Shown here: positions 1 through 64,000 of the stretch, piece after piece
Numbering within the stretch: position 1 is the first letter of the stretch
Layout of the letters: the number at the start of each line of letters is the position of its first letter
Origin: a virus
Lineage: Duplodnaviria; Heunggongvirae; Uroviricota; Caudoviricetes
IMG/VR virus record: IMGVR_UViG_2706796742_000001
Coordinates: 23,511 to 87,510 of that record
DNA: 64,000 nt
Reading direction: 5' to 3' (one strand)
The notes under the pieces: model-generated
What the model was told of the DNA's origin: nothing
Database searches by the model: none
What the model saw: the letters and a program-made list of their open reading frames with translations, nothing else
Program-made: the position numbers and the translations under genes

Positions 1-6342: not shown

Positions 6343-6900
6343 ATGAGATATTTGAAGTATGCTTCATGGATTTTCCTAGCTTTGCTAGAACCATTTGCAG
6401 CAATCCTAGCAGTCATCTTAGCACCTTTTGTAGTTCCATTCTACAGTGAGAAGAAAGGGCACTTACCTTTCGGCTTCAGATGGATGGAGACATATGACAA
6501 CCCAATTGATGGTGATAAAGGTCATGTTGAACGATGGGCTAAGATTAGAAAGGTTGGTAAGCTTGGTGTCTATATGCAGAGAGTCGGTTGGCTCTGGAGA
6601 AACAAAGCTTATAACTTCTCTTACCATGTGTTAGGAAGAGATGTAAAAGATGTTACTAAGTGGAAAGGTAATATCAATGTAAGTTCTGACCCTGAAGATA
6701 ATCAGACAGGTTATCTCCTAATGTGGAACAGCAATGCTTGGGGATTATTTGCTTTTGTACCATCAATTAAAGTCTTTGGTAAACAGTTTTACTGGAGAAT
6801 TTATATTGGATGGAAACTTAAAAGTGTTGTCCCAGAAGAAAGAGCATTCTCAAGGGAAAGAGTTATGTTGGCATTCTTTATTCATCCACTAAGAAAATAA
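6343..6900 (+). CDS. hypothetical membrane protein encoded inside the tRNA array
   Basis: 185-aa ORF with AAGAGG RBS; hydrophobic N-terminus IFLALLEPFAAILAVILAPFVVPF; Trp/Tyr-rich. Confidence 0.5.
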   Translation: MRYLKYASWIFLALLEPFAAILAVILAPFVVPFYSEKKGHLPFGFRWMETYDNPIDGDKGHVERWAKIRKVGKLGVYMQRVGWLWRNKAYNFSYHVLGRDVKDVTKWKGNINVSSDPEDNQTGYLLMWNSNAWGLFAFVPSIKVFGKQFYWRIYIGWKLKSVVPEERAFSRERVMLAFFIHPLRK

Positions 6901-6908
6901 AGATTTAA

Positions 6909-6984
6909 AGGGGATTAGTTTACAAGGTTAAAACCTCGGTCTTTGAAATCGAAGAAGTTGGTTCAATTCCAACATCCCCCGCCA
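6909..6984 (+). tRNA. tRNA-Gln (anticodon TTG)
   Basis: anticodon stem TCGGT/ATCGA with loop CTTTGAA, T-arm GTTGG-TTCAATT-CCAAC, CCA; 1-72 position unpaired. Confidence 0.6.
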
Positions 6985-6986
6985 AT

Positions 6987-7065
6987 GCTCCATTACTCCA
7001 ATTGGCAGAGAGGCCAGACTTAAAATCTGTGTTATGTATCGGTTCGAATCCGATATGGAGTACCA
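6987..7065 (+). tRNA. tRNA with anticodon TAA (Leu codon TTA); variable arm shorter than typical class II
   Basis: acceptor GCTCCAT/ATGGAGT, anticodon stem CAGA/TCTG with loop CTTAAAA, ~7-nt variable region, T-arm ATCGG-TTCGAAT-CCGAT, A73, CCA. Confidence 0.5.
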
Positions 7066-7070
7066 AATTT

Positions 7071-7146
7071 AGCGGTATAGCATAACTGGCAATGCAGCAG
7101 TCTCTGAAGCTGTCTTATTAAGGTTCAAATCCTTATGCCGCTGCCA
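7071..7146 (+). tRNA. tRNA-Gln (anticodon CTG)
   Basis: acceptor AGCGGTA/TGCCGCT, anticodon stem GCAGT/GCTGT with loop CTCTGAA, T-arm TAAGG-TTCAAAT-CCTTA, CCA; anticodon arm nearly identical to tRNA-Arg(ACG) at 6248. Confidence 0.6.
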
Positions 7147-7177
7147 CTTCTAAGGGTTCTTACGAGAGTCCTTAAAT

Positions 7178-7253
7178 GTGGCCTTATCATAAATGGTAAT
7201 GACCCATGCTGTGAACATGGTCTATACGGGTTCAAATCCCGTAGGTCACCCCA
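7178..7253 (+). tRNA. tRNA-His (anticodon GTG)
   Basis: acceptor GTGGCCT/AGGTCAC, anticodon stem CCATG/CATGG with loop CTGTGAA, T-arm ACGGG-TTCAAAT-CCCGT, CCA. Confidence 0.7.
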
Positions 7254-7259
7254 ATTTAT

Positions 7260-7335
7260 AGTCCAAGTAGCTTATATGGTTAAAGCGCGTGTCTGAAAAA
7301 CATGAGAAGAGGGTTCAAATCCCACTGGACTACCA
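7260..7335 (+). tRNA. tRNA-Phe (anticodon GAA)
   Basis: acceptor AGTCCAA/CTGGACT, anticodon stem CGTGT/ACATG with loop CTGAAAA, T-loop TTCAAAT, CCA. Confidence 0.6.
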
Positions 7336-7351
7336 ATTTCAAAGGTGCTTA

Positions 7352-8086
7352 ATGAAAGAGATGACAGAACAAGGTAAGGAGATTTTTAATCTCTTAAAAA
7401 CCGGTAGAGGGTTTTCTAATCCCCTTATTACTGGTGCAGCAGTTCTCGGTGGAACCGTAGCTGCCTCTACATCACTTGTAAGCTCTATTAGCTCTGTAAC
7501 AGACCCTACAATAAAGGATAAGCTTATTGCTGCTGGACTTACAACAGTTCTACTTAGCAGCTTTACAACGAGTCTGACAAGCACTACATCAACCACTAAA
7601 ACACTGACAGATTACGGTCAAAAGTCCATTGATGAGTTTTCATCACGTATGCAGGTAGCAAAAGGATATTCTAATGCTATGGGTGCAGCAGGAGAGCAAG
7701 TCGGTTGTACACCTTTTAGTGGTATTATGGGTGTTGCTACAGAATATGGTCAAAAAGCTATTGACACAATTAACAGTGCACTAGATAGTGTTAACGGTGT
7801 GTTAAGTGACTTACAGGATGCTATTGACGAAGGTCTTGATACTATTTCTGATTTAGCTAACCAAGCTGTTAGCAAGATTAATGAAGGTATCTCGAAGATT
7901 ACAGCTTATGCAGACGAAGTTGTGCAGATGATTGAAGAAGAAGCTGCCCTTATTGCAGAGTACCTTAAAACGAATATCAATGGGTTCTTAGCAGGTATCT
8001 TACCAGACTGGTTTGATGATGCTTGTAAAACTGGTGTAATTGACACTATTGCAACACCAGAAATGAAGAACGCATTACAGAAATAA
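7352..8086 (+). CDS. hypothetical Ser/Thr-rich protein
   Basis: track ORF 7289..8086 begins inside tRNA-Phe; internal ATG at 7352 with AAAGGTG RBS is the likelier start; long S/T-rich low-complexity stretch. Confidence 0.5.
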   Translation: MKEMTEQGKEIFNLLKTGRGFSNPLITGAAVLGGTVAASTSLVSSISSVTDPTIKDKLIAAGLTTVLLSSFTTSLTSTTSTTKTLTDYGQKSIDEFSSRMQVAKGYSNAMGAAGEQVGCTPFSGIMGVATEYGQKAIDTINSALDSVNGVLSDLQDAIDEGLDTISDLANQAVSKINEGISKITAYADEVVQMIEEEAALIAEYLKTNINGFLAGILPDWFDDACKTGVIDTIATPEMKNALQK

Positions 8087-8088
8087 TG

Positions 8089-8180
8089 GAAGATTAACCC
8101 TAAAAGGTAAGGGAGCAGTTTGCTAAACTGCCAGTAGCTGAGAAATCGGTGTACCAGTTCAAGTCTGGTATCTTCCTCCA
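8089..8180 (+). tRNA. tRNA-Ser (anticodon GCT), long variable arm
   Basis: acceptor GGAAGAT/ATCTTCC, anticodon stem GCAGT/ACTGC with loop TTGCTAA, long variable arm, T-arm ACCAG-TTCAAGT-CTGGT, CCA. Confidence 0.7.
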
Positions 8181-8184
8181 ATTT

Positions 8185-8260
8185 GAATCCGTGACAGAAA
8201 TGGCTATGTGCCTGTCTGCAAAACAGGTTTATAAGGGTTCGAGTCCCTTCGGATTCTCCA
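8185..8260 (+). tRNA. tRNA-Cys (anticodon GCA)
   Basis: acceptor GAATCCG/CGGATTC, anticodon stem CCTGT/ACAGG with loop CTGCAAA, T-arm AAGGG-TTCGAGT-CCCTT, CCA. Confidence 0.7.
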
Positions 8261-8295
8261 AGTTATTTTACTCTCTCTCAATTAAAATAATAATA

Positions 8296-8357
8296 ATGCC
8301 CTGCTATAAGTATTCTTCCTTTCGCTACCGAAGAGTATTTTTAGACAGGGCTTTTTT
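8296..8357 (+). terminator. intrinsic terminator closing the tRNA/early region
   Basis: GCCCTG ... CAGGGC long hairpin followed by TTTTTT. Confidence 0.6.
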
Positions 8358-8422
8358 ACAGAGTTATACTTTATAAGAAGCCTTATACAGTATGTCTCTG
8401 ACGTACATTGTGGTTTCTCCTT

Positions 8423-8446
8423 GACGGTCTCTGTACCGTCTTTTTT
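8423..8446 (+). terminator. intrinsic terminator
   Basis: GACGGT-CTCTGT-ACCGTC followed by TTTTTT. Confidence 0.65.
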
Positions 8447-8482
8447 AAGGGGGAACATGATTAATTATTTGGAGAAAACATA

Positions 8483-8683
8483 ATGAGCGAAAACATCTAT
8501 AAAGAACTTTATGAAGCTAATAAGAAGCTAGAATTTATGCAGAACACTATCATGGCAATTGCAGATAGATTGTCTGTAGCAACAGGTATTGATATCAAAG
8601 AAGCCTCTATGGATGCACTTCTTGATGCTGTTGATGCAAAGTTCGAAGTTAAGAAAGAAGAGACTGCTACAGACTCTGAATAA
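8483..8683 (+). CDS. hypothetical small protein upstream of terminase
   Basis: 66-aa ORF with GGAGA RBS; acidic, helical-looking. Confidence 0.45.
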   Translation: MSENIYKELYEANKKLEFMQNTIMAIADRLSVATGIDIKEASMDALLDAVDAKFEVKKEETATDSE

Positions 8684-8704
8684 TTCTATTTGCGGAGGTG
8701 CTTA

Positions 8705-10306
8705 ATGGATTTAAATGCTGTTAAGCAGAAGCGAGTGGAAGATGTTAGGAAAGTCCTAGCTGGAGAGTTGGGGCTTTCTGATGAAGTAAAAGAAATTATT
8801 AAATCATTCGGTAAAGACCCCTCTAAATTCCTTCCAACTCAAATTCTGACTTTATTAAGATACACACCAGACCAAGTTAGGCTTATCTTCAAATTAATGA
8901 CTGATAAGAACTATGTAGCACCTCAACCGGGTTCTCAAGAGGTGTTTTTAAATACTAATGCTGACTTGGTTTTATATGGTGGTGCTGCTGGTGCTGGTAA
9001 AACTGCTGCATTGTTAATGGACTCCTTAAGGTTTATTGAAGACCCTAACTATAATGCTGTATATTTCCGTCGAAATACAACACAGTTACAAGGTGGTTTA
9101 TGGCCTGCTGCAAAGAAACTATTTGGTAAGTTTGGCGGGGTTCCTCACGAGCAGAAGATGACTATCACATTCCCTTCTGGGGCAACTATCAAGTTCACCT
9201 ACCTAGAACTTGAAAAGCACGCTGAAGGTCATCAGGGTATTGAATACTCAGCTATCTACTTTGACGAAGGTACACACTTCTCTGCTTCACAGATTTCATA
9301 CCTACAGACCCGTCTGCGTTCTGGTGCTGAAGGTGATTCATACATGAAGATTTCTATGAACCCAGATAGAGACCACTTCATTTATGATTGGGTAGAGCCA
9401 TTCTTAGATGAAGAAGGTTACCCAGACCCTGAGAAATGTGGTCGTATTCGTTGGTATGTTATGAATGATGGTGTGATGGTTTCTGATTGGGAGAGAGACA
9501 AGATTCTTGAAATGTTCCCTCTTGAGATTCCTCAGACATACACCTTCATCTCTGGTACGATTGATGATAACCCAATTCTTGACTTCTTAGAGCCTAAATA
9601 TCGTGGTAAGTTGGAAAACAACACACCTGTAAACGTTGCAAGACTTCGTTTCGGTAACTGGAAGGCTCGTGCAGAAGGTTCAAACTATTGGCAAAGACAA
9701 TGGTGTGAGATTGTTGATTCACTACCAGAAGATGTGTTTGATGTCAGAGCATGGGACTTAGCAGCAACTTTACCATCTGAAATTAACCCTAACCCAGACT
9801 GGACAGCGGGTGTTAAGATGGGTAAATCTAAAAAAGACGGTTGCTATTATATCATTGATGTAGTAAGATTTAGAGATAGACCCTCTGGAGTCGAAACACA
9901 AATTAATTTGACTGCTGAAAGTGACGGTAAGCGAACTGGTATTTTTATCCCTCAAGACCCAGGCGCTGCTGGTAAATCCTATGCAACATCCCTCATCAGG
10001 AAACTTGCCGAGAAAGGTTATCGCGCAAGAGCTAAACCAACAAATAAAGATAAAGTTACCCGCTTTGCGGGATTTTCTGCTGCTTCTGAAGCTGGACTTG
10101 TAAAAGTCTTGAGAGGCAGTTGGAACGAAGCTTACTTTCAAGAACTTGAAGGTTTTTGTGGTGATGGTAAAACTAAAGATGACCAAGTGGATGCTACCAG
10201 TGATGCTTTCAACAGTCTTAACGAAGTTAAATTATTCAAGCCACCATCAATGGGTGCTCATACAGACTTAGTGAGAGGAAACCCATATGAGGGGCTTAGA
10301 CGTTGA
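8705..10306 (+). CDS. terL: terminase large subunit
   Basis: Walker A LVLYGGAAGAGKTAALL; size and position before portal; ATG 8705 with GGAGG RBS preferred over the track's TTG at 8690. Confidence 0.85.
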   Translation: MDLNAVKQKRVEDVRKVLAGELGLSDEVKEIIKSFGKDPSKFLPTQILTLLRYTPDQVRLIFKLMTDKNYVAPQPGSQEVFLNTNADLVLYGGAAGAGKTAALLMDSLRFIEDPNYNAVYFRRNTTQLQGGLWPAAKKLFGKFGGVPHEQKMTITFPSGATIKFTYLELEKHAEGHQGIEYSAIYFDEGTHFSASQISYLQTRLRSGAEGDSYMKISMNPDRDHFIYDWVEPFLDEEGYPDPEKCGRIRWYVMNDGVMVSDWERDKILEMFPLEIPQTYTFISGTIDDNPILDFLEPKYRGKLENNTPVNVARLRFGNWKARAEGSNYWQRQWCEIVDSLPEDVFDVRAWDLAATLPSEINPNPDWTAGVKMGKSKKDGCYYIIDVVRFRDRPSGVETQINLTAESDGKRTGIFIPQDPGAAGKSYATSLIRKLAEKGYRARAKPTNKDKVTRFAGFSAASEAGLVKVLRGSWNEAYFQELEGFCGDGKTKDDQVDATSDAFNSLNEVKLFKPPSMGAHTDLVRGNPYEGLRR

Positions 10307-10322
10307 TAGCTAGGTGAGAAGA

Positions 10323-11789
10323 ATGGCAGAAATTACAGAAACACAAGAAAGCTTACCACCATTTAGAATGGGTGAAGTAGGTTCTTTGGGTCTGAAGGTT
10401 AAGAGTGGTAGAATCTATGAAGAACCTCGTCAGGCACTAAGGTTCCCTGAAAGTATTAAAACTTTCCAACTAATGATGCGTGACCCTGCTGTAGCAGCAT
10501 CTGTAAATATTATTAAGATGTTTGTCAGAAAAGTCAACTGGAGATTCGTACCTCCAAAGGGAAAAGAGCAAGACCCTAAAATGCTTGAAAGAGCAGACTT
10601 CTTTAATTCTTTAATGGATGACATGGAGCATGATTGGGCAGATTTTATTAACTCTGTAATGTCATTCTGCACTTATGGATTCTGTGTTAACGAAAAGGTT
10701 TATAAGAAACGTCAGGGTAAAAAAGGAAAGTACCAGTCAAAATTTGATGATGGTCTAATTGGGTGGGCTAAATTACCAATCAGAAACCAGTCAACACTTG
10801 ATAAGTGGTATTTTGACGAAGACTTTAGAAAAGTTACTGGTGTCAGACAAAATCTAAGAAATGTTTCACATATTGCTGGAGCAATTAATCTTGGAGAAAG
10901 ACCACTAACAAGAAAACTCCCACGAGCTAAATTCATGCTGTTTAAGTATGATGATGAGTATGGTAACCCAGAAGGTCGTTCACCATTACTTAACGCTTAT
11001 GTACCGTGGAAGTATAAAGTACAGATTGAAGAGTATGAAGCTGTTGGTGTTTCAAGAGACTTAGTAGGTATGCCAAAAATTGGTTTACCACCAGATTATC
11101 TGGATGAAAATGCAGAACCTGAAAAGAAAGCTTTCGTACAATACTGCAAAACTGTTGTTAATGATATGATTGCTAATGACAGAGCAGGTTTAATCTGGCC
11201 TAGATATATCGACCCAGATACTAAAGAGGATATTTTTGAGTTCTCATTAGTTTCTAGACAGGGTGCTAAAGCATATGACACAGGTTCTATCATTGACAGA
11301 TATTCCAAGCAAATTATGATGGCATTTATGTCAGATATTCTTGCTATGGGTCAGTCAAAATATGGTTCATTCTCTCTTGCAGATTCTAAGACAAGCCTAT
11401 TGGCTATGTCAGTAGATATTCTGCTGAAGCAAATTAAGAACGTAATTAACCGTGATTTAGTTGCACAGACTTATGCTCTTAATATGTGGGATGATGAAGA
11501 ACATGTACAAATCACATATGATGATATCGAAACTCCAGACCTTGAAGCAATTGGTTCTTATATTCAGAAGACTGTTGCAGTAGGTGCTTTGGAAGTTGAC
11601 AAAGAGCTATCTAACAAACTTAGAGAGCATATTGGTCTTCCTCCTGCTGATGAGTCTCAGCCAGTATCTGAAAAGCTTTCTCCGAATAGCCAAAGCCGTT
11701 CAGGAGACGGTTATAAGACCGCTGGAGAAGGTACTGCAAAGACACCTTCAGCGAAAGACCCAAGCACAGCAAATAAGGCAAATAAATAA
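10323..11789 (+). CDS. portal protein
   Basis: ~490 aa directly after terminase; ATG at 10323 preferred over track GTG at 10314. Confidence 0.7.
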   Translation: MAEITETQESLPPFRMGEVGSLGLKVKSGRIYEEPRQALRFPESIKTFQLMMRDPAVAASVNIIKMFVRKVNWRFVPPKGKEQDPKMLERADFFNSLMDDMEHDWADFINSVMSFCTYGFCVNEKVYKKRQGKKGKYQSKFDDGLIGWAKLPIRNQSTLDKWYFDEDFRKVTGVRQNLRNVSHIAGAINLGERPLTRKLPRAKFMLFKYDDEYGNPEGRSPLLNAYVPWKYKVQIEEYEAVGVSRDLVGMPKIGLPPDYLDENAEPEKKAFVQYCKTVVNDMIANDRAGLIWPRYIDPDTKEDIFEFSLVSRQGAKAYDTGSIIDRYSKQIMMAFMSDILAMGQSKYGSFSLADSKTSLLAMSVDILLKQIKNVINRDLVAQTYALNMWDDEEHVQITYDDIETPDLEAIGSYIQKTVAVGALEVDKELSNKLREHIGLPPADESQPVSEKLSPNSQSRSGDGYKTAGEGTAKTPSAKDPSTANKANK

Positions 11790-12289
11790 TGGCTGAAGTT
11801 ATCTCTATTTCAAATGCTACACGAGTGCATTCGTATAGAGGTGTCCTTATCATTACTGATAAGTTATCTGTAGAGGCTGGCTCAAGGGTCAGCCTTTCAG
11901 GTTATGTTAGTGATGGTGGAATCTCTGACGTTTTCACTATTTGTAGGTTACTTGATGCACCAATGAGTGGAAAACCGTTTATTTCAGGAAATTGTAGTGA
12001 AATTGTTAAAATTCCATTTGACAGTTCATGCCTTTTGGGTGTAAAGTTATATAACTGCGAGAATAAACGTATCAATGTTAATAGCATTGAAGCCGCTTTC
12101 ATTACCCTCGACACTGCATTTCAATCTCCAATGACAGTTAACAAAGAAACAAACAGACTTGAATACATTTTTTCACAAAATGATTACAAAGTACTTGTCA
12201 AAGGTAAAGTATATGATATGATTGTAAATGTGGTAGATGAATCTGGTAACCATTCAACAGTCCTTAAACAAAAAGTAAGGTTTAATTAA
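11789..12289 (+). CDS. hypothetical head-module protein
   Basis: 166-aa ORF, start overlaps portal stop (TAATG). Confidence 0.45.
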   Translation: MAEVISISNATRVHSYRGVLIITDKLSVEAGSRVSLSGYVSDGGISDVFTICRLLDAPMSGKPFISGNCSEIVKIPFDSSCLLGVKLYNCENKRINVNSIEAAFITLDTAFQSPMTVNKETNRLEYIFSQNDYKVLVKGKVYDMIVNVVDESGNHSTVLKQKVRFN

Positions 12290-12621
12290 TGGGAACATTA
12301 ACTATTGATGGTAAGAATAAAATCCTCGCCACGCTAACCCCAACGACTATTATTTTACACAATGTAGACCCAACGGCAGACCCTACAGCAAATAAGGTTA
12401 CTCAGCCAGTGGCTATTTATTTTTCTGAACCGGATAATGGCTTAATTGCCTCAGAAGACACAGTTAATATTACTGTCCCAGCTTCTGCAACGGTCTCACA
12501 CTATAGCTTGTGGGATGCTAACGATAAATGCGTGGCAACTGGTGCTCTTAGCAAACCTCAATTCTTTGCTGAAGAAGGTATCTATGTTATCTCTTCAGTC
12601 TCTGTAGATTTAAACAAATAG
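12289..12621 (+). CDS. hypothetical head-module protein
   Basis: 110-aa ORF, ATG overlaps upstream stop. Confidence 0.45.
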   Translation: MGTLTIDGKNKILATLTPTTIILHNVDPTADPTANKVTQPVAIYFSEPDNGLIASEDTVNITVPASATVSHYSLWDANDKCVATGALSKPQFFAEEGIYVISSVSVDLNK

Positions 12622-12632
12622 GGTGAGTAAAA

Positions 12633-13979
12633 ATGAGTTCGAATATCTTCAGACTTGCTGATAGATTATTCAACCAACCTTTACTAGCCACTGAATCATT
12701 AGCTCACTCAGCAGCAACTTATGTGAATAACAGATTGCTGGGTGATGTCCAAGCAGCAGTAAACTTTGATAAACCCAAAGGTGAAGCAAGAAGTCTTTTA
12801 AAAGTAAAAGATGACATTGCTATTATCCCTATTATGGGTGGTTTAACTCATCGTATGACATTCATTGATGCAATGTGTACAGGTGGTTTAAGCTCTTATG
12901 AAGGTTTACGTAGAGGCTTTGACGAAGCTTTAGCAGATGAGTCAATCAAGACTATTGTTCTGCATATTGATTCTGGTGGTGGTGAAGCTTCAGGTTGCTT
13001 TGAATTAGCACGTCACATTATGGCTTCAAGAGGCCAAAAGAAAATTATTGCTTATGTAGATGAGTTCGCTTGTTCCGCTGCATATGCTCTTGCATCTTCT
13101 GCTGAAGAAATTATTGCATCACCAGATGCAGATGTTGGTTCTATTGGTGTAATCATGGTTCATCAGGAATTAACTAAGGCATTTGAAAAGAATGGCGTAA
13201 CAATTAACGTCATCAAAGCTGGTGAGTTTAAAGGTATGGGTTCACCATTCCAAGCACTTTCAGAAGAAAGCAAAGAAAGACTTCAAAAGAGAATTAATGA
13301 TACCTACGCAACCTTTACAGGTTTTGTAGCCGAATCTCGTAATCTCTCTGAAGAAGCTGTAAAGAATACTGAGGCGAATGTTTATTCTGCTCAGGAAGCT
13401 CTTGAACTTGGTTTAATTAACTCAATCATGTCTCAAGATGATTTCTTAAATTACTTACAAGGTTCTGAAGAGGCTCCTGTAAGTTTAAACGTTAACAATT
13501 CAGGTGAAGAAATGACTGAACAAGAAAAGCAAGAACTAGAAGCTTTGCGTCTTCAGGTTGCTCAAATGAAAGCTAAAGAACAGGAAGCTGCTTTGTCAGA
13601 TTTGACTAATAAGATTTCTGCTTCTGCTGAAGCTTTTGGATTTGATGCAAAAGAAGCTGCAACGACTATTTTAGGTGCTGGTCTTGATAACCCTCTGAGT
13701 GTTCTGTTTATGAATGCTATGGAAGGTGCTAACCAGAAACTTAATGAAACTATCGCATCCCATGCTTCTGCAATGGAAGAAAAAGAATCAGAAATTACCA
13801 AGCTGAAAGAAACTGCTGGTGCTGTTCTTGAACATTCCAACGCTATGGAAGAAGTGGGTAATGACGGCGAAGCTGATTTGGTTGAAGAAGAAAAAGAACC
13901 AGCTAAGAATGCTTCCGAAGACACCGCTGAACAACGCAAACTGGCTCTCCAGAATGCTCTAAAATCTCTTATCAAATAA
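12633..13979 (+). CDS. prohead serine protease (ClpP/S49-like) fused to scaffold-like C-terminus
   Basis: IVLHIDSGGGEASGCFELARHIM and IIAYVDEFACSAAYALASSA resemble S49/ClpP-family prohead proteases; C-terminal half is Ala/Glu/Lys-rich and looks coiled-coil. Confidence 0.7.
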   Translation: MSSNIFRLADRLFNQPLLATESLAHSAATYVNNRLLGDVQAAVNFDKPKGEARSLLKVKDDIAIIPIMGGLTHRMTFIDAMCTGGLSSYEGLRRGFDEALADESIKTIVLHIDSGGGEASGCFELARHIMASRGQKKIIAYVDEFACSAAYALASSAEEIIASPDADVGSIGVIMVHQELTKAFEKNGVTINVIKAGEFKGMGSPFQALSEESKERLQKRINDTYATFTGFVAESRNLSEEAVKNTEANVYSAQEALELGLINSIMSQDDFLNYLQGSEEAPVSLNVNNSGEEMTEQEKQELEALRLQVAQMKAKEQEAALSDLTNKISASAEAFGFDAKEAATTILGAGLDNPLSVLFMNAMEGANQKLNETIASHASAMEEKESEITKLKETAGAVLEHSNAMEEVGNDGEADLVEEEKEPAKNASEDTAEQRKLALQNALKSLIK

Positions 13980-13990
13980 GGAACACAATA

Positions 13991-14368
13991 ATGGCATATC
14001 AAGGTTTTACTAAGTTAGGTAAAAGAGAACCTCTGAATGATATCATTCTTTGGGAACAGGTTACCCCAACAGGCCACTCTCGTAAAGAGTACACCCCAGT
14101 TGCTTCAACAGAATATCGTGTAGGTGAAGTTCTGAAAGCAGACGGTACTAAAGTTACAGCAGGACAAGAAGCTCAGGCTGATTCAGTATGTATCGTTAAT
14201 TTCTACGCAGACCTGCAACTGTCTTACCACAGTCAGTTGAAAGTTGTTGGTATTTACCGTGACGCAGAACTGAAAGACATGCTGACTCTTGAATCAGGTG
14301 TTGATGCTGCCGCAGTCAAGACAGCTCTGGCTGCTAAAGGTATTGATTTTGTACCAACTGGCCTGTAA
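13991..14368 (+). CDS. hypothetical head protein (possible decoration/scaffold)
   Basis: 125-aa ORF between protease and capsid gene. Confidence 0.4.
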   Translation: MAYQGFTKLGKREPLNDIILWEQVTPTGHSRKEYTPVASTEYRVGEVLKADGTKVTAGQEAQADSVCIVNFYADLQLSYHSQLKVVGIYRDAELKDMLTLESGVDAAAVKTALAAKGIDFVPTGL

Positions 14369-14401
14369 TAACAATAATAAGACATTCTGGAGAATTTTAC
14401 A

Positions 14402-15508
14402 ATGTTGACTAATTCTGAAAAAAGCAGATTTTTCCTTGCTGACCTGACTGGTGAAGTCCAGTCTATCCCAAATACTTATGGGTATATTTCCAACTTAGGT
14501 CTGTTCCGTTCAGCACCAATCACCCAAACTACTTTCCTTATGGACTTGACTGATTGGGATGTTAGCTTGCTTGATGCGGTAGACCGTGATAGCCGTAAAG
14601 CAGAGACTAGCGCACCTGAGCGTGTTCGTCAAATCAGCTTCCCAATGATGTATTTCAAAGAAGTTGAAAGCATCACTCCTGATGAGATTCAGGGTGTACG
14701 TCAGCCAGGCACTGCAAACGAACTGACTACTGAAGCTGTAGTACGTGCTAAGAAGCTGATGAAGATTCGTACCAAGTTCGATATTACTCGTGAGTTCCTG
14801 TTTATGCAAGCTCTGAAGGGTAAAGTTGTTGATGCTCGTGGCACTCTGTATGCTGACCTGTACAAGCAGTTCGACGTTGAGAAGAAGACTATTTACTTCG
14901 ACCTTGACAACCCTAATGCTGACATCGACGCTTCTATCGAAGAACTGCGTATGCACATGGAAGACGAAGCTAAGACTGGCACTGTAATCAACGGTGAAGA
15001 AATTCACGTAGTTGTTGACCGTGTATTCTTCAGCAAACTGACTAAACATCCTAAGATTCGTGACGCTTATCTTGCACAGCAGACTCCGCTGGCTTGGCAA
15101 CAGATTACTGGTTCTCTGAGAACTGGTGGTACTGACGGCGTTCAGGCTCATATGAACACCTTCTACTACGGTGGTGTTAAGTTTGTCCAGTACAACGGTA
15201 AGTTCAAAGACAAGCGTGGTAAGGTTCACACTCTGGTGAGCATTGATAGCGTGGCAGCAACTGTTGGTGTAGGTCATGCTTTCCCTAACGTTTCTATGCT
15301 GGGTGAAGCAAACAACATCTTCGAAGTGGCATATGGTCCATGTCCTAAGATGGGTTATGCAAATACACTTGGTCAGGAACTATACGTATTCGAATACGAA
15401 AAAGACCGTGATGAAGGTATTGACTTTGAAGCTCACTCTTACATGCTGCCATACTGTACTCGTCCTCAGTTGCTGGTAGACGTTCGTTCTGACGCTAAAC
15501 CAAACTAA
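14402..15508 (+). CDS. major capsid protein (by position and size)
   Basis: 368-aa ORF with GGAGA RBS immediately after protease/scaffold; no motif verified. Confidence 0.6.
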   Translation: MLTNSEKSRFFLADLTGEVQSIPNTYGYISNLGLFRSAPITQTTFLMDLTDWDVSLLDAVDRDSRKAETSAPERVRQISFPMMYFKEVESITPDEIQGVRQPGTANELTTEAVVRAKKLMKIRTKFDITREFLFMQALKGKVVDARGTLYADLYKQFDVEKKTIYFDLDNPNADIDASIEELRMHMEDEAKTGTVINGEEIHVVVDRVFFSKLTKHPKIRDAYLAQQTPLAWQQITGSLRTGGTDGVQAHMNTFYYGGVKFVQYNGKFKDKRGKVHTLVSIDSVAATVGVGHAFPNVSMLGEANNIFEVAYGPCPKMGYANTLGQELYVFEYEKDRDEGIDFEAHSYMLPYCTRPQLLVDVRSDAKPN

Positions 15509-15529
15509 TATTCTTAAGGAGGGTTATGA

Positions 15530-15979
15530 ATGTGTTATACAGGCGACCCAGCCAATAACCCTCTTGATAGAGTAAGAATCCTCTGCACAGACACCAATAA
15601 TGATGAAATTCTTATTGAACAGTCTGTGCTAGAGTGGTTCTATCTAGAATCTGGAAAGGATGAAAAGAAAGCAGCCATCAAAGCTCTTAAATATTTACTC
15701 TTTCAAGTAGCCAAGATGGGAGATGAGAAGGTTGGTGGTGTTTACTTACGTAACTCTTCCAGATTCAAATCTCTGAAAGCTGTTTATGACGACCTTGTTA
15801 AAAGCTCTGTTTCAGGACTGCCCTATGCAGGTGGTATCAATCAGTGTGACATTGACATGCGTCGTCAGAATCCTTGCTCTGTCAAGAAATACACAGAATA
15901 TGGTGATGCTGCCAGATACGAAGGCAGAGATTACTGCAACCGTGTTAATGGCGTATTTATTATCGAGCGAGATGAATAA
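15530..15979 (+). CDS. head-tail connector/completion protein (positional)
   Basis: 149-aa ORF with AGGAGG RBS. Confidence 0.4.
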   Translation: MCYTGDPANNPLDRVRILCTDTNNDEILIEQSVLEWFYLESGKDEKKAAIKALKYLLFQVAKMGDEKVGGVYLRNSSRFKSLKAVYDDLVKSSVSGLPYAGGINQCDIDMRRQNPCSVKKYTEYGDAARYEGRDYCNRVNGVFIIERDE

Positions 15980-16461
15980 TGGTTAAAAGGGTTATTCACC
16001 CCGCTAGAGCAAAATTAGTCGGGGCTATGAAGAACTTGCACACGGCTAATGCTCAAGTTGGGTATTTTCAAGAACAAGGTCAACATAGCTCTGGTTTTTC
16101 TTATCCTGCTTTAATGTATTTGCAAGAAGTTATTGGGGTTCCTTCAGCTTCTGGTAAAGTATATCGTAGGTTGTTTGAAATCACTATGATGCTAAACAAA
16201 CAGACCTTGTTAGAGCAGACTAAGAAGAATCTATATAAGCAACTTAGCAGTCTCAACACAGACCCTTCAAATACCTTAGAAGCATTTGCAAAGAATGCTC
16301 AGAAGGTAATTAAAAGAGGTTTTGGTAATTCTGCTATCCTCCCTCCTAACGCACCTTCCACAGTCAAGAAAAAAGGTTTTAATGCACCTCTTGTTGAGAC
16401 AGGTGACTTAAGAGATAACCTTGCTTATAAAATTTCTACTAAGAAGGGTATTAAAAAATGA
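15979..16461 (+). CDS. head-tail joining protein (positional)
   Basis: 160-aa ORF, overlapping start. Confidence 0.4.
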   Translation: MVKRVIHPARAKLVGAMKNLHTANAQVGYFQEQGQHSSGFSYPALMYLQEVIGVPSASGKVYRRLFEITMMLNKQTLLEQTKKNLYKQLSSLNTDPSNTLEAFAKNAQKVIKRGFGNSAILPPNAPSTVKKKGFNAPLVETGDLRDNLAYKISTKKGIKK

Positions 16462-16859
16462 GGCTCTTAAACAGACACAGCTTTGTAGTAAAGCGTAAAG
16501 TCTCTGAAGATGGTTACTATAATGATGATGGTGATTGGGTAGCTTCACAAGATATTGTTGAGGTTAACTGTAAAGGTAATATCCAGCCATACATCAAAGG
16601 TTCTGTAAAGAACGGTACACAGATTGCTTTACCAGAAGGTATTAGACTCACTGATACGAGAATCTTGTATACCACATATAAACTTAGAACTTCAGATGAT
16701 GTAGAGTGGAATGAGTCTGACATTGTTATGATTGATGGCCATGAGTATGAAGTATTTATGACTATGGATTGGTCACAGCAATTAGCCCATACGTCCCATT
16801 ATGAATATATCATTATTAGAAGGGATAAAATGAATGCAGTTAGAAACAGCAGAACTTGA
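16458..16859 (+). CDS. tail completion protein (positional)
   Basis: 133-aa ORF. Confidence 0.4.
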   Translation: MRLLNRHSFVVKRKVSEDGYYNDDGDWVASQDIVEVNCKGNIQPYIKGSVKNGTQIALPEGIRLTDTRILYTTYKLRTSDDVEWNESDIVMIDGHEYEVFMTMDWSQQLAHTSHYEYIIIRRDKMNAVRNSRT

Positions 16860-17433
16860 AAAAGGTCTAGTTAGAACCTTAGTGGATGTTATTGGTCACA
16901 GACTAGCTCGTGATAAAAATAATAGACCAAATGTAATTAGAGCTTACCCTTCTGATAACTCAAATGACAAAGGTTTAAAACCTGACCAGCCATTTATTAC
17001 CGTATATTGTCAAGATGCTGCAACACCTTATGGTTGGGTTCTTGATAAGTTTGTTGAGGATGATGTAGTTTGCTACAGAATTGCTTTTCAGATTCCTGTA
17101 CTGATTACGGTAAATGGTAAAGGTGCTCATAGTATTATGCTTGAGCTTAAACAACGATTAGAGATGAGTTCAGTAAGAGATTTAATCCTTGAAGAAACAG
17201 GAGCTACAGTACTAGACACTGGAGCAATCCCTAATGATTATACTTATCTCAATACAGATTTCGAAAATTCTGCACCTCTTGTTGTAACTCTTGTAAAAAA
17301 CTCAGTCCTGAAAGATGAACGTGGAAGTATTATTGAGCGTGTCATTGTTGATGGTGAGTTAGTTTATGAAGAAGGACAAGAGCCACCAGAATATACTATC
17401 CATCTAGATGTAGACTCCAAAGGGGTAAAATAA
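16834..17433 (+). CDS. tail completion/terminator protein (positional)
   Basis: 199-aa ORF. Confidence 0.4.
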   Translation: MQLETAELEKGLVRTLVDVIGHRLARDKNNRPNVIRAYPSDNSNDKGLKPDQPFITVYCQDAATPYGWVLDKFVEDDVVCYRIAFQIPVLITVNGKGAHSIMLELKQRLEMSSVRDLILEETGATVLDTGAIPNDYTYLNTDFENSAPLVVTLVKNSVLKDERGSIIERVIVDGELVYEEGQEPPEYTIHLDVDSKGVK

Positions 17434-18786
17434 ATGTGGAATCCAATTGTTAATGTAGATATTACATTGAACACCGCAGGAACTACAAGAGAAGGTTTTG
17501 GCTTACCACTATTCTTAGCTTCAACAGATAACTTTGAAGAAAGAGTCCGTGGTTACACTTCCTTAACTGAAGTTGCTGAAGATTTCGATGAAAATTCTGC
17601 TGCATATAAGGCTGCTAAACAACTTTGGAGTCAAACTCCTAAAGTAACTCAGCTTTATATTGGTAGACGTGCTATGCAGTATACTGTATCAATTCCTGAT
17701 GCCGTTACTGAAAGTACAGACTACTCAATTACTGTAGCTGCTGGCGGTGGAATTTCTCAACCATACCAGTATACAGCGCAAAGCTCAGACACTGCCGAAA
17801 ATGTGTTGCAACAGTTTAAAACACAGATTGAAGCTGACCCAGCAATTAAAGATAAAGTTTCTGTGAACGTAACTGGTAGTGGTGCTTCTGCCACAATGAT
17901 TATTACCAAAGCTGGTGATAATGACTTTGTGAAAGTAACAACTACAGCGCAGACTGTGTATGTTGCAAGCACAACTGCTGATACAGCATCAACTGCTCTG
18001 GCAGCCATTGAAGCTTATTCAACTGACTGGTATTTCATTGCAGCAGAAGATAGAACTCAACAGTTTGTCTTAGCAATGGCTTCTGAGATTCAGGCTCGTA
18101 AGAAAATCTTCTTCACTGCCAACTCTGATGTATCAGCACTACAAGGTACAGAATTAAACAGTGCAAATGATGTTCCAGCACAGCTTGCTAAGAGTATGTA
18201 CACCCGCACAGTTTGCTTGTGGCATCACACAGCAGCAGAAGATTACCCAGAGATGGCATACATCGCTTATGGTGCTCCATATGATGCGGGTTCAATTGCT
18301 TGGGGTAATGCACAGTTAACTGGTGTAGCTGCTTCTCTACAGCCATCTAATCACAGACCTTTGACAAGTATTCAGAAGTCTGCTTTAGATGCACGTCACT
18401 GTAACTTTATTGACCTTGATGGTGGTGTTCCAGTGGTTCGTAGAGGGATTACTTCTGGTGGGGAATGGATTGACATCATCCGTGGCGTTGACTGGTTAGA
18501 ATCAGACCTGAAAACTTCTCTGAGAGACTTGCTAATTAACCAGAAGGGTGGTAAGATTACTTATGATGATACTGGTATTACCCGTATTCGTCAAGTCATT
18601 GAAACCTCTCTACAAAGAGCAGTTAACAGAAACTTCCTGTCATCTTACACAGTTAATGTTCCTAAAGCCTCTCAAGTTGCTTTGGCAGACAAGAAAGCTC
18701 GTATCCTGAAAGATGTTACCTTCGCAGGTATCTTAGCAGGTGCTATCTTGGATGTTGACTTGAAAGGTACAGTGGCTTACGAATAA
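17434..18786 (+). CDS. tail sheath protein (positional)
   Basis: 450-aa ORF immediately before a ~150-aa tube-like ORF and the tape measure. Confidence 0.55.
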   Translation: MWNPIVNVDITLNTAGTTREGFGLPLFLASTDNFEERVRGYTSLTEVAEDFDENSAAYKAAKQLWSQTPKVTQLYIGRRAMQYTVSIPDAVTESTDYSITVAAGGGISQPYQYTAQSSDTAENVLQQFKTQIEADPAIKDKVSVNVTGSGASATMIITKAGDNDFVKVTTTAQTVYVASTTADTASTALAAIEAYSTDWYFIAAEDRTQQFVLAMASEIQARKKIFFTANSDVSALQGTELNSANDVPAQLAKSMYTRTVCLWHHTAAEDYPEMAYIAYGAPYDAGSIAWGNAQLTGVAASLQPSNHRPLTSIQKSALDARHCNFIDLDGGVPVVRRGITSGGEWIDIIRGVDWLESDLKTSLRDLLINQKGGKITYDDTGITRIRQVIETSLQRAVNRNFLSSYTVNVPKASQVALADKKARILKDVTFAGILAGAILDVDLKGTVAYE

Positions 18787-18801
18787 TAGAGGTAAATTGG
18801 A

Positions 18802-19248
18802 ATGGCTATGTATCAGCAATATTCCCCTAAAGACGTTGTATGTAGCTGGAATGGCATTGCTATTGAAGGCTTTGCCCCAGACTCATTCTTACGTCTACAG
18901 AGAACATCACCACTTATTACACCAGTTGTAGGTGCAGGTGGTCAAGTTGCTCTGACAAGAAATGCAGACAAGACAGGTACTATTGAGATTGAGCTAATGC
19001 AGACTTCTCTCTCTAACCAGATGCTTTCTGCAATTCAAGCTAAACAAGACAATATGGAACTTGAAGAAGATATCTCTTCTAACTTCGTAATCTACGACCC
19101 ATCAGGCTCTGTTCTGGCAACTGGTATTAATGCTTGGTTGCAGGAATTACCACAGATTGAACTTGGTCGTGACCAGAACTCTAAGACTTGGATTTTTGGT
19201 TGTGAGAAGCTAGACTACACTTCTACAATTCCAGCGTCAAGTGTTTAA
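18802..19248 (+). CDS. tail tube protein (positional)
   Basis: 148-aa ORF after sheath, followed by a terminator. Confidence 0.5.
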   Translation: MAMYQQYSPKDVVCSWNGIAIEGFAPDSFLRLQRTSPLITPVVGAGGQVALTRNADKTGTIEIELMQTSLSNQMLSAIQAKQDNMELEEDISSNFVIYDPSGSVLATGINAWLQELPQIELGRDQNSKTWIFGCEKLDYTSTIPASSV

Positions 19249-19260
19249 TATATCCTATAA

Positions 19261-19292
19261 GGGGGAGACTTTAAAAGGTCTTCCCCTTTTTT
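19261..19292 (+). terminator. intrinsic terminator after tail tube gene
   Basis: GGGGGAGAC ... GGTCTTCCCC hairpin followed by TTTTTT. Confidence 0.55.
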
Positions 19293-19321
19293 GTTTCTTT
19301 TGAAAGTATTAAGGAATCACA

Positions 19322-19720
19322 ATGAAAACAGAATCTAGAGTAATTAACGGTAAGAAAGTAAATATCATTCTGCTTGGGGCAAGAGATGGTATTAAGATGT
19401 CTATGAAGTTGGGTAAAATTGTTGTTCCAACTTTTGCACAGATGCTATCAAGTCTGACTGATAAAGATAAGAAAGAGGCTCCAACGGTTCCATTTAAAGA
19501 ACTTGTTGAGGCTTGTTTTGACAGAATTGAAGAAATTAACCTTGAAGAAATGGCTACCCTACTATTTCAAGGGGCAACTGTTGATGACTTCCCACTTAAT
19601 ATTGATACGTACTTCCAAGCAAACTATGGTGAATTTATTGATTACTTAGCATTTGCGCTGGAGGCAAACTTCGGAAGTTTTTTCGAAGCAAGCATTTTCA
19701 AAAGCCTAACTTCTCAGTAA
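19322..19720 (+). CDS. tail assembly chaperone (positional)
   Basis: 132-aa ORF directly upstream of tape measure. Confidence 0.45.
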   Translation: MKTESRVINGKKVNIILLGARDGIKMSMKLGKIVVPTFAQMLSSLTDKDKKEAPTVPFKELVEACFDRIEEINLEEMATLLFQGATVDDFPLNIDTYFQANYGEFIDYLAFALEANFGSFFEASIFKSLTSQ

Positions 19721-19722
19721 AC

Positions 19723-19961
19723 ATGGGTAACACTCTACAGACACCACTAACTGATGCTGCTGTAGAGTCAACCTATGAAGAAGCAGACGAGATGAAATTT
19801 GTGCTTGCTATTTATGGTATGGAAGGGTGTAAAGAAACACTTGACCAACTCTTTGCTATGACATTCTCTGATTTATTATCATTGAGACAATTTCTTGAAA
19901 TTCAGAGGTCGTATAAAGAGGAAATTGCTTACAACGAACTTAGAAGAGCAGGAAAAATGTA

Positions 19962-19962
<1 letters not shown>
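19723..19962 (+). CDS. second tail assembly chaperone ORF (positional)
   Basis: 79-aa ORF between chaperone and tape measure. Confidence 0.35.
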
Positions 19963-27996
<8,034 letters not shown>

Positions 27997-27998
27997 TA

Positions 27999-29165
27999 AT
28001 GGCAGTAGGTGAAATTCAAATTAGTGCCTTGCCTCAAGCAGCCTTACCAATTGACCTTAGTGATATCTTCCATCTTAAGCAGGGTATTGAGGATAAGAGA
28101 TGCACTCTTGAGCAACTACTTGCTCCACACTCAAGCCTAAGAAACAACCCTCATGGTGTTACTAAGACACAGATTGGTTTAGATAATGTTATTAATGCTC
28201 TTCAGTTAGTTGCTGCAAATAACTTATCAGATGTTACTAATGTTGATGAGGCAAGAGCAAATCTACAGATTATGTCTTCAGAAGAGGTTAATAACCTTGT
28301 TCAACAGCATATTAATGATAAGAGTAACCCACACAACACAACTAAGGCACAGGTTGGTTTAAGTAATGTTCAGAACTGGACAACATCTAACCTTTATAAT
28401 GAAGATGCAGATAAGTACGCTACAGCAAGAGCAGTAAATAACTTGTACAAGGCTGTTCAGGCTTCTTACCCTGTCGGTACATTACATCTCTCTATGAATC
28501 CTGCAAACCCTTCTACATATTTAATTTGTGGGGGCACTTGGGAGTTAGTATCAAAAGGGCGAGCATTAGTAGGTTACGGTGATAACTCAAGGCCAGTTGG
28601 TAGTAACTTTGGCTCTAGTAGTGTTAGTTTGTCTAGTAACAATTTACCATCACACAGTCATTCAATCTATCTAACTGGTGGTGGGCATACACATGGTGCT
28701 GCCATTGCTATTGATAGCTTTGATTATGGTACTAAGGGTACAAGCAGTTTCGATTATGGAACAAAAAACACTAATACTACAGGGAATCACTCACACTCAG
28801 TCAGTGGTTCTACCAATACCACTGGTAACCACCAGCATAGTGTAGGTGGTCGTTACGGTGGTGACTCTATCGGTGGTAAACAGCGTGTTCAGGTATCAGG
28901 AACAAACCAGATTTCAAGTGTTGCTGGTGACCACTCCCATACTATTAGCGGCTCAACTAATACAGTTGGTGACCACTACCATAGTGTTGCAATTGGGGCT
29001 CATACACATACGGTTGGGATTGGTGCTCATACACATAAAGGCACAGTAACTTTGCAGTCATCTGAACATACTCACTCAGGTACTACGGGTGCTACTGGTG
29101 CTGGTCAAGCATTTAGTATTGAACAACCATCTTTTGTTGTTTATGTGTGGCAAAGAACCGCTTAA
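27999..29165 (+). CDS. tail fiber protein with His-rich C-terminal tip
   Basis: 388 aa; repeated HxH triads (GNHSHSVSG, GNHQHSVGG, GDHSHTISG, GDHYHSVAIGAHTHTVGIGAHTH); C-terminus shared with the next ORF. Confidence 0.65.
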   Translation: MAVGEIQISALPQAALPIDLSDIFHLKQGIEDKRCTLEQLLAPHSSLRNNPHGVTKTQIGLDNVINALQLVAANNLSDVTNVDEARANLQIMSSEEVNNLVQQHINDKSNPHNTTKAQVGLSNVQNWTTSNLYNEDADKYATARAVNNLYKAVQASYPVGTLHLSMNPANPSTYLICGGTWELVSKGRALVGYGDNSRPVGSNFGSSSVSLSSNNLPSHSHSIYLTGGGHTHGAAIAIDSFDYGTKGTSSFDYGTKNTNTTGNHSHSVSGSTNTTGNHQHSVGGRYGGDSIGGKQRVQVSGTNQISSVAGDHSHTISGSTNTVGDHYHSVAIGAHTHTVGIGAHTHKGTVTLQSSEHTHSGTTGATGAGQAFSIEQPSFVVYVWQRTA

Positions 29166-29174
29166 TTTCTTTAC

Positions 29175-29195
29175 AGGGGCTTTATAGCCCCTTTT
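29175..29195 (+). terminator. terminator-like hairpin between the two fiber genes
   Basis: AGGGGCT-TTAT-AGCCCCT followed by TTTT. Confidence 0.45.
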
Positions 29196-29211
29196 AAGAG
29201 GAAAATTTATA

Positions 29212-31554
29212 ATGGTAGATTACAAGTTGAGTGAATTAAACTCAATCGACACAATCCGTTCAGACGACCTTCTTCATGTCAGAGTTAAAAAGAGACCTGA
29301 AATGCTGGGTGATGAAGACCGTCGAATGACCTATCAAGATTTCTTAGCATCTTTTAAACTTGAAAGATTTGTTCAGATTGCTGGTAGTACTATGACTGGT
29401 GACTTAGGGATTGTTAAGTTACTTTATGGTGGTAAGTCAGTATTTGACCCAACAGGTTCTTCTGAGATTACTATTGGGGATGTTTTAAAGACTTTTAAAA
29501 TTAACGCAAATGGTCTTAAGCTAACCATTGCAGATGCTTCGAGGTCAGCAACTGTTTATCATACTCTTAATAAACCAAGCCCTAATGAACTTGGGATGAG
29601 AACTAATGAAGAGAATGATGCAAGATATGCAAGGCTTGCTGTCACAAACACATTCTCTGGAACTCAGAACATTCAAGGTGATGTTAACTTACTTCGCCTT
29701 AGAAACCAAAATGCAAACAATGCACAATATATTGAAGGTGTAAACCTAGATGGTTCAGCTAGATGGTTGGTTGGTATTAGTAAAAATGGCTCTGATGCAG
29801 TGCAACTGTACAATAATAAATATGACTCAGCTTTGACTATTGCAAGCAATGTCTCTGTTAATAAGTCTTTAGCAATCACTGGTCAAGTTCAACCATCAGA
29901 TTTCTCTAACTTAGATGCTAGATACTTTACTCAGACAGCAGCTAATCAGAGATTTGCACAGTTAGCTGGCAATAACACTTTTAGTGGCTCGAACACATTT
30001 ATTAACAGACTAAGTGTTTTCAAAAAAGATGGTGAGGCAATTAGGCTACAGAATAACAATGCTACACGGCCATTGTACATTATGGCGATTGATAGCGAAG
30101 GTGCCAAAAGATGGTACGTTGGTAATACTGATACAAGTGATAACGTAGTTCTAGAAAACTACAAAACTGGTGGAAAAATTACTGTAGGTACAAGTGTTAA
30201 TATCAATAAAACACTAACTGTAACTGGTCAAGTTCAACCTTCTGATTGGACTAATATTGATTCAAGATATATTCCGGTAGGAACTTTGAGTAATCTTGCT
30301 AAACTTAATGTTAAGAATACTTTTTCTCAAGGCCAGATTATCAATGCTGATGGGGAAGGTCTTAAGATTCAAGGTGTAAAAGATACTGGTGGATTGTTCT
30401 TGCAAGGTTGTACTTCTTCTGGTGCTAAGAAGTGGTTTATGGGTACTAATGATGCAGGTAACTTCACTATCAGGGAGATGGTGCTAGGCACTGAACTGTC
30501 TCTTAGGGAGAACTATATTCAGTTTAATAAGAATGTGACAATCAATGGTCAAGTTCAACCTTCAGATTTCTCTAACTTAGATGCCAGATACTACGTTAAA
30601 TCGGCAACCGATGCGAAGTACATCTGGTCAGCAGTCAGGGAGACAGTAAGAGAGGAGGATGGTGGTGTAGCTTGGAATAAACCTTCAGGAATCTATCTGT
30701 GGATGCGCAAGGGTGGTGGGTCAAACCGTTTAGTCTCGCACATGTTCGTTAATACGGGAGCATCAACACCTGCTGCACAATTGATGTTTGATTATAGAAA
30801 TGGTGGGATGTGGTACAGAACAGCCAGAGACGCACATGGTTTTGAGCAGGACTGGGCTAAGGTTTATACAGAGGCTCAGAAGCCAACCCCTTCAGAAATT
30901 GGTGCATACACTAAAGCTGAAACTGACCAGAAGATTGCAACAGCAATTACTAATTCTACAGACCTTAATAAAATCTATCCAGTAGGTATTGTAACGTGGT
31001 TTAACAGTAATGTTGACCCTAATACTGCACTTCCTGGATTAACTTGGACGTACCTGAACAATGGTGTTGGCAGAACTATTAGAATTGCAGCAGCAAATGG
31101 TTCAGATGTTGCTACAACTGGTGGTTCAGACTCTGTAACGTTATCTGTTGGTAACTTGCCTTCACACACTCATAGTTTCTCTGCGACTACTTCATCATTT
31201 GACTATGGTACAAAGACCACTAACAGTACTGGTGCTCATACACACTCGGTCAGTGGTTCTACTAACAACACTGGTGCTCATACACACACTGTAGGTGGTC
31301 GTTACGGTGGTGACTCCATCGGTGGTAAACAGCGTGTTCAGGTATCAGGAACAAACCAAGTTTCAAGCTCTGCTGGTGCTCACGCTCACACTGTGTCTGG
31401 TACTGCTGCTTCTGCTGGTGCTCATGCTCACACAGTAGGTATTGGTGCTCACAGCCACACAGTATCTGGTAACACAGGTGGTACAGGTTCTGGTTCAGCG
31501 TTTAGTGTTACTAATCAGTTCTACAAGTTAATGGCTTGGGTAAGGACTGCTTAA
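29212..31554 (+). CDS. large tail fiber protein with His-rich C-terminal tip
   Basis: 780 aa; internal repeats (LAITGQVQPSD x3) and C-terminal HxH module GAHTHSVSG ... GAHAHTVGIGAHSHTVSG. Confidence 0.7.
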   Translation: MVDYKLSELNSIDTIRSDDLLHVRVKKRPEMLGDEDRRMTYQDFLASFKLERFVQIAGSTMTGDLGIVKLLYGGKSVFDPTGSSEITIGDVLKTFKINANGLKLTIADASRSATVYHTLNKPSPNELGMRTNEENDARYARLAVTNTFSGTQNIQGDVNLLRLRNQNANNAQYIEGVNLDGSARWLVGISKNGSDAVQLYNNKYDSALTIASNVSVNKSLAITGQVQPSDFSNLDARYFTQTAANQRFAQLAGNNTFSGSNTFINRLSVFKKDGEAIRLQNNNATRPLYIMAIDSEGAKRWYVGNTDTSDNVVLENYKTGGKITVGTSVNINKTLTVTGQVQPSDWTNIDSRYIPVGTLSNLAKLNVKNTFSQGQIINADGEGLKIQGVKDTGGLFLQGCTSSGAKKWFMGTNDAGNFTIREMVLGTELSLRENYIQFNKNVTINGQVQPSDFSNLDARYYVKSATDAKYIWSAVRETVREEDGGVAWNKPSGIYLWMRKGGGSNRLVSHMFVNTGASTPAAQLMFDYRNGGMWYRTARDAHGFEQDWAKVYTEAQKPTPSEIGAYTKAETDQKIATAITNSTDLNKIYPVGIVTWFNSNVDPNTALPGLTWTYLNNGVGRTIRIAAANGSDVATTGGSDSVTLSVGNLPSHTHSFSATTSSFDYGTKTTNSTGAHTHSVSGSTNNTGAHTHTVGGRYGGDSIGGKQRVQVSGTNQVSSSAGAHAHTVSGTAASAGAHAHTVGIGAHSHTVSGNTGGTGSGSAFSVTNQFYKLMAWVRTA

Positions 31555-31633
31555 TACCTTGTTGACTGATTATTAAGATGGTGTTAATATTCTTTATAGG
31601 TATTCTCACCATCTTGGCTGGTAAGGTGATTAA

Positions 31634-31828
31634 ATGCCTACAATCCTAGCAATTCTTCTAAAAAATCTAGGTAGCTTCTTCTGGAAACTCATTTTATCCC
31701 TTCTAAGTGAATACATGATTGAGAAAGTGTTCTTTAGGCTTGCAAGATACCTTGCGAGTAAAACAGACACACCTATTGATGATGAGTTCGTAGATAACTT
31801 AGAAAAAGCTTTTAAGGGGGAGAAATAA
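31634..31828 (+). CDS. small membrane protein (possible holin)
   Basis: 64 aa with hydrophobic N-terminal segment; sits after the tail fibers. Confidence 0.3.
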   Translation: MPTILAILLKNLGSFFWKLILSLLSEYMIEKVFFRLARYLASKTDTPIDDEFVDNLEKAFKGEK

Positions 31829-32200
31829 ATGAAGTGGCTAGAGGAAGCTTTTAAAAATAATATTGGTGCAATTGTAGTTGGTATTTTTAGTGTTATTGGG
31901 ACATTTACCACGATGCAGGTTTCAAGTGGTAAACAAGAAGTGTCTGTCACAACGAAATTACAGCAGTTAGATAGTTATTCAAAAAGTAACTACTCAGCTA
32001 TTCGTGATTTACAATCTGACATGAGACTACTCCAGCTAGGGATGGAGAACCAGAAAGTCCAGTTAGAGAATGTTAAGGGTGAGAACGCAAAACTTACCAA
32101 AACCCTTGATAAATTCTCTGATAGCGTGAACAATCTGGCTCAATCAGTATCAGCCCTCCAAGCTATTACTGAGAAGAACACAAAGAATACTGAAAAATAA
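31829..32200 (+). CDS. membrane-anchored coiled-coil protein (possible spanin-like lysis protein)
   Basis: 123 aa; N-terminal hydrophobic segment IGAIVVGIFSVIGTF then heptad-like Q/L/E/K-rich sequence. Confidence 0.35.
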   Translation: MKWLEEAFKNNIGAIVVGIFSVIGTFTTMQVSSGKQEVSVTTKLQQLDSYSKSNYSAIRDLQSDMRLLQLGMENQKVQLENVKGENAKLTKTLDKFSDSVNNLAQSVSALQAITEKNTKNTEK

Positions 32201-32206
32201 AATTTT

Positions 32207-32237
32207 AAGGCTCCCGTAAAAAGGAGCCTTTTTTTGT
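32207..32237. terminator. bidirectional intrinsic terminator between converging gene blocks
   Basis: AAGGCTCC-CGTAAAAA-GGAGCCTT followed by TTTTTTTGTTTT; A-rich on the opposite side. Confidence 0.7.
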
Positions 32238-32239
32238 TT

Positions 32240-33139
32240 TCACTTACCTACTGATAGAGGTGCTTCAATCTTCCCTGCATGTTGGTAGTTGTTAATGCCA
32301 CCAATAAAATCACTTGCAGTGAGATGTTTTAAGTCACTTAAAGTGTTAAGTGGGACACCAATCTCAAAAGTTGGTGCATGGAACTCTTCATTGTTCATCA
32401 GTTCATAAACCTGCTTCATATGGTTCTGATAAATCTGAGTATCTCCAAAGACACCTATCAAGTACCGTGGAGTGTATCCAGTCATCTTACAAAGAACTTC
32501 CAGAATAAAACCGTAAGATGCAATATTAAACGGAAGTCCTAAAAAGGTGTCTACTGAACGCTGATACCATTGTAAGTCAACTTCACCCTCGTTAGTAATA
32601 TAAATCTGAAACAGAACATGACAAGGTGCTAAAGCCATTGAGTTTGCTGCAATATCTGCTGCATTCCAAGCATTAACAAGCATGTAACGGTCTGTGATAT
32701 CACCCTTCATCTTTGTTACTAAGGTCTCTAACTGGTCTACAACACAACCATTATGACCTTCAAAGTTTCTCCACTGAACCCCGTAGATTCTTCCACCTGC
32801 ATCTTCTAACCAATCTTGTTCAGAAGAATAATTAGAGCTTAACCAGCGTTTAAAATCATCTGACCAGATAGTCCAACGTTCCCCATCATTTTCACCCCAA
32901 GTACGATAACGGAGTTCACCCAGCTTATTCTCTCCGTTCAGGAACCATAGAGCTTCCCCAATAACTTGCCGTGTAAACACCTGTTTAGATGTTAAGAGTG
33001 GGAAACCAGTTCGCATATCAAAACGAAACTGAGGTGGAGCAAATGCAGAGATAACATCTCCAGTTCGTGTAGTACGCAGTTCACCAACGGATAAAACATG
33101 GCTCAGGATATTTTTGTAACTTGTATCTGCTTGTGACAT
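32240..33139 (-). CDS. thyA: thymidylate synthase
   Basis: active-site region MALAPCHVLFQ and LGLPFNIASY match ThyA signatures; 299 aa. Confidence 0.85.
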   Translation of the reverse strand: MSQADTSYKNILSHVLSVGELRTTRTGDVISAFAPPQFRFDMRTGFPLLTSKQVFTRQVIGEALWFLNGENKLGELRYRTWGENDGERWTIWSDDFKRWLSSNYSSEQDWLEDAGGRIYGVQWRNFEGHNGCVVDQLETLVTKMKGDITDRYMLVNAWNAADIAANSMALAPCHVLFQIYITNEGEVDLQWYQRSVDTFLGLPFNIASYGFILEVLCKMTGYTPRYLIGVFGDTQIYQNHMKQVYELMNNEEFHAPTFEIGVPLNTLSDLKHLTASDFIGGINNYQHAGKIEAPLSVGK

Positions 33140-33140
33140 A

Positions 33141-33686
33141 TCAAAAGTGTCCTTTTACTTGTGGAACATAAATTTCAAAAGTTGCTTTACCATCCTCTGA
33201 TGGTTTTGACTGTACCTTTGTAAATACACGGTTATCATACAACTTATCAAAGAAGTTTTCAAAAGGTAAATGCACAGTGGCCTCTTCAGTAACTTTATGA
33301 AAGACTGTATGGAAAACTACATCAGCATACGGTAAAGCATTGACAAGGACACCTGCACCACCAATTACAAAGACATCTTCATCAATAGAGCTATCAAGAT
33401 ACTTCAAAAATGCTCCAAATGACTCTTTACTGGCTTTAGCATACATCACATCATCTTTTCCAAAGTCTATGCCTAAGTATGGTACAGAATTTGTTAAGAT
33501 GAGGTTTGCACGTTCTGGTAAAGGTTTACTACCCAGAGTCTTAAAAGTTTCGTTACCCATCACTACTAAGTTATTTTTAGTGAGTCTCTTAAACTCTTGC
33601 ATGTCCTGTTTATGTCGAGGCCACGGCATACCAGTTGGAGTACCAAACTCACCATTTTCACCACTTGCAAAGATTAATTTAATCAT
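33141..33686 (-). CDS. dihydrofolate reductase
   Basis: N-terminus MIKLIFASGENGEFGTPTGMPWP, LVVMGNETFKTLG; 181 aa adjacent to thyA. Confidence 0.8.
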   Translation of the reverse strand: MIKLIFASGENGEFGTPTGMPWPRHKQDMQEFKRLTKNNLVVMGNETFKTLGSKPLPERANLILTNSVPYLGIDFGKDDVMYAKASKESFGAFLKYLDSSIDEDVFVIGGAGVLVNALPYADVVFHTVFHKVTEEATVHLPFENFFDKLYDNRVFTKVQSKPSEDGKATFEIYVPQVKGHF

Positions 33687-33943
33687 TTTGTAAACCCTTT
33701 CTTAATAAACCAGTTGATAACATTCTTCACAGCTTTATTGCTATGGTAGATTAAGTGTGGTGTAGGTTGGTATGAACCGTAAGCCCAGAAAGCAATAATT
33801 TCACTACACCCTGTACATCTTGTACTCTCTTCCGCAATATGACCGTTGACTATTTCACTTACCTCACCTTGTAAGTCTGTACATCCACAATGTGGACAAC
33901 GGATAGGTGCTCCGTCAGACTCATAGCAGTGTTCAATTTTCAT
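33683..33943 (-). CDS. small Cys-rich (zinc-ribbon-like) protein
   Basis: 86 aa with CPHCGC ... CTGC pairs. Confidence 0.4.
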   Translation of the reverse strand: MKIEHCYESDGAPIRCPHCGCTDLQGEVSEIVNGHIAEESTRCTGCSEIIAFWAYGSYQPTPHLIYHSNKAVKNVINWFIKKGFTK

Positions 33944-34459
33944 TTATTTAACCTCAAAAACTGGCTCAAGAGCCAATATAAAATCTACACAGTCATCTTC
34001 TTCATCCAGAATACCATCAAAGTTCTTAGGAACGAAGTCGAAGAGGCTCATAGAGTAGCGGTCAGAAGTAATCCTGATAGTTCCTCCGATATTCTCTACA
34101 GTTAATATTGTACGGCTTTCTGTTACCTCACTAAGAAGATTACTTACAAAGTCATCTAAGAAGTGCTTCATCAGTGATTTAAAACCTTTAGGGTAATCTG
34201 TACCAGAGTATGTTTCAATCTGAGGTACAAGCTTAACATTTATACTAGTCTTTGTTAAGAATGTGTTAGAGAACATACTATCAGGTAACTTACAAACAGT
34301 CTTTCCAGTACCTTCATGTTCAATCTCAACAAAACCAGCTTCATCGCCACATGTAACTATTTTAAAAGATGCTTCATTATCACCCTGTGAAGCCATAAAC
34401 TTTTTAAGCATCACTTTAAGGAAATCTGCATGAGCATCTTGTAAGTAGATATCAATCAT
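33944..34459 (-). CDS. hypothetical protein
   Basis: 171-aa ORF. Confidence 0.45.
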   Translation of the reverse strand: MIDIYLQDAHADFLKVMLKKFMASQGDNEASFKIVTCGDEAGFVEIEHEGTGKTVCKLPDSMFSNTFLTKTSINVKLVPQIETYSGTDYPKGFKSLMKHFLDDFVSNLLSEVTESRTILTVENIGGTIRITSDRYSMSLFDFVPKNFDGILDEEDDCVDFILALEPVFEVK

Positions 34460-34472
34460 AGTTAATCACCTA

Positions 34473-34832
34473 TTATGGGAACAAACATTTAATGTCATCG
34501 TTTTTGAAAACGAAGCTTGTGTAGTTGTGACCGTCAACATCCAACCAAACAGCCTGAACATCTACACCATCAAGATTGTGGTAAAGCTCTTTGATGAAGT
34601 GGTCTTTCACAATCTGGCTGCTAGTTGTTTCCAGCTTAATGTTTGAGATTGCTGAACCTACAGCCATATAACCCATGACTCGCTTCTTCTCAGTATGCTT
34701 AATCTTACCATCTTTGTAAGCCATAATGAGATTGGAGAGAATCTTTACACCATAATACTTTTCAAGGTGAGTAGGTGCACCATAAAAGCCTAATGCGAAG
34801 TTTTCAGAGTGGATAATGTTTTCACGTTTCAT
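34473..34832 (-). CDS. hypothetical protein
   Basis: 119-aa ORF. Confidence 0.45.
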   Translation of the reverse strand: MKRENIIHSENFALGFYGAPTHLEKYYGVKILSNLIMAYKDGKIKHTEKKRVMGYMAVGSAISNIKLETTSSQIVKDHFIKELYHNLDGVDVQAVWLDVDGHNYTSFVFKNDDIKCLFP

Positions 34833-34833
34833 A

Positions 34834-35163
34834 TTAATCTGCCAACCTTAAATTAAAATTAACACCAAATTTTTCACATACTTCCAACATAAACTCAAGA
34901 GAGACATTACCAGTGAGGTTGATTATGTTGGATACACGAGCCTGAGAGATACCACAAATTTTAGCAACTTGCTCTTGAGAAAGACCTCTGGATTTAATCT
35001 CTCTCTTAAAACGATGTGCAACGAAATCTCTCATTTCGTCTACATCCATTGGACAAATATAACTTTCCATTTCAGCCTCTCTGTCAGCCTCCCAATCATC
35101 TTGTGGAGCATAAGGGTCAAAAACCTCATTCATCTTTCTTCTTCCGTTTTCGTGAAGTGTCAA
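34834..35163 (-). CDS. helix-turn-helix (XRE-like) DNA-binding protein
   Basis: GLSQEQVAKICGISQARVSNIINLTGN resembles an HTH_XRE motif; acidic N-terminal half. Confidence 0.5.
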   Translation of the reverse strand: MTLHENGRRKMNEVFDPYAPQDDWEADREAEMESYICPMDVDEMRDFVAHRFKREIKSRGLSQEQVAKICGISQARVSNIINLTGNVSLEFMLEVCEKFGVNFNLRLAD

Positions 35164-35338
35164 TCAATGAATCTATGTTTGTAGCTCTAACCTTTTCACG
35201 TTCATCGTTAAGATAATCATCAAGAGCCTTCTCAATCTGTGAATCATCTTGACAGATAACTGTAAAGACTGTAAAGCCATCTGTATCATCAATTATCTTA
35301 CCATAACCGCTTCTGGGATGTAACTTTTTAAGAGCCAT
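35126..35338 (-). CDS. hypothetical small protein
   Basis: 70-aa ORF overlapping the HTH gene. Confidence 0.3.
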   Translation of the reverse strand: MALKKLHPRSGYGKIIDDTDGFTVFTVICQDDSQIEKALDDYLNDEREKVRATNIDSLIDTSRKRKKKDE

Positions 35339-35339
35339 A

Positions 35340-35723
35340 TCAAATACCTGTGCAGCTTCTGTTTTCTAAGAAATACTCAACACCATACATAGCTTTTTGC
35401 ATCAAATCTTCTTTAAACTGGATGCGATGATTGAGCATAGCTTGTACATCAATATCCTCATGGTGCTTCTCTTTAATGTTTGCAGATTGCAGGAAATACT
35501 CTGCAAGAACGCGATACTGATAGTCAGTTACCTTATCAGTCATCTCTGTTAAAGACTCTTCAGAGATTGGTTTAAGCAACTCACCATTAGATATAGCAAC
35601 ACCTTTTACAATCTGGCAAGTGTCTTCTGGAACACCTGACAAGTCCACATTTGGGAGTTCTGTTGCATTGACTGGTAAATTCATTGCCATAACCATTGCA
35701 GCAGCTAATAAAATCTTTTTCAT
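35340..35723 (-). CDS. secreted/periplasmic protein with signal peptide
   Basis: N-terminus MKKILLAAAMVMAMNLPVNA looks like a Sec signal peptide; 127 aa. Confidence 0.5.
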   Translation of the reverse strand: MKKILLAAAMVMAMNLPVNATELPNVDLSGVPEDTCQIVKGVAISNGELLKPISEESLTEMTDKVTDYQYRVLAEYFLQSANIKEKHHEDIDVQAMLNHRIQFKEDLMQKAMYGVEYFLENRSCTGI

Positions 35724-35767
35724 AATGACCTCAAAGTTATATTAAATTTTGTATTACGTTGAGTATA

Positions 35768-35796
35768 AAAATAAGCTATAACACCTGACTTGTCAA
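35768..35796 (-). promoter_or_regulatory. sigma70-like promoter with flanking operator-like inverted repeat
   Basis: minus-strand TTGACA at 35796-35791 then TATTTT after 17 nt; perfect 12-bp inverted repeat AATAAGCTATAA/TTATAGCTTATT (35770-35781, 35803-35814) brackets the -35. Confidence 0.4.
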
Positions 35797-35861
35797 CAGA
35801 TTTTATAGCTTATTTGGCAGATTTTTTATAAGGCTACTGCCATCCTTCCATACCATACTAA

Positions 35862-36045
35862 ACCCGACCTTACCTCACCTTACCTAACCTTACCCCAACC
35901 TATCCTACCAGACCAAACCTTATTAAAAGACCCTGTTTAAAGACCTTTTAAAAAGGTAAGTCTCATTTTAATGTAGCTGAGACTAACTACCCGCACCGAA
36001 CCTAACCGGACCCGACCTGACATAACCGGACCTAGCCTTGCATTG
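35862..36045. repeat. 10-bp-periodic ACC-rich tandem repeat field
   Basis: ACCTTACC x3 at 35867-35893 plus degenerate units, then CCGAACCTAA/CCGGACCCGA/CCTGACATAA/CCGGACCTAG at ~35990-36030. Confidence 0.6.
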
Positions 36046-36153
36046 CCGTACATCACTTAAAAATCCTCTTAGAAGACTCTTAAGTGATGCTGGTGAGTAC
36101 CCGTTGGTTTATGCTGCTCAGTATACTCACCAAATTTTCTATGTCAACAACTT

Positions 36154-37254
36154 TTATTCATAATCCCTAATAACTAACCCAACAGGGAACTGTAAAGAAC
36201 CCTTACGAGTCATCTTCTGGAACTGAACCGTTAAAGGTTTCCCGATAAACTCTTCAGGATGCTCAGCAAGATACTGTTTCTTCTCATGGGTAGTCTTCCA
36301 TGAGACATCCACAAAGACGTTAGGAAGAGTCTCTACAACGAACTTGCCATGACCACGTTTATCGGTCTTTACACCAGTAACTTTAAACTCTTCAGTGTGC
36401 ATCTTCTTGTGCTTAATCAAGAAGTATGAACGGTGACAACACTCATAGAAGGAGTCTTCAGAGATTGAGCGGTACATTGCACCTTCAAACTGAGCTTCAA
36501 CCCACTTATCATGGGCTTCATCAAACTCTTCCCAAGAATTTACACGACGAGACTTAACAGGGACAACTTTACAGCCGTCTCTGAAGTCATTCAATGGTGA
36601 AGTCTCAATAATATCTCTACGCTCAGGCCACGTCATAGTACTGTCACAGATATCGTACCAGTAGAACTGGAGTAGATGTCGGTCTGGATTGTCAGCATTC
36701 TTAATCATAGACACAATATCTTCTAAGTCCCAACCATGAGCATAAATCTCACCATCAAAGTCTTCGACTTGTGGATGTAATTTAAGCAACAAAAGCAAAT
36801 CTGGGATTAGTTCTGCTGGGACGTTGTAAATAGTATTCTCACGAGAATAAGCCGTGAAGCTAACTAAATCAGCGTCTCTTGAAATTCTACAACGAACACC
36901 ATCAAGCTTCGGTTGAGCATCAGCAGGGAACTTCAGATACTTTGCATGGCTAACCTTTGCAGCATCATGAGCAAGCTGTACACCTACCTTCTCAGTATTC
37001 TGTGCAGACTCTTTTGTGTAAGCATAACCTTTACGGTCAACTTGCTTTTTATACTTAGCAGCAACTTCAAAGAGAGCTTGCTGTTCAGCGTTACGCTCAT
37101 TCTTTTTACCGATGTTCTTAGGCTCTGCTGTATACTCTTCAAACATCATCTTGCCATTCTCTTTACCGTAGGTTGTAATAACTTTGTCACCTACAGCAAC
37201 ACATGACCAGACGTTGAAAGAGCCGTCTTTATTTTGTTTGTACAGAATTGTCAT
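36154..37254 (-). CDS. ATP-dependent DNA ligase
   Basis: motif I KLDGVRC (K-x-D-G-x-R); 366 aa. Confidence 0.7.
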   Translation of the reverse strand: MTILYKQNKDGSFNVWSCVAVGDKVITTYGKENGKMMFEEYTAEPKNIGKKNERNAEQQALFEVAAKYKKQVDRKGYAYTKESAQNTEKVGVQLAHDAAKVSHAKYLKFPADAQPKLDGVRCRISRDADLVSFTAYSRENTIYNVPAELIPDLLLLLKLHPQVEDFDGEIYAHGWDLEDIVSMIKNADNPDRHLLQFYWYDICDSTMTWPERRDIIETSPLNDFRDGCKVVPVKSRRVNSWEEFDEAHDKWVEAQFEGAMYRSISEDSFYECCHRSYFLIKHKKMHTEEFKVTGVKTDKRGHGKFVVETLPNVFVDVSWKTTHEKKQYLAEHPEEFIGKPLTVQFQKMTRKGSLQFPVGLVIRDYE

Positions 37255-37448
37255 TTTTTAACCTCTGAGTGATACCAAGTGTAACAAGCATTACATGCGT
37301 AAAGCTCTAAGTCATTTTTATCTGGTTTATGGAAACAGTTTGACCCACAACGACACCGGAATAGCTTACCATCAACACGAAGAATGAATGTTTCAAGCTC
37401 ACCATCTTCTGTAAGAACTGCGTTCTTAAATTTATCTTCTACAGTCAT
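37251..37448 (-). CDS. small zinc-ribbon protein
   Basis: 65 aa with CRCGSNC ... CNAC. Confidence 0.4.
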   Translation of the reverse strand: MTVEDKFKNAVLTEDGELETFILRVDGKLFRCRCGSNCFHKPDKNDLELYACNACYTWYHSEVKK

Positions 37449-37651
37449 TTTCTCTTACCACCAATCTCTACGTCGATAACCTGAACATCACCAGCAACAT
37501 CGAACTTATGGATGATGCTTTCCACAGTGTAAGTCCAACCCTCGATTCGAACTAACTCACCTTCTCGTGGGACGATTGGGTTACGTTGAGCTACGGTTGT
37601 AGTGGAGTGAACAACATCATAACAGTGGATATAGTTTACTAGGACTTCCAT
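37445..37651 (-). CDS. hypothetical small protein
   Basis: 68-aa ORF with overlapping stop/start. Confidence 0.4.
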   Translation of the reverse strand: MEVLVNYIHCYDVVHSTTTVAQRNPIVPREGELVRIEGWTYTVESIIHKFDVAGDVQVIDVEIGGKRK

Positions 37652-37660
37652 ATCTTCACC

Positions 37661-37915
37661 TTAAAAGAATAAGTCAGATGCTTTTGGGTTTCTAAAACTC
37701 ATGCAGTTTTGAAGCATGGCTTCATTGTACCCATCTTGACAAACTACGTAGAGTTTATCGAAAGTTTCTTTTGATACTGGGGAGACTGATAAATCTTGGC
37801 ATACACTAAGATACCATTCGTAATCTAAGCCTCTGCTCCAAGCATCAGCGATTAGGGCTGTAGCTTTGTCTTTGCTTCTGATAACTTCATCAGACTTTTC
37901 AATTTTACTGTTCAC
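37661..37915 (-). CDS. hypothetical protein
   Basis: 84-aa ORF. Confidence 0.4.
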   Translation of the reverse strand: MNSKIEKSDEVIRSKDKATALIADAWSRGLDYEWYLSVCQDLSVSPVSKETFDKLYVVCQDGYNEAMLQNCMSFRNPKASDLFF

Positions 37916-38077
37916 GATGTTCTACCTCTCTGTACGTTCGTCGATAGTATATAATAAGCTGTGCTAACTCGTTGCTTTTAACATCTGAACGTAGCAGTTG
38001 CCAATCAAAACCTTTACCGACTCTTCCATATAAGCTAAATAATTTTACTTTGCGTTTCATTTTGGTACTCCCAATAC

Positions 38078-38290
38078 TCAGAGGACAATACTAATACGTT
38101 CACCCTTGAGGACCCCTGTACGGTCTCTTGCAATCTTACCATCAACAATAAGGATATGCGCAGACTTTAAAGATTCACTATTAAAACCTTTTACGAACTT
38201 ACTAGGCATCACCACAATAAGCATCTCCTGAATCAACTCTGGAGTATAGCAATTGTCGTGAAGTTGCTGGATAACGTCTGCAAGTTTCAT
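38078..38290 (-). CDS. hypothetical protein
   Basis: 70-aa ORF. Confidence 0.35.
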   Translation of the reverse strand: MKLADVIQQLHDNCYTPELIQEMLIVVMPSKFVKGFNSESLKSAHILIVDGKIARDRTGVLKGERISIVL

Positions 38291-38341
38291 ATAACCTCCT
38301 ATATAAGATATTGTATAAGGTACTCTTCCCTGAGCACCTTG

Positions 38342-38857
38342 TCAAGATAGTTTTGCAAACTCTCCGTGGAGTTTTATAGCAGCTTCACAGTAAGCTTTAT
38401 GGGCTTCTTCTTCTGTTGTGTACGTCCCGATATGTATAGTCTTACCATTATGGTTAATCTGGGCTTTCCACTTACCAGACTTACTTCTACTTGTACCTTT
38501 TAAGTTTTTTGATGTTCTAGGTTGCCTCCTATTAGACATGTTCTGTTCTTTTGTGGCCTCTCTAAGATTGTCCCAAGCATTATTCAAACCGTTCCCGTCT
38601 TTGTGGTCAATATGATTGTCAGGCCACTTACCTGTCATCCAGAACCAAGCAATTCGGTGATTGCCTGTCCTGTATCCTAAAATCTGGGTTTGCATATACA
38701 CACCAGACCTTGTGCGCTTGATTGTACCAGCCTGTCTTCCAATTACCACCCTACTGCTATGTGGAGGTCTGCCAATCCAAGTCAAGACCCCTGTTTCGGG
38801 GTCGTAGTCTAACCAAGATTTTAACTGTTCATGTGTGAATCCACAATCTCTCATCAA
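38342..38857 (-). CDS. HNH homing endonuclease (free-standing)
   Basis: HIDHKDGNGLNNAWDNLREATKEQN is an HNH motif; start overlaps polymerase stop. Confidence 0.7.
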   Translation of the reverse strand: MMRDCGFTHEQLKSWLDYDPETGVLTWIGRPPHSSRVVIGRQAGTIKRTRSGVYMQTQILGYRTGNHRIAWFWMTGKWPDNHIDHKDGNGLNNAWDNLREATKEQNMSNRRQPRTSKNLKGTSRSKSGKWKAQINHNGKTIHIGTYTTEEEAHKAYCEAAIKLHGEFAKLS

Positions 38858-41586
38858 TGTACCTCATACCACGATTTACCAACCTTTGCTGTACCAGTTA
38901 CAAGTGTTTCTTTCCTCAAACCTAAGTTTTTTGAAGCTTGCCCATACATCCAGTCAGCAATTGCTTTCATATCATGTGTCATACCCTCTGGACATTCCCA
39001 ACTATTTTCATCGTGATATGCCAGAAGTAACCTTGCTCCGATAGCTGGTTTTCGAGCATTCAGTTTTGTCAGGCCATCTTCACAGGCTTTTCTTGCTGCT
39101 AGGTTGATGGCCTCATTCTGAATCTGTGCTTCCGAACTCATCAGGAGGTAGTTCAGCAGTTTATGTGGAGATTTGCACCATATCCATGCTCCAGCGACCC
39201 TGATATAACCACCTTTAGCAATTGAAGAATTCTTCCCAAAAACCTCTTCCAGAGCCTTTTTAGACGCCTTAAAATCGGCTTCTAAGCTATCAAGTAACTT
39301 CTTAATCTTTGGCAGACGCATATAGTAAGTTTGTTTAGTCAATGCACCTTCTTCCGTAGATGATGCCTTGATAGTTTTTGCAAACTTCTCGTCTCCGGCT
39401 CCAAATAACAGGGCGTAGATGCCATTTTTGCTCTTCTTACGACCTTTTGTAATCTCGTGGAGAAGTTCCTCATCCTGTGTCTCCCTACAACGAACAATGT
39501 CTTCTTCCTTGTTCAGACCAAAGTAAATACTGTTCAGTGTATGCGCATCAGTCCCTGTGTAGACTTCATAGAGGTCATTTTCAGCATCATAACGCAGATA
39601 CTTGTCAGTTTCTGGATTTAGGTACTTATCAAGATGCTTGCAGTAGTATCGTCCATCATCCTGTTTAGTGAACTCTACAAACTCTTTACCTTCAGTTACC
39701 GCTTTGGTGAAGTCTTTATCACCCATAAAGTTACACAGTAAAACAAGCTGTGCAGAGTTCTGGTCAACTGAAACGATATTAGTTCCTTCCTCGCAAATCC
39801 AAACCTCCCTCATAGGTGCTCCATAGACAGCAGCACCGGACGGTACGTTTACAATACCATATTGTGTCATACGTCCAGTTGAAGTACCAAACACCATTGC
39901 ACCAGCACTAAGGCGACCATCAGGACGAATCTGGTTCAACCAACCTTTTTCATCATCCTTTGAGTTCTCAATAGTTCTGCGTCGGTGCATCAAAGTATAG
40001 TATTTAGCAATCTTCTGTCCAAGCTCACCTTCAATCGTATCATAAGATGATTCGGTAAGTTTTGGTGAAGTCCTAATCAGACAAGGTTCAAGCAAATCTG
40101 TGTACTTCTTCACAGACCAGTTATGCTCAATGTACTGGACACCTTCATGTTCAACATAACTCAAACCACACCGTTCCACCATTTCATCCCATTTAGGATG
40201 CTTGGTAATCATCTTTTTGTTGTCTTTGAAACGACAAACCTTAACAGGACGACCATCTGAGTCTTTCTTGTAGTTCCAGTCATCTGGAATCCAACCAACT
40301 GATTTCAAGTAGTCTTTAACAACTGCTACCTGAGTCATACGAGAAACTTCGAACTCAATTGGTGTATATGGTGCATCAATCAAACCTGTGTAGCGACTTG
40401 ACTCAAGTTCAAAGTGGTTAACAACATGGCTGTTATAGTACTTCACAGTTTTAACTGTTTTTACTGGCTTCCAGTCTTTGCACTTCTTACCAATCTTTGC
40501 ATTCAACTCATTGCAAATTGCACGAGCATCCTTCATTGCTACAAAACCTTCCTTGTACTCTTCACCAGTTACAGAGTTGGTTGGTGTATAGCAATTCCGC
40601 TTTTCAATGTTAAAAATCTTTGTAGTTGGCTTACCAAATGGTTTTATTTCGTATGTCTGCATCTCACCATTACGTACCTGCTGACGATACTTTGTCTTAG
40701 GGTACTTGGTAATTCTCTTCAGTCCATCTGCATGACCGAATGCTTCAACATACTCATTCCAAGCTTTTGCAAACTCTTCTCCAGTGACTTTGCCTTTGGT
40801 CTTAATAGTTGGAGGAAGATGTGGTTCAACTTCTGAAGCAAGCTCATTAGTCAACTTGTCAAGTTCCTTCACATGGAACTCCATAAGCTCTTTATCAGCT
40901 TTCCAACCATTGATAGCCTGTTGACTCATCCAGAAAGATGTTTCTTTAGCTCGCATGTAGGTTTCATAGGTATCTATGCCACACTTCTTCAGCTTGAGAT
41001 ATTCATTATCCAGTGCACGTTTAGCTTTGGCGTTAATACGGATATCTTCCACCACACGAGTGAAGATTTCTGCATTCCACACACCCCAATGTTCAATCTC
41101 TGGTTTACGTACACCAACACGAGCACCCCATGCTGCCAAACCATGAGCACCTTTATAGCCCTTTGGGGTTGGTCTATCCATCCACTGAACACGAGACTGG
41201 ATAAGAGAATCCTGAAAGAAATTACTCCACGGTTTACACTTTGGATTATCAAAGTTCCACAAATCAGGTGCAATGTGATTGAAAACCCACCAGTCATATC
41301 CCAGACCATTATGGATGCAAAGTCGTTTTGCCTTTAACGCAAACTCAACACCTTCACGCAAGCCACCCTTAATGTACTTGGTATACTTGTGACCGAGGAT
41401 AGGCTCGTCTGTAAAGACCCATACAGGTGGCTCTTCATCGTCAGATTTATAGTCTGCGAAAGCCATGACGTGTACTTTAGTGAACTCAAGGAGTAACCCA
41501 TCAGTTTCTGTATCACCAACTAAGTGTAAGTTTTTAAAATCTACGTTTTCCATTTCTACTCCCTCTAAATCATTAACCTCATACAT
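38854..41586 (-). CDS. DNA polymerase, family A (Pol I/T7-like) with 3'-5' exonuclease domain
   Basis: exo motif DTETDGL near N-terminus; 910 aa; polymerase-like C-terminal half. Confidence 0.8.
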   Translation of the reverse strand: MYEVNDLEGVEMENVDFKNLHLVGDTETDGLLLEFTKVHVMAFADYKSDDEEPPVWVFTDEPILGHKYTKYIKGGLREGVEFALKAKRLCIHNGLGYDWWVFNHIAPDLWNFDNPKCKPWSNFFQDSLIQSRVQWMDRPTPKGYKGAHGLAAWGARVGVRKPEIEHWGVWNAEIFTRVVEDIRINAKAKRALDNEYLKLKKCGIDTYETYMRAKETSFWMSQQAINGWKADKELMEFHVKELDKLTNELASEVEPHLPPTIKTKGKVTGEEFAKAWNEYVEAFGHADGLKRITKYPKTKYRQQVRNGEMQTYEIKPFGKPTTKIFNIEKRNCYTPTNSVTGEEYKEGFVAMKDARAICNELNAKIGKKCKDWKPVKTVKTVKYYNSHVVNHFELESSRYTGLIDAPYTPIEFEVSRMTQVAVVKDYLKSVGWIPDDWNYKKDSDGRPVKVCRFKDNKKMITKHPKWDEMVERCGLSYVEHEGVQYIEHNWSVKKYTDLLEPCLIRTSPKLTESSYDTIEGELGQKIAKYYTLMHRRRTIENSKDDEKGWLNQIRPDGRLSAGAMVFGTSTGRMTQYGIVNVPSGAAVYGAPMREVWICEEGTNIVSVDQNSAQLVLLCNFMGDKDFTKAVTEGKEFVEFTKQDDGRYYCKHLDKYLNPETDKYLRYDAENDLYEVYTGTDAHTLNSIYFGLNKEEDIVRCRETQDEELLHEITKGRKKSKNGIYALLFGAGDEKFAKTIKASSTEEGALTKQTYYMRLPKIKKLLDSLEADFKASKKALEEVFGKNSSIAKGGYIRVAGAWIWCKSPHKLLNYLLMSSEAQIQNEAINLAARKACEDGLTKLNARKPAIGARLLLAYHDENSWECPEGMTHDMKAIADWMYGQASKNLGLRKETLVTGTAKVGKSWYEVH

Positions 41587-41612
41587 TACTGCAAAAAATT
41601 ATAAAAAGCAAG

Positions 41613-41642
41613 TTGACAATGTACTTGACAAGGTGTTAATCT
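41613..41642 (+). promoter_or_regulatory. sigma70-like promoter, tandem TTGACA module
   Basis: GTTGACAATGTACTTGACAAGGTGT, near-identical to the 1186 module; TAATCT 18 nt after first TTGACA. Confidence 0.5.
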
Positions 41643-41809
41643 TTGCGAAGTGGGTTTTTACTTAAAAGGTTACTTAACAGTTTAACTATACAGATACTTT
41701 AAAACTCTTAAAAGATTATTTAATAGCTTTTAAAAAGCTTTAAAGTATAACGTATAGAATACGTTAAGATAAAAGATTAAAACTTAATAGTTACTTAAAA
41801 GAGGCTTAC

Positions 41810-42232
41810 ATGCAGAAAATGTTTGTTCACCCAGACATAGCTGACTTTGTTAGAGCTTTGCAGAAGTTGGAAGAACTTGACATTGCTGCTCAACGGGAAT
41901 ATGCTCACCATCACAGGAGAATGGTTGATATACAACATGAGATAGAGTTGTCTGAAAACTATGAAGATGACTTAAAATGCTCTGTATTTGAGCATATGAA
42001 AGATGTTGCTACAGCGAGGCGTAAAGCTAAAGACACAGTTGCTTTACTAGATTCTCTTAAAAAGAGGTTGCAAAGTGGTACAGACCTGTGTAATCTAGCG
42101 TCACTGATTAACGATGTTGAAACTTCTTGGGATAGACATTACTATCCACGTTCTGAAAAGACACTTGACTTTTCTTCATCCGAAAACTTAAAATGTTCTA
42201 GAAAGAAACTTAACAAACTGAGAGAGAAATAA
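41810..42232 (+). CDS. hypothetical protein
   Basis: 140-aa ORF. Confidence 0.45.
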   Translation: MQKMFVHPDIADFVRALQKLEELDIAAQREYAHHHRRMVDIQHEIELSENYEDDLKCSVFEHMKDVATARRKAKDTVALLDSLKKRLQSGTDLCNLASLINDVETSWDRHYYPRSEKTLDFSSSENLKCSRKKLNKLREK

Positions 42233-42233
42233 T

Positions 42234-43046
42234 ATGAACACTACTGTAGACCAGATGCTTAAAGAAAAAGGTGTTGACGAAGCATTCTTAATCAATGCCG
42301 TAGAAAGCATGGCTATGATTCTTCGTGGAAACAACTATACAGAACAGTTTATGCCTGCAAGCTATAACTTACCTAAAGACAAGTCTGATGACGGTGCTTT
42401 TGCAGAACAGGTTAATATGATGCTGTGTGACAAGAAACTTGCTTTAGCATCTATCGTTGTAGGTGTTGATGCTCTTGCAGAGTTCATCTTTTATGAGATG
42501 CAGAAAAATGACTATATTGCCATGACCTCTGAAGAAAAAGACTCGCTACTACTCTTAGATGATAATGAGCTAGTTGACCTGTTAATTTCGTCAACGAGTG
42601 CTGTTATGGCTGCGCTTGAGAAGCGCATGGAAGAGAAGCTGTCACGATATGAAAAACTTGATTGGGGTGTAGAAGAGTTAAACACACGAATCAAAGAGAT
42701 TATCCAGCAAACCAAAGATTCTTTGGAAGAAGCTGTGAAAGATGATTCCGTAGCTGATGTAGAACCACTACAGGTGAAGGTCGCTCTGATGATTCCAGCT
42801 ATTTCTACAATGATGAATATCGTTGCACTAATCCAACTTTCTCAGATGTTGGGTGTAACCATTGAGTTCGTTGAGGAGATGACTGGTGGTGTCAGTATGC
42901 AAGCAATCAATGATGTTTTGGTAAACATTGGCGCTTCAATCATTGAAGAGAAGCTGCGTATTAACTTTGGTGATGATTTTGTGAAGCAAGTATCAGCTAT
43001 GGCTGAAAAAGAGTATTCACAGATTAATACCGACCAACTGCGCTAA
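42234..43046 (+). CDS. hypothetical protein
   Basis: 270-aa ORF. Confidence 0.45.
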   Translation: MNTTVDQMLKEKGVDEAFLINAVESMAMILRGNNYTEQFMPASYNLPKDKSDDGAFAEQVNMMLCDKKLALASIVVGVDALAEFIFYEMQKNDYIAMTSEEKDSLLLLDDNELVDLLISSTSAVMAALEKRMEEKLSRYEKLDWGVEELNTRIKEIIQQTKDSLEEAVKDDSVADVEPLQVKVALMIPAISTMMNIVALIQLSQMLGVTIEFVEEMTGGVSMQAINDVLVNIGASIIEEKLRINFGDDFVKQVSAMAEKEYSQINTDQLR

Positions 43047-43064
43047 GTCTTTATAAACCTTACA

Positions 43065-43089
43065 AGCCTCCTTAGTTGGGGGCTTTTTA
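43065..43089 (+). terminator. intrinsic terminator
   Basis: AGCCTCC-TTAGTT-GGGGGCT followed by TTTT. Confidence 0.5.
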
Positions 43090-43092
43090 GTA

Positions 43093-43851
43093 ATGAAGGG
43101 AAATAGAATGAGTAGTATTATTGCATTTACTGGAAAGGCACGTTCTGGAAAAGACACCTCATGTTCTATTGTCAAGAATATCTTAGAAGATGAGTATGGT
43201 TACAATGTTGCAGTAATGGCCTATGCAGACAATCTTAAGCTGTCTGCGTCAAAGATATTTGACTTGACATGGAATGACCTTTACGGAGAAACTAAAGAGA
43301 CTCCACAGGTTTTTGATTTATCATACCCTGAACTTATGAGTAAAGTTACGGAAGCTATGGAGTTCACCTTCAGAGATGAACGTTACCATATGGACTTTAA
43401 GCTTATGTCTGAGTTAACCGGACGATTAATCATGGAACTTAAGAAGGTTGCTAAGCCAACTCTATTGACACGTCTGGGATTTAGCAAGAAGTATAAATTC
43501 TCATCAAGACAAATTCAACAGATTTGGGGTACTGAAGTTATCCGTAAAGTTATGGGTGACAAATTCTGGGCTAAAGACCTAGAAAAACGAATGGTAAATT
43601 TCTTTGATGTTTGCTCACTTAGGAATCAAGATGGTGTTGTTTTAATCAGTGACTTAAGGTTTGACTCTGAAGCTGAGTGGCTGAGTAGATTTGCACACCA
43701 GACTATTGAAGTAAAAAGAGACAATGTGGACAAGGTTTCATCACATGTTTCAGAAAATGGAATTTCTACCAAATATGCGCGTGACATTATCCAGAATAAT
43801 GGTACTCTTGAAGACCTTGAAAGCAAGCTAAGAGCTATCCTGAAAATTTAA
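43093..43851 (+). CDS. deoxynucleoside monophosphate kinase (T4 gp1-like)
   Basis: P-loop FTGKARSGKDTS; C-terminus NNGTLEDLESKLRAIL recalls T4 dNMP kinase as remembered. Confidence 0.65.
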   Translation: MKGNRMSSIIAFTGKARSGKDTSCSIVKNILEDEYGYNVAVMAYADNLKLSASKIFDLTWNDLYGETKETPQVFDLSYPELMSKVTEAMEFTFRDERYHMDFKLMSELTGRLIMELKKVAKPTLLTRLGFSKKYKFSSRQIQQIWGTEVIRKVMGDKFWAKDLEKRMVNFFDVCSLRNQDGVVLISDLRFDSEAEWLSRFAHQTIEVKRDNVDKVSSHVSENGISTKYARDIIQNNGTLEDLESKLRAILKI

Positions 43852-43859
43852 AAGAGAGA

Positions 43860-44060
43860 ATGAAGATGAGAGTAAAAGATAATTTTAAAGTTATTGACCA
43901 TCGTTTAGTGGAACTCTCATCTCTTTCCAATGAGGTAATGATTGAACGTCTTAAGAGAGTTGAATCACGAAGGAAAGAGATTGCAGATGAAATTCATGAA
44001 CTGGACAAGATTGAGGACGGATTGAAGGCAGAACTACAACGTAGAGGTGCTAATGTCTAA
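43860..44060 (+). CDS. hypothetical small protein
   Basis: 66-aa ORF. Confidence 0.35.
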   Translation: MKMRVKDNFKVIDHRLVELSSLSNEVMIERLKRVESRRKEIADEIHELDKIEDGLKAELQRRGANV

Positions 44061-46038
44061 AGGTCGTAAATTAAAAGAAGCTGGTCAGTTTATTGGTCAT
44101 TGTGCATGTCCACGTTGTGGTTCATCAGATGCTGGTTCAATCTACCATCATGACGATGATTCTTATTCAATGACTTGCTTTAGTTGTAATAAAGGTTTCC
44201 CAGAGTGGGATTTTGATAAAGGACAAATCGTGAGCACTTATTCTACTGGTTCAGATAATAAAAACCGTACTTTCCGTGGAATGGATTTAGACGATGTAAA
44301 AGAAAACCTAGAAGCAATGGACTTGAAAGATAGGAAGATTCCTGCAAAAGTCCTTGAACGTTTAGGTATCAAGGTTGACATTGATAGTGACGGCGAAATT
44401 GACGCACATTTCTATCCAACTTACAAACGTAATGAAGATGGTAAGCTAGAGCACGTCGGTTATCGTGTACGTCACCGTTACCCAGAAGACCACCCAAAAG
44501 AACACCTACGTGGTAAGCTAAAAGACTTTTCAGGTGGTGTTGGGGACATTAAAGGTGAACTGGCAATGTTCGGTTCATGGATTGCTCCAGAAGGTGGTAA
44601 CCGTCTATTCATTTGGGAAGGTGAGATGGAATGTGCCACAGCAATCTACATGACTTCTCTGGCGATTAAAGATAAGTCTCGTCGTAAGAATTACTGTCAC
44701 GTATCTGTTCCATCGGGTGCAAACATTAAGTCTATCAAAGACAACTATCAGTACATCACATCATTTGATGAGATTTACTTGTGCTTTGATAACGATGAAG
44801 CAGGTGCTAAAGCTACCAAAGAGGCTGCTGGTATCCTACCTATTGAGAAGGTTCGTTTATTCCAGTACCCAGAAGGCGTAAAAGACCTTAACGAATGGTG
44901 GACAAAGTTCTATAAAGAGAAAGACACAGTTCTGGAAGGATTTAAGCAGCGTATCTACAATGCACCTCGTTACTGCCCTGCTGGTATCAAGAACTTTGCA
45001 GACGGTTTTGAGGCAATGAAGAATCGTGGTCAGATTCCATTGATTCCTTTCCCAGAGTCTTTCGGGGATTTGAACAGGCTGACTTATGGTGGTTATGGTT
45101 TAGGTGAGATTACAACCATTGCAGCACCATCTTCAGTAGGTAAGTCAGCTTACACTCGTGAGATGATTTATTCAGCTTGGAAAGAAACTGACTATAATAT
45201 CGGTGTAATTCCTGTAGAAGATACCTATGAAGAGTTGATGGAGATGCTCTGTGCAATCCACCTGAGTAAACAGATTTCTGAGATTCCTTATGATGAACGG
45301 GATTGGGATGAATTAAAAGGAGCACACGCAGAACTGTCTAAAGGTCGTCGTATCCATATCGTTGACCATCAAGGGGCAATTGACCAAGATAACCTGCTAG
45401 AGTTTGTTGACTACCTTGTTAACAGTTTAGACTGTAAGATTATTATTCTTGACCCTATTACGTTGGCTCTGTCACGTTCTGATACGGATGAAGAAGAAGT
45501 TTTGTCTGAGCTATTGCGTCGTTGCAAACGCTACCAGTATGCGCAGGTAAACGTATGTCACGTTCGTAAGAGTGCAGGTGGCCAGAAAGCTAACTCTGAA
45601 GGTGGGGATATCTCTGAAGAGGATATTAAGGGTTCTGGTGCGTATTTCCAGATTTCCATGAATAATATTTTGTTAATGCGTAACAAGGTTGACCCAGACC
45701 CTGTTAAGAAAAACTTGACAAAAATCAAGTTAACTAAGTGTCGTCGTCATGGTAAGTCAACAGGTATTGCTGGTCATACTTGGTACAATCCAGACACAGG
45801 ACGTCTTATCAAAGCTTCTGGATGTGGTGTTGATATTGATGGTGCAGCAGAAAATATCCGTCAACAGTTTGGCATTGGTGAAGCTGAAGACCATTACGAT
45901 GACTCTTTACCTCATTATGAGGATGAAGTGTTTGACCGTGAGACTGGTGAAGTCTATACTGAAGAACAGCGTCAAAGCTCAACGATTCCACCTGTATTAA
46001 GTGAGGATGCAGATGACTGCCCATTCGAAACTGAGTGA
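44047..46038 (+). CDS. DNA primase-helicase (T7 gp4-like)
   Basis: N-terminal zinc finger CACPRCGSSD ... CFSCN; Walker A APSSVGKSA in C-terminal half; 663 aa. Confidence 0.8.
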   Translation: MLMSKGRKLKEAGQFIGHCACPRCGSSDAGSIYHHDDDSYSMTCFSCNKGFPEWDFDKGQIVSTYSTGSDNKNRTFRGMDLDDVKENLEAMDLKDRKIPAKVLERLGIKVDIDSDGEIDAHFYPTYKRNEDGKLEHVGYRVRHRYPEDHPKEHLRGKLKDFSGGVGDIKGELAMFGSWIAPEGGNRLFIWEGEMECATAIYMTSLAIKDKSRRKNYCHVSVPSGANIKSIKDNYQYITSFDEIYLCFDNDEAGAKATKEAAGILPIEKVRLFQYPEGVKDLNEWWTKFYKEKDTVLEGFKQRIYNAPRYCPAGIKNFADGFEAMKNRGQIPLIPFPESFGDLNRLTYGGYGLGEITTIAAPSSVGKSAYTREMIYSAWKETDYNIGVIPVEDTYEELMEMLCAIHLSKQISEIPYDERDWDELKGAHAELSKGRRIHIVDHQGAIDQDNLLEFVDYLVNSLDCKIIILDPITLALSRSDTDEEEVLSELLRRCKRYQYAQVNVCHVRKSAGGQKANSEGGDISEEDIKGSGAYFQISMNNILLMRNKVDPDPVKKNLTKIKLTKCRRHGKSTGIAGHTWYNPDTGRLIKASGCGVDIDGAAENIRQQFGIGEAEDHYDDSLPHYEDEVFDRETGEVYTEEQRQSSTIPPVLSEDADDCPFETE

Positions 46039-46108
46039 TAGTTATAAAAGAGAGGGGTTCACACCCTTCTTTGAAGAAAAAAGTTTAAATAAATTTCAGG
46101 AAGAGTAT

Positions 46109-46137
46109 TTGACAAAGATTGATAGGTTCTATAGAAT
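46109..46137 (+). promoter_or_regulatory. sigma70-like promoter
   Basis: TTGACA 46109-46114, 17-nt spacer, TAGAAT 46132-46137. Confidence 0.45.
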
Positions 46138-46290
46138 GCTCCACATGAAATGCAATGGGGGAGTTGAGATAGAACAAGATTTCCACCAGAGCATGATTAC
46201 GGTCATCGTTGCGCTACCTCAGCATAATATTAGTTGGCTGTTTATAATTAAAGAAAATGTGTTTGAATATCAAGTATATCGGAGAATATC

Positions 46291-46440
46291 ATGAAACACT
46301 CTAAAGCATTTGAAAAAGTTTTTGGGGATTCCTTAAAAGCCACTGCTGGCAAACCAGCAAAATACTATGAAGAGAAGCGTGTAAGAACTGGAAAAACTGC
46401 ACGTAAAGCAGCTTCTAAAGATAAGCACAACTTCCAGTAA
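46291..46440 (+). CDS. hypothetical small basic protein (49 aa)
   Basis: GGAGA RBS then ATG; MKHSKAFEKVFGDSLKATAGKPAKYYEEKRVRTGKTARKAASKDKHNFQ; below track cutoff. Confidence 0.3.
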   Translation: MKHSKAFEKVFGDSLKATAGKPAKYYEEKRVRTGKTARKAASKDKHNFQ

Positions 46441-46447
46441 TTAATGT

Positions 46448-46476
46448 TTGACAATAGAGTATCAACAAATTAGAAT
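46448..46476 (+). promoter_or_regulatory. sigma70-like promoter
   Basis: TTGACA 46448-46453, 17-nt spacer, TAGAAT 46471-46476. Confidence 0.55.
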
Positions 46477-46512
46477 TGGTACTCTTCATAAATTGAGATA
46501 GAGGTTTAAATA

Positions 46513-47370
46513 ATGTCTAAAGTTGTTAAAATGAAAGCTCCGGTAGAGAAGTACAATGGTACTGAACGTCAAACTCTGCGTTACCTGCTGAAAGATGTTT
46601 GGTTTTATTACCTGAACACTTCACCACGTCCGGCAAAAGGTAAATCCATTGATAAGAAATTCCCAGGAAAAGATTGTAACTACAGTGTTTCAATTCTGGC
46701 AGAAGATGGTAACAAGCTGTTTAAAGAGTTTACTAAGTCTAAGAAAAACCCAGAAGGTTGGGATAAAGTTACTACTGAAGCAGTTGATGCAGATGACTTC
46801 GAAGAGAAGTTTGGTTGCAAACCACCATTTGAAGCAGATACTTACCACATCTTGAAAGTAAGTCGTGCAGCAGCTTATAAAGATGGTGCTGTGTGGACAG
46901 CTAAACAGTCATTCCCTGTAATGCTGATTGAAGAAGTAAATGGTAAGCGTGTAGCTGTTAAACAGCCGATGAAGAAAATCAAAGCTCAAGCATCTGACAA
47001 ACATGAAGATGACAAGAACTATGATGTAATTCATCCAGATATTGCAGTCGGTAACGGTTCTTTTGGTAGTGTGATTCTTTCTACTCACTTCTACACTTTT
47101 GAGAACAATGTTCTGACAAAACCTATTCAGGAACAGTTTATCATTGATACTCTTGTACCTTACACTGGTGGTAACGGTGCTAATGGCGAACCTGAACTGG
47201 ATGAAGACGAACTGGCTATGCTTGGTCTTGATGGTGTTGAAGATAACGGTGAAATCACTGAAGAAGATGCAAAAGACCACAAACCTTCGAATGATTCTGA
47301 TGATGGTGACGATGAAGACTTGCCAGACCCAGATGACGAAGAAGATGAAGACTTCGATACAGAAGACTAA
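46513..47370 (+). CDS. putative ssDNA-binding protein (gp2.5-like) with acidic C-terminal tail
   Basis: 285 aa; C-terminus DDGDDEDLPDPDDEEDEDFDTED; placement between primase-helicase and exonuclease. Confidence 0.45.
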   Translation: MSKVVKMKAPVEKYNGTERQTLRYLLKDVWFYYLNTSPRPAKGKSIDKKFPGKDCNYSVSILAEDGNKLFKEFTKSKKNPEGWDKVTTEAVDADDFEEKFGCKPPFEADTYHILKVSRAAAYKDGAVWTAKQSFPVMLIEEVNGKRVAVKQPMKKIKAQASDKHEDDKNYDVIHPDIAVGNGSFGSVILSTHFYTFENNVLTKPIQEQFIIDTLVPYTGGNGANGEPELDEDELAMLGLDGVEDNGEITEEDAKDHKPSNDSDDGDDEDLPDPDDEEDEDFDTED

Positions 47371-47388
47371 TCTCTAAAAGTTACTTTA

Positions 47389-47416
47389 AAGCCCTGTACT
47401 TAGTATGGGGCTTTTT
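47389..47416 (+). terminator. intrinsic terminator
   Basis: AGCCC-TGTACTTAGTAT-GGGGCT followed by TTTTT. Confidence 0.5.
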
Positions 47417-47432
47417 CATATGGAGAGTCACA

Positions 47433-48473
47433 ATGGAGAAGTATACACTAACAAAACTTCCCGATTCAGTTACACATGTCTTTATTGACTCTGACAGTAT
47501 TGCCTATAAAGGTGCTTGTGTAGTTGAGAAAGCAAAATATAAGTATGTCAATAAACTCACAGCAGAAGAGTCTGAACCATTTGATAATGCAAAAGACGCT
47601 GCAAGATGGTTGGCAGACCAGAGAATCTTTGTAGAAGAGCTTGGCCTAGCATTTGATGAAGATGAATGGGAAAGACAGACTTGGAAAGAAGCTAAGAGTG
47701 AAAAAGAAGCCATCATGGCTACTCAGCAGGTTCTTCAGGAATGGCTTAAGGTTGTTGGTAAAGAAAGAACTTGGGTAGGTTACTTGACAGAGAAGGGTGT
47801 GCATAAACATAAAGACGTTAAAGGTCTTGAGCACCAATATCAAGGTAACCGCAAAGATGCTGTCACACCAACACATTTAGTTGCTTGTCGTGAATATCTT
47901 TTATCCAGACCAGAGTTCAAACTTTTAAGGGGAGGATTCGAAGCCGATTCAATCGTAATTGCTAAAGCTGAAAAGATGGGTAAGAAAGCTGCTCTTATGA
48001 GTATTGACAAAGACCTTCGACAAGCTGAAGGGACTTATTGTATTGATATGACTTATGAAAAGTCACCACTAATTTTTATTGCTGACAACAATGTTGGTGA
48101 TATCTGGGATTGTCCTATCAAATCAAAACCAAAAGCTGCAAAAACAGTTGGTGTAGGTTTTAAATTCTTGTGTTATCAGGCTGTTGCTGGAGATAATGCA
48201 GACAACTACTTCGGCCTTAAAGGTGCTGGTAAAGTAGCTGTGATGAATGCTTTAGAGGGTAAAGAGACCTACAAAGAGTGTCTTGATGCTATCTATGAAC
48301 TTTATGCTAAAAAAGATTCTTATACCTATGTGTCATGGGATGGACAGACCGTTACAAAGACACCATTAGAGTTAATGGAACAGCATTTCTGGGTGGCATA
48401 TCAAGAGAGAAATCCAAAAGATAATTTCTCTTTTAAGAAATATAATTGGGAGCCGTGTATGAATGAAGATTAA
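47433..48473 (+). CDS. 5'-3' exonuclease (T7 gp6/FEN-like)
   Basis: acidic clusters FIDSDSIAYKG, YQGNRK, SIDKDL, AVAGDNADNYFGLKGAGKVA match the pattern of T7 gene 6 exonuclease as remembered. Confidence 0.6.
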   Translation: MEKYTLTKLPDSVTHVFIDSDSIAYKGACVVEKAKYKYVNKLTAEESEPFDNAKDAARWLADQRIFVEELGLAFDEDEWERQTWKEAKSEKEAIMATQQVLQEWLKVVGKERTWVGYLTEKGVHKHKDVKGLEHQYQGNRKDAVTPTHLVACREYLLSRPEFKLLRGGFEADSIVIAKAEKMGKKAALMSIDKDLRQAEGTYCIDMTYEKSPLIFIADNNVGDIWDCPIKSKPKAAKTVGVGFKFLCYQAVAGDNADNYFGLKGAGKVAVMNALEGKETYKECLDAIYELYAKKDSYTYVSWDGQTVTKTPLELMEQHFWVAYQERNPKDNFSFKKYNWEPCMNED

Positions 48474-48960
48474 AGGTTTTGGCAATTGTCCTACCTATGG
48501 TCATTGGGTATCTTTGTGTGGGGAAGTTGAACCCACTAAACATTTTGGTTTTGTCTATTTAGTACACTGTAAGAAGACCGGACAATATTATATCGGAAAG
48601 AAACAGCTTAATAGTGTGACCAAAAGAAAAGTTGCTGGCAAGACTCGGAAGAAGGTAGTCACTAAGGAGAGTGATTGGATGACTTATGAGACTTCTTCTG
48701 AGTATATTAAAAAAGATATCGAGAGCTTTGGAAAAGAATTTTTTGACTTTTACATTATCCAAACCTACTACACGAAAGGTGGTCTAGTTTATGGTGAAGC
48801 AAACCTCCAACATAAATTCGATGTAATGACAAAAAGGATTGACTCTAAGCTCAGACTCTTCTACAATGCCAATATTGCAGCAATTAAGTTTATCACTAAA
48901 GAAACTTATGAAGATGCTGAAAAAAGAATCCATAAGGTAATGAAAGCGAATTGTGCTTGA
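48463..48960 (+). CDS. GIY-YIG-like endonuclease domain protein
   Basis: GFVYLVHCKKTGQYYIGKK resembles GIY-(10 aa)-YIG. Confidence 0.4.
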   Translation: MKIKGFGNCPTYGHWVSLCGEVEPTKHFGFVYLVHCKKTGQYYIGKKQLNSVTKRKVAGKTRKKVVTKESDWMTYETSSEYIKKDIESFGKEFFDFYIIQTYYTKGGLVYGEANLQHKFDVMTKRIDSKLRLFYNANIAAIKFITKETYEDAEKRIHKVMKANCA

Positions 48961-48966
48961 TAATTA

Positions 48967-49230
48967 TTGAGAGAGAATAAAATGTTTAACAAAAGTAAAG
49001 CTGTGAGTCATGTAGCAAAGGTTGACAGCAAGATTGAAGAACTTGAGCGCATTCTTGCAAATGCCAGAGAGTCAATAATTAAAGAAGTTGAAGCTGTTGA
49101 GTCTCAAATGCAGCACCTAATGCTTAAACGTCAAGAACTACGTGAGCATCTGGAATATATTGAAACACGAGAGCTAAAGGTTAACAGATATTTTAAGGAG
49201 TCCAAATGTTTAACTCAAGAGAATCAGTAA
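48967..49230 (+). CDS. hypothetical coiled-coil protein
   Basis: 87-aa ORF. Confidence 0.4.
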   Translation: MRENKMFNKSKAVSHVAKVDSKIEELERILANARESIIKEVEAVESQMQHLMLKRQELREHLEYIETRELKVNRYFKESKCLTQENQ

Positions 49231-49961
49231 AAAACTGGAATCTTCGTTGTGGAAACACTCAAAAGCAACCTTACAGTGATGAGTATTGGGAATCTTTGAA
49301 ATCCCAGTCTCTGTGTATGCTTGAAGAAGCAAAAGAGCTTGTAAAAGCAATTGAAGAGAAAGACCCCATTGAGACACTGGATGCTCAGGCAGATTTGCAA
49401 TATGTTCTTGACGGTTTGATTTACCTGTCACAACATGACCACAATGGCGCTATGGAAGCTGTTTGCCATAATAATGACCTGAAGTATACAGACGACTATG
49501 AAGAAGCTTTGAAACGTCTTGCAGATATTGAGAAGCGTACTGGTCAAGAGTGTGTTATCAGAATGTCAGTAGTTGATGGTAAAGAGTGGTATGCAATTGC
49601 TCGTGCAGCCGATGGGAAGATTATGAAGCAATCAAATCTCCCTAAAGTACAGCTTGGTGAATACATTGTAGAGCTTGAAAGCCAAGAACTTTTTGTGGTA
49701 GTATCTGAGACATGCGTTATCTGCAAAGGTATTGTAGGTAGCTTAAAGGATTTGGGTGTAGATGGTTTTGTAGAAGTTAATCCAATTACCTCTAAAGCAG
49801 ATAAAGATTTCTGTAAAGAGAATGGACTATGGATTGCAGATATTATCTACTATGATGGTGAGCAGTTCCATGTAACCTCATACCCGAAACTGAATTATGA
49901 TGCTAATAACCTGAAGTGCTGGTTAAAAGGGGTTGGTTATAATGGATTCACAGAACATTAA
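49206..49961 (+). CDS. hypothetical protein (possibly MazG-like NTP pyrophosphohydrolase)
   Basis: 251 aa; N-terminal helical region with spaced acidic residues EEAKELVKAIEEKDPIETLDAQADL; weak call. Confidence 0.3.
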   Translation: MFNSRESVKNWNLRCGNTQKQPYSDEYWESLKSQSLCMLEEAKELVKAIEEKDPIETLDAQADLQYVLDGLIYLSQHDHNGAMEAVCHNNDLKYTDDYEEALKRLADIEKRTGQECVIRMSVVDGKEWYAIARAADGKIMKQSNLPKVQLGEYIVELESQELFVVVSETCVICKGIVGSLKDLGVDGFVEVNPITSKADKDFCKENGLWIADIIYYDGEQFHVTSYPKLNYDANNLKCWLKGVGYNGFTEH

Positions 49962-50265
49962 TAAAGAAGGTGTGGCTCAGAAGAGCCACTTCTCAAACTA
50001 CAATATTTCTATGACGGTGTTTATGAATGACCCGTTACTTGAGAAGTATGGTGAGACTCCAGATACACTTCTGGATAATGAACAAGTTTTAAAAGCAGTC
50101 CTGTACAAATATGGGATTGATATTGAGAAAGAGTATTCCTTTGAAATCTGCCTACACAGAAATACTTTTGGTAAAGTTGTAATGGCTCCACTCTTCATGG
50201 GTGTAGAAAGAACTGACTATGGTTGGTTATATCTAAAAAGAAACTTGGAGAAATACCGTGTCTAA
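49933..50265 (+). CDS. hypothetical protein
   Basis: 110-aa ORF. Confidence 0.4.
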   Translation: MVIMDSQNINKEGVAQKSHFSNYNISMTVFMNDPLLEKYGETPDTLLDNEQVLKAVLYKYGIDIEKEYSFEICLHRNTFGKVVMAPLFMGVERTDYGWLYLKRNLEKYRV

Positions 50266-50596
50266 AGCAAAAAAGCTATCTTATGATGACATTATCTCAG
50301 GTGCTAAGTTAGGTGTTGACAGTATCGGACAAGATGTTAAGCACGGAGACACAGTTATGTACTGTGATGACCGAAGAGGGAGAAGTGCAATCTTGTTTGG
50401 AAGAATTGTTTGCAAGATGCGAGGTAATTACGTTGTTGCAGACATGGATGTGAACGTTACACAAAAACTTGAAACACTTATGGATGATAATACATCATCA
50501 TGGTTCTCCCTGAATTGTATGCACACTTCTTCAGTCACAAAAGTAAGTGATAAGTTTTACGATATGTGGCAGAATGAGCAAATTTTCAAGATTTAA
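50258..50596 (+). CDS. hypothetical protein
   Basis: 112-aa ORF. Confidence 0.4.
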   Translation: MSKAKKLSYDDIISGAKLGVDSIGQDVKHGDTVMYCDDRRGRSAILFGRIVCKMRGNYVVADMDVNVTQKLETLMDDNTSSWFSLNCMHTSSVTKVSDKFYDMWQNEQIFKI

Positions 50597-50602
50597 ACTA
50601 GG

Positions 50603-50625
50603 GAGCCTCTTCGGAGGCTCTTTTC
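50603..50625 (+). terminator. intrinsic terminator with TTCG tetraloop
   Basis: GAGCCTC-TTCG-GAGGCTC followed by TTTT. Confidence 0.6.
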
Positions 50626-50642
50626 ATCTGTAGGATTTAAAA

Positions 50643-52877
50643 ATGATTAAGACAATTAAAAAATCAAACGGTACAGTAGTAAGCTTTGACCCAGAAAGAC
50701 TGAATAAGTGGGCATCATGGGCAGACAAGCGTGGAATTATCTGGTCAGAAGTCACTATGGAAGCTATGAAACGTGTCTATGAGGGTTGCACTACAAAAGA
50801 GATGCACCAAGCCATGATTGATGTTTGTGTTGATAAACAAACTCAAGAGTACTCAGACATGGCTGGACGACTACTTCTGGGTATTATCTACAAAGAAGCC
50901 TTTGGAGGCTTTACTAAGGTTCCTACGCTGGTTACCTTCGTTAAAAATATGGAGAGAGCAGGGCTTTGGGAGAAGATGGACTATTCTCAGGAAGAGCTTG
51001 AATACCTGCAAGGTTATATTGTGCACTCAAAAGATATCTCTTATGGTTATGCAGTCCTGAAACAGTTCAGAGACAAGTATGGTATCCGTGATATTAAAAC
51101 TGGAAGACTTTTTGAGTCACCACAATTTATGTTTATGGGTATGGCTATGAAAGCCTTCGAGAAGCAACCAAAGCACCGTAGACTGCAAGATGTTATCAAG
51201 CTGTACACTTACCTATCTGACCTGAAGATTAATGCTCCTACGCCTTATCTGAATGGTTTAAGAGCTACTAAATCAGGTTATGCGTCATGCTGTTTGATTA
51301 AGGCAAATGATACTGCTGAATCTCTAGGTATTGCCGCAAAGGTTGCCTATGACATGACCACAAAGCAAGCTGGTATTGGTATGCTGATGGAGACTCGCAC
51401 CATTGGTGATGGTATCCGGCAAAACACTATTGAGCACATGGGTAAACTACCTTATTACAAGCTTGTACGTTCATCTGTAGAGGCAAACAAACAGAAGAGC
51501 CGTGGTGGTTCAGCTAACAACTTCTACACTGCTCTAGACCCGCAGATTGAAGATTTACTGCGTTTGAAGCACCCTACAACGGTTCCTTCGAAACGTATTA
51601 ATGAGATGGACTACTCATTCGGCACAAATGATTATTTCTGGCAGTGTGTTCAATATGATACCGATTGGTTGCTATTCTCTTACAAGGATGCACCAAAACT
51701 CTATGACATGTTCTACACAGCATCTGCTGATGAGTTTGCTATGGCAGTTGGTCACGCAGTCCATTCAGGTGTTAAGCACAGACGAGTAAAGGCTCGTGAA
51801 ATTGCTAAACTGTTTATCCAACAGCGTTATGCAACAGGCCGTGTGTACCCATTCTTCACGAATAATGCAAACACACATACACCATTTAAAGAACCTTTAA
51901 AGATGTCAAATCTTTGTATGGAAATTGTGTTGCCAGTGTATGGATTTGAGAAGGAGACAGACCTTTACAGAGATGATGCTGTGAAAGAGGATGGTGAGGT
52001 AGCTCTTTGCTTCCTAGCTAGTTTGGTTGCAGGGAGAATTTCAGAAGATGAATACGCTGACGTTGCTTATTATGCTCTTGCAATGGTTGACTCCGTTATC
52101 GACCTTATGGATTATCCGTATCCGTCGATGCGCAACCATGTTCAGAAGCGTCGTTCTGTTGGGATTGGCCTTACAAATGTGGCTCATTACCTTGCGAAAA
52201 ACTACGTGAACTACTCTTCAAGAGCAGGTAAGACAAAGCTTCATGAGCTTGCTGAAATGCACTCTTACTACTTACACGAAGCTTCTTTAAGACTTGCTAA
52301 AGAACGTGGTGTGCCTGAGTATATGCAGTTCACTAAGTATCCTGAAGGTTGGGTTCCTCCGAAAACAGCTAACAGGAAGATTGATGAGAAGCATGATGCA
52401 AAACTTCGTTATGATTGGGATGACTTAGCACAACGTATTAAAGAAAATGGTGGAATCCGTAACTCTGTATTAGAAGCTTACATGCCTAATGAGAGTTCTT
52501 CACTGGCAACTAATACGACAAATGGCTTGTATCCAATTCGTGACTTTATTCTAACTAAAAAGTCTGCAACTGGTAACGTACTGTTTATTGTTCCAGATTA
52601 CGAAGAGTTGAAGTATGTCTATGAAATTGCTTGGGATATTGACACCTTTGACCTGATTGATTGTTATGCAATTGTTCAAAAGTTCACTGGTCAAGCTATC
52701 TCTTCAGATTTCTATGTTGACTACGCAAAGTCTAAGAAGGTATCATTGGCTCAAGCTTTGAAGTACATGATTTATGCCAACTCAGTAGGTATGAAAACCA
52801 TGTACTACCTTAACAGTCGCATTGGTGTAGGTAAATCTGCACTGCAAGATGCTTATTGCGAGGGTTGTGGTGTTTAG
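50643..52877 (+). CDS. nrdA: ribonucleotide reductase class Ia large subunit
   Basis: N-terminal ATP-cone-like region; active-site NLCMEIVLP; 744 aa. Confidence 0.85.
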   Translation: MIKTIKKSNGTVVSFDPERLNKWASWADKRGIIWSEVTMEAMKRVYEGCTTKEMHQAMIDVCVDKQTQEYSDMAGRLLLGIIYKEAFGGFTKVPTLVTFVKNMERAGLWEKMDYSQEELEYLQGYIVHSKDISYGYAVLKQFRDKYGIRDIKTGRLFESPQFMFMGMAMKAFEKQPKHRRLQDVIKLYTYLSDLKINAPTPYLNGLRATKSGYASCCLIKANDTAESLGIAAKVAYDMTTKQAGIGMLMETRTIGDGIRQNTIEHMGKLPYYKLVRSSVEANKQKSRGGSANNFYTALDPQIEDLLRLKHPTTVPSKRINEMDYSFGTNDYFWQCVQYDTDWLLFSYKDAPKLYDMFYTASADEFAMAVGHAVHSGVKHRRVKAREIAKLFIQQRYATGRVYPFFTNNANTHTPFKEPLKMSNLCMEIVLPVYGFEKETDLYRDDAVKEDGEVALCFLASLVAGRISEDEYADVAYYALAMVDSVIDLMDYPYPSMRNHVQKRRSVGIGLTNVAHYLAKNYVNYSSRAGKTKLHELAEMHSYYLHEASLRLAKERGVPEYMQFTKYPEGWVPPKTANRKIDEKHDAKLRYDWDDLAQRIKENGGIRNSVLEAYMPNESSSLATNTTNGLYPIRDFILTKKSATGNVLFIVPDYEELKYVYEIAWDIDTFDLIDCYAIVQKFTGQAISSDFYVDYAKSKKVSLAQALKYMIYANSVGMKTMYYLNSRIGVGKSALQDAYCEGCGV

Positions 52878-52932
52878 TTTTAATAACTATGAGGGTCGTA
52901 AAAGACCCTCTAAAATTAACTTTGGAGAAACT

Positions 52933-53190
52933 ATGAAAGACTTAATAGCAAATCACGAGTGGCCCATATACTTGCTCCACAAACCTCGGAAAACGATGTA
53001 CTATGTGAGTAGCACAGACATGATGATAAAACAAAATGATGACTCATGGGTTGCTGGTGTCTCTTACATCTCTACAGCAGATGGTAAAATCTACGCAAGA
53101 CCTTATGAGATGTTCAATGAAGAAAATTGGGAAGTTTTAGACAGAAAACAAGCCTTAGAGATGATAAAGAAAGGAGAAATCACACTATGA
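52933..53190 (+). CDS. hypothetical small protein between nrdA and nrdB
   Basis: track ORF 52849..53190 overlaps nrdA; internal ATG at 52933 with GGAGAAA RBS preferred. Confidence 0.4.
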   Translation: MKDLIANHEWPIYLLHKPRKTMYYVSSTDMMIKQNDDSWVAGVSYISTADGKIYARPYEMFNEENWEVLDRKQALEMIKKGEITL

Positions 53191-54260
53191 TTAACCAACA
53201 CCCAATCTTTTTAGGTGGTGAGAGAAAGACCTTCGACTCACTTAATAAACACTACCCAAAAATCTTTGAGCTATATAAACAACAAAAAGCACAAGACTGG
53301 TCAGAAGATGAGTTCCCTTTTGAACAATCACGTCTTGATTTTGAGAGTGTACCAGCATCAATGTCAGGTGTAATGCTTGAGATTCTTAAGTGGCAGTGGG
53401 AAGCAGATACCCAAGTTGCTAAGAGCTTGGCATTTGCCTTTGCACCATTTATCTCTGATGACATCTATGCAACTGCAATCATGAAGCAGTCTGAGATTGA
53501 AAACCTACATGCTCTTACTTACTCAGAGATTGTAAGGCAATGTATTAAAAACCCTGAAACAATCTTAGATGAGATTAACCAGAATGTTGCTGTACAAGAC
53601 CGATTAAAAACTGTGAATCGTGTTCTTGAAGAATTACTGGATGAAGGTATAAACTATCGCCTGAGTTATGTCCGTGATTCACTTCTGGACAAAGACCCTT
53701 TACACTTCCATAAAGTGATTCTAAAAGGCCTATTTGCAGTGACTGCACTTGAAGGTATTTCTTTTATGGCATCCTTTGCATGTACTTTTGCACTTGATGC
53801 TCAAGATAAATTTCAAGGTATTGCTCAAGCTGTACAGAAAATTATGCTTGACGAAATCCTTCACACTAAAATTGATATTGAAGTTTTAAAAGAAACTTTA
53901 AGAGATGATGAGTGGCAAAAAGCTTTCCAACAAATTCTTCCAGAGATTAAAGTAATCTTAGATGAAGTAGTTGAAAGCGAAGAAAAATGGTCGTATTATA
54001 TCTTCTCCGAAGGACGTGCTGTAGTTGGGTTAAATACAAAACTTCTTCATGAGTGGGTTTACTATAATGCTGCCCCACTGTATGATATGTTTGGCATTCC
54101 CAGAGATTTTGTAGCTCCTAAAGAACCACCTTTGAAGTATATGATTAAGAAGATGGAAATTGATAAAGAGCAGAATGCTAATCAGGAGCAACAGAACGGT
54201 GCGTATCTGTTGAATACTGTTGTAGATGATTTGAATAGTGGATTTTTAGAGGTTCCTTAA
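53188..54260 (+). CDS. nrdB: ribonucleotide reductase class Ia small subunit
   Basis: ferritin-like iron-ligand pattern (EILKWQWEAD, ENLHALTYSEI, ALEGISFMASF, DEILHTK); ATG 53188 with AAAGGAGAAA RBS preferred over track start 53127. Confidence 0.8.
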
Positions 54261-54502
54261 TGACTTATGTAATTTACTCCAAAACTGGATGCCCTCAGTG
54301 TGAGACTGCAAAGAATTTTGCAAAAGCTCGTGGTATTGACCATGTTGTGAGAATGTTAGGGCAGGACTATGAGCTATCGGAGCTAATGGACATTGCACAG
54401 ATGCCAGTTCGTCAGATGCCATTCATCATGAAAACTGATGGACAAAACCTAAAACCTGTTGGGACGCTACAGAATTTTATGGCAGAGGTGAATAATGCTT
54501 AA
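54260..54502 (+). CDS. nrdH: glutaredoxin-like protein NrdH
   Basis: 80 aa with CPQC redox motif; directly after nrdB. Confidence 0.6.
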   Translation: MTYVIYSKTGCPQCETAKNFAKARGIDHVVRMLGQDYELSELMDIAQMPVRQMPFIMKTDGQNLKPVGTLQNFMAEVNNA

Positions 54503-54701
54503 ACGCCTTTGGGAAGGTTTGGTTATTGATGCACCAGTTATTGTAATTGGTATGCTTATCGCTAACCTATTTACTGACCTTAAACAAGGTTTGTTGTTTG
54601 GAGTCATGTTACTATGGGTTATATTTGAAATCCTAGAGATACATCTGGGCATCACTGAAAAACTAAGAGAACTCTTTTCAAAGTTTTCTAAAAAGATTTA
54701 A
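54495..54701 (+). CDS. small hydrophobic protein
   Basis: 68-aa ORF with hydrophobic segments. Confidence 0.3.
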   Translation: MLKRLWEGLVIDAPVIVIGMLIANLFTDLKQGLLFGVMLLWVIFEILEIHLGITEKLRELFSKFSKKI

Positions 54702-54707
54702 AATGAA

Positions 54708-54731
54708 AGGGTCTCTTCGGAGACCTTTTTA
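54708..54731 (+). terminator. intrinsic terminator with TTCG tetraloop
   Basis: GGGTCTC-TTCG-GAGACC followed by TTTTT. Confidence 0.55.
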
Positions 54732-54749
54732 GCATGTAAAGGGGCAATA

Positions 54750-55946
54750 ATGAACAAAGTACAAATTATTAAAAAGAATGGCTCACTTGAAGAACCGGAT
54801 ATCAAAAAAGTTTTAGCAGCAGTCACAAAGTCGGCTAACAGGGTTGGGTATAAAGAACTCCCACCAGATGTTACCCAAGCTCTTGAGTCAGCATTTATGA
54901 GGATTCTGGTAAAGTCCACTAAGCAGAATAATTTACTCGTTTCAGTAAATGATATCCACAGTATCGTTGAAGGTGCTTTGGCAGAAGTAAATCACGAGAT
55001 TTATGAGTCTTACTCAACATACAGAAATTACCGTAAAGAGGTTGCTCAAAATTGGGATGAACTTTACCAAAAGACTAAAGACACACTCTTCTTAGGTGAC
55101 CGTGAAAACGCTAACTTTGACAGTAGTTTAATTTCTACAAAAGGCTCAATTATTCGTGGTTACCTGACTAAAGAAATCTTTAAACAGTACCATTTAACAC
55201 CAGAGGAACTTGAAGCCATTGAAAAAGGGTTTATCTACATCCATGACTTAAGAGACCTAATTTTTGGTGGGATTAACTGTTGCCTGTTTGACATTGGTAA
55301 AGTACTGAAAGGTGGCTTTGAAATGTCTGGCATCGAATACTGTGAACCAAAATCTGTACTGTCAGCCTTACAAGTTATTGGTGATGTAGTGCTTTCAGCA
55401 ACTGCACAGCAATTTGGTGGTTTTACTTTAGCAGAGATTGATAAGGTGCTTGTACCGTATGCTAAGAAGTCTCTACGCTATCATGCTGAGAAAGCAGCAT
55501 CTTACGGTATTCCTAAAGAACATTACCATAATTATGTCATGGAGCAGCTACAGCTTGAATTAACACAGGGTTTCCAGTCACTAGAGATGAAGCTAAACAC
55601 TGTACCTTGTAGCCGTGGTGATTTTGCATTCACAACTTTAACATTTGGTTTACTTGACTCAGACATGTCTAATGAAGACAACCGACTACAATACATGATT
55701 GCAAACACCATTCTTGATGTTCGCATGAATGGACAAGGTAAGAGCAAGAAGCCTGTTGTATTCCCTAAACTGGTTTATATTCATGACCAGAAGAGACACG
55801 ATGAGAATATCTGTCAAGGTCAACTGTACAGTAAAGCTATTGAGTGTTGCTCTAAAGCAATGTATCCAGACTTCTTAAGCGTATCTGGTCATGGTGCTGT
55901 AGCAGAAGCTTTTGAGCGTTCTGGCAAGGTAATTTCACCGATGGGT
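54750..55946 (+). CDS. nrdD: anaerobic ribonucleotide reductase NrdD, exon 1
   Basis: 399 codons ending ...KVISPMG; frame is closed by a stop that is the first codon of the intron; joined to exon 2 gives ~714 aa. Confidence 0.75.
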
Positions 55947-56688
55947 TAACAAGCTCTATAGCTCATCTAAAACGTGCCTAAACAGGGAAACTCTACAGGT
56001 GTAGACAATCCTGTGCTAAATGATGTACGATGTAAGAAACTATATAAAATAGGAGTATTACATGCCAAATTATCATGTTACTGAGGACGGAAGAGTCTTT
56101 AGGAAAAATGGTGTAGAACTTACGCAGTGGAAATCCAACACTGGTTATATGAAAGTAAGGTTTTATGGAAGGAAGAATCGTGACATGTATGTCCATAGGT
56201 TAGTTGCTGAAAAGTATGTACCTAACCCTAACAATCTTCCAATTGTAAAACACAAAGATGATAACAAACTGAACAACCATGCTTCTAACTTAGAATGGGG
56301 AACTCATTCTGAGAATGTTAAAGAAGGCTATGAGAATGGTTGCTACAAGTTTTGTAAGCGTTCATATGCTGTGAAGGCTACACATAAAGTGACAAAAGAA
56401 GTTATTGTTGCTAAGTCAATACGAGAGTTATCTAATGTACTTGGGTATAATCGCAAGACTATCTCTTCAATATTGAAGGGTGTAAAAGAGTATAATAACT
56501 TTGAACATGATTTTGAGTACATTTAAATGCCGAACGACTAACCGTGATGAATGTAGCGGTGTAGGGTCAAGCGACTCGAAATGGTACGCTACTTAGAAAT
56601 AAGTAGAAGATATAGTCTGGACTTACTGGTGACAGTAAGCAGCTTGAATAAAGCGGGGTAAGCGTAGCGAACTTACCTGAACAACAAG
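55947..56688 (+). mobile_element. group I intron interrupting nrdD, carrying an HNH endonuclease ORF
   Basis: exon 1 ends in T, intron ends in G; intron GCTCAT (~55960) can pair with exon end ATGGGT as P1 with terminal U-G; CTAAACAGGGAAACTCTACAGGTGTAGACAATCCTGTGCTAAAT resembles the T4 td intron core as remembered; exon joining restores ...SPMG|CRAFLSPYHNEDGEEFYVGRANIGAVSLNLP. Confidence 0.75.
56062..56526 (+). CDS. intron-encoded HNH homing endonuclease
   Basis: HRLVAEKYVPNPNNLPIVKHKDDNKLNNHASNLEWGTHSEN is an HNH motif; AGGAG RBS; lies wholly inside the intron. Confidence 0.7.
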   Translation: MPNYHVTEDGRVFRKNGVELTQWKSNTGYMKVRFYGRKNRDMYVHRLVAEKYVPNPNNLPIVKHKDDNKLNNHASNLEWGTHSENVKEGYENGCYKFCKRSYAVKATHKVTKEVIVAKSIRELSNVLGYNRKTISSILKGVKEYNNFEHDFEYI

Positions 56689-57636
56689 TGTAGAGCGTTT
56701 TTATCACCATATCATAACGAAGATGGTGAAGAGTTTTATGTAGGTCGTGCTAACATTGGTGCTGTATCTTTGAACTTACCAATGATTTATCAGTATTCTA
56801 AAGAGAATGGTTTGGATTTCTGGAAAGAACTTGATAAGTACCTAGAGATGATTCGCAGCTTCCACAAGAAACGCTACGAAATGATTGCTAATATGCCAGC
56901 AAGTTCTAACCCTCTTGCATTCACACAAGGTGGTCTGTACAAAGGGACTAAGAAACCTACTGACAAGGTTGGTTGGGATATCGTGAAGTCTTTCACAGCT
57001 TCTTTTGGGGTTACTGCACTTGATGAGTTATCTGTTCTTGCTGAGGGTAAACGACTTCATGAAGTTGGAAGCTGCAGTTTTGCATACGATGTTCTGGCAT
57101 ACATTAACATGAAAACTGAAGAGTTTAAGAACGAAGATGGTTTCTTGTATGCGGTATATGGCACTCCAGCAGAGTCATTGTGTGGAACTCAGCTAAAACA
57201 GTTCAGAGATATGTTTGGCGTTATCAAAGGTGTTTCTGATAAGGAATATTTTACAAACAGTTTCCATATGAATGTTGCAGCAGATATCTCACCATTTGAG
57301 AAGCAGGACTTAGAAGAACCATTCTTCCATATCTGTAGAGGTGGCAGAATCCAGTATGTAAGGGTAGCTAACCCAGAAAACTTACCAGCACTTAAAAGTT
57401 GTATTACAAGAGGTATGTTGAAGGGTTTTTATCAGGGACTCAACTTTGACTTAGCAATCTGTGAACATTGTGGTAACAGGCCAAAGGCTGATGTTGAAGA
57501 GTGTGAGGTTTGCCATTCACATGACATCTCTGTGATTAACAGGGTGTGCGGGTATCTGGGATGGACTAAGATTAAAGGTGAATCCCGAATGAATGATGCA
57601 AAAATTGCTGAGATTCGTGATAGAGTCTCTATGTAA
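56689..57636 (+). CDS. nrdD: anaerobic ribonucleotide reductase NrdD, exon 2
   Basis: C-terminal glycyl-radical region RVCGYLG and CxxC pairs; track ORF 56770 starts at an internal TTG. Confidence 0.75.
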   Translation, partial: CRAFLSPYHNEDGEEFYVGRANIGAVSLNLPMIYQYSKENGLDFWKELDKYLEMIRSFHKKRYEMIANMPASSNPLAFTQGGLYKGTKKPTDKVGWDIVKSFTASFGVTALDELSVLAEGKRLHEVGSCSFAYDVLAYINMKTEEFKNEDGFLYAVYGTPAESLCGTQLKQFRDMFGVIKGVSDKEYFTNSFHMNVAADISPFEKQDLEEPFFHICRGGRIQYVRVANPENLPALKSCITRGMLKGFYQGLNFDLAICEHCGNRPKADVEECEVCHSHDISVINRVCGYLGWTKIKGESRMNDAKIAEIRDRVSM

Positions 57637-57789
57637 AACTTGACGAGGTGATGTGAGTCTTGATAGGCTTACATCACTTTTTTATTGGATGTTAGACATG
57701 GCAGAGAGTATTATTGGGTTGTTCATAGGTTCTGTCTTACTAGGGTTCTTTTTAGGACTTTCTTATTGTGAATTGAGAGATAAGTTAAA

Positions 57790-57990
57790 ATGTTTAAAAT
57801 ATCAAAAACGTTGATATACATACTCCGCATTCTAATCTTCTTCTTTGGGGTTAGTGTTATGGTATGGGGTTTTTCAGACCCACAATGGAGTTTATCATAT
57901 CATGGACAAATGGATTTATGGTCATGCTTCAAACCATTTTTAGGGTTAGCTATAGCATTCAGTGCATTACCAACTAGGGTGAAATTATGA
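57790..57990 (+). CDS. small membrane protein
   Basis: 66-aa hydrophobic ORF. Confidence 0.3.
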   Translation: MFKISKTLIYILRILIFFFGVSVMVWGFSDPQWSLSYHGQMDLWSCFKPFLGLAIAFSALPTRVKL

Positions 57991-58382
57991 TTAAGTTGAA
58001 CCAAAAACAGTTAGAGTGGGTTAAAGACTACGCCTCAGAGTGTGGCTCTTGCGAAAAGAATCACGTAAAATACTCAACATTCCATACAGTCTTCACATTG
58101 TACATCAGCGACAATGTTCTAAGTGATTCCGTGGAAGACGGTGTAGCGTTACCTAATGAGTTACTTGATAAACTAGCTGTAGTCACTGGAACTTGGTCTG
58201 AAGAAGACGGTCATGAATTATCTGATGATGTTGTCTTCTACACTCTTGAAAACATCATGAATCCAGAGTACATTATTCTAATGACTTGTGCACAAGACTG
58301 TGTGCCATTACAAAACTTCATTAAAGAACACTGTGAAGAATTTATTACTAAACAGGTTCCTTGTCAGGTAGTGTTTGAATAA
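57987..58382 (+). CDS. hypothetical Cys-containing acidic protein
   Basis: 131-aa ORF. Confidence 0.4.
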   Translation: MIKLNQKQLEWVKDYASECGSCEKNHVKYSTFHTVFTLYISDNVLSDSVEDGVALPNELLDKLAVVTGTWSEEDGHELSDDVVFYTLENIMNPEYIILMTCAQDCVPLQNFIKEHCEEFITKQVPCQVVFE

Positions 58383-58417
58383 GTAAAGCAATTAAATAAT
58401 ATTGGTGAGGTAACTAG

Positions 58418-58903
58418 ATGAATTACATGGAGATTCGACCATTTGACACAGCTAATGGTGAAGGGGTTCGTGTAAGCCTCTTCGTAGCTGGCTGTAAACA
58501 TCACTGTGAAGGCTGCTTTAACAGGGAGTCTTGGAAGTTTAATGCTGGTAAAGAGTTTACTTATGCAAACCTCTACGGCATCATTAAGTTAATGGATGAT
58601 AATGCTATCAGTGGGCTGTCAATACTTGGTGGGGAACCTCTGGATGACAGAAACATTCAAGAGGTCACCAACATATGCAAGCGTATTAAAACTGTTTATC
58701 CAGAAAAGTCTATATGGCTTTGGACAGGTTTTCAACTACACGAAAAAATCCACTTAGATGTTATGAAATATGTTGACGTGGTGATTGATGGTAAGTATGA
58801 TTCTTCTAAACCAACAGTTAAACCATATCGTGGTTCTGATAACCAAAACCTCTGGAGAAAAGAGTATGGATGGCAAGGCGATTGTCAATGGCGAGCAGAG
58901 TAA
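58418..58903 (+). CDS. nrdG: anaerobic ribonucleotide reductase activating protein (radical SAM)
   Basis: CKHHCEGC is a CxxxCxxC radical-SAM cluster motif; 161 aa; near nrdD. Confidence 0.75.
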   Translation: MNYMEIRPFDTANGEGVRVSLFVAGCKHHCEGCFNRESWKFNAGKEFTYANLYGIIKLMDDNAISGLSILGGEPLDDRNIQEVTNICKRIKTVYPEKSIWLWTGFQLHEKIHLDVMKYVDVVIDGKYDSSKPTVKPYRGSDNQNLWRKEYGWQGDCQWRAE

Positions 58904-59243
58904 ATCTCGTCGTAAAATTGGCTACGGGAAAGGTGAGATAATGATTATCTCTTTTAATAGTGCTTTATTAGGTACTTATAAGGTCAAGACCGAACTCCTT
59001 GATGAGTGGAAAAAGTATACAAACTCACTGTTCGGTAATGTTGGAATGGAAGCTTTAGCAGAGATTGAGAAGGCGGGAACATTCGAAGTTGTTGGTAAAG
59101 GCCACTTTACAATGTTCTACAGAACAAACCTAAACGTTGGTGACAGTATTGTTGGTGTTACTGAAGAAGAACTTAAAACATTTTGTGAAAAGATTGAGAG
59201 AGATACGAAATGGGAATCTGGAACAGTTTTAAATCAAAAATAA
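58866..59243 (+). CDS. hypothetical protein
   Basis: track ORF 58785..59243; internal ATG at 58866 with GGAGA RBS preferred; overlaps nrdG 3' end. Confidence 0.4.
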   Translation: MDGKAIVNGEQSKSRRKIGYGKGEIMIISFNSALLGTYKVKTELLDEWKKYTNSLFGNVGMEALAEIEKAGTFEVVGKGHFTMFYRTNLNVGDSIVGVTEEELKTFCEKIERDTKWESGTVLNQK

Positions 59244-59467
59244 AAGCAGCACTGGCATCACTAGGTATGCTCACTGGTGTTGACGTTACTCATCTCATGC
59301 AGAACTTCAAGATGGATGAGAAACTAGCTAATGAGATTATGAAAAGCATCTATGTAGGTCGTGGAAAAGGTGGTAAAAAACAAGCACATCGACCAACTGG
59401 TGCAGCAGCAATTAAACGTGCAGCTAAAAAAGCTCGTAACCGTAAACGTAACAAGAAGGCTAAATAA
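59210..59467 (+). CDS. hypothetical protein with highly basic C-terminus
   Basis: 85 aa ending KRAAKKARNRKRNKKAK. Confidence 0.35.
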   Translation: MGIWNSFKSKIKAALASLGMLTGVDVTHLMQNFKMDEKLANEIMKSIYVGRGKGGKKQAHRPTGAAAIKRAAKKARNRKRNKKAK

Positions 59468-59469
59468 TC

Positions 59470-59790
59470 ATGAGCAAAGTTTATAACACTCGTAAATTAC
59501 AGATTTTCGTACTGTGCCAGTTTATGGCTAAAGAGTATAACTACTACTATTGTGGTACAGGATTCATTAGTGATAATGACGGCTCATATCTACCATTCAA
59601 AGAGGCTGTAAAACTCTTCAATGAAGAGAAAAGCTCTAAGAAAGATATTGAAAAGGTTAAGCTAACCTACAGCAAGAAAGATAAGAAGATTATCTGCCTA
59701 GATAACTTTGTGAAAGTTACTGGAGAAGCAAAAGAGTTTATGGATGAGAGTGAAATCTCATTCACAAGCATCTTGAAAGTAGCTCAGTAA
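59470..59790 (+). CDS. hypothetical protein
   Basis: 106-aa ORF. Confidence 0.4.
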   Translation: MSKVYNTRKLQIFVLCQFMAKEYNYYYCGTGFISDNDGSYLPFKEAVKLFNEEKSSKKDIEKVKLTYSKKDKKIICLDNFVKVTGEAKEFMDESEISFTSILKVAQ

Positions 59791-59802
59791 ACAGATACTA
59801 TA

Positions 59803-59830
59803 AGGGGACTGTAAAGGTTCCCTTTTTTAT
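59803..59830 (+). terminator. intrinsic terminator
   Basis: GGGGA ... TTCCC hairpin followed by TTTTTTATTTT. Confidence 0.5.
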
Positions 59831-59842
59831 TTTGGAGATAAT

Positions 59843-60358
59843 ATGTATCTGTCAAATCTGAAACGTTCGGTTGCAATGTCAGTTCTAAGACTCAGCTTTG
59901 AGGAACGTCAAGAGTTCATTGACACCCACCAATATGACCCTTCTAACTCTAATCACATGATTCTCTGGAATCGTGATAGTACTCGTGAAAGAGCACTATT
60001 CCGCTATTACCCACATTACACCATAGATAACCTGTATGAATGTTTTGTTGTAAAGAACACCATTACAGTACTCAATAAGCTTTGTAGATACACAGGTAAC
60101 CAGTCTTTCACACTAGGCCACCATAAACCTGTTACAAAAGGTGGTGAGCATCACTGTGCGAACTGGTTTATCCAAACTAAAACTGATAACCAGAAGCAAG
60201 GAGATAATCTTCTAAGCACTCCTAAGATGACCTATGAAGAGCAAGAGAAATATATCAAAAATAATATGCCAGATGTGCTTGACAACAACTATACAGATTT
60301 GGCAATATCTCTCCTGTTGAAGTTCGAGACAGTTTATAGGGCAACTTACAATGGCTAA
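59843..60358 (+). CDS. hypothetical protein with HNH-like motif
   Basis: LGHHKPVTKGGEHHCANWFIQTKTDNQKQGDN resembles an HNH core; 171 aa. Confidence 0.4.
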   Translation: MYLSNLKRSVAMSVLRLSFEERQEFIDTHQYDPSNSNHMILWNRDSTRERALFRYYPHYTIDNLYECFVVKNTITVLNKLCRYTGNQSFTLGHHKPVTKGGEHHCANWFIQTKTDNQKQGDNLLSTPKMTYEEQEKYIKNNMPDVLDNNYTDLAISLLLKFETVYRATYNG

Positions 60359-60629
60359 AGAGAAGTGGGAAATTTTACCATTAGTGAGTGAAGGTGGTAA
60401 CGGTTGTGAGATGTACATGATACGAGGTCATGTTCCAGAACCAATTGCACTTGAGATGGTAAACAATTTTACAGATGGTTCTTACAAAGACTTAGGAGAA
60501 CCAACTGTCAAGCAACAATGGGTTAAACCTGTACCAGACAGCACAGGTAACTGTAGTGTACTTTATCACGTTGTAGACCCTGCAAAATGCAAATCTGCAA
60601 TGGCAGTAACAAACGTAACTTTTGATTGA
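60351..60629 (+). CDS. hypothetical protein
   Basis: 92-aa ORF. Confidence 0.4.
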   Translation: MAKEKWEILPLVSEGGNGCEMYMIRGHVPEPIALEMVNNFTDGSYKDLGEPTVKQQWVKPVPDSTGNCSVLYHVVDPAKCKSAMAVTNVTFD

Positions 60630-61522
60630 GAGAGAAAACCATGAAAACATCTATCCGTGTTACAGTTCATTCACCAACTAAAGGAACTCATGAAGAAGAG
60701 TTTAACATCATCCAATTCCCTTCTGGTGAGATTGGTGGAAACTTTTCACCAGAGTTTGTTGATTTTACTGCTTATGCAGCATCATCTATCAACAATGTGG
60801 TTATGATTGTAAAAGGTTATGATAAAGATACATTGTTTGCTGTGGCACTTGCTAAAGAGGCGGTGGACAACTTAGTACCTCATAAGTTTGCTATGAAGAC
60901 CATTATCTTTTACTATTTGCCAAATGCACGCTATGACCGTCACATGTTTAAAGGTGATGCAGCAGCTTTGAAAGTGTTTGCACAACAGGTTAATGCAATG
61001 GGTTTTGATGCAGTCTGTGCAGTTGACCCTCACAGCTATGTACCAGATAACCTGTTTAACTGTTTCCAGGGTATTCCTCAAAATGAAATTGCAGTCCACT
61101 ATGCAAATGACCCACTTGTTGATTACTTAGTAGCCCCAGATGCAGGTGCTTCTAAGAAGATTGCAGAAACTGCTAAAGAGGTGGATAAACCATACATCAC
61201 AATGTCTAAAGTACGTAACCTTAAGACTGGTGAAATTACTGGTATGCGAATCCTTGATGATGTTGATTTGACCGATAAAACTGTTATGATTCTCGACGAT
61301 ATCTGTGATGGCGGTCGAACCTTCATAGAAGCAGCTAAACATCTTCGTGAAGCAGGTGCAAAACGTGTGGAACTCTATGTAACACATGGTATCTTCTCTA
61401 AAGGTGTTGAAAACCTTCTTGACAATGGTATTGACCACATCTACACTACAAACTCTTTAGGGGAAGCTAAAGACCGTGGTTTAACACATTATGGTCAAGT
61501 TACTGTAGCAAACCTTGATTAA
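60626..61522 (+). CDS. ribose-phosphate pyrophosphokinase family protein (Prs-like; possible ADP-ribose pyrophosphate synthetase)
   Basis: CAVDPHS and PRPP-binding-like MILDDICDGGRT match PRPP-synthetase-family signatures; 298 aa; paired with a Nampt-like gene. Confidence 0.75.
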   Translation: MREKTMKTSIRVTVHSPTKGTHEEEFNIIQFPSGEIGGNFSPEFVDFTAYAASSINNVVMIVKGYDKDTLFAVALAKEAVDNLVPHKFAMKTIIFYYLPNARYDRHMFKGDAAALKVFAQQVNAMGFDAVCAVDPHSYVPDNLFNCFQGIPQNEIAVHYANDPLVDYLVAPDAGASKKIAETAKEVDKPYITMSKVRNLKTGEITGMRILDDVDLTDKTVMILDDICDGGRTFIEAAKHLREAGAKRVELYVTHGIFSKGVENLLDNGIDHIYTTNSLGEAKDRGLTHYGQVTVANLD

Positions 61523-61531
61523 AACTTTATA

Positions 61532-61552
61532 GGGGCTTAAAAGCCCCATTTT
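61532..61552 (+). terminator. terminator-like hairpin between the Prs-like and Nampt-like genes
   Basis: GGGGCTT-AA-AAGCCCC followed by ATTTT. Confidence 0.45.
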
Positions 61553-61568
61553 GAGAGAGATTAAAAAG

Positions 61569-63350
61569 ATGACTAAATCACTTTATGCAGTACCAGCAGG
61601 TTTAAATGCGGATGCTTACAAATCTGGCCATATTTATCAGTATCCTAGTGCAACAGAGTACTTGATGTTCAACCTGACACCACGTAGTGATAAATGGTTT
61701 AACAGTCCTTTAGCAATTGACGGTGTAGTTGCTTTTGGTATTCAACGTTTTGTTAAAGATTACTTGGTAGACCACTGGAATGCCACCTTCTTTGAACGTG
61801 ACAAAAAAGAAGCAATTGACGAAATCTTAGAAGTCATGAACGGTGTTCTGGGTAAAGATGCTATTGGTAGAGAACATTGGGAAGCACTTCACGACTTAGG
61901 TTATCTACCAGTTGAAGTATACGCTGTAGAAGAAGGCACAGTTGTTCCTATGCGTGTACCAATGATTGTCTTCCAGAACACTGTTTCAGGTTTCCATTGG
62001 GTAGCTGGGTATCTGGAAGATGCTTTCTCTGCTGAGATTTGGAAGGCTTGTACCATTGCAACTATTGCATTGCACTACAAACGTATCTGTAAGAAGTGGT
62101 CTGACCTTACTTGTGATAACGACTTACATTTGCCTTACCAGTGCCATGACTTTGCTATGCGTGGTATGTCAGGCTTTACTGATGACGCATTTAACGCTGT
62201 AGGACACTTAACCAGCTTTAAAGGAACTGATAGCTTCCCTGCTGTATATACAGCTAAACGTATCTATGGACAGTCCTACCCAATCTCTGAGATTGGTAGC
62301 TCTGTACCAGCCACTGAACACTCTGTAATGTGTGCAAACATTGCTTGGGAAGGTGGTAGTGAGTTGATTGAAGAAGAAAGACGCTTTAAAGGTGAGTTAC
62401 AAACCTTCCGTCGTTTCTTAACAGAAACTTACCCAACTGGTATTGCAAGTGTTGTTTCAGACACTTATAATTTCTGGAGAACTGTATCAGAAATCTTACC
62501 AGCACTTCGTAAAGAGATTATGGAACGTGACGGCAAACTGGTAATTCGTCCTGACTCTGGTGACCCTGTACATATTGTCACAGGTTATAAAGCAATCCAC
62601 TTAGAGTGTGCTAAAAAGGCTTACTATGAACACCTAAGCAAGCTGGAAGCCAGTGACACAATGTTGAATGCTGTTCTGAACATGAAGCTTGAAAACATCA
62701 ACTATGGTATTGCTGGATGGCTATTGTCAGAAGGCTACGAAATGGTTGTTGACAGAGAAGACTTTGAAGTTGCTGATACAGTGCTGTTGAAAAATGCCTA
62801 TATGGTTGGCTCTGCAAACGTTGTAACACGTCCTGTAGCAGAGATTGATGGGGCTATTAAGACCTTGTATAACATCTTTGGAGGGACTATCAACTCTAAA
62901 GGCTTTAAGGTACTGGATGAGCACATTGGCCTCATCTATGGTGACTCTATCACGTTGGAACGTGCAAACGAAATCCTGAAGCGTTTGTATGAAATGGGTT
63001 TTGCAAGTTCTAACGTAGTGTTTGGTGTAGGTTCTTACACTTACCAGTACATGACTCGTGACACCTTTGCATTTGCTGTCAAAGCAACTCTTGCAAGCAT
63101 TGGTGGTAAAGAGATTATGCTTGCAAAAGACCCTAAAACAGATAGTGGTGTTAAAAAGTCTGCTTTTGGTGGTGTAGCACCTATGTGGGATGGTGATAAT
63201 CTGAAAGCTGTGGATGGTTATGGATTCCAGAGCTTTGAAGATGTACTTGAACATCCAGCTTGTGCTTTACGTTTAGTCTTTAGCGAATCTGAGCAGTTTG
63301 GCTACACAACTCTTGGAGATATTCGAAATAATATTGACAAGCAACTTTAA
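61569..63350 (+). CDS. nicotinamide phosphoribosyltransferase family protein (Nampt/NadV-like)
   Basis: ~593 aa; family call rests on remembered Nampt architecture and its pairing with the Prs-like gene, no single diagnostic motif verified; ATG 61569 with GAGAGAGA RBS preferred over track TTG 61551. Confidence 0.7.
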   Translation: MTKSLYAVPAGLNADAYKSGHIYQYPSATEYLMFNLTPRSDKWFNSPLAIDGVVAFGIQRFVKDYLVDHWNATFFERDKKEAIDEILEVMNGVLGKDAIGREHWEALHDLGYLPVEVYAVEEGTVVPMRVPMIVFQNTVSGFHWVAGYLEDAFSAEIWKACTIATIALHYKRICKKWSDLTCDNDLHLPYQCHDFAMRGMSGFTDDAFNAVGHLTSFKGTDSFPAVYTAKRIYGQSYPISEIGSSVPATEHSVMCANIAWEGGSELIEEERRFKGELQTFRRFLTETYPTGIASVVSDTYNFWRTVSEILPALRKEIMERDGKLVIRPDSGDPVHIVTGYKAIHLECAKKAYYEHLSKLEASDTMLNAVLNMKLENINYGIAGWLLSEGYEMVVDREDFEVADTVLLKNAYMVGSANVVTRPVAEIDGAIKTLYNIFGGTINSKGFKVLDEHIGLIYGDSITLERANEILKRLYEMGFASSNVVFGVGSYTYQYMTRDTFAFAVKATLASIGGKEIMLAKDPKTDSGVKKSAFGGVAPMWDGDNLKAVDGYGFQSFEDVLEHPACALRLVFSESEQFGYTTLGDIRNNIDKQL

Positions 63351-63364
63351 AAGTATATGATAAG

Positions 63365-63387
63365 AGGCTCCTACGGGAGCCTTTTTA
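63365..63387 (+). terminator. intrinsic terminator
   Basis: AGGCTCC-TACG-GGAGCCT followed by TTTTT. Confidence 0.65.
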
Positions 63388-63403
63388 ATTTCTGGAGAAG
63401 ATT

Positions 63404-63739
63404 ATGAAAATCAAAGAAATGAATATCAACATTGTCTTAGAAGAACGTTGGGAGAACATCAAGAAGCCTGAAAATGGTCATAAGTTCCTCAACAAAATCT
63501 TAGTAGCAGCTAAAGAAGAACTGACTGGCAAGGTTGCAGCAGCAATCACAATAAAGGTCTGTGTAAAAGGTCTTCCAGACAATCACCAATTTGCACTTGA
63601 CGAGTTTAAAGAAAGCTTCTACAATCCAAACAAACAGATGCTTGAAAGTAACTTTGCAGTATCTACAAGTATCGTCCATGACAGAAGCTTTATCCTTTAC
63701 AAAAATATGAGAGGTGAGTCATGCAAGCATATTGGATAG
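63404..63739 (+). CDS. hypothetical protein
   Basis: 111-aa ORF with GGAGA RBS. Confidence 0.4.
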   Translation: MKIKEMNINIVLEERWENIKKPENGHKFLNKILVAAKEELTGKVAAAITIKVCVKGLPDNHQFALDEFKESFYNPNKQMLESNFAVSTSIVHDRSFILYKNMRGESCKHIG

Positions 63740-63897
63740 AAATTTTACTGTCACTTGGTAGTGTAGCAGTGTTTGTTTACCTTCTTTGCAAGTACTATGC
63801 AGAACACAAAAAATGTGACTTCTGTAATGGAGAAGGTTACACAAGAGCAGGTTGTTGCCCTATGTGTGGTGGTTCTGGTAAAATGTTTAATAAGTAA
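63721..63897 (+). CDS. small membrane-anchored zinc-ribbon-like protein (58 aa)
   Basis: hydrophobic N-terminus then CDFCNGEG ... CCPMCGGSG; below track cutoff. Confidence 0.3.
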   Translation: MQAYWIEILLSLGSVAVFVYLLCKYYAEHKKCDFCNGEGYTRAGCCPMCGGSGKMFNK

Positions 63898-64000
63898 TTT
63901 AACAGTAAACTAAGAGGAAAGTATTATGCGCATGGTAAACGACCACGCAGAAGTGATTAAGAGTTCAACTTCTTTAGAGACGTCTCAAGCACAGATTACA

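Follow-up and report, generated by a model that had tools for sequence, protein, structure and literature searches.

The best described counterpart of the fibre tips considered here is the tip of phage T4 gp37, whose structure (PDB 2XGF) consists of a D10 collar, a D11 stem with seven HxH iron sites and a tip subdomain at residues 932–959. In this fold, an intertwined homotrimer coordinates Fe2+ octahedrally, with six histidines at each site. By mutagenesis, this tip subdomain binds LPS and OmpC, and residues G938–G943 are needed for LPS binding. Closer in genome type is Bas63 (Escherichia phage JohannRWettstein), for which a 2025 cryo-EM study describes a short tail fibre (STF, gp26) and a long tail fibre (LTF, gp27), each with a collar, an HxH needle and a head; the text consulted from that paper (PMC12609058) mentions neither a shared head nor gene conversion.

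We analysed a 64,000-nt stretch of phage DNA (hereafter, the window) in which two adjacent tail-fibre genes share a near-identical block close to their 3' ends. We consider it highly probable that both fibres carry gp37-type tips and that the shared block is the head itself, a mobile cassette that has been copied between the two genes by conversion.

A two-fibre locus of a Felix O1-like phage

The source phage of the window is a Felix O1-like myophage of the genus Felixounavirus. Its fibre ORFs are adjacent, intact and in frame on the + strand, and lie directly downstream of baseplate genes in the late operon:

25365..27996, + strand: upstream baseplate genes, namely wedge 2 (489 aa, Baseplate_J), wedge 1 (285 aa) and a 100-aa ORF (from ORFs and Pfam)
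27999..29165, + strand: short tail fibre gene (fibre A, 388 aa), an ORF homologous to Felix O1 gp76 and Bas63 gp26
29212..31554, + strand: long tail fibre gene (fibre B, 780 aa), an ORF homologous to Felix O1 gp77 and Bas63 gp27

Fibre A matched PHROG 2097, tail fiber (E = 3 × 10−137), and the Pfam families Gp10_C and Phage_fiber; it is syntenic with Felix O1 ORF76 and matches the description of the Bas63 STF. Fibre B matched PHROG 4277 over its full length, together with Pfam gp37_trimer (three stretches, compared with none in fibre A), gp37_C and Phage_fiber, and is syntenic with Felix O1 ORF77. The fibre genes had 85–93% nucleotide identity to Salmonella and Escherichia Felixounavirus genomes over 68–87% of 3.6 kb, and the fibre A protein was 63–93% identical to those of 28 IMG/VR loci.

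The two wedge proteins are equal in size to Bas63 gp23 and gp24, and the order of wedge 2, wedge 1, the 100-aa ORF and then the fibres is identical in the Felix O1 annotation. By size and position, the 100-aa ORF probably corresponds to the LTF platform of Bas63; its sole family match was PHROG 4141, and, like the two ORFs 3' of the fibres, it matched only PHROGs of unknown function. A PHROG search of the neighbouring ORFs found no gp38/Tfa-type chaperone gene adjoining the fibres.

Fibre tips and the shared tract

The C-terminal ~185 aa of fibres A and B were 52% identical (BLASTP, E = 3 × 10−48), and both proteins end in a W-x-R-T-A motif (VWQRTA in A, AWVRTA in B). H-x-H motifs numbered nine in fibre A and six in fibre B. 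At the DNA level, the G-x-H-x-H-(S/T)-V pattern occurred nine times in the window, always within the ends of the two fibre genes, where shuffling predicted 0.06 occurrences. Both tips were homologous to the T4 gp37 tip (2XGF) in phmmer searches against PDB, fibre A over aa 228–359 (E = 2.1 × 10−26) and fibre B over aa 639–758 (E = 5.9 × 10−15), and Pfam PF03335 (Phage_fiber) was matched by fibre B (E = 3 × 10−11) and fibre A (E = 9 × 10−4). The features of the two genes are as follows.

28458..28652, + strand: fibre A collar (T4 gp10/gp37 D10-like), beginning near YPVG at aa 157 (Pfam Gp10_C, PDB gp10)
28653..28844, + strand: fibre A descending needle strand, with HxH at aa 219, 230, 264 and 278 and two FDYGTK motifs (motifs, 2XGF alignment)
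28841..28909, + strand: 69-nt conversion tract, fibre A copy, with one mismatch to the fibre B copy
28845..28931, + strand: fibre A head (tip subdomain, aa 283–311), between the innermost HxH boxes (alignment to gp37 932–965)
28932..29162, + strand: fibre A ascending needle strand (five HxH, aa 312–359) and C-terminal return to the collar, ending VYVWQRTA (motifs, alignment)
29858..30592, + strand: fibre B shaft, with three 69-nt repeat units at 29858, 30203 and 30524 (repeat search, Pfam gp37_trimer)
30655..30948, + strand: fibre B aa 482–579, phage Mu tail fibre S-like domain (PDB 8ju3, E = 1.5 × 10−22; Pfam gp37_C, PF12604)
30967..31293, + strand: fibre B collar and descending needle strand, with HxH at aa 652, 676 and 690 and FDYGTK at 663 (Pfam, 2XGF, motifs)
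31290..31358, + strand: 69-nt conversion tract, fibre B copy, offset by 2449 from the fibre A copy
31294..31380, + strand: fibre B head (tip subdomain, aa 695–723) (2XGF alignment)
31381..31551, + strand: fibre B ascending needle strand (HxH at aa 724, 738 and 747) and C-terminus, ending KLMAWVRTA (alignment, motifs)

Support for the fibre A collar came from Pfam Gp10_C at aa 154–263 and from PDB matches to gp10 at aa 143–227. The 69-nt shaft repeats of fibre B encode ..ITGQVQPSDFSNLDARY, matching gp37_trimer repeats. The descending and ascending strands carry four and five HxH boxes in fibre A, and three and three in fibre B. In fibre B, the boxes are spaced by 14 residues (676 to 690) before the head and by 14 and then 9 (724 to 738 to 747) after it, which equals the T4 gp37 spacing (915 to 929; 966 to 980 to 989, with T4 numbering derived from the 2XGF alignment). 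The innermost boxes enclose 31 residues in fibre A (H280–H312), 31 in fibre B (H692–H724) and 34 in T4 (H931–H966), and the fibre A head aligns to T4 gp37 932–965, between H929/H931 and H966/H968. A single-sequence AlphaFold2 monomer model had a pLDDT of 32, too low to be informative.

Judged by sequence, the HxH arrays and the iron-coordinating T4 gp37 needle are homologues, and a trimer and iron sites are predicted for both fibres. Each chain would run from the collar down a trimeric beta-needle, with metal ions held by the HxH boxes, fold into a small head at the distal pole, then return to the collar through further HxH boxes. The sequence-only reading of this DNA had anticipated much of this architecture. 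Its two tail-fibre genes were borne out by the ORFs, PHROG, Pfam and Felix O1 synteny, and its common HxH C-terminal module with W-x-RTA ends by BLASTP and the motif positions, while its comparison of the arrays to metal-coordinating tips gained support from the 2XGF homology and the conserved motif spacing. It had placed the HxH repeats only ahead of the shared block, however, and we found boxes on both sides of it.

The 69-nt tract differs between the genes at a single position, T at 28868 in fibre A and C at 31317 in fibre B, and is flanked by sequence with ~74% identity between A and B. Thus, the repeated segment claimed from the sequence is real, but the ranges given for it (28843–28910 and 31291–31358, an offset of 2448) were one base out of register, and contain two mismatches once the correct register is applied. 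A 23-nt core of the tract occurred at only two places in the window, with none expected. Where A and B have identical amino acids, their codons were identical at 21 of 23 positions in the block but at only 36 of 88 in the flanks (Fisher P = 1 × 10−5). The block aligns to the gp37 tip subdomain, 932–959, and so corresponds to the receptor-binding head and not to a linker. As the 69 bp encode the head in both fibres (GGRYGGDSIGGKQRVQVSGTNQ), they specify the part most likely to be in receptor contact. By analogy with T4, it is the head that would touch the receptor, which is probably the LPS core. The hypervariability of the head and its association with host names (below) bear on this indirectly, as does the T4 mutagenesis.

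Exchange of heads between phages and between fibre genes

We compared conservation profiles for 28 unique fibre A and 26 unique fibre B sequences of relatives. Pairwise identity among these 26–28 sequences was 0.7–0.99 in the flanks and 0–0.3 in the head, and the hypervariable head was bounded by the conserved FDYGTK and His-box motifs. The LTFs of two relatives (loci L004 and L005) were 93–100% identical outside a ~190-nt cassette in which identity was ~40%, with breakpoints in the His boxes, and the LTF of another Felixounavirus (locus L001) had 98–99% identity to gp37 of the Tequatrovirus GRNsp7 over ~270 nt between unrelated flanks. The mosaic breakpoints fall in the flanking GxHxH His boxes and FDYGTK, with the head inside the exchanged piece. 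The head would thus be a mobile specificity cassette for which FDYGTK and the GxHxH His boxes supply the recombination homology, so that it passes from phage to phage, across families included, and from one fibre gene to the other inside a genome.

Copying within a genome was examined with synonymous-site, three-sequence and permutation tests. At least 10 head codons have synonymous variants across the family, so the DNA of the head is not intrinsically constrained. Within the core, the window's fibre A sided with its own fibre B at 7–13 informative sites and with orthologous fibre A at one; in the flanks, it sided with fibre B at 13–15 sites and with orthologous fibre A at 43–44 (core versus flanks, P = 8 × 10−4 to 2 × 10−6). 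Across 14 genomes, A and B heads of the same genome differed on average by 4.8 per 69 nt, compared with 7.7 (A–B), 7.0 (A–A) and 8.3 (B–B) between genomes (permutation P = 5 × 10−4). The heads of five of the 14 genomes had 8–10 differences per 69 nt between A and B, and matched heads on both fibres are not obligatory.

UAB_Phi87, PMBT20 and Seyj1-1 each had one difference between A and B in 117 nt, compared with 10–25 between these phages, which calls for at least three independent events. Relative to the start of the head, the within-genome tracts began at −4, −16 or −45 and ended at +60 to +101. The fibre B copy of Seyj1-1 had 3–4 differences to the A alleles of sister phages and 18–21 to their B alleles, the pattern expected from A-to-B copying. 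Together, the sequence comparisons indicate repeated within-genome exchange between the fibre genes in tracts of 69–144 nt, presumably by short-tract gene conversion. In the window phage, a 69-nt conversion would have made the two heads almost the same, so that both fibre sets would recognise one receptor epitope. The mosaic breakpoints that the sequence-only reading proposed to look for among relatives were found, as was exchange between the two fibres. Its suggestion that the block permits tip exchange held in that such exchange occurs; the block, however, is the tip itself and the thing exchanged.

It is unlikely that the block acts chiefly as a recombination substrate for receptor-binding tips that lie elsewhere. 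A 69-nt stretch at 98.6% identity is long enough for homologous recombination, and GenBank MZ327261 (vB_Si_35FD) contains a hybrid short/long-fibre gene with its junction inside the block, a hybrid that may be genuine or may have arisen in assembly. However, the block maps onto the tip subdomain, nothing in the fold is distal to it, where the chain just turns back, and both the breakpoints of relatives and the tract ends listed above place the head within the exchanged piece. As direct repeats, the two copies would also, on crossover, delete 2.45 kb including the long-fibre shaft, and would not swap tips. We also think it quite improbable that each gene gained the head allele separately, without A/B copying, from an external source, for example a Salmonella prophage or a co-infecting T4-like phage. 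In favour of such a source, the allele also occurs in Tequatrovirus gp37 and in the fibres of P2-like and lambdoid prophages, the window's fibre B is similar in its head and flanks to the prophage/Lv5cm type, and the L001 LTF is almost identical to GRNsp7 gp37. Yet the prophage and Tequatrovirus copies are 6–11 nt away from the window block in 66, while the window copies are 1–2 apart, and both the significant excess of within-genome similarity and the Seyj1-1 pattern count against separate acquisition.

Identity maintained without any recombination, by purifying selection on the peptide combined with codon preference or by an overlapping DNA or RNA signal, appears very improbable. The peptide scaffold G-G-x-Y-G-G-D-S-I-G-G-K-x-R-V-Q is almost invariant, in favour of this reading, but the head codons vary (TAC/TAT 22:14, TCT/TCC 29:7, CAG/CAA 12:16, GGA/GGG/GGT 18:13:5), orthologues are ~7–8 nt apart per 69, and equally conserved flank residues use different codons. 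Across neither copy was there an opposite-strand ORF of at least 50 aa, and promoter-like and terminator-like sites were not above chance. Least credible of all is an assembly artefact, by repeat collapse or consensus mixing of the gene ends: although repeats of this length can confuse short-read assemblers, and the 35FD record may be a case, both fibre ORFs are intact and in frame, an A/B tract of 69 nt with the same boundaries is present in the independently sequenced BPS15Q2, and tracts of other lengths are present in Felix O1, UAB_Phi87, PMBT20 and Seyj1-1. Conversion of the head between the two fibre genes thus remains our preferred reading.

Host association and relation to known tail-fibre systems

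The head allele was found in 76 phage records, of which 70 were Salmonella-named, whereas the whole fibre genes matched 261 records, 139 of Escherichia and 80 of Salmonella (in both counts, hosts are taken from organism names and the records are phylogenetically non-independent). The allele was also present in gp37 of Salmonella Tequatrovirus, in gpH of the P2-like phage STYP1, in P2-like and lambdoid prophage fibres (including prophage loci L072–L084), in E. coli phage-plasmids, and in 18 of 5426 E. coli genomes and one E. albertii genome. It is therefore not strictly Salmonella-specific. The two fibre heads are one allele in the window and in most Salmonella Felix O1-type phages; in D1-2 and BPS17W1-type phages, the window allele is on the short fibre only. 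In a published 12-h challenge experiment on Salmonella, the reported LTF variants of DaR-2019b lay at aa 497 and 534, in a mid-fibre domain and not in the head; they were also present in the control population, at a frequency that was higher after exposure. As these variants map outside the head, it may not be the sole determinant.

A broader reading, which we offer tentatively and which may well not hold, is that the ~25–30-residue GGRYGG head is a portable Salmonella-type LPS-core adhesin, traded among at least four lineages (Felixounavirus, Tequatrovirus, P2-like, and lambdoid or P1-like elements) and kept matched on both fibres by recurrent conversion. If so, new host-range alleles at head positions 3, 13, 17, 18 and 21 would reach all twelve fibres at once, which would help to explain the near-universal Salmonella specificity of Felix O1 and why single LPS-core mutations give resistance to it. 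A single change in the LPS core can defeat both fibres if they read one and the same epitope. For a phage group of diagnostic and therapeutic importance, the likely determinant of host specificity is narrowed to a cassette some 30 residues long (about 90 nt) with defined natural splice points, FDYGTK and the His boxes, which is directly useful in engineering host range and in predicting it from sequence.

The fibre tips of the window resemble T4 gp37 in sequence, in HxH spacing and in having a short glycine-rich head between the innermost boxes, whose G-x-G-x-G-G segment aligns with T4 G938–G943. They differ in that the head is three residues shorter and of another sequence, the HxH boxes number nine and six instead of seven, the module is on two fibres attached directly to the baseplate instead of a four-protein jointed fibre, and the PHROG search of the neighbouring ORFs gave no gp38/Tfa-type chaperone gene adjoining the fibres. 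A dedicated chaperone (gp38, gp57A or Tfa) is a trait of T4 and not of the fold. The likeness to Bas63 covers the genus-level locus, the two-fibre architecture, gp37-like tips and the 489- and 285-aa wedges; unlike the heads of the window, which are one allele, those of the two fibres were unrelated in the E. coli-type relatives that we sampled.

T4 gp12, a short fibre of the baseplate, has a collar-type domain and binds metal (Zn) through HxH histidines; fibre A is like it in all these respects, its metal sites being predicted. The PDB sequence matches of fibre A at E ≤ 0.01 included gp37 and gp10 and no gp12 chains, and we rejected a gp12-type short tail fibre, as fibre A has a gp37-type needle and not a gp12-type head. 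With the temperate-phage fibres P2 gpH, Mu S and P1 S, the window fibres have in common the C-terminal module of collar, HxH and head; fibre B has the Mu S-like domain in addition, and the STYP1, L072–L084 and phage-plasmid copies are exactly the window head allele. Downstream of those fibres come a Tfa assembly gene and, in Mu and P1, an invertible segment, whereas the fibre locus here has neither.

His-box-mediated modular exchange in the distal tail fibre genes of T-even phages was reportedly described by Tetart, Desplats and Krisch in 1998 (J Mol Biol 282:543, as cited in PMC3797505), where variable adhesin segments are said to lie between short conserved motifs whose recombination swaps specificity. 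The heads analysed here are similar in being variable segments with conserved flanks and breakpoints in GxHxH boxes and FDYGTK. They differ in that exchange also occurs between paralogous fibre genes of one genome, a case of concerted evolution in two receptor-binding genes that serve a single virion, and in that it crosses families (Felixounavirus, Tequatrovirus, Peduovirus, and lambdoid or P1-like elements). The case is a clear example of known tail-fibre cassette swapping and not a new mechanism, and the existing picture of gp37-type tips and modular tail-fibre evolution is unchanged.

Two adjacent fibre genes with gp37-like ends

The locus holds two adjacent fibre genes, fibre A being a homologue of the short tail fibre (STF) of Felixounavirus phages and fibre B a homologue of the long tail fibre (LTF).

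Features of the fibre locus (window coordinates)
27999-29165, + strand: fibre A gene, ORF of 388 aa
29212-31554, + strand: fibre B gene, ORF of 780 aa, adjacent to fibre A
29858-29926, 30203-30271 and 30524-30592: 69-nt direct repeat in the fibre B shaft, three copies, 70-88% identical, gp37_trimer units

The 3.6-kb locus matched 261 phage records, headed by Salmonella and Escherichia Felixounavirus genomes (85-93% identity). The gene order of Felix O1 is reproduced, with baseplate wedge genes, a 100-aa ORF, ORF76, ORF77 and two small ORFs, followed, as in Felix O1, by td and frd on the opposite strand. When the locus was scanned for promoters and terminators, no site inside the genes exceeded chance. 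A bidirectional terminator-like hairpin at window 32207-32230 (AAGGCTCCC...GGAGCCTT, with T runs on both strands) separates the plus-strand late operon from the minus-strand thymidylate synthase gene. The shaft repeats of fibre B are spaced 345 and 321 nt apart and code for N-K-x-L-x-(I/V)-(T/N)-G-Q-V-Q-P-S-D-(F/W)-(S/T)-N-(L/I)-D-(A/S)-R-Y. Two related LTF genes are broken into two ORFs by a frameshift (Salmonella phage Si3, locus L002, 6218-8561; locus L010, 6223-8593), which is either a sequencing error or a true inactivation.

The final 185 or so residues of the two fibres share 52% identity in protein comparison (E 3e-48). Both fibres contain GGRYGGDSIGGKQRVQVSGTNQ and end in W-x-R-T-A, with nine H-x-H motifs in fibre A and six in fibre B, which confirms the repeats and shared ends described in the sequence-only reading. 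Nine sites in the 64-kb window fit the DNA pattern for G-x-H-x-H-(S/T)-V, against 0.06 expected, and all of them lie within the ends of these two genes. The C-terminal parts of gp76 and gp77 in Felix O1 were already likened to T4 gp37 by Whichard et al. 2010, and the 2025 cryo-EM study of Felixounavirus Bas63 resolved a short fibre (gp26) and a long fibre (gp27), each attached to the baseplate and each tipped by a gp37-like collar, a doubling-back HxH needle and a small head. Both C-termini in the window match the crystal structure of the T4 gp37 tip, 2XGF (E 2e-26 for A, 6e-15 for B), and the fold of the fibre ends is already fixed by this match together with the Bas63 structure. AlphaFold2, run without an alignment on the C-terminal 239 aa of fibre A, gave an unusable model (pLDDT 32, pTM 0.12), and a monomer is blind to trimeric metal sites. 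Iron sites at the HxH boxes, in line with the metal-coordinating tips proposed earlier, are what we infer from homology alone.

The shared block and the probable receptor-binding head

The near-identical DNA block noticed in the two genes is borne out as a 69-nt tract (28841-28909 and 31290-31358, offset 2449) with a single mismatch (28868/31317); the observation holds, with first-given coordinates whose register was off by one base. It lies in a wider 266-nt repeat of 74% identity, and its 23-nt core has only two sites, one in each fibre gene, with 0 expected.

In the 2XGF alignments the block is bracketed by the innermost HxH boxes.

Innermost HxH boxes
T4 gp37: H929/H931 and H966/H968
Fibre A: H278/H280 and H312/H314
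Fibre B: H690/H692 and H724/H726

The spacing of the HxH boxes is that of T4 gp37, with 14 residues on the descending side and 14 then 9 on the ascending side. The T4 tip subdomain, residues 932-959 (boundaries per Islam et al. 2019), is the surface that binds LPS and OmpC, as determined by alanine scanning and binding assays. That the block falls in this same interval argues, by analogy with T4, for its being the receptor-binding head itself and not a linker beside it. Within the head, G-D-S-I-G-G pairs with T4 G938-G943, where glycines essential for LPS binding occur, and the polymorphic residue following K12 pairs with T4 K945, a position that modulates specificity.

Codon pairs encoding the same amino acid in A and B were identical in 21/23 cases in the block versus 36/88 in the flanks (Fisher p = 1e-5). 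Among 36 distinct DNA versions of the head in other phages, synonymous variants were frequent at at least 10 codons (for example TAC/TAT, 22:14, and CAG/CAA, 12:16). Thus, the head DNA is not intrinsically constrained, and the identity between the A and B tracts reflects recent common ancestry of both copies.

Exchange of heads within and between genomes

Informative sites in the 69-nt core place fibre A of the window with its own fibre B (7-13 sites) more often than with orthologous A genes (1 site). The balance is reversed in the flanks, where 43-44 sites favour the A orthologues and 13-15 favour B (p = 8e-4 to 2e-6). In the 14 genomes with this head in both fibre genes, A and B of one genome were on average 4.8 apart per 69 nt, compared with between-genome distances of 7.7 (A-B), 7.0 (A-A) and 8.3 (B-B; permutation p = 5e-4). 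Over a 141-nt span that includes the flanks, orthologues were much nearer than paralogues (14.8 vs 29.6), so the gene-specific signal resides in the flanks.

Length of the A/B tract
69 nt: window, BPS15Q2
84 nt: Felix O1
117 nt: UAB_Phi87, PMBT20
144 nt: Seyj1-1

The longer tracts end in or close to His boxes. Fibres A and B differ by 1 nt in 117 within each of UAB_Phi87, PMBT20 and Seyj1-1, but these phages are 10-25 nt apart from each other, so that at least three independent homogenisations are needed. The B copy of Seyj1-1 resembles the A alleles of sister phages, a likeness that points to copying from A to B. Within genomes, A and B also vary together in the amino acids at the polymorphic head positions 3, 13, 17 and 21 (H/H in Felix O1, P/P in PMBT20, H3-A17-A21 on both fibres of UAB_Phi87). 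Clearly different head alleles sit on A and B in 5/14 genomes, and several Salmonella phages, D1-2 and BPS17W1 among them, carry the head on the short fibre only. Heads are mismatched in L001-like phages and DaR-2019b as well. Separate import of the head into A and B from outside donors is an improbable alternative. A literature search on gene conversion between phage tail-fibre paralogues returned nothing specific.

Transfer between A and B would be non-reciprocal, short-tract conversion in the pool of replicating DNA, a mechanism suggested by the observed pattern. Each fibre would be a trimer in which metal ions at the HxH boxes staple the C-terminal needle, and the head at the needle pole would bind the receptor as in T4. 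The conserved flanks, where breakpoints are seen, serve as recombination linkers, and heads move between phages and between both fibre genes of a genome. With movement of the latter kind, both fibre sets of this phage would bear almost identical heads and recognise a single epitope.

Comparison of Felixounavirus loci, 28 of them taken from IMG/VR and 13 from GenBank, separated conserved from variable parts in both genes. Pairwise identity per column was 0.7-0.99 for the collar, FDYGTK, the His boxes and the C-terminus, and 0-0.3 for the hypervariable head. Near relatives diverge by replacing the whole cassette: L004 and L005 have LTFs of 93-100% identity save for about 190 nt at about 40%, with one breakpoint in the GxHTHS box and one in the HSVGIGAH box. 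Mosaic breakpoints, anticipated by the earlier proposal of tip exchange, are thus present among relatives, in the His boxes and FDYGTK flanking the head. In two IMG/VR contigs, L005 and L008, an otherwise Felixounavirus LTF bears a head of T4 type (YIEAWNGTG...), pointing to exchange of the cassette from Tevenvirinae to Felixounavirus; it reads HSHYIEAWNGTG(A/R)GG(S/D)KMSSYAV(A/S)YR(A/T)GGSNTNAAGNHSH, nearly T4 gp37 932-968. The LTF of a metagenomic Felixounavirus (L001, 8150-8750) and gp37 of the Salmonella Tequatrovirus GRNsp7 (L031, 3675-4280) have in common about 270 nt at 98-99% identity, from FDYGTK to GAHTHT, between unrelated flanking sequences. Judged by this tract, a needle-tip cassette appears to have moved across families very recently.

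Distribution, receptor and known systems

The 69-nt block was found in 76 phage records, 70 of them Salmonella-named and including Felix O1, mostly with two matches per genome, as in roughly 56 GenBank records; by record name, the whole fibre genes matched 139 Escherichia and 80 Salmonella records. The sole Escherichia-named record with the block, vB_EcoM_PTE-Eco15, is 167.7 kb, typical of T4-like phages. Two Salmonella Tequatroviruses, GRNsp7 and Lv5cm, have the head in gp37; it also occurs in gpH of STYP1, a P2-like S. Typhi phage, and in prophage-type contigs. A Salmonella-only head is a reading weakened by its presence in 18/5426 complete E. coli genomes, some on phage-plasmids, and in an E. 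albertii genome. A GTDB scan with the back-translated head pattern hit contigs of E. coli and E. albertii only, with one representative genome per species and hence little information on Salmonella. The head-host association suggests that the receptor is one characteristic of Salmonella. Because Felix O1 uses LPS (Whichard et al. 2010) and resistant S. Infantis had rfaK and rfaB mutations, the LPS core would be the obvious candidate.

The Staphylococcus phage SA1 record (GU169904, 147 kb) holds two copies of a Felix O1-type head block (86294-86362, 98.6% identity) and is probably chimeric or contaminated. On E. coli plasmid p1919D3-2 (NZ_CP046005.1; L123, 5316-6458, minus strand), a WaaK/RfaK-family LPS N-acetylglucosaminyltransferase (NF012028, 655 bits, cut-off 618) and an acetyltransferase adjoin the genes for the tail fibre and Tfa in a head-carrying phage-plasmid-like element; the transferase also occurs in L109, L078 and L085. 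As evidence on the head this transferase was discarded: it is adjacent in L085 too, a locus in which no head motif was found, and therefore tracks the element, not the head.

LTF aa 482-579 (window 30655-30948) resemble tail fibre S of phage Mu (8ju3, E 1.5e-22), and a different domain replaces this one in phage DaR-2019b. The DaR-2019b LTF variants Q497K and L534P, reported in a published 12-h challenge, fall in this mid-fibre domain and outside the head (L115, sites 6364 and 6476); the LTF shaft may hold a second specificity determinant. Salmonella phage vB_Si_35FD (MZ327261; L121, 3563-4765) has a single 400-aa hybrid fibre gene that joins a short-fibre N-terminus to a long-fibre C-terminus and lacks the entire long-fibre shaft. 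Its junction corresponds to window 28881 to 31235, and it has a 96-nt tandem duplication of HTHSVSGSTNNTGAHTHTVGGRYGGDSIGGK. Either the A/B repeat was the site of a true deletion or duplication, or the assembly collapsed there. The paper on this phage describes one tail protein fewer and a broader host range.

Three points are unstated in the literature examined: that the Salmonella Felix O1 clade has the same head on both fibres, that the head is kept similar by recurrent intragenomic conversion, and that the head cassette is in circulation between Felixounavirus, Tequatrovirus, P2-like and other temperate elements. Already known are the family of the fold, the architecture of Felixounavirus with its two fibres, and the swapping of adhesins bounded by motifs. 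The last is said to have been described in T-even phages by Tetart and co-workers in 1998, and the exchange of heads between Felixounavirus and Tequatrovirus is of the same motif-bounded kind.

Follow-up and report, generated by a model that had tools for sequence, protein, structure and literature searches.

Described counterparts of the gene cluster

The closest described counterparts of the gene cluster studied here are ORFs 82–87 of phage Felix O1 (PMC3185647) and genes 32–37 (g32–g37) of phage Bas63 (doi 10.1101/2024.10.10.617714), which correspond one-to-one to our six open reading frames, O1 to O6, in the same order and with the same sizes (86, 171, 119, 99/109, 70, and 127 aa), and share 89–100% protein identity with them. 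In Felix O1, the O2, O3, and O6 homologues were found by RT-PCR to be transcribed, and transcripts peaked at 10 min for ORF81 and at 25 min for ORFs 80, 83, 84, 87, and 88 (PMC3185647). For Bas63, knockout scores are available from a pooled PhageMaP screen, reported in a preprint and without clonal validation of g32–g37, in the hosts MG1655, BW25113, S17-1, and DH10B (doi 10.1101/2024.10.10.617714).

Our window, a stretch of 64,000 nucleotides, belongs to the genus Felixounavirus, with the Salmonella phages BPSELC-1 and SP116 as its closest relatives, and more than 200 Felixounavirus genomes show 94–97% nucleotide identity to the region. Exact copies of O1, O2, and O6 have been deposited for Salmonella phage vB_SPuM_SP116. 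A sequence-only reading had described six small leftward ORFs between the thymidylate/DHFR genes and ligase; we found all six on the minus strand, at the coordinates given below, flanked by the genes for thymidylate synthase (td, ThyA) and DHFR (frd) on one side and by the ligase gene (36154–37254) on the other, each with a plausible ribosome-binding site in front. That reading recognised no family in the cluster, which holds as far as function is concerned; at the level of sequence families, all six proteins fall into named PHROGs (E 1e-27 to 1e-89) and O4 genuinely belongs to HTH_3. These are long-annotated Felix O1-like genes, and the cluster is an ordinary one, largely already known.

A putative eight-gene transcription unit

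A sigma70-like promoter, P2 (35796–35768, minus strand, TTGACA-17-TATTTT), lies directly upstream of O6, and a bidirectional intrinsic terminator (32207–32230), opposite the convergent holin gene, closes the operon; the latter is element t79/t80 of the Felix O1 paper (PMC3185647). Starts and stops abut or overlap all along from O6 to the distal genes frd (33141–33686, minus strand) and td (32240–33139, minus strand), and within this interval we found neither a promoter nor a terminator that matches these two in quality. Together with the coarse RT-PCR timing in Felix O1, these signals suggest that O6-O5-O4-O3-O2-O1-frd-td form one transcription unit. The two arms of a perfect 13-nt inverted repeat, AAATAAGCTATAA (35769–35781) and TTATAGCTTATTT (35803–35815), bracket P2, whose sequence is shared at 100% identity by Felix-type phages, Moogle, SUSP2, and vB_SflM_004 although their O6 proteins are only 33–42% identical. 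The inverted repeat occurs a single time within the 64-kb window, and we discarded it as a general operator. An Rfam search of positions 31500–38500 returned no family beyond one chance-level match.

The explanation that we favour, and consider probable although well short of certain, is that the six ORFs are the promoter-proximal genes of a fixed eight-gene backbone operon of Felix O1-like phages, and that they form a heterogeneous set, not a single system. The operon would be a delayed-early or middle one, read from P2 through O6-O5-O4-O3-O2-O1-frd-td to the terminator.

Fitness contributions of the six genes

In Bas63, knockouts of O4 (about −1.17 to −1.5) and O3 (−0.9 to −1.3) were depleted in all four hosts, and those of O5 scored −0.5 to −1.4 with very high variance; the O1 knockout (g32) scored −0.7 to −1.25 in S17-1, MG1655, and BW25113 and −0.12 to −0.17 in DH10B, the O2 and O6 knockouts were close to 0, marking both genes as dispensable, and frd and td ranged from −0.8 to +0.4 (doi 10.1101/2024.10.10.617714). 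Given these mild frd and td scores and the neutral knockout of the first gene, O6, polarity is not the cause of the O3, O4, and O1 phenotypes. O5 is probably needed in every host, and its phenotype might be due to a damaged O4 start, which lies in the overlap of the two genes.

These data bear on the possibility that the six proteins are auxiliary nucleotide-metabolism or replication factors, that is, subunits, chaperones, or regulators of frd, td, ligase, or polymerase. Such a role would agree with the predicted co-transcription with frd and td, the position inside the replication block, a middle timing like that of ligase and td, the need for O3 and O4 in all hosts, and the location of O3 in Erwinia phages, where it lies between the genes for a band-7 protein and a tRNA nucleotidyltransferase and thus still within the replication region. 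However, frd and td are nearly dispensable in Bas63 whereas O3 and O4 are not, so that these two cannot merely serve frd and td. Moreover, O6 is predicted to be exported, the requirement for O1 depends on the host, and Pfam, NCBIfam, and PDB searches revealed no similarity to enzyme or replication families. We therefore regard an auxiliary housekeeping role of the six proteins as unlikely.

Conservation and selection

Conservation was assessed by tblastn against phage records, with the DNA polymerase as control (301 records). O2, O4, O5, and O6 were each found in 257–259 records (257 for O6, all from Ounavirinae), including all sampled members of Felixounavirus, Mooglevirus, and Suspvirus. O3 was present in 299 of the 301 polymerase-positive Ounavirinae records, and O1 in 363, more than the control, with matches extending to unrelated coliphages. 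The organism breakdown for O2, O4, O5, and O6 equals that of the polymerase for Escherichia-, Shigella-, Citrobacter-, and Felixounavirus-named records, and stands at 74/79 relative to this control for Salmonella-named ones. Gene order is kept in the three genera, with synteny in Moogle, SUSP2, EP1, Henu12, and KMM2. Among Erwinia records, O3 was the sole match of the six genes; the Kolesnikvirus phage Tian, for instance, retains O3 and lacks the other five.

Pairwise dN/dS values of the six ORFs against three relatives (0–0.21) indicate purifying selection; those of the neighbouring enzymes are 0.03–0.08. Between genera, protein identity reaches 87–90% for ligase, 78–81% for ThyA, and 59–69% for DHFR, and 71–78% for O4, 66–71% for O3, 65–67% for O1, and 53–63% for O5. 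O2 (about 35–42%) and O6 (about 32–42%, with 32–33% for the Moogle and SUSP2 homologues) are the fastest-diverging, compared with 53–90% for their neighbours. Within the genus, O3, O4, and O5 are 95–100% conserved.

The sequence-only reading had called the block an accessory cluster and suggested that it holds host-interaction or anti-defence genes, which would make the whole block an island swapped between conserved replication genes. Several observations are in line with this idea: the host-dependent need for O1 and its spread across unrelated phages, the dispensability and fast divergence of O2 and O6, a two-gene cassette gained or lost in the adjoining gap, and extra genes at the O3/O2 junction of Mooglevirus and Suspvirus. 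Nevertheless, the patchy presence and absence in close relatives by which such an island would be recognised was not found (257–363 records versus 301 for the control): virtually all genomes of three genera carry the six genes in unchanged order, O3 is common to the whole subfamily, and O3, O4, and probably O5 are highly conserved within the genus and needed in all hosts. In addition, the counters and triggers that were validated clonally in the Bas63 study include none of the six genes, and there the scores of g32–g37 in the presence of TerY-P or AVAST type 4 defence match those in defence-free hosts (doi 10.1101/2024.10.10.617714), and PADLOC returned only generic HTH models for the cluster. 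The label of accessory cluster consequently does not fit genes that are fixed in Felixounavirus, Mooglevirus, and Suspvirus, with depleted knockouts for O3, O4, O5, and O1, and for the block as a whole the presence/absence data largely refute the island, which we consider quite unlikely. What survives of the anti-defence idea concerns the subset O1, O2, and O6: O1 is needed in three K-12 hosts and not in DH10B and has spread to unrelated phages, and O2 and O6 combine dispensability in the laboratory with fast divergence. The opposite outcome, in which all ORFs would be core genes with assigned housekeeping functions, applies in its first half only, as they are core genes but have no functions assigned.

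Variable sites beside and within the cluster

The comparison of gene presence across related phages, proposed in the sequence-only reading, reveals variation at other places than the six genes themselves. The true presence/absence polymorphism is in the gap between ligase and O6, beside the cluster, and at the O3/O2 junction within it. The gap element (35724–36153, minus strand) contains a second promoter, P1 (36147–36120, minus strand, TTGACA-16-TATACT), conserved hairpins, and (GGTNN)n repeat linkers, and has an RNA fold z-score of −5.9. Its core motif was found in IMG/VR only on contigs of 51–94 kb, Ounavirinae genomes being ~82–93 kb long. In other phages, this structured repeat module flanks the two-gene cassette that is gained or lost, and extra genes are inserted at the O3/O2 junction in Mooglevirus and Suspvirus.

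O4, O3, and O5 as putative regulators

O4 (34834–35133, minus strand; Felix O1 ORF85, Bas63 g35) had been described as an XRE-like HTH protein with an acidic N-terminus, which our searches confirm. It matches Pfam PF01381 (HTH_3) with 43.0 bits against a gathering cut-off of 23 (E 4.6e-11), residues 53–103 of the 109-aa form aligning with positions 2–52 of the 55 in the model, and phrog_1373 ('transcriptional regulator') with E 6.6e-27. The 109-aa form corresponds to an alternative TTG start that extends the gene to 35163, and the ATG start (99 aa) is used in more than 200 annotated records, which results in an 8-nt overlap with O5. O4 shares the five-helix HTH_3 domain with XRE/Cro-C1 regulators, including restriction-modification controllers and the HigA and PezA antitoxins, but differs from them by a 40-residue acidic N-terminal extension, by having no recognisable dimerisation or sensor domain, and by being needed in all hosts by a strictly virulent phage. 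A match to a 'CAP REPEAT' PDB chain contained no aligned stretch and was dismissed as a composition artefact.

O5 (35126–35338, minus strand, 70 aa; Felix O1 ORF86, Bas63 g36; phrog_4473) ends in an invariant basic tail, RATNxDSLIDTSRKRxKKDE, and yielded no Pfam, NCBIfam, or PADLOC match above noise. Its position upstream of O4, with the 8-nt overlap, recalls the gene order of higBA and hicAB, and the O4 HTH resembles PezA, HipB-type, and HigA antitoxins and restriction-modification controllers (E 1e-5 to 1e-4), as if both formed a toxin-antitoxin-like or controller pair hijacked against host toxin-antitoxin or restriction-modification systems. However, all these antitoxin and controller matches are below family cut-offs and cover nothing but the generic HTH. 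No toxin family in Pfam, NCBIfam, or PADLOC was matched by O5, a 70-aa acidic-to-neutral protein, and both knockouts are depleted, whereas losing a toxin is neutral as a rule. Such a pair seems very improbable to us.

O3 (34473–34832, minus strand, 119 aa; Felix O1 ORF84, Bas63 g34) is specific to Ounavirinae and is characterised by the motifs FYGxPTxxEK and RxxGYxxxGSxxSNxKL. PDB sequence and profile searches produced no match, and two giant Ig-repeat proteins that matched the O3 profile proved in Pfam to be repetitive surface proteins and were discarded. An AlphaFold model reached a pLDDT of 91.8 when three homologues with 37–39% identity were added to 9 close ones, which alone gave 45.8, and has no significant PDB neighbour. 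Residues 22–110 of the model follow the helix-helix-helix-beta-hairpin wing order of winged-helix domains, and those of 1hst (histone H5 globular domain), 5c8h (ORC2), and 1tbx (SSV1 F-93) superpose on it marginally, over 45–55 residues at 1.9–2.5 Å. Judging from this model, the O3 core is at best winged-helix-like. The database names 'NTP hydrolase' for O3, 'heme-degrading enzyme-like' for O5, and 'trifunctional NAD biosynthesis/regulator' for O4 were not supported by Pfam and NCBIfam scans.

Within the backbone operon that we favour, O4 and O3, possibly with O5, would act as nucleic-acid-binding regulators of the phage transcription or replication programme. Felix O1-like phages are reported to lack both an RNA polymerase of their own and any recognised modifier of the host polymerase.

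O1, a candidate anti-restriction protein

O1 (33683–33943, minus strand, 86 aa; Felix O1 ORF82, Bas63 g32), whose stop codon overlaps the frd start codon, had rightly been seen as zinc-ribbon-like; its cysteines follow a CxxC...CxxC arrangement. The signature of the family (RB49p188, phrog_2993) is C-x2-C ... C-x2-C-x7-[FY][WF]AYGxYxP, its four cysteines being invariant in 8 diverse homologues, and members occur in T4-like Krischvirus and Tegunavirus, Nonagvirus, and T7-like phages. The Bas63 authors labelled the O1 homologue 'restriction alleviation protein lar*' (doi 10.1101/2024.10.10.617714). O1 does carry the CxxC...CxxC zinc ribbon of ~30 residues that is typical of the Lar family, but it scored 16.9 bits against the cut-off of 39.6 of TIGR03655 Lar (E 0.006), with sub-threshold matches in 4/8 family members (best E 0.0025), and no match to Pfam Lar_restr_allev was found at E ≤ 1. 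NF047912 (ECs_2282_CxxC) also stayed below its cut-off (20 bits versus 37), with sub-threshold matches in 8/8 members (best E 2.3e-5). An hhalign comparison with RalR gave a probability of 42.6%, covering the zinc ribbon only (RalR residues 8–38), and a profile match to tandem C2H2 zinc-finger arrays in the PDB was attributed to the CxxC spacing within repeats and rejected as artefactual. Lar/RalR of the Rac prophage, the ECs_2282 family, and O1 have in common that they are small, come from phages or prophages, and contain a CP-x-CG ... C-x2-C zinc ribbon. RalR lacks the conserved [FY]WAYGxYxP motif and C-terminal helix of O1.

A further Lar-like trait is that the knockout phenotype varies with host restriction genotype: the phage depends on O1 in MG1655, BW25113, and S17-1 and can do without it in the restriction-deficient DH10B, which fits an anti-restriction role. 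BW25113 and S17-1 have no functional EcoKI restriction, and the persistence of the phenotype in these EcoKI-deficient hosts excludes the classical Lar target. Many genetic differences (recA1, endA1, galU, e14 loss, and others) set DH10B apart from the other hosts, so the phenotype does not pinpoint the target. O1 looks like a candidate anti-restriction gene, and it might act in a restriction-alleviation-like manner by neutralising a host nuclease or defence that is missing from DH10B.

O6 and O2, two fast-diverging dispensable proteins

O6 (35340–35723, minus strand, 127 aa; Felix O1 ORF87, Bas63 g37; phrog_4332) is the signal-peptide protein of the earlier description, and inspection of its features bears this out. 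Its predicted Sec signal peptide reads MKK / ILLAAAMVMAMNL / PVNA|T, with a hydrophobic core at residues 4–14 and cleavage after VNA20; the charged n-region, the h-region of 10–15 residues, and the small residues at −3/−1 were recognised by inspection rather than with a trained predictor. Homologues of the Moogle/SUSP type carry AVA|M or ASA|M cleavage sites. O6 contains a single hydrophobic window (Kyte-Doolittle 1.6–1.9), no lipobox cysteine, and the invariant residues Cys36 and Cys124, and its mature part has a pI of 4.6. Comparison with all PDB sequences at E ≤ 10, with single sequence and profile, recovered only unrelated proteins, the profile returning just one, yeast SSO2.

Spackle (Sp), Imm, and RI of phage T4 are small early proteins exported to the envelope, where they mediate superinfection exclusion or lysis inhibition. 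By analogy, O6 resembles them as a small, early or middle protein of a virulent myovirus with an N-terminal export signal, to which it adds two conserved cysteines and dispensability in the laboratory; the comparison is by sequence, and the same PDB searches at E ≤ 10 detected no homology with the Spackle and RI families. O6 would be periplasmic, released from a cleavable signal peptide and probably disulphide-bonded, and may act at the envelope, for instance in superinfection exclusion or in the control of lysis timing.

O2 (33944–34459, minus strand, 171 aa, pI 4.5; Felix O1 ORF83, Bas63 g33; phrog_4422) has the highest dN/dS of the cluster (0.11–0.21) and is an acidic, dispensable cytoplasmic protein, for which we propose no role. 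PDB sequence and profile searches supported no relative. A beta-alpha-beta-beta-beta pattern prompted us to consider a VOC/bleomycin-resistance fold (Ble-Sh E 0.099, 1byl E 0.4; range 0.1–0.5), but the signal was lost with a five-sequence profile and the candidate was rejected. The gene is interrupted by a frameshift in the SUSP2 record and by a stop at codon 17 in the Moogle record, yet it is intact in EP1, Henu12, and KMM2, and we likewise rejected the idea that it is eroding in other genera. The vB_SflM_004 record is frameshifted even in DHFR and ThyA, so that sequencing error may lie behind the O2 interruptions.

Implications for Felix O1-like phages

The biochemical activities named above for O1, O3, O4, and O6 are those that we infer. 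A bolder and rather unlikely version would make O3, O4, and O5 a switch timing Felix O1-like expression or replication, with O3 as a DNA-binding fold that is new and restricted to Ounavirinae, the P2 inverted repeat and the upstream repeat module as the cis sites of the switch, and O1 as founder of an anti-restriction family of zinc-ribbon proteins separate from Lar.

Salmonella typing, biocontrol, and therapy make wide use of Felix O1-like phages. Our result is mostly negative, in that it argues against reading the block as a hypervariable island of anti-defence genes, and it places the variable site beside the cluster. It also sorts the six genes into two or three universally needed putative regulators, one host-dependent anti-restriction candidate that is also present in T4-like and other coliphages, and two dispensable fast-evolving genes, one of them predicted to encode a secreted protein. 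Engineered payloads could apparently be placed safely in O2, O6, and the ligase-O6 gap, and O3, O4, and O5 should remain untouched.

Gene content and organization of the region

The 33000-36400 region of the window shares 94-97% nucleotide identity with >200 genomes of Felixounavirus (Ounavirinae, Felix O1-like myoviruses), Salmonella phage BPSELC-1 being its top nucleotide match, and database entries of Salmonella phage vB_SPuM_SP116 contain the exact O1, O2, and O6 protein sequences. All six small minus-strand ORFs noticed in the sequence-only reading are present between the frd/td and ligase genes: O1 (33683-33943, 86 aa, with two CxxC pairs), O2 (33944-34459, 171 aa, pI 4.5), O3 (34473-34832, 119 aa), O4 (34834-35133, 99 aa from the ATG used in >200 records; a mechanical alternative start, TTG at 35163, would give 109 aa), O5 (35126-35338, 70 aa), and O6 (35340-35723, 127 aa). 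Since each has a plausible ribosome-binding site and a PHROG family match (E values from 1e-27 to 1e-89), they are genuine genes. Each is the counterpart of one of Felix O1 ORFs 82-87; of these, ORF82 (O1) and ORF85 (O4) had already been named as an RB49p188 homologue and an HTH_3 transcriptional regulator, respectively (PMC3185647).

From O6 through the thymidylate synthase gene td (32240-33139), start and stop codons abut or overlap, and the unit ends at a bidirectional terminator (32207-32230) equivalent to the t79/t80 element of Felix O1. Two promoters are predicted upstream on the minus strand: P2 (35796-35768, sigma70-like TTGACA-17-TATTTT), just upstream of O6, and the stronger P1 (36147-36120, TTGACA-16-TATACT, 11 of 12 consensus positions), directly 3' of the ligase stop codon. 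Both have the AAAAG...TTGACA upstream context found at many promoters of the window. Judging from this layout, the O6-to-td region probably forms a single transcript. In Felix O1, RT-PCR showed ORF81 transcripts peaking at 10 min post-infection and those of ORFs 80, 83, 84, 87, and 88 at 25 min (PMC3185647).

The O1 ATG comes directly after the O2 stop codon (TAA) and in frame with it (33941-33946), and the 90%-identity protein cluster containing O2 also includes 86-aa members of O1 length, so that read-through or fused O2-O1 variants may exist among database proteins. Moogle-type phages have a different arrangement, a 4-nt overlap of O2 and O1 in different reading frames.

A conserved rather than accessory gene set

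The six genes had been proposed to constitute an accessory cluster of host-interaction or anti-defence genes. Their distribution, compared with that of a DNA polymerase control, contradicts the accessory part of this proposal, and their order is conserved across genera. Each protein was compared by tblastn with 50,697 phage records. O2, O4, O5, and O6 matched 257-259 records with identical organism breakdown (by name, Escherichia 120, Salmonella 74, Shigella 23, "Felixounavirus" 14, Citrobacter 11, and Enterobacteria 9). The polymerase (301 records at E<=1e-100) gave the same Escherichia, Shigella, Citrobacter, and "Felixounavirus" counts, and the four genes were found in 74 of its 79 Salmonella-named records. 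O3 matched 299 records, including additional Erwinia and Hafnia phages, and O1 matched 363. These counts indicate that O1, O2, O4, O5, and O6 occur throughout Felixounavirus, Mooglevirus, and Suspvirus, and O3 throughout the whole subfamily. Gene order is kept in Moogle, SUSP2, EP1, Henu12, and KMM2, whereas Erwinia phage Tian, the Kolesnikvirus examined, retains only O3, in a different neighbourhood. Presence/absence variation in the region occurs instead at two junctions, one of them that of O3 and O2, where Moogle- and SUSP-type phages carry an additional gene.

Contribution of each gene to phage fitness

Pooled barcoded knockouts of phage Bas63 have been published in the PhageMaP preprint (doi 10.1101/2024.10.10.617714), where, by locus tag, td is gene 30, frd 31, O1-O6 32-37, and ligase 39. 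On its scale, scores of about +0.7 to +1.3 mark neutral genes, and those of about -2 to -3.5 structural genes; the ranges for O1-O6 cover three replicates per host. Loss of O4 was costly in all four hosts (S17-1 -1.17 to -1.25, MG1655 -1.37 to -1.47, BW25113 -1.30 to -1.44, DH10B -1.40 to -1.47), as was that of O3 (-1.00 to -1.16, -1.19 to -1.34, -1.06 to -1.27, and -0.87 to -1.02, in the same host order) and O5 (-0.81 to -0.86, -0.96 to -1.13, -1.05 to -1.37, and -0.51 to -1.17). The O5 score variances of 0.8-1.8 suggest position-dependent effects, possibly through the overlapping O4 start. The O1 knockout was depleted in S17-1 (-0.70 to -0.82), MG1655 (-1.19 to -1.25), and BW25113 (-1.01 to -1.08) and scored -0.12 to -0.17 in DH10B, an exception remarked by the authors, who proposed evasion of Type IV restriction (doi 10.1101/2024.10.10.617714). 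Scores were milder for O2 (S17-1 -0.12 to +0.11, MG1655 -0.03 to +0.02, BW25113 +0.02 to +0.04, DH10B +0.16 to +0.31) and O6 (-0.41 to +0.08, -0.09 to +0.08, -0.01 to +0.32, and -0.31 to -0.98). Polarity cannot account for the O1, O3, and O4 phenotypes, since disruption of the first gene, O6, is neutral and knockouts of frd (the DHFR gene, 33141-33686) and td stay within -0.8 to +0.4. None of the six genes is among the validated defence counters or triggers of the preprint (doi 10.1101/2024.10.10.617714), and their scores did not change in the two of twelve defence backgrounds compared, TerY-P and AVAST type 4.

O3 and O4, and probably also O5, are thus universally required, and are most likely putative regulators binding nucleic acid. 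By its match to Pfam HTH_3 (43 bits, cut-off 23), O4 is classed as a bona fide XRE HTH protein, with an acidic N-terminus of 40 residues; its likeness to antitoxins, restriction-modification controller proteins, and sigma region 4 is generic and below threshold. For O3, a profile compared with 1.84 billion representative proteins yielded five genuine clusters and no relatives outside Ounavirinae; two Ig-repeat giant proteins also matched and were rejected as spurious. AlphaFold2 modelled O3 with a pLDDT of 91.8 and a pTM of 0.85 from 12 sequences including 37-39% identical homologues (pLDDT 45.8 from close homologues only), as an N-terminal hairpin, a helix (22-40), two further helices (58-69 and 73-85), and a hairpin (92-110). 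Foldseek found no significant match for this model in the PDB, and BFVD yielded the Erwinia homologue and two uncharacterised phage proteins (TM 0.65-0.70).

O1 belongs to a family with the signature C-x2-C ... C-x2-C-x7-[FY][WF]AYGxYxP, whose members lie amid early hypothetical genes in Krischvirus JSE, Tegunavirus fHe-Yen9-01, and Nonagvirus JenP1. All eight family members compared matched the prophage ECs_2282 CxxC model and four of them the Lar model, in every case below threshold, and the alignment of the family with RalR was confined to the zinc ribbon (42.6% probability). On these comparisons, O1 is not demonstrable as a Lar family member, although its mode of action may resemble that of a restriction-alleviation protein; the classical Lar target is excluded, because the phenotype persists in EcoKI-deficient hosts. 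We consider O1 a candidate anti-restriction protein that is shared horizontally and acts in a host-dependent manner.

Both O2 and O6 can be dispensed with and diverge fast. By inspection, O6 has a Sec signal peptide of textbook form, no second hydrophobic segment, and two invariant cysteines near both ends of the mature protein, from which we infer a periplasmic site of action; its Moogle and SUSP2 counterparts share no more than 32-33% identity with it, and no PDB entry is related to it in sequence at E<=10. The searches made gave no functional lead for O2 or O5. In the SUSP2 record (6166-6683), a frameshift divides the O2 homologue, and in the Moogle record (5853-6368) its codon 17 is an in-frame stop; EP1, Henu12, and KMM2 have it intact. 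The broken copies are due either to real decay of a gene that the phage can do without or to errors in sequencing. In Shigella phage vB_SflM_004, the O6 homologue (953-1333) is chimeric, its near-Felix-type signal peptide (19 of 20 residues) and Moogle-type mature domain pointing to recombination within the gene; DHFR, ThyA, and O3 are frameshifted in this record, making its quality doubtful.

A conserved structured element upstream of O6

The interval between O6 and ligase (35724-36153, minus strand; ligase gene, 36154-37254), outside the six-gene cluster, is not an empty spacer but a conserved structured element. P1 is followed by hairpins of perfect conservation, by two arrays of degenerate GGTNN pentamers differing in sequence and copy number between phages, and then by P2, on either side of which lie the arms of a perfect 13-nt inverted repeat. 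Felix-type phages, Moogle, SUSP2, and vB_SflM_004 share the P2 region at 100% identity, while O6 just downstream shows 58-68% protein divergence. The gap is modular, built of units of 'GGTATGGGTAGTTA', hairpin 1, hairpin 2, and a (GGTNN)n linker, in types A and B. Over 8 distinct copies of hairpin 1, all 56 cells (100%) pair, against only 14-39% in slid-register controls, and three of its seven pairs are altered on both sides, in a compensatory manner, between the two types. The putative 353-nt P1 transcript folds at -113 kcal/mol, versus -84 +/- 4.9 for shuffles (z = -5.9). A single copy of the core motif is present in the 64-kb window and, in IMG/VR, the motif is confined to contigs of 51-94 kb, mostly 82-94 kb like Ounavirinae genomes; no Rfam family matches the gap. 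The gap may be a non-coding RNA or a recombination module; alternatively, with a G-rich transcript starting at a strong promoter, it may serve a regulatory or origin-like function.

Several neighbouring features were also observed. Just upstream of ligase, a 65-aa Cys-rich ORF (37251-37448, minus) is identical over 47 comparable residues to the C-terminus of Bas63 g40, whose knockout is strongly depleted (-2 to -3.4) and which triggers the hhe defence system (doi 10.1101/2024.10.10.617714). A 171-aa ORF (38342-38857, minus), with the DNA polymerase gene on one side and the small-gene run on the other, has an HNH-type motif and a C-terminal AP2-like region, so its predicted product resembles a homing endonuclease. 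In several relatives the polymerase match is broken in two, suggesting mobile insertions in this vicinity. The C-terminal end (31000-31554, plus) of the 780-aa tail fibre gene encodes repeated G-A-H-[TA]-H-[ST]-V histidine motifs; nucleotide repeats have been reported in Felix O1 tail fibre genes 76 and 77 (PMC3185647).

Implications for the putative operon

The six-gene cluster is ordinary, already annotated, and covered by published knockout data. The initial observation of the cluster stands, its interpretation only in part: with O3 and O4 (probably also O5) required, O1 host-dependent, and O2 and O6 dispensable and fast-diverging, the anti-defence idea is supported for O1, plausible for O2 and O6, and incorrect for the cluster as a unit. 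O1-O6 are the fixed, heterogeneous head of a putative operon.

Follow-up and report, generated by a model that had tools for sequence, protein, structure and literature searches.

Two predicted vrRNA guide genes without a Vipr effector downstream of the DNA ligase gene of a Felix O1-like phage

The window, i.e., the whole 64,000-nucleotide stretch analysed here, belongs to a Felix O1-like phage (Felixounavirus), and the gap that follows its DNA ligase gene very probably holds two minus-strand vrRNA genes of the SUSP1/type II VIPR kind, which match satellite DNA and stand without their effector. Leftward transcription from the putative promoter P1, in the direction of the ligase gene, would produce two vrRNAs of about 100–110 nt, each predicted to consist of an unstructured YNNGG tract and a constant hairpin tail. 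One Vipr protomer would then bind each pentamer and the string of NN dinucleotides would read double-stranded DNA, skipping each third base, with transcription of the target being blocked. We infer the expression of these vrRNAs from SUSP1 and from the conservation of P1. The window would accordingly represent a case of orphan vrRNA genes, whose guides cannot act alone.

VIPR systems comprise a minimal RAMP protein (Vipr), an accessory protein (Vap) and vrRNAs of about 100 nt, in which 9–16 YNNGG repeats, with a conserved GGY and a hypervariable NN, are followed by an invariant structured tail (bioRxiv 10.64898/2026.04.26.720920). The NN dinucleotides pair with double-stranded DNA, each third target base being skipped, and the complex silences transcription, with its natural targets lying mostly in a satellite that parasitises the phage (bioRxiv 10.64898/2026.04.26.720920). 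The same work reports that the SUSP1 tracts are sequenced RNAs of about 100 nt that co-purify with Vipr, and remarks that satellites also encode guides (bioRxiv 10.64898/2026.04.26.720920). Vipr is a protein of about 20 kDa, of which cryo-EM shows one protomer per repeat pentamer, with H17, R138, D177, W178 and R179 contacting the two G's and the pyrimidine (bioRxiv 10.64898/2026.04.26.720927); according to the 2026 preprints, within each pentamer the protomer conceals GGY and displays the two variable bases. The VIPR family itself rests on these two bioRxiv preprints, in which the loci were found by protein-based search.

Architecture of the ligase-downstream locus

The first-pass annotation had described a strongly strand-asymmetric field of repeats with a spacing of about 10 bp at 35862–36045, in a 430-bp non-coding gap by the ligase gene. 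Much of this description holds. The gap, 35724–36153, is indeed 430 bp long and ORF-free, and the repeat strings lie where they had been placed, with ACCTTACC at 35867, 35877 and 35887, and CCGAACCTAA/CCGGACCCGA/CCTGACATAA/CCGGACCTAG spanning 35997–36036 (window coordinates). The motif ACCNNACCNNACCNNACC, with at most one mismatch, has 14 matches in the 64-kb window, every one of them inside the gap, as against a chance expectation of 0.11 and a shuffle maximum of 1. The asymmetry is likewise borne out, the plus strand of tract 1 containing 37 C as against 3 G. The extent and the period call for revision: the range given covers most of both tracts but misses their real limits (Table 1), and although the repeats are truly phased and TRF does report a period of 10, it also reports 5. 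Autocorrelation of CC with CC peaks at lags of 5, 10, 15 and 20 (18, 15, 13 and 14 pairs, respectively; 0–6 at other lags). Thus, the true repeat period is 5 nt, with 10 bp as its harmonic.

Read on the minus (gene-sense) strand, the pattern is (YNNGG)n, repeated over one tract of 12 units and another of 14, both within the published range of 9–16 for vrRNAs; a conserved spacer containing a hairpin parts the two. The GG is intact in 10 of the 12 units of the vrRNA-A tract, whose NN string is AC AA AA TA CC TA CA CG CC TA TC GC, and in 11 of the 14 units of the vrRNA-B tract, which reads TT CT AG AG GG AA TA AA GA AA CG TT AT AT. RNA folding gives neither tract any structure beyond that of shuffles (z −0.15 for A and +0.29 for B), as expected for guides held by a protein. 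None of the Rfam 15 covariance models matches 35700–36200 even at E ≤ 1, and across the whole window tRNAs are the sole matches; vrRNAs have no Rfam 15 model yet. The tRNA genes themselves, 25 by ARAGORN and 23 of them confirmed by Rfam, form a dense plus-strand cluster at 3370–8260.

Table 1. Features of the ligase-downstream locus in window coordinates
Feature	Position	Strand	Remarks
127-aa ORF	35340-35723	minus	borders gap
Promoter P2 (TTGACA-17-TATTTT), putative	35768..35796	minus	10/12 consensus match; serves downstream 127-aa gene
AT-rich inverted repeat AATAAGCTATAA / TTATAGCTTATT	35803-35814 / 35770-35781	minus	read from sequence
3' tail Ty of vrRNA-B	35808..35847	minus	conserved AAGGATGG, then hairpin; 3' limit approximate, inferred
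Ty hairpin GGCAG/CTGCC	35837-35841 / 35816-35820	minus	from sequence
vrRNA-B guide tract	35848..35917	minus	14 YNNGG units
Leader Lb (AAAAGGTCTTTAAACAGGGTCTTTTAATAAGG)	35918..35949	minus	precedes vrRNA-B
3' tail Tx of vrRNA-A	35951..35990	minus	GTAGTTAG, then hairpin
Tx hairpin AGTCTCA/TGAGACT	35978-35984 / 35959-35965	minus	z −2.4
vrRNA-A guide tract	35991..36050	minus	12 YNNGG units
Leader La, hairpin CATCACTTAAG...CTTAAGTGATG	36051..36089	minus	precedes vrRNA-A
Promoter P1 (TTGACA-16-TATACT), putative	36120..36147	minus	11/12 match to sigma-70 consensus; directly after ligase stop
366-aa ligase ORF	36154-37254	minus	borders gap

The closest counterpart of these parts is found in Escherichia phage SUSP1, which shares its subfamily with the window phage. 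The SUSP1 locus (L031) likewise follows the ligase gene directly and presents P1 with an identical sequence, La, vrRNA1, a gene of 195 aa and another of 146 aa, followed by the module Lb-repeats-Tx twice, La-repeats-Ty and P2. According to the published methods, the vipr CDS has vrRNA1 immediately upstream of it and three vrRNAs downstream (bioRxiv 10.64898/2026.04.26.720920), which identifies the 195-aa and 146-aa genes as vipr and vap. The 195-aa protein has H17, R138 and R179, with R138 and R179 being invariant in the alignment, and by this homology the effector that the window lacks is a RAMP protein. The order in the window is P1, La-repeats-Tx, Lb-repeats-Ty, P2. It thus resembles the SUSP1 type II VIPR in the slot downstream of the ligase gene, in the promoter, in the La/Lb and Tx/Ty elements, in the hypervariability of the NN positions and in that these, read by the 1-nt-skip rule, find matches in the same satellite family; it differs in possessing two guides as opposed to four and in being devoid of vipr and vap.

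The individual elements are widely shared. The P1 sequence, which also precedes SUSP1 vrRNA1 and is present in 27 related loci, probably drives the vrRNA array, and P2 is conserved in 25 related loci. La is within a few substitutions of the element before SUSP1 vrRNA1 and vrRNA4 and has a predicted hairpin of −10.3 kcal/mol (z −1.6); the Lb element also precedes SUSP1 vrRNA2 and vrRNA3. Tx is the tail of SUSP1 vrRNA2 and vrRNA3, while Ty is that of vrRNA4, and the 66-nt Ty tail has 19 occurrences across 23 related loci. Both tail hairpins show compensatory variants, GTCTCA/TGAGAC alternating with ATCGGA/TCCGAT in the Tx of relatives, and GGCAG/CTGCC with GGTAG/CTACC and GTCG/CGAC in the Ty of relatives and satellites. 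The Tx loop GCTAC is complementary to an upstream GTAG, with which it could form a pseudoknot, the GTAG/CTAC pairing being judged compatible by eye only. The AT-rich inverted repeat at the downstream end encloses the −35 box of P2 and is followed by T's; it could serve as the terminator of the vrRNA transcript, overlapping the next promoter. A terminator scan did not call this repeat because it has too few G–C pairs. Separately, the leader motif CTTAAGAGTCTTCTAAGAGG (36065–36084, minus) resembles a satellite sequence, TTTTAAG(T/C)CTCTTCTAAGTTCG, found just upstream of the guide B target discussed below (L036 ~9555–9575; L043 9537–9556), and the two may represent a common regulatory site copied by the satellite from its helper phage.

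The region matches 258 GenBank phage records, including 120 from Escherichia and 75 from Salmonella phages. The best match, at 97%, is Salmonella phage BPSELC-1, whose complete 87-kb genome is collinear with the window and 94–97% identical to it; when scanned throughout, it shows the repeat tracts nowhere outside the ligase-downstream locus. Two GenBank records annotate the tracts as a bare 'repeat_region', and the literature on Felixounavirus intergenic repeats, including the Bas63 PhageMaP paper, contains nothing on this locus. In 30 further IMG/VR loci the flanks, leaders and tails are conserved, the NN positions are almost wholly different and the tract lengths change in 5-nt steps, such that tracts differ almost entirely between phages with flanks 92–97% identical. 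Relatives carry 2 to 5 tracts per genome, always at the one locus. Across 56 unique tracts, position 1 is a pyrimidine in 95–99% of the units, position 4 a G in 78–79% and position 5 a G in 95–98%, with positions 2 and 3 being near-random; the pyrimidine after GG is T in 86% and C in 9–13%. The guides of the window are unique to its own lineage, being common to BPSELC-1, with guide A partly in BPS17W1. The region downstream of the ligase gene is, as a whole, an insertion hot spot. Variation extends to the segment that separates the ligase stop from P1, with an extra 130–180 bp in humlepung, garuso and SUSP1 (L001 2620–2790; L031 2052–2230), which in humlepung appears to contain a small ORF, and in several relatives the ligase is annotated as two pieces or with additional genes. 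Garuso is vipr+ and humlepung vipr-less, and both come from Danish wastewater, with E. coli MG1655 as the isolation host.

Two readings that do without guide function have to be weighed against this homology. The first-pass annotation had suggested iterons, bent DNA or a replication origin, i.e., double-stranded sites for an initiator or regulator, and the field is indeed non-coding, strongly phased and located in the replication-gene block. In this it recalls the phased short direct repeats near the replication genes of lambda ori, P1 and F incC. However, those iterons are sequence-conserved units of 17–22 bp, spaced at about a helical turn and acting as dsDNA, whereas the window repeats are 5-nt units with variable cores that would act as RNA. 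A period of 5 bp is not one helical turn, and just three of the five positions are conserved, the NN being hypervariable even between near-identical phages; the number of tracts, moreover, varies from genome to genome. The cumulative GC skew has its only turns at ~32 kb and ~42 kb, and none at 35.9 kb; they coincide with the borders of the leftward gene block, where the direction of transcription changes (weak evidence, since phage skew mostly follows transcription). In SUSP1 the homologous tracts are expressed as small RNAs to which Vipr binds, and an origin does not predict NN matches to satellite DNA. Taken together, these points render an iteron, bent-DNA or origin function extremely improbable. 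What survives of the suggested protein-binding array is the one-protomer-per-pentamer binding known from SUSP1, albeit with an RNA from the other strand as the ligand in place of DNA; the HTH protein that had been put forward as the binder gives way to Vipr, the homologous binder, which the window genome does not encode.

A structure-forming element is also very improbable. It could be a two-tetrad G-quadruplex or an R-loop former beyond P1, or else a plus-strand C-rich site for loading Rho, and would act on transcription, priming or recombination whatever the guide function. It would account for a GG at each 5 nt on the non-template strand downstream of a strong promoter, for a C-rich and G-poor plus strand and for the position of the locus in a hot spot of gene gain and loss. 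Yet, the pyrimidine after GG is as conserved as the G's, a feature needed by the Vipr pocket but not by a G-quadruplex; the tract RNA folds no better than shuffles; the NN matches to satellites are specific to the 1-nt-skip rule; and no plus-strand promoter was found nearby. The published reprogramming experiments also argue against it (bioRxiv 10.64898/2026.04.26.720920). Among further candidates, TRAP-like triplet RNA binding, a Shine-Dalgarno-like ribosome sponge, a T7/T4-type primase site array, Chi-like sites, and a two-tetrad G-quadruplex, i-motif or R-loop origin were set aside as not needed given the VIPR homology, a CsrA sponge because the motif is GGU and not GGA, and a plus-strand Rho rut site because no plus-strand promoter was found within ~300 nt of the tracts.

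Guide matches in satellite elements

A pointer to the satellites comes from the region 22150–23100 in the baseplate-hub gene of the window, whose DNA is 70–93% identical to that of a 'phage baseplate protein' gene of E. coli chromosomal elements. Such elements with a baseplate-like gene are present in 474 of 5,426 complete E. coli genomes; they are satellites of 11–15 kb that have yecE, wrbA or tonB as their integration site, in the gene or beside it, and that contain a serine recombinase gene along with tape-measure and baseplate genes of the Felix O1-like kind. We scored guides against ten satellite loci (nine from E. coli/E. albertii chromosomes and the IMG/VR contig L039) using the criterion of the preprint, i.e., an NN match of at least 80% under the 1-nt-skip rule. 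As a positive control, 39 of the 56 unique guides from relatives reach at least 0.8 on these loci, as compared to five of 56 reversed-order controls reaching 0.80, all of them 10-unit guides.

Both guides of the window exceed the threshold. Guide A scores 21/24 (0.88) at L043 9156–9191, in E. coli SY3626, where units 1–10 are perfect and units 11–12 are missed, about 60 nt upstream of a promoter-like site (TTGACA-17-GATGAT). Guide B scores 24/28 (0.86) at L036 9614–9655, in E. coli MRE162, with 23/24 over units 2–13, the misses being units 1 and 14 in addition to a single base of unit 7; its site covers both the ribosome-binding site and the ATG of the first gene in the tape-measure/baseplate block, which encodes 236 aa. 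The two sites fall in the same intergenic/regulatory region of the satellite. Shuffling the order of the units never attained the observed scores (0 of 300 per guide; maxima of 20 for A and 22 for B), and skip rules of 0, 2 or 3 nt gave at most 17/24 for A and 19/28 for B (≤0.71). That both guides match satellite regulatory sites therefore suggests that they are anti-satellite weapons. The perfect 10-unit site of guide A also occurs in 10 metagenome contigs, all of which are homologous to the satellite, and L039, which matches units 1–9 of guide A, is a real satellite-bearing contig. No perfect full-length target of either guide was present in the sequences scanned, and exact full-length guide patterns were found neither in IMG/VR nor in a first metagenome scan. 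Searching the GTDB genomes with the satellite 236-aa protein retrieved a single locus, from E. albertii. There is also a mismatch of hosts, in that the targets were found in E. coli and the closest phages are Salmonella phages.

A different candidate site for guide A was judged to be a chance match. Units 4–12 are exact at L040 6832–6857 and L041 4893–4918 (22/24 over 12 units), in a 399-aa tail-fibre-like ORF of two homologous environmental contigs that represent an unrelated virus and have no similarity to GenBank phages; for 18 specified bases about 1–3 random matches are expected, and the extension (4/6) is marginal.

The satellites themselves furnish guides. L039 has a single vrRNA of 10 units at 8148–8260 (plus) and L044 one of 13 units at ~3700–3810, on the strand opposite to the satellite genes, both with a Ty-like tail and a GC-rich terminator and both without vipr or vap; there are therefore guides that rely on a foreign Vipr. 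A further satellite, L042, contains a 22/26 match to the L044 guide. Against the window, the two satellite vrRNAs score 0.65–0.70, with no convincing target. They are akin to the window vrRNAs in lacking a vipr of their own, such that activity would need the Vipr of another genome, and in the Ty-like tail with its compensatory stem variant. They differ in ending in a canonical GC-rich terminator, and in that a satellite is sure to meet a helper, possibly one encoding Vipr, whereas a vipr-less lytic phage has no such assured partner.

The missing effector and the state of the orphan guides

Searches for the effector were negative in the window and in the complete BPSELC-1 genome. With tblastn, the best E-values were 0.85 and 0.36, respectively, for Vipr, and 0.65 and 1.5 for Vap; an HMM built from 45 diverse Vipr homologues (35–97% identity) returned nothing from either sequence and recovered the SUSP1 Vipr, the positive control, at 5e-83. 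The distance from P1 to P2 tells the same story: it is 388 nt in the window, with no ORF in between, and 367–388 nt across seven vipr-less loci, as compared to 1627–1923 nt in 16 vipr+ loci. In GenBank, Vipr is found at ≥90% identity in 118 records as against 258 for the locus, and about half of the related Felix O1-like genomes thus appear to be vipr-less. This state is commoner in Salmonella phages, with 17 of 75 having Vipr as compared to 77 of 120 Escherichia phages. None of the 5,426 complete E. coli genomes matches the vipr-vap DNA of SUSP1, in a search that excludes only copies above ~65–70% identity.

The orphan arrays appear to be free of decay. P1, the two leaders, the two tails and a pair of full tracts are retained in each of the seven vipr-less loci examined; the fraction of intact YNNGG units is 0.75 in vipr-less and 0.76 in vipr+ arrays, with indistinguishable per-position profiles; and 11 of 13 guides from vipr-less genomes match satellites, as compared to 28 of 43 from vipr+ ones. 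The gap of the window shares 99.1% identity with that of BPSELC-1, the 2-kb flanks being at 96.5% and 94.8%. In a clustering on the 480 nt that follow P2, vipr-less loci interleave with vipr+ ones, and some guides recur in genomes of either class, such as those that L008 shares with L002 and L003. The group is therefore polymorphic for vipr-vap, whether by repeated loss or gain or by recombination. From its arrangement, the vipr-less layout would be the product of one crossover between two Lb-repeats-Ty modules flanking vipr-vap, the one ahead of vipr and the last one.

What such guides do at present admits more than one answer. We place at about an even chance the proposal that they are retained for use with a Vipr supplied in trans, for instance by a co-infecting vipr+ relative. 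A more specific version, in which they free-ride on the Vipr of a co-infecting relative or of another, possibly Salmonella, source, or act as decoys competing for Vipr, is tentative and rather unlikely. The alternative of an inert remnant concerns function and not the identity of the vrRNAs: vipr-vap would have been deleted recently by recombination, leaving a locus without present function that is re-seeded from vipr+ relatives. We regard it as a serious possibility, somewhat short of an even one. The lack of Vipr in the window, BPSELC-1 and E. coli chromosomes, the guides shared across the two classes, the interleaved flanks (BPSELC-1 being 1.2% from the vipr+ L010, L023 and L028) and an architecture exactly as left by a single Lb-Ty module crossover all sit well with such a deletion, and if it was very recent, with frequent recombination with vipr+ relatives, the intactness of the arrays would be explained as well. 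Against this stand the retention of the full vrRNA parts by every vipr-less locus examined even though around half of the GenBank records are without Vipr, the equal integrity of the units, the guides that still match satellites and a gap more conserved than the neighbouring genes. Useless DNA, besides, is normally lost quickly from the genomes of lytic phages.

Relation to other systems and implications

The retention of intact, satellite-matching guides by effector-less phages goes beyond the text of both VIPR preprints, which make no mention of orphan arrays or of vipr-less Felix O1-like genomes. A protein-first search is blind to guide genes that have lost their protein. A parallel is offered by orphan CRISPR arrays and the mini-arrays of phages and plasmids, where guides are likewise apart from the effector genes and some use effectors in trans. 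Unlike these, the vrRNA has no repeat-spacer organisation; its specificity is spread over dinucleotides in 5-nt repeats, its target is read with a gap at each third base and no adaptation machinery is known. In Bacillus, TRAP binds the (G/U)AG triplet repeats of the trp leader as a closed 11-mer ring to bring about attenuation. There too a conserved triplet is combined with two to three variable spacer bases and one protein subunit sits on each repeat, but the TRAP spacers carry no information, while those of the vrRNA are the information, and Vipr forms an open helical filament on the RNA in place of a ring.

Intact, promoter-equipped, satellite-matching guides that have no effector would thus be present in a large part of the Felix O1-like phages, some of them Salmonella phages under consideration for biocontrol. 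Should these work in trans, phage–satellite and phage–phage conflict in this group would depend on mixed infections, and the vipr+ genomes would understate the guide repertoire of the population; under the free-riding or decoy reading, guide and effector would constitute a resource shared at the level of the population and not a per-genome system. Should they be remnants, they would offer a dated series for the rate of guide decay. In either case, the YNNGG periodicity is recognisable in raw sequence and opens the way to a protein-independent search for VIPR-related loci.

Guides of relatives also find matches in the window itself. A 10-unit guide common to L010, L023 and L028 scores 17/20 at 56495–56524 (minus), a score that, by a hand estimate, becomes marginal once the number of guides tested is corrected for. 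The 12-unit guide of a vipr+ relative, L005, from an Lb-Ty module, scores 20/24 at 22688–22723 (plus), within the window's own baseplate-hub gene, a match that exceeds its best among the sampled satellites (0.79), and the VIPR of this relative might cross-target the window phage.

Follow-up and report, generated by a model that had tools for sequence, protein, structure and literature searches.

What interrupts the nrdD gene of this Felix O1-like phage, and can a single protein still be made from it? The DNA analysed here (the window) is a 64,000-nt stretch from a member of the genus Felixounavirus with 97% identity to phage SME50, in which the nrdD reading frame is broken by an insert. A first-pass annotation had reported that the frame ends after ...SPMG, resumes 742 nt downstream and gives a product of about 714 amino acids once joined, and had read the insert as a group I intron encoding an HNH homing endonuclease. 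The observation is confirmed here and the interpretation is supported. Judging from the sequence, the insert is very probably a group I intron of the T4 td/sunY type (IA2-like) that is both self-splicing and mobile, and it lies between Gly399 and Cys400 of Felixounavirus nrdD.

The gene and its surroundings comprise the following elements, the last being given for context only.

54750..55946, plus strand: nrdD exon 1, 399 codons ending ...SPMG, placed from the ORF list and the boundary in the intronless allele
55947..56688, plus strand: predicted group I intron, 742 nt, with a UAA at its 5' end that stops the exon-1 frame and a terminal G
56689..57636, plus strand: nrdD exon 2, 315 codons plus the stop codon, the first codon being that of the catalytic Cys400
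57645..57690, plus strand: terminator-like hairpin and T-run directly 3' of nrdD

Exon 1 begins with the ATG at 54750, runs into a TAA at 55947-55949, and encodes the ATP-cone and N-terminal half of NrdD (Pfam ATP-cone; NRDD profile positions 1-250). Its boundary is identical in the intronless allele of phage AYO145A. The frame restarts at 56689 with CRAFLSPYHNEDGEEFYVGRANIGAVSLNLP, and exon 2 supplies NRDD positions 264-560, the glycyl-radical domain (Pfam Gly_radical) and a C-terminal Zn-ribbon Cys cluster. When joined, the exons encode exactly 714 amino acids that align contiguously with intronless NrdD, with T4 NrdD and with the NrdD equivalog model. Specifically, sister phage AYO145A has an NrdD without interruption that aligns with no gaps and is identical at 709 of the 714 residues (99.3%), and TIGR02487 is matched as a single stretch at 481.5 bits (cut-off 326). 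Cys400 aligns with Cys290 of T4 NrdD, and the joined protein carries the ATP-cone, catalytic Cys, glycyl-radical domain and C-terminal Cys cluster of a class III anaerobic ribonucleotide reductase. An NrdG-like radical-SAM ORF, corresponding to the activase, lies nearby at 58418-58903. In the record of phage wV8, a Rho-independent terminator is annotated at the position equivalent to the hairpin at 57645..57690.

An intein was ruled out as the nature of the insert. Exon 1 runs into the stop codon at 55947, and the HNH ORF, flanked by stops, uses a different frame, its offset from 54750 being 1312 nt.

The ends of the insert carry the signatures of group I splice sites. As the first-pass annotation had stated, the last base of exon 1 is T and the final base of the insert is G (G56688). 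The insert boundary can be slid by one base, but 55947-56688 is the sole version that ends in G, and it places the insertion in phase 0. Two pairings position the exons.

55941..55966, plus strand: P1, exon AUGGGU (55941-55946) paired with the internal guide GCUCAU (55961-55966), with a U·G pair at the 5' splice site
55954-55960 with 56689-95, plus strand: P10, guide segment CUCUAUA paired with exon-2 UGUAGAG, 7/7 pairs

The guide that had been pointed out earlier forms six of six pairs with the end of exon 1, the terminal U·G included, and GCUCAU is also present in the nrdD introns of phages phi92, A140, F96 and T4. P10 covaries in F96, where UUGGCA and UGCCGA are read from the sequences. The U·G pair of P1, the terminal G and P10 are all found, as in other group I introns.

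Between these ends, the two halves of a group I core can be folded from the helices listed below.

55973..56028, plus strand: 5' half of the core, defined by pairing, covariation and Rfam
56517..56688, plus strand: 3' half of the core, defined in the same way
55973-78 with 56583-88, plus strand: P3
55982-86 with 56010-14, plus strand: P4
55992-96 with 56001-05, plus strand: P5
56015-16 with 56529-30, plus strand: P6
56022-28 with 56517-23, plus strand: P6a
56536-40 with 56613-17, plus strand: P7
56541-44 with 56557-60, plus strand: P7.1
56564-68 with 56573-77, plus strand: P7.2
56589-95 with 56600-06, plus strand: P8, with J8/7 being AAGAUA
56622-28 with 56633-39, plus strand: P9
56642-45 with 56651-54, plus strand: P9.1
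56657-62 with 56672-77, plus strand: P9.2

Pairing is complete in every helix of the window intron from P1 to P10. When 11 related cores are compared, 95.3% of the cells in P3 to P9.2 pair and 37 of the 69 base pairs show double changes, values that none of 500 shuffles reached; slid controls pair at 34-40%. P7 is invariant and thus uninformative for covariation. RNAalifold independently recovers P3-P6a and P7.1-P9.2, which are all of the non-pseudoknotted helices.

Infernal likewise matched the group I model. In the intron region, Rfam RF00028 (Intron_gpI) scores 38.6 bits (E = 3.9e-8) and 17.6 bits, each below the gathering score of 50 because the endonuclease ORF splits the model. Model positions 60-138 match 55982-56056, and the match at 56459-56639 takes in the conserved GAAGAUAUAGUCU. 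The naturally ORF-less intron alleles of DE7 and RPN213, which are 96-97% identical to the window intron, score 55.6 and 60.4 bits and so exceed the gathering score. Because the model is split by the ORF, a scan of the whole window at the gathering threshold returned only tRNAs, and scans at the level of the region and by E-value are needed to detect the intron. No second intron was found in the 64,000-nt window by the whole-window E-value scan.

The T4 td, nrdB and sunY introns belong to subgroup IA2 of the Michel-Westhof classification, which is marked by additional helices P7.1 and P7.2 lying between P7 and P3' and by an extended P9.1/P9.2. P7.1, P7.2, P9.1 and P9.2 are all present and covarying in the window core, which is similar to the T4 introns, and P2 is absent, as it is in the T4 nrdD intron. 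Its predicted structure places the insert among the IA2-like group I introns of the T4 td/sunY type.

The state of the core bears on the proposal that it is a decayed relic that no longer splices, with nrdD being a dispensable pseudogene in the window phage. In at least one relative, ST11, nrdD does appear dispensable, as an imprecise deletion has removed the Cys-Arg-Ala codons, and about half of the related records are intronless. However, both exons of the window gene are intact and their protein is 99% identical to intronless alleles, all core helices remain paired, and the conserved J8/7-P7 element is preserved. Moreover, helix changes within the genus are compensatory or wobble changes, including C-G to U-A in P6a, G·U to G-C in P3, and a change in P9.2. 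A relic is therefore very unlikely, and a functional intron is the better account of this core.

The insert also carries a protein-coding region.

56062..56526, plus strand: predicted HNH homing endonuclease ORF (I-HmuI-like), 154 amino acids, located in the P6a loop

An AGGAG sequence lies 7 nt upstream of this ORF, and the final codons of the ORF, together with its stop codon, extend into the 3' strand of P6a. The assignment to the HNH family, already made on first inspection, is borne out by matches to Pfam HNH_3 (2.7e-10, above the cut-off), PHROG 59 (3e-43) and the I-HmuI structure 1U3E (8.4e-10). The ORF is intact and full length, and the H..N..N catalytic residues are kept (..KHKDDN..NLEW..SEN.. 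opposite DHKDGN..NLRW..KIN of I-HmuI). Judged by the E-values, a chance origin of the intron and HNH matches is excluded. A candidate C-terminal DNA-binding module of the NUMOD/HTH type shows as a weak match of residues 111-137 to NUMOD1, at E = 0.038 and below the cut-off. A single-sequence AlphaFold model of the protein was unusable (pLDDT 35), with two helices placed at 120-144. Sigma-70-like matches upstream of the endonuclease gene were no commoner than in shuffled sequence, in a scan whose tool does not cover phage-specific promoters, and a hairpin sequestering its ribosome-binding site was not significant (z-score -1.29). Orthologues with 39-47% amino acid identity occupy the same P6a loop of introns at the same site in Justusliebigvirus, Vequintavirus and a Vibrio phage.

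A gene interrupted by an endonuclease ORF can also be read as one that is split without splicing, such that its halves are translated apart and then assembled, in the style of nrdA and mobE in Aeromonas phage Aeh1, a precedent cited in PMC3653736. In most GenBank records, nrdD appears as two distinct CDSs alongside a homing endonuclease, and Bardina et al. 2016 (PMC4837284), who reported the split of Felixounavirus nrdD, speak only of 'a split gene interrupted by a homing endonuclease'. Against this, a complete and covarying group I core flanks the ORF, and alleles that lack the ORF retain 292-316 nt of structured RNA. In addition, exon 2 has no in-frame ATG, GTG or TTG before 56770, so that its first 27 codons are startless and a C-terminal fragment translated separately would lack the catalytic Cys. 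Among intron-bearing phages, these 27 codons nevertheless vary almost only synonymously. With the core present and exon 2 startless before codon 28, a free-standing endonuclease split of the Aeh1 type was rejected, and translation of separate halves is extremely improbable; one spliced NrdD of 714 amino acids would be the correct annotation model.

Some public records already use this model. In the Bas63 record, nrdD is joined from two segments on either side of a 'putative homing endonuclease', and the phi92 record contains a spliced nrdD CDS termed a 'spliced variant'. In most of the approximately 90 intron-bearing Felixounavirus records, nrdD is given as two genes, with the second N-terminally truncated and without the catalytic cysteine. 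The searchable literature yielded no explicit mention of a group I intron, an RNA structure or a splicing test for Felix O1-like nrdD. In papers on these phages, the terms found were 'split gene', 'homing endonuclease' and, for phage SPJ41, an unspecific 'two introns'.

Whether the intron is also mobile can be judged from its distribution. Public records of Felix-like phages include 97 without the intron, 59 with the intron and endonuclease gene, and about 33 with the intron from which the endonuclease gene has been deleted. All three states exist side by side in the genus, and the endonuclease gene was deleted at least two times. Sequence markers in the adjoining exon are linked to the intron.

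56689..56740, plus strand: exon-2 marker block tied to the intron, a putative co-conversion tract and, in intronless alleles, part of the candidate endonuclease target

Within the first 60 nt of exon 2, divergence between the allele classes is 16.3%, compared to about 7% within each class. This peak is one-sided and limited to these 60 nt, with fixed synonymous differences at +3 and +12, and in SME50 the tract ends near +25. Such a pattern beside the insertion site fits the product expected of endonuclease-driven co-conversion. Between the window phage and SME50 the intron shows 100% identity even though the exons differ, which suggests a recent transfer.

The same records could be explained differently if the intron splices but is immobile in the window lineage, with an HNH protein that is inactive or has another role and a pattern that reflects vertical descent and ordinary recombination. 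Loss of the endonuclease gene from about 33 records that kept the intron speaks for this reading, as does the T4 nrdB intron, an established precedent that is described in PMC1865063 as immobile with a defective HNH gene. This explanation is unlikely given that the window ORF is full length with conserved catalytic residues, and that its protein shares 95% identity with the one from Bas63, compared to 39-47% for the orthologues of other genera. The sharp, one-sided divergence peak and the SME50 intron, identical despite differing exons, also argue for mobility.

A pathway for a mobile, self-splicing intron can be proposed from the features observed directly here, namely the exact boundaries, a covarying RNA structure, the family to which the endonuclease belongs, a polymorphism with three states and exon-2 markers that go with the intron. 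We infer splicing from established group I chemistry, along with endonuclease activity and the position of cleavage. Transcription of nrdD would run through the intron, and the RNA would fold into P1-P10, with the end of exon 1 held by the guide GCUCAU and U55946 in the U·G pair. Presumably, exogenous guanosine then attacks after U55946, exon 2 is aligned by the adjacent guide segment CUCUAUA through P10, and the freed 3'-OH of exon 1 attacks after G56688. The predicted junction joins ...CCGATGGGT to TGTAGAGCG..., with junction peptide SPMGCRAF, and the resulting mRNA would encode one NrdD of 714 amino acids and carry the catalytic cysteine codon exactly at the junction. In mixed infections, the HNH endonuclease might nick or cut intronless nrdD near the joint of GGT and TGCAGAGCCTTCTTATCTCC, and repair off the intron-bearing genome would copy the intron together with about 25-50 nt of exon 2.

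The element itself is ordinary and already known from public annotations, and current understanding is unchanged by this intron. For the homing-endonuclease life cycle in lytic biocontrol phages, the genus does serve as a convenient natural record, with empty sites, introns that carry an endonuclease, introns from which it has been deleted, and an apparent one-sided co-conversion tract. With this intron, the phage group I introns located exactly at the codon for a catalytic residue of a ribonucleotide reductase also gain one more example.

Several known systems can be compared with the window intron. The element and site are identical in Bas63 JohannRWettstein (MZ501086, BASEL collection), UAB_Phi87, FSL SP-010/012, JH2 and HB-2014, where the locus is 93-97% identical and no structural difference is evident. 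The T4 nrdD (sunY) intron shares the host gene, the guide GCUCAU, the lack of P2, the P7.1 loop UGAUGAAUGUA and the presence of P7.2, P9.1 and P9.2, and its core is the closest outside the genus (74% identity). However, it is inserted at codon 180 (phase 1, following AUGAGU), which rules out a T4-type insertion site for the window intron, located before the Cys that aligns with T4 Cys290. Its endonuclease is the GIY-YIG enzyme I-TevII in the P9.1 loop, unlike the HNH protein in P6a.

The resemblance to the T4 td core that had been noted in the first-pass annotation is real, with about 71% identity to td introns over the 3' 160 nt (BLAST, E = 4e-11) and 67% overall in the core alignment, with the small correction that T4 nrdD (sunY) is at least as close. 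The td intron with I-TevI also has an IA2-type core and an ORF looped from P6a whose end overlaps the 3' strand of that helix. It differs in its host gene (thymidylate synthase), the presence of P2, a different P7.1 and a GIY-YIG endonuclease.

One tentative and rather doubtful idea is that the window and T4 nrdD (sunY) introns are sister cores, one of which jumped between two AUGRGU sites within nrdD by guide-directed reverse splicing, followed by separate colonisation of each core, in a different loop, by unrelated endonuclease genes. Points in its favour are the identical guide, the closeness of the T4 core, and the unlike endonucleases in unlike loops. In a neighbour-joining tree of eight cores, the splits that bear on grouping by insertion site have bootstrap values of 35-48%, and the tree speaks neither for nor against the idea. 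Earlier studies, in which phage introns and their ORFs were taken to evolve independently, partly anticipate it.

I-HmuI, from the DNA polymerase intron of phage SPO1 (PDB 1U3E), is the only solved structure matched, over residues 3-115 with the HNH motif included. Both I-HmuI and the window ORF are carried by phage group I introns, but they share little identity and differ in host gene and target, and the C-terminal DNA-binding part is unaligned. Finally, phi92 and SD2 (Justusliebigvirus), 'Campylobacter' phage A140 (Vequintavirus) and Vibrio phage F96 carry nrdD introns at the identical position between ...MG and CR..., with cores 65-73% identical to that of the window in distant host nrdD genes. 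SD2, A140 and F96 have orthologous HNH ORFs in P6a, and phi92 has lost its ORF. The Cys-codon site is common to related introns in four phage lineages.

The nrdD frame opens at an ATG (54750), runs to ...VISPMG and stops at a TAA (55947), and the rest of NrdD is encoded in a frame that is open from 56689 (CRAFLSPYH...). The features of this region are:

54750-55946, + strand: nrdD exon 1
55947-56688, + strand: insert, probable group I intron
56062-56526, + strand: ORF for a predicted HNH endonuclease (154 aa), preceded by AGGAG and lying in the P6a loop
56689-57636, + strand: nrdD exon 2

Excision of 55947-56688 (742 nt) yields a 2,145-nt ORF encoding 714 amino acids, of which 709 are identical, with no gaps, to those of the uninterrupted NrdD from AYO145A, an intronless sister phage. 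The joined exons and AYO145A share the DNA junction ...CCGATGGGT|TG[T/C]AGAGC.... A one-base rightward shift of the insert boundary is formally possible; only 55947-56688 gives a terminal G. The NCBIfam NrdD equivalog gives one continuous match to the joined protein, at 481.5 bits against a cut-off of 326, T4 NrdD aligns along its length, and the Pfam NRDD profile is covered at positions 1-250 by one exon and 264-560 by the other. Because the frame, the insert, the product and these alignments all agree, the first-pass annotation, in which nrdD stopped after ...SPMG and resumed 742 nt later to give a ~714-aa product, is exact.

The insertion point is in phase 0, between Gly399 and Cys400 (SPMG|CRAFLS). 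Cys400 aligns with Cys290 of T4 NrdD, the active-site residue at the finger-loop tip. Exon 2 offers no in-frame start (ATG, GTG or TTG) before codon 28, and as the reading frames stand only splicing would allow the catalytic cysteine to be translated. Exon 2 appears in public records as an independent CDS that begins at an internal ATG or TTG and encodes 284-288 aa (56770-57636 in the window; also SME50, UAB_Phi87, DE7 and others). These CDSs omit 27-31 codons, that of the catalytic cysteine among them, and represent a systematic mis-annotation across the genus. An apparently damaged allele is recorded for Salmonella phage ST11 (MF370225; L020 1370-1390, where an L number denotes the sequence of the phage named, here and below). 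Of the intron, only the initial TAA is left, exon 2 has lost its first 9 nt (the Cys-Arg-Ala codons), and the sequence reads SPMG*FLSPYH, reflecting either an imprecise intron deletion that inactivated nrdD or an assembly error.

The Rfam Intron_gpI model matches the region with E = 3.9e-8, interrupted by the internal ORF; in the window it scores 38.6 bits, with a further 17.6 bits for P4-P6, and stays under the gathering threshold. This threshold is exceeded in the natural ORF-less introns of the sister phages DE7 (316 nt, 55.6 bits) and RPN213 (292 nt, 60.4 bits), whose shared parts are 96-97% identical to the window's. Using the T4 td and nrdD introns as references, we assigned helices P1, P3, P4, P5, P6, P6a, P7, P7.1, P7.2, P8, P9, P9.1, P9.2 and P10, all of which are fully paired in the window. 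The base before the 5ˊ splice site, U55946, forms a U·G pair with the guide GCUCAU (55961-66), all seven bases of CUCUAUA, immediately 5ˊ of the guide, pair with the start of exon 2 (P10, 7/7), and the last intron base is G, so the T before the insert, the terminal G and the guide pairing first noticed in the sequence all stand. P7.1/P7.2 and P9.1/P9.2 are present and P2 is absent, which makes this a T4-type core. The likeness to td noted at first reading is borne out by a BLAST match spanning the 3ˊ 160 nt (E = 4e-11), and the T4 nrdD (sunY) intron is at least as close (74% core identity, compared to 67% for td).

Covariation was assessed with 11 ORF-excised cores, namely four Felixounavirus alleles, Vibrio phage F96, phi92, A140, two td introns, an Aeromonas phage terminase intron and T4 nrdD. 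In this alignment 95.3% of cells pair in the structure and 37 of the 69 pairs have changed at both positions; P7 is uninformative because it is invariant. None of 500 shuffles attained any of five measures, and sliding partners by 1-3 columns reduced pairing to 34-40%. RNAalifold, which was blind to the manual assignment and cannot draw the P3/P7 pseudoknot, recovered P3-P6a and P7.1-P9.2. Both the initial observation and its interpretation are confirmed, and the sequence evidence makes it very probable that the insert is a spliced group I intron with a homing endonuclease gene. The alternatives, a relic that does not splice or a split protein, are correspondingly improbable. In particular, a 'split without splicing' of the Aeh1 nrdA type is disfavoured because exon 2 has no early start and a group I RNA core exists.

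The HNH endonuclease proposed within the insert is supported by matches to Pfam HNH_3 (2.7e-10) and PHROG 59 (3e-43). Among solved structures its one relative is I-HmuI (8.4e-10), an intron-encoded nickase with which it shares the His/Asn/Asn motif. There is no more than a hint of a C-terminal NUMOD1-like module (E = 0.038), and the pLDDT of a single-sequence structure prediction, 35, was too low for the model to be used. As in the td intron, the final codons of the ORF extend into the 3ˊ strand of P6a. The predicted enzyme is probably still active, although this is less certain than the intron itself.

Among public phage records, some of which are GenBank/RefSeq duplicates, 97 carry the intronless junction, 59 contain 80% or more of the 742-nt intron, and 92 cover an ORF-less intron query, so approximately 33 carry the intron minus the endonuclease gene. 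The exon-1 end is matched by 186 records, consistent with the summed total. Because the end points of the internal deletions in DE7 (L001 1501-1816), which leaves a 12-codon mini-ORF, and RPN213 (L002 1501-1792) differ, the gene was lost at least twice with the ribozyme kept. When five intron-bearing and five intronless alleles were compared in 60-nt windows, between-class divergence in the first 60 nt of exon 2 was 16.3% versus ~7% within classes; the two were equal in all other windows, with no excess in the last 60 nt of exon 1. Synonymous class differences in exon 2 are fixed at +3 and +12 and near-fixed at +9 and +18, and U at +3 also strengthens P10. In Escherichia phage SME50, whose intron is 100% identical to the window's while the exons differ, the intron-linked block stops near +25. 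These patterns are what homing driven by the endonuclease, with short, 3ˊ-sided co-conversion, would be expected to leave.

SME50 is also the top match (97.3%) to the 2,887-nt region, which is 93-97% identical in ~90 Felix O1-like phages (genus Felixounavirus). The gene lies in its usual neighbourhood, a nucleotide-metabolism block ordered nrdB, glutaredoxin, small membrane ORF, nrdD, small ORFs and nrdG. Elsewhere in the window, 25 tRNA genes (ARAGORN; 23 by Rfam at gathering threshold) cluster at 3370-8260 on the + strand, as is typical of Felix O1-like phages. In VpaE1 (L019 2353-2750), a MobE-like free-standing homing endonuclease gene lies directly 3ˊ of an intronless nrdD, and therefore a second kind of mobile endonuclease targets this locus.

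Homing endonucleases inserted into conserved genes have been described in Felix O1-like phages (Moreno Switt et al. 2013, PMC3728262), and a homing endonuclease gene was reported to split nrdD in UAB_Phi87, HB-2014 and JH2 (Bardina et al. 2016, PMC4837284). The Bas63 record of the BASEL collection, whose methods used comparative genomics to set intron boundaries, shows nrdD as two segments joined across the endonuclease gene. The element is thus known at the annotation level; our literature search found no paper that identifies the Felixounavirus nrdD element as a group I intron, presents a structure for it or examines its splicing. The intron is a routine example of a class that has been studied well.

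The guide GCUCAU and an identical ...MG|CR... site are found in phi92 (annotated 'spliced variant') and SD2, both Justusliebigvirus, in A140, and in Vibrio phage F96. Three of these four carry HNH ORFs in the same loop that are 39-47% identical to the window's over the full length. The A140 record (L012, MG065674, UNVERIFIED), with its HNH ORF, belongs to Vequintavirus, a genus of rV5-like coliphages, and its Campylobacter host label looks doubtful. In F96 (L006 1-3700), five annotated pieces make up nrdD, along with two HNH endonuclease genes, an arrangement that suggests a second intron 5ˊ of the Cys-site intron; where two CDSs abut at 3303/3304, the break may reflect a stop or a frameshift. 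Pseudaeromonas phage KLEP7 (L011 2594-2861) has a different, ORF-less group I-like insert at the identical Gly|Cys site, ending ...GAAGAUAUAGUCCACAGAUG, and therefore unrelated introns have targeted one codon boundary. Two td-like cores lie close together in Aeromonas phage phiA019 (L008 2140-2700) and in the Pseudomonas phiKZ-like phage LC (L014 1380-1700, 2800-3130), in regions annotated as hypothetical proteins or unannotated.

The T4 nrdD intron (L010, gene positions 520-800) shares the guide GCUCAU, the P7.1 loop and much of the core with the window's intron. The two may represent one core that made a guide-directed jump between two AUGRGU sites of nrdD, a question that a small tree of intron cores did not decide. 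The T4 intron (1,033 nt) lies elsewhere in the gene, at codon 180 in phase 1 (AUGAGU|), and carries the GIY-YIG enzyme I-TevII in P9.1, whereas the window's intron carries an HNH ORF in P6a.

Follow-up and report, generated by a model that had tools for sequence, protein, structure and literature searches.

The adps-namat gene pair of a Felixounavirus is very probably a copy of the NAD+ reconstitution pathway NARP1

The described NARP1 systems

Among the phages that have been sequenced, about 4% carry NAD+ reconstitution pathway 1 (NARP1), a major means of countering NAD+-depleting immunity with SIR2, TIR, SEFIR or DSR effectors. The scheme starts from a host defence, for example SIR2-HerA/Nezha, type I Thoeris, DSR or Kongming, that splits NAD+ into ADP-ribose (ADPR) plus nicotinamide. 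Adps then spends ATP on adding a pyrophosphate to the free ribose of ADP-ribose, which produces ADPR-pyrophosphate (ADPR-PP), and Namat swaps the pyrophosphate for nicotinamide, yielding NAD+ directly without NMN or an NMN adenylyltransferase (NMNAT).

NARP1 was discovered in genes 79-80 of phage Bas63, and genetic work on this operon validated it: deleting the two genes leads to SIR2-HerA sensitivity and abolishes NAD+ recovery, ADPR-PP appears in infected cells only when the operon and a defence system are both present, and the operon still overcomes SIR2-HerA when pncC and nadR are deleted from the host (Osterman et al., bioRxiv 10.1101/2024.02.11.579819). In an independent screen, deletion of g79 or g80 singly cut plating 1e4-1e6-fold on Sir2-HerA. 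Bas63 Adps, one of the query sequences that defined the Adps clade, purified poorly and was never obtained pure, and the in vitro chemistry comes from the enzymes of SpβL1. Purified SpβL1 Adps acts on ADPR and ATP, and its authors conclude that it is not a Prs; the control incubation, with ribose-5-phosphate as substrate according to the figure legend, gave no measurable product. In vitro, Namat can make NMN from PRPP, reaching about half the rate of human Nampt, and when PRPP and ADPR-PP are offered together NAD+ is its sole product. Of the Adps-clade genes, 97% have Namat within 10 genes, and in published trees the Namat linked to Adps groups apart from the Nampt linked to Nmnat.

The gene pair and its surroundings

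The whole stretch of DNA analysed here (64,000 nucleotides, hereafter the window) is Felixounavirus, 95-97% identical at the DNA level to many Felix O1-like phages of E. coli and Salmonella. The original prediction described adjacent, co-oriented Prs-like and Nampt-like genes, and both open reading frames indeed lie on the + strand where it placed them, separated by a spacer of 46 nt. The locus comprises the following elements.

59843-60358, + strand: ORF171, upstream gene co-oriented with adps
60351-60629, + strand: ORF92, upstream gene co-oriented with adps
60641..61522, + strand: adps, Prs family, putative ADP-ribose pyrophosphate synthetase of 293 aa, start ATG 60641
61532..61552, + strand: intergenic hairpin GGGGCT-UAAA-AGCCCC, then AUUUU; lies past the adps stop (61520-61522) and ahead of the namat start
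61569..63350, + strand: namat, Nampt fold, putative nicotinamide ADP-ribose transferase of 593 aa, start ATG 61569
63362..63385, + strand: terminator-like hairpin, 12 nt past the namat stop, with a 10-bp stem containing 5 G-C pairs and then a T run

The mechanical reading frames begin at upstream TTG codons (60626-61522 and 298 aa for adps, 61551-63350 and 599 aa for namat). The true starts are likely the ATG codons at 60641 and 61569, which we prefer because the resulting lengths equal those of the annotated Bas63 orthologues and a GAGAG-type ribosome-binding sequence precedes each. Both are real genes, with matches far above chance: the adps product is recognized in Pfam as Pribosyltran (E 2e-11) and Pribosyl_synth (E 3e-9) and in PHROGs as ribose-phosphate pyrophosphokinase (E 1e-98), and the namat product as NAPRTase (E 6e-35) and NAMPT_N in Pfam and as nicotinamide phosphoribosyl transferase in PHROGs (E 7e-201). 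The adps-namat order is found again in four unrelated phages, of Pseudomonas, Vibrio, Bacillus and Mycobacterium.

The intergenic hairpin (-12.8 kcal/mol, z -2.7) recurs in Bas63 with the same stem and one loop difference. Its interpretation as a terminator was rejected, as it is followed by only four T and falls short of the scanner's T-run rule; it is left as a conserved stem-loop, unexplained. The hairpin past namat folds at -17.4 kcal/mol (z -2.5). On the upstream side, a terminator-like hairpin at 59802-59824 precedes ORF171 and ORF92, none lies between these genes and adps, and the ends of both overlap or nearly abut the next gene. The two are probably on the same transcript as adps-namat, which does not imply a role in NARP1. 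ORF171 is 96% identical to bas63_0077, which is reported to counter retron Ec67. PHROGs places ORF171 (with a weak HNH match) and ORF92, as well as the 111-aa and 58-aa reading frames downstream of namat, in families of unknown function.

Sequence signatures of the two proteins

The window Adps is 80% identical to bas63_0079 over 293/293 aa, and up to 98.6% identical to other Felixounavirus copies. Among the NCBIfam models, it passes only the subfamily cut-off of TIGR01251 (121.9 vs 113) and fails 10 Prs equivalog or subfamily cut-offs by wide margins; on the equivalog models it scores 45-105 bits against cut-offs of 296-536, the best being 105.4 vs 296. With no NCBIfam equivalog threshold reached and no DTGGT loop, these two marks of a housekeeping Prs are absent, and the protein appears to belong to the phage Adps clade instead.

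A comparison of the active site with that of Prs, which the original prediction had proposed, was made by aligning six phage Adps with E. coli Prs. The catalytic Lys, Arg and His are kept, residues R97, D99, R100, H131, K190, R192 and D219-D220 of the window protein being invariant in this alignment, and a DGGRT loop stands where Prs has DTGGT. Two elements of the site are located as follows.

61208..61216, + strand: flexible loop K190-V-R192 of Adps, counterpart of K194/R196 in E. coli Prs, with the catalytic lysine
61295..61321, + strand: DDICDGGRT loop of Adps, replacing the ribose-5-phosphate/5'-phosphate-binding loop DDMIDTGGT of Prs

By homology, K190 would be the counterpart of the active-site lysine of SpβL1 Adps, where the K162A mutation abolishes NARP1 activity. 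The DDICDGGRT loop may make room for the ADP moiety. A loop of the form DDICDGG(R/A)T occurs in 4/6 of the aligned Adps; the exchange of DTGGT for DGGRT was rejected as a family-wide diagnostic of Adps against Prs, since ICP1 reads DGAAS and PJN02 SSYGGT at this place.

The two halves of adps differ in their relation to Bas63. The first ~550 nt have only 63-81% nucleotide identity to the Bas63 allele, and the C-terminal half of the protein is nearly all identical. The 5' half of the gene is a mosaic patch, and the N-terminal half of Adps comes as two diverged alleles. Judging from identity bands among 1,411 matching phage records, the allele of the window is the commoner one (~152 records at 90-99% identity vs ~88 at 60-80%). 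The existence of the two alleles may reflect diversifying selection.

The window Namat is 97% identical to bas63_0080 (578/593). The sequence closest to it in the PDB is that of SpβL1 Namat (9w5w/9w5x, E 1e-127), and the same entries, 9w5x/9w5w, are the top fold match of its AF2 model (pLDDT 94.1; TM 0.95 on target). All nicotinamide/NMN contacts are kept (D15, Y17, F195, R198, D221, A248, H251, R327, D329, G458-D459). The catalytic core, defined in SpβL1 numbering by F189, R192, D215, H, R306 and D308, is intact, as F195, R198, D221, H251, R327 and D329. Three further elements of the protein are located as follows.

61683..61700, + strand: selectivity-clamp loop (SCL) R39-S-D-K42-W43-F44, the β1-β2 loop, aligning to SpβL1 R37-T-S-R40-V-E
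63030..63062, + strand: selectivity-clamp helix motif (SCH) G488-S-Y-T-Y-Q-Y-M-T-R-D498, matching the published signature
62586..62849, + strand: insertion of 88 aa, residues 340-427, forming its own α/β subdomain, which SpβL1 Namat and Nampt do not have

The SCL is expected to have in third place either Arg or, with a fourth residue able to stack, Lys/Tyr; a Lys in third place, as in Bas63, leaves the stacking on adenine to the residue after it (Lan et al., PMC12774641). The window pair K42-W43 is identical to that of Bas63 and supplies such a stacking residue. Among 31 long homologues, 29 have K at position 42 and all 31 have W or Y at position 43. At the SCH, the window reads GSYTYQYMTRD, SpβL1 GSFTYQYNTRD and the Nampt HdNadV (9ke8) GAQTYQRNTRD. 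The window Namat bears both published ADPR-PP selectivity clamp signatures, the SCH and K42-W43, unlike the bona fide Nampt HdNadV. The 88-aa subdomain follows the RPDSGDP strand and precedes the GGT loop, is confidently folded in an orphan fold and is seen in Ounavirinae Namat. It could regulate the enzyme, provide a dock for Adps to channel the labile ADPR-PP, or act as a shield from a host counter-measure.

Competing readings and relation to known systems

We consider it very probable that the two window genes represent NARP1 as Felixounaviruses carry it. As such it is already known, an instance of NARP1 from the type family and not a new candidate. The basis for this reading is orthology to the validated Bas63 operon together with the conserved catalytic residues and the Namat-specific adenine clamp. 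The original prediction had preferred Adps plus Namat, and this preference is borne out by the orthology to Bas63 genes 79-80, the same order and flanks and the presence of the Namat signatures. The proteins of this phage would presumably share the chemistry and the anti-defence role of their orthologues. Some points weigh against the NARP1 reading: the in vitro chemistry comes from the SpβL1 enzymes, which are only about 29-46% identical, the N-terminal half of the window Adps is one step away from the validated Bas63 protein, and some 23 kb of the genome falls outside the window. The pair may also make some contribution to ordinary salvage, since Namat can make NMN from PRPP.

Could the pair be an ordinary Prs and Nampt, the first converting ribose-5-phosphate to PRPP, the second joining PRPP and nicotinamide to NMN, and host NadR/PncC completing NAD+? 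Such a pair would raise NAD+ salvage in general instead of reconstituting NAD+ directly. These are the names given by Pfam, PHROGs and most GenBank annotations, and the PRPP-dependent NMN synthesis that Namat keeps in vitro would fit such a route. This alternative, also entertained in the original prediction, is nevertheless disfavoured, and we regard it as very improbable: the Bas63 orthologues beat SIR2-HerA in a ΔpncC ΔnadR host, SpβL1 Adps was concluded not to be a Prs, the mixed-substrate product of Namat is NAD+ only, the window Adps stays at 45-105 bits where equivalog cut-offs lie at 296-536, and the adenine clamp present in the window Namat is lacking in Nampt. A pathway of the NARP2 type, in which, as in Vibrio phage KVP40, Nampt and an NMN adenylyltransferase of the phage make NAD+ from PRPP, nicotinamide and ATP, is more improbable still, to the point of being hardly credible. 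Membership of the second gene in the Nampt family would agree with it, and about 23 kb of this genome lies beyond the window; yet no CTP_transf_like/NMNAT or Nudix domain, and likewise no Macro or RyR domain, was found by Pfam in 25 window reading frames (five at the locus and 20 of at least 100 aa whose Bas63 counterparts have no specific metabolic annotation), and neither an NMNAT nor a Nudix gene is annotated in the complete 87.1-kb Bas63 genome. The claim that no NMN adenylyltransferase lies nearby thus stands for this set. The published trees also separate Namat from Nmnat-linked Nampt, and the clamp motif of the window is of the Namat type.

The remaining alternative is an extended NARP1, in which the pair is joined by an accessory enzyme encoded outside the operon, elsewhere in the genome: either an ADPR-1''-phosphate phosphatase with a Macro domain (NARP1-AP, which would counter aRES) or a glycosidase with a RyR domain (RyDEP, which would counter Thoeris signals). 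Gene 95 of Bas63 (bas63_0095, ‘putative phosphatase’) does have a Macro domain (PF01661, 32.3 bits vs a cut-off of 22), is 30% identical (E 2e-21) to a Macro protein that Pseudomonas phage Adele encodes two genes downstream of its namat, and is kept at ≥90% identity in about 197 phage records, two of which, on inspection, proved to be E. coli/Salmonella phages of Felixounavirus size. However, this gene lies ~8 kb downstream in Bas63, past the window's end, and this Macro family is also very common among phages without NARP1, such as T4-like ones, so that a link to NARP1 is not needed. Around the window operon itself, no Macro domain occurs within two genes (ORF171, ORF92 and the 111-aa downstream reading frame), and no RyR domain is found among the reading frames flanking the locus. 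We therefore consider the extended form unlikely, and the absence of NMNAT, Nudix, Macro and RyR genes from the scanned reading frames points to a plain two-gene NARP1, not to NARP2 or an extended form.

It is conceivable, though doubtful, that Felixounaviruses run a lineage-specific elaboration of NARP1 consisting of the Namat subdomain, the two Adps alleles and the unlinked Macro gene. In particular, the Macro-domain ‘phosphatase’ of the relatives could supply Adpp activity; if so, these phages would be aRES-resistant though outside the published operon-based definition of NARP1-AP. The Namat insertion subdomain, the adps mosaic patch, the intergenic hairpin and the relatives' unlinked Macro gene are minor details, undescribed so far, which could guide enzymology and leave the overall picture unchanged. 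Naming the pair NARP1 corrects the annotation, as most GenBank records still say Prs and Nampt, and the corrected annotation is useful for host range prediction where Felix O1-like phages are employed in typing and biocontrol.

How does the window compare with the known systems? With E. coli Prs (b1207, Class I ribose-phosphate diphosphokinase), Adps has in common the fold and the ATP and catalytic residues; it is only 23% identical, has DGGRT in place of the DTGGT loop and is shorter in its C-terminal region. The non-Namat comparison set for the second protein consists of Nampt/NadV enzymes (human NAMPT, Haemophilus ducreyi NadV 9KE8, Xanthomonas Nampt 7YQO and the KVP40 Nampt of NARP2). The type II phosphoribosyltransferase fold, the dimeric active-site residues and the catalytic histidine are common to this set and the window Namat, whereas Nampt has no adenine clamp, uses PRPP and needs an NMNAT partner, and in the window a clamp is present by motif and no NMNAT was found. 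SpβL1, a Bacillus phage, provides the biochemically and structurally characterised NARP1 (PDB 9W5W, 9W5X; Lan et al., NAR 2026, PMC12774641). Its Namat and that of the window are only 46% identical over aligned columns and differ by the SCL (K42-W43 vs SpβL1 R40), by the substitutions S190 to A and A362 to S, and by window insertions absent from SpβL1, of 88 aa (residues 340-427) and of ~15 aa near residue 260. The closest system is Bas63 (Escherichia phage JohannRWettstein, MZ501086), where namat is immediately followed by an additional gene of 114 aa, bas63_0081, not present in the window. Otherwise bas63_0079 (Adps) and bas63_0080 (Namat) stand in the same order and orientation as in the window, in a phage of the same genus, with the same neighbours (NrdG upstream and the gp77/gp78 homologues) and a common intergenic hairpin.

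The gene pair and its neighbourhood

The adjacent, co-oriented Prs-like and Nampt-like genes proposed in the original prediction are confirmed by open reading frames, Pfam and PHROGs. Each frame was called from a TTG start, with an ATG a few codons further on behind a GAGAG-rich ribosome-binding stretch, and the products from these ATG codons have the annotated lengths of their orthologues in Bas63 (Escherichia phage JohannRWettstein, MZ501086). The adps product carries the Pfam domains Pribosyltran and Pribosyl_synth and the namat product NAPRTase and NAMPT_N, and the PHROGs matches are very strong for both the first (E 1e-98) and the second gene (E 7e-201).

Features of the locus
59802-59824: terminator-like hairpin (hairpin scan, folding)
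59843-60358, + strand: ORF171, small gene, 96% identical to Bas63 gp77
60351-60629, + strand: ORF92, small gene; it and ORF171 apparently share a transcript with adps and namat
60626-61522, + strand: long ORF 1 from TTG; the later ATG at 60641 gives 293 aa (adps)
61532-61552, + strand: hairpin between adps and namat, GGGGCT-UAAA-AGCCCC plus AUUUU, 6-bp G+C-rich stem
61551-63350, + strand: long ORF 2 from TTG; the later ATG at 61569 gives 593 aa (namat)
63362-63385, + strand: terminator-like hairpin 12 nt past the namat stop (hairpin scan, folding)

Four co-oriented genes, ORF171, ORF92, adps and namat, are packed closely together between the two terminator-like hairpins. The intergenic hairpin, whose stem is identical in Bas63 with the loop as the sole change, could serve as an attenuator or an RNA-stability element. 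Since ORF171 resembles Bas63 gp77, reported in a preprint to counter retron Ec67, the four-gene stretch may be a small anti-defence cassette. The preprint calls gp77 GIY-YIG, whereas ORF171 gives a weak HNH-endonuclease PHROG match and contains an HH...N...H-like motif.

The neighbourhood of the pair is typical for Felix O1-like phages. The 3.5-kb region matched 260 phage records, with at least 80% of it covered in 227. Most of these, at 90-97% identity, are phages of Escherichia, Salmonella and Shigella that are named or classed as Felixounavirus. The first 25 kb of the window, where terminase, portal and tail genes lie, point likewise to this genus. Upstream of the pair are NrdA/B, an NrdD gene interrupted by a homing endonuclease, and NrdG. 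NrdD (anaerobic ribonucleotide reductase) is encoded in two ORFs, at 54750-55949 and at 56770-57636, on either side of the endonuclease ORF (56062-56526), the same arrangement as the two-piece join annotated in Bas63. The window also encodes a deoxynucleotide monophosphate kinase (43093-43851; Pfam DNMK, E 6e-23). Kongming, an NAD+-depleting system that NARP1 can neutralise, is described as being triggered by a phage dNMP kinase.

Orthology to the Bas63 operon and pathway variants

Bas63 genes 79-80 are the type NARP1 operon. Namat is identical to bas63_0080 at 578 of 593 residues (97%) and Adps to bas63_0079 at 234 of 293 (80%), the differences in the latter falling nearly all within the N-terminal 180 residues, and the flanks are collinear with Bas63, each 100-column block being 90-99% identical in nucleotides. 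Bas63 without the pair plates more poorly on SIR2-HerA and shows no NAD+ recovery, the phenotype is still seen in a ΔpncC ΔnadR host, and ADPR-pyrophosphate was detected only when operon and defence system were both present (bioRxiv 10.1101/2024.02.11.579819). An independent gene-essentiality screen found that loss of g79 (Adps) or g80 (Namat) alone carries a 1e4-1e6 plating cost on Sir2-HerA, with weaker deletion effects on retron Ec86 and hhe. The in vitro chemistry of NARP1 comes from homologues of the Bacillus phage SpβL1, because Bas63 Adps purified badly.

Could the pair belong to one of the related pathways instead? NARP2 requires an NMN adenylyltransferase, NARP1-AP a Macro-domain phosphatase within the operon (aRES preprint), and the RyDEP variant a RyR-domain gene. 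Pfam found no NMNAT, Nudix, Macro or RyR domain in 25 window ORFs (five of the locus and 20 others of at least 100 aa without specific annotation), and the remaining window ORFs have Bas63 counterparts, many annotated (structural, replication, nucleotide-reduction) and none as NMNAT or Nudix. The earlier observation that no NMN adenylyltransferase is seen nearby holds for the scanned ORFs and the Bas63 annotation. All three variants were rejected on the absence of the needed domains from the scanned ORFs, and the pair therefore reads as plain two-gene NARP1.

A Macro-domain gene does exist at a distance. Some 8 kb 3' of the Bas63 NARP1, at a position equivalent to one beyond the window end, the 261-aa product of bas63_0095 (L007:25279-26064 on the Bas63 sequence), annotated as a "putative phosphatase", has a Macro domain at its N terminus and is 30% identical (E 2e-21) to the Macro protein encoded two genes 3' of namat in the Pseudomonas phage Adele. 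About 197 phage records carry a copy that is at least 90% identical, and the two that were inspected are Felixounavirus-sized E. coli and Salmonella phages. The aRES preprint counted Macro genes only up to two genes from the operon, and genes of this type would therefore have been missed. By this similarity bas63_0095 may be an unlinked Adpp outside the operon-based definition of NARP1-AP, although the link is weakened by the frequent occurrence of the same Macro family in phages that lack NARP1.

Active sites and the Namat insertion

In an alignment of the window Adps with five other phage Adps and E. coli Prs (n=7), R97, D99, R100, H131, K190, R192 and D219-D220 are invariant in all seven; in E. 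coli Prs these are ATP/catalytic residues, the flexible-loop lysine among them, and the K162A change of the active-site lysine in SpβL1 Adps kills the pathway (bioRxiv 10.1101/2024.02.11.579819). Where the DTGGT loop of Prs binds the 5'-phosphate of ribose-5-phosphate, the window Adps and most, but not all, Adps read DGGRT, and we infer that its Arg might accommodate the ADP moiety. The TIGR01251 subfamily threshold is the sole NCBIfam cut-off that the window Adps clears (121.9 vs 113); it reaches no Prs equivalog threshold, falling short by a factor of at least 3 each time.

Lan et al. (PMC12774641) determined structures of SpβL1 Namat bound to nicotinamide and to NAD+ and describe a "selectivity clamp" of two elements through which the enzyme recognises adenine in ADPR-PP; one of the two, the β1-β2 loop (SCL), gives one more stacking residue. 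Mapping through a HMMER alignment to 9w5x shows that the window Namat keeps the catalytic and NMN-binding residues D15, Y17, F195, R198, D221, A248, H251, R327, D329, G458-D459 and G488-S489. Its clamp helix (SCH) reads GSYTYQYMTRD, against GAQTYQRNTRD in 9ke8, a bona fide Nampt from Haemophilus ducreyi, and its SCL, R-S-D-K42-W43-F, has the "Lys then stacking residue" layout described for Bas63 (PMC12774641). SCH positions 3 and 7 are nearly always Tyr/Phe among 51 homologues, position 7 being Met in seven. The best PDB fold matches of the AlphaFold2 model (pLDDT 94.1, pTM 0.92) are Namat crystal structures, with NadV and human NAMPT ranking behind.

62586-62849, + strand: Namat insertion, residues 340-427, ~88 aa, a confidently predicted α/β subdomain

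Namat of Felixounavirus and all other Ounavirinae-type homologues carry this insertion, which both the crystallised SpβL1 Namat and Nampt lack. No relative of the subdomain was found in Pfam, PDB or BFVD, and the insertions that other lineages carry at the same site differ in length and are unrelated to it.

Chromosomal Namat homologues of ~496 aa occur in Klebsiella, Cronobacter, Phytobacter, Kluyvera and Kosakonia, at 44-48% local identity (~55% of the query aligned) or 46-48% in full alignment. All 20 sampled shorter homologues (488-587 aa, chromosomal ones included) have GS at motif positions 1-2 and Tyr/Phe at position 3, and four have Met at position 7; the chromosomal motif agrees with the bacterial NARP1 that Lan et al. 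report (PMC12774641). A 547-aa family, phrog_12872, matches Adps at profile positions 37-224 and Namat, in its C-terminal half, at 236-534, a pattern suggestive of Adps-Namat fusions or truncated forms in Ackermannviridae.

L014:2764-4407 (Shigella phage Ag3 sequence): gp130, phrog_12872

Divergence from Bas63 and relation to the described system

The first ~550 nt of adps (the 60650-61170 patch) are 63-81% identical to Bas63, while the flanks are mostly above 90%. Searched by tblastn, the window Adps finds phage records of two classes: about 152 are 90-99% identical to it and about 88, Bas63 among them, are 60-80% identical. By these identities the 5' half of adps is a mosaic patch. A second strongly diverged patch, at 58900-59370 (23-59% column identity, with indels), covers small ORFs just 3' of nrdG. 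Bas63 has an extra 114-aa gene directly 3' of namat, bas63_0081 (L007:17509-17853; phrog_20372), absent from the window at ~63401.

The reading preferred in the original prediction, Adps plus Namat forming NARP1, proves correct on Bas63 orthology, the Namat signatures and the missed Prs equivalog cut-offs. What novelty remains is in the orphan subdomain inserted in Namat, the mosaic of Adps alleles and, possibly, a dispersed phosphatase partner. The feature itself is the already known and described NARP1, in the very genus where NARP1 was discovered.
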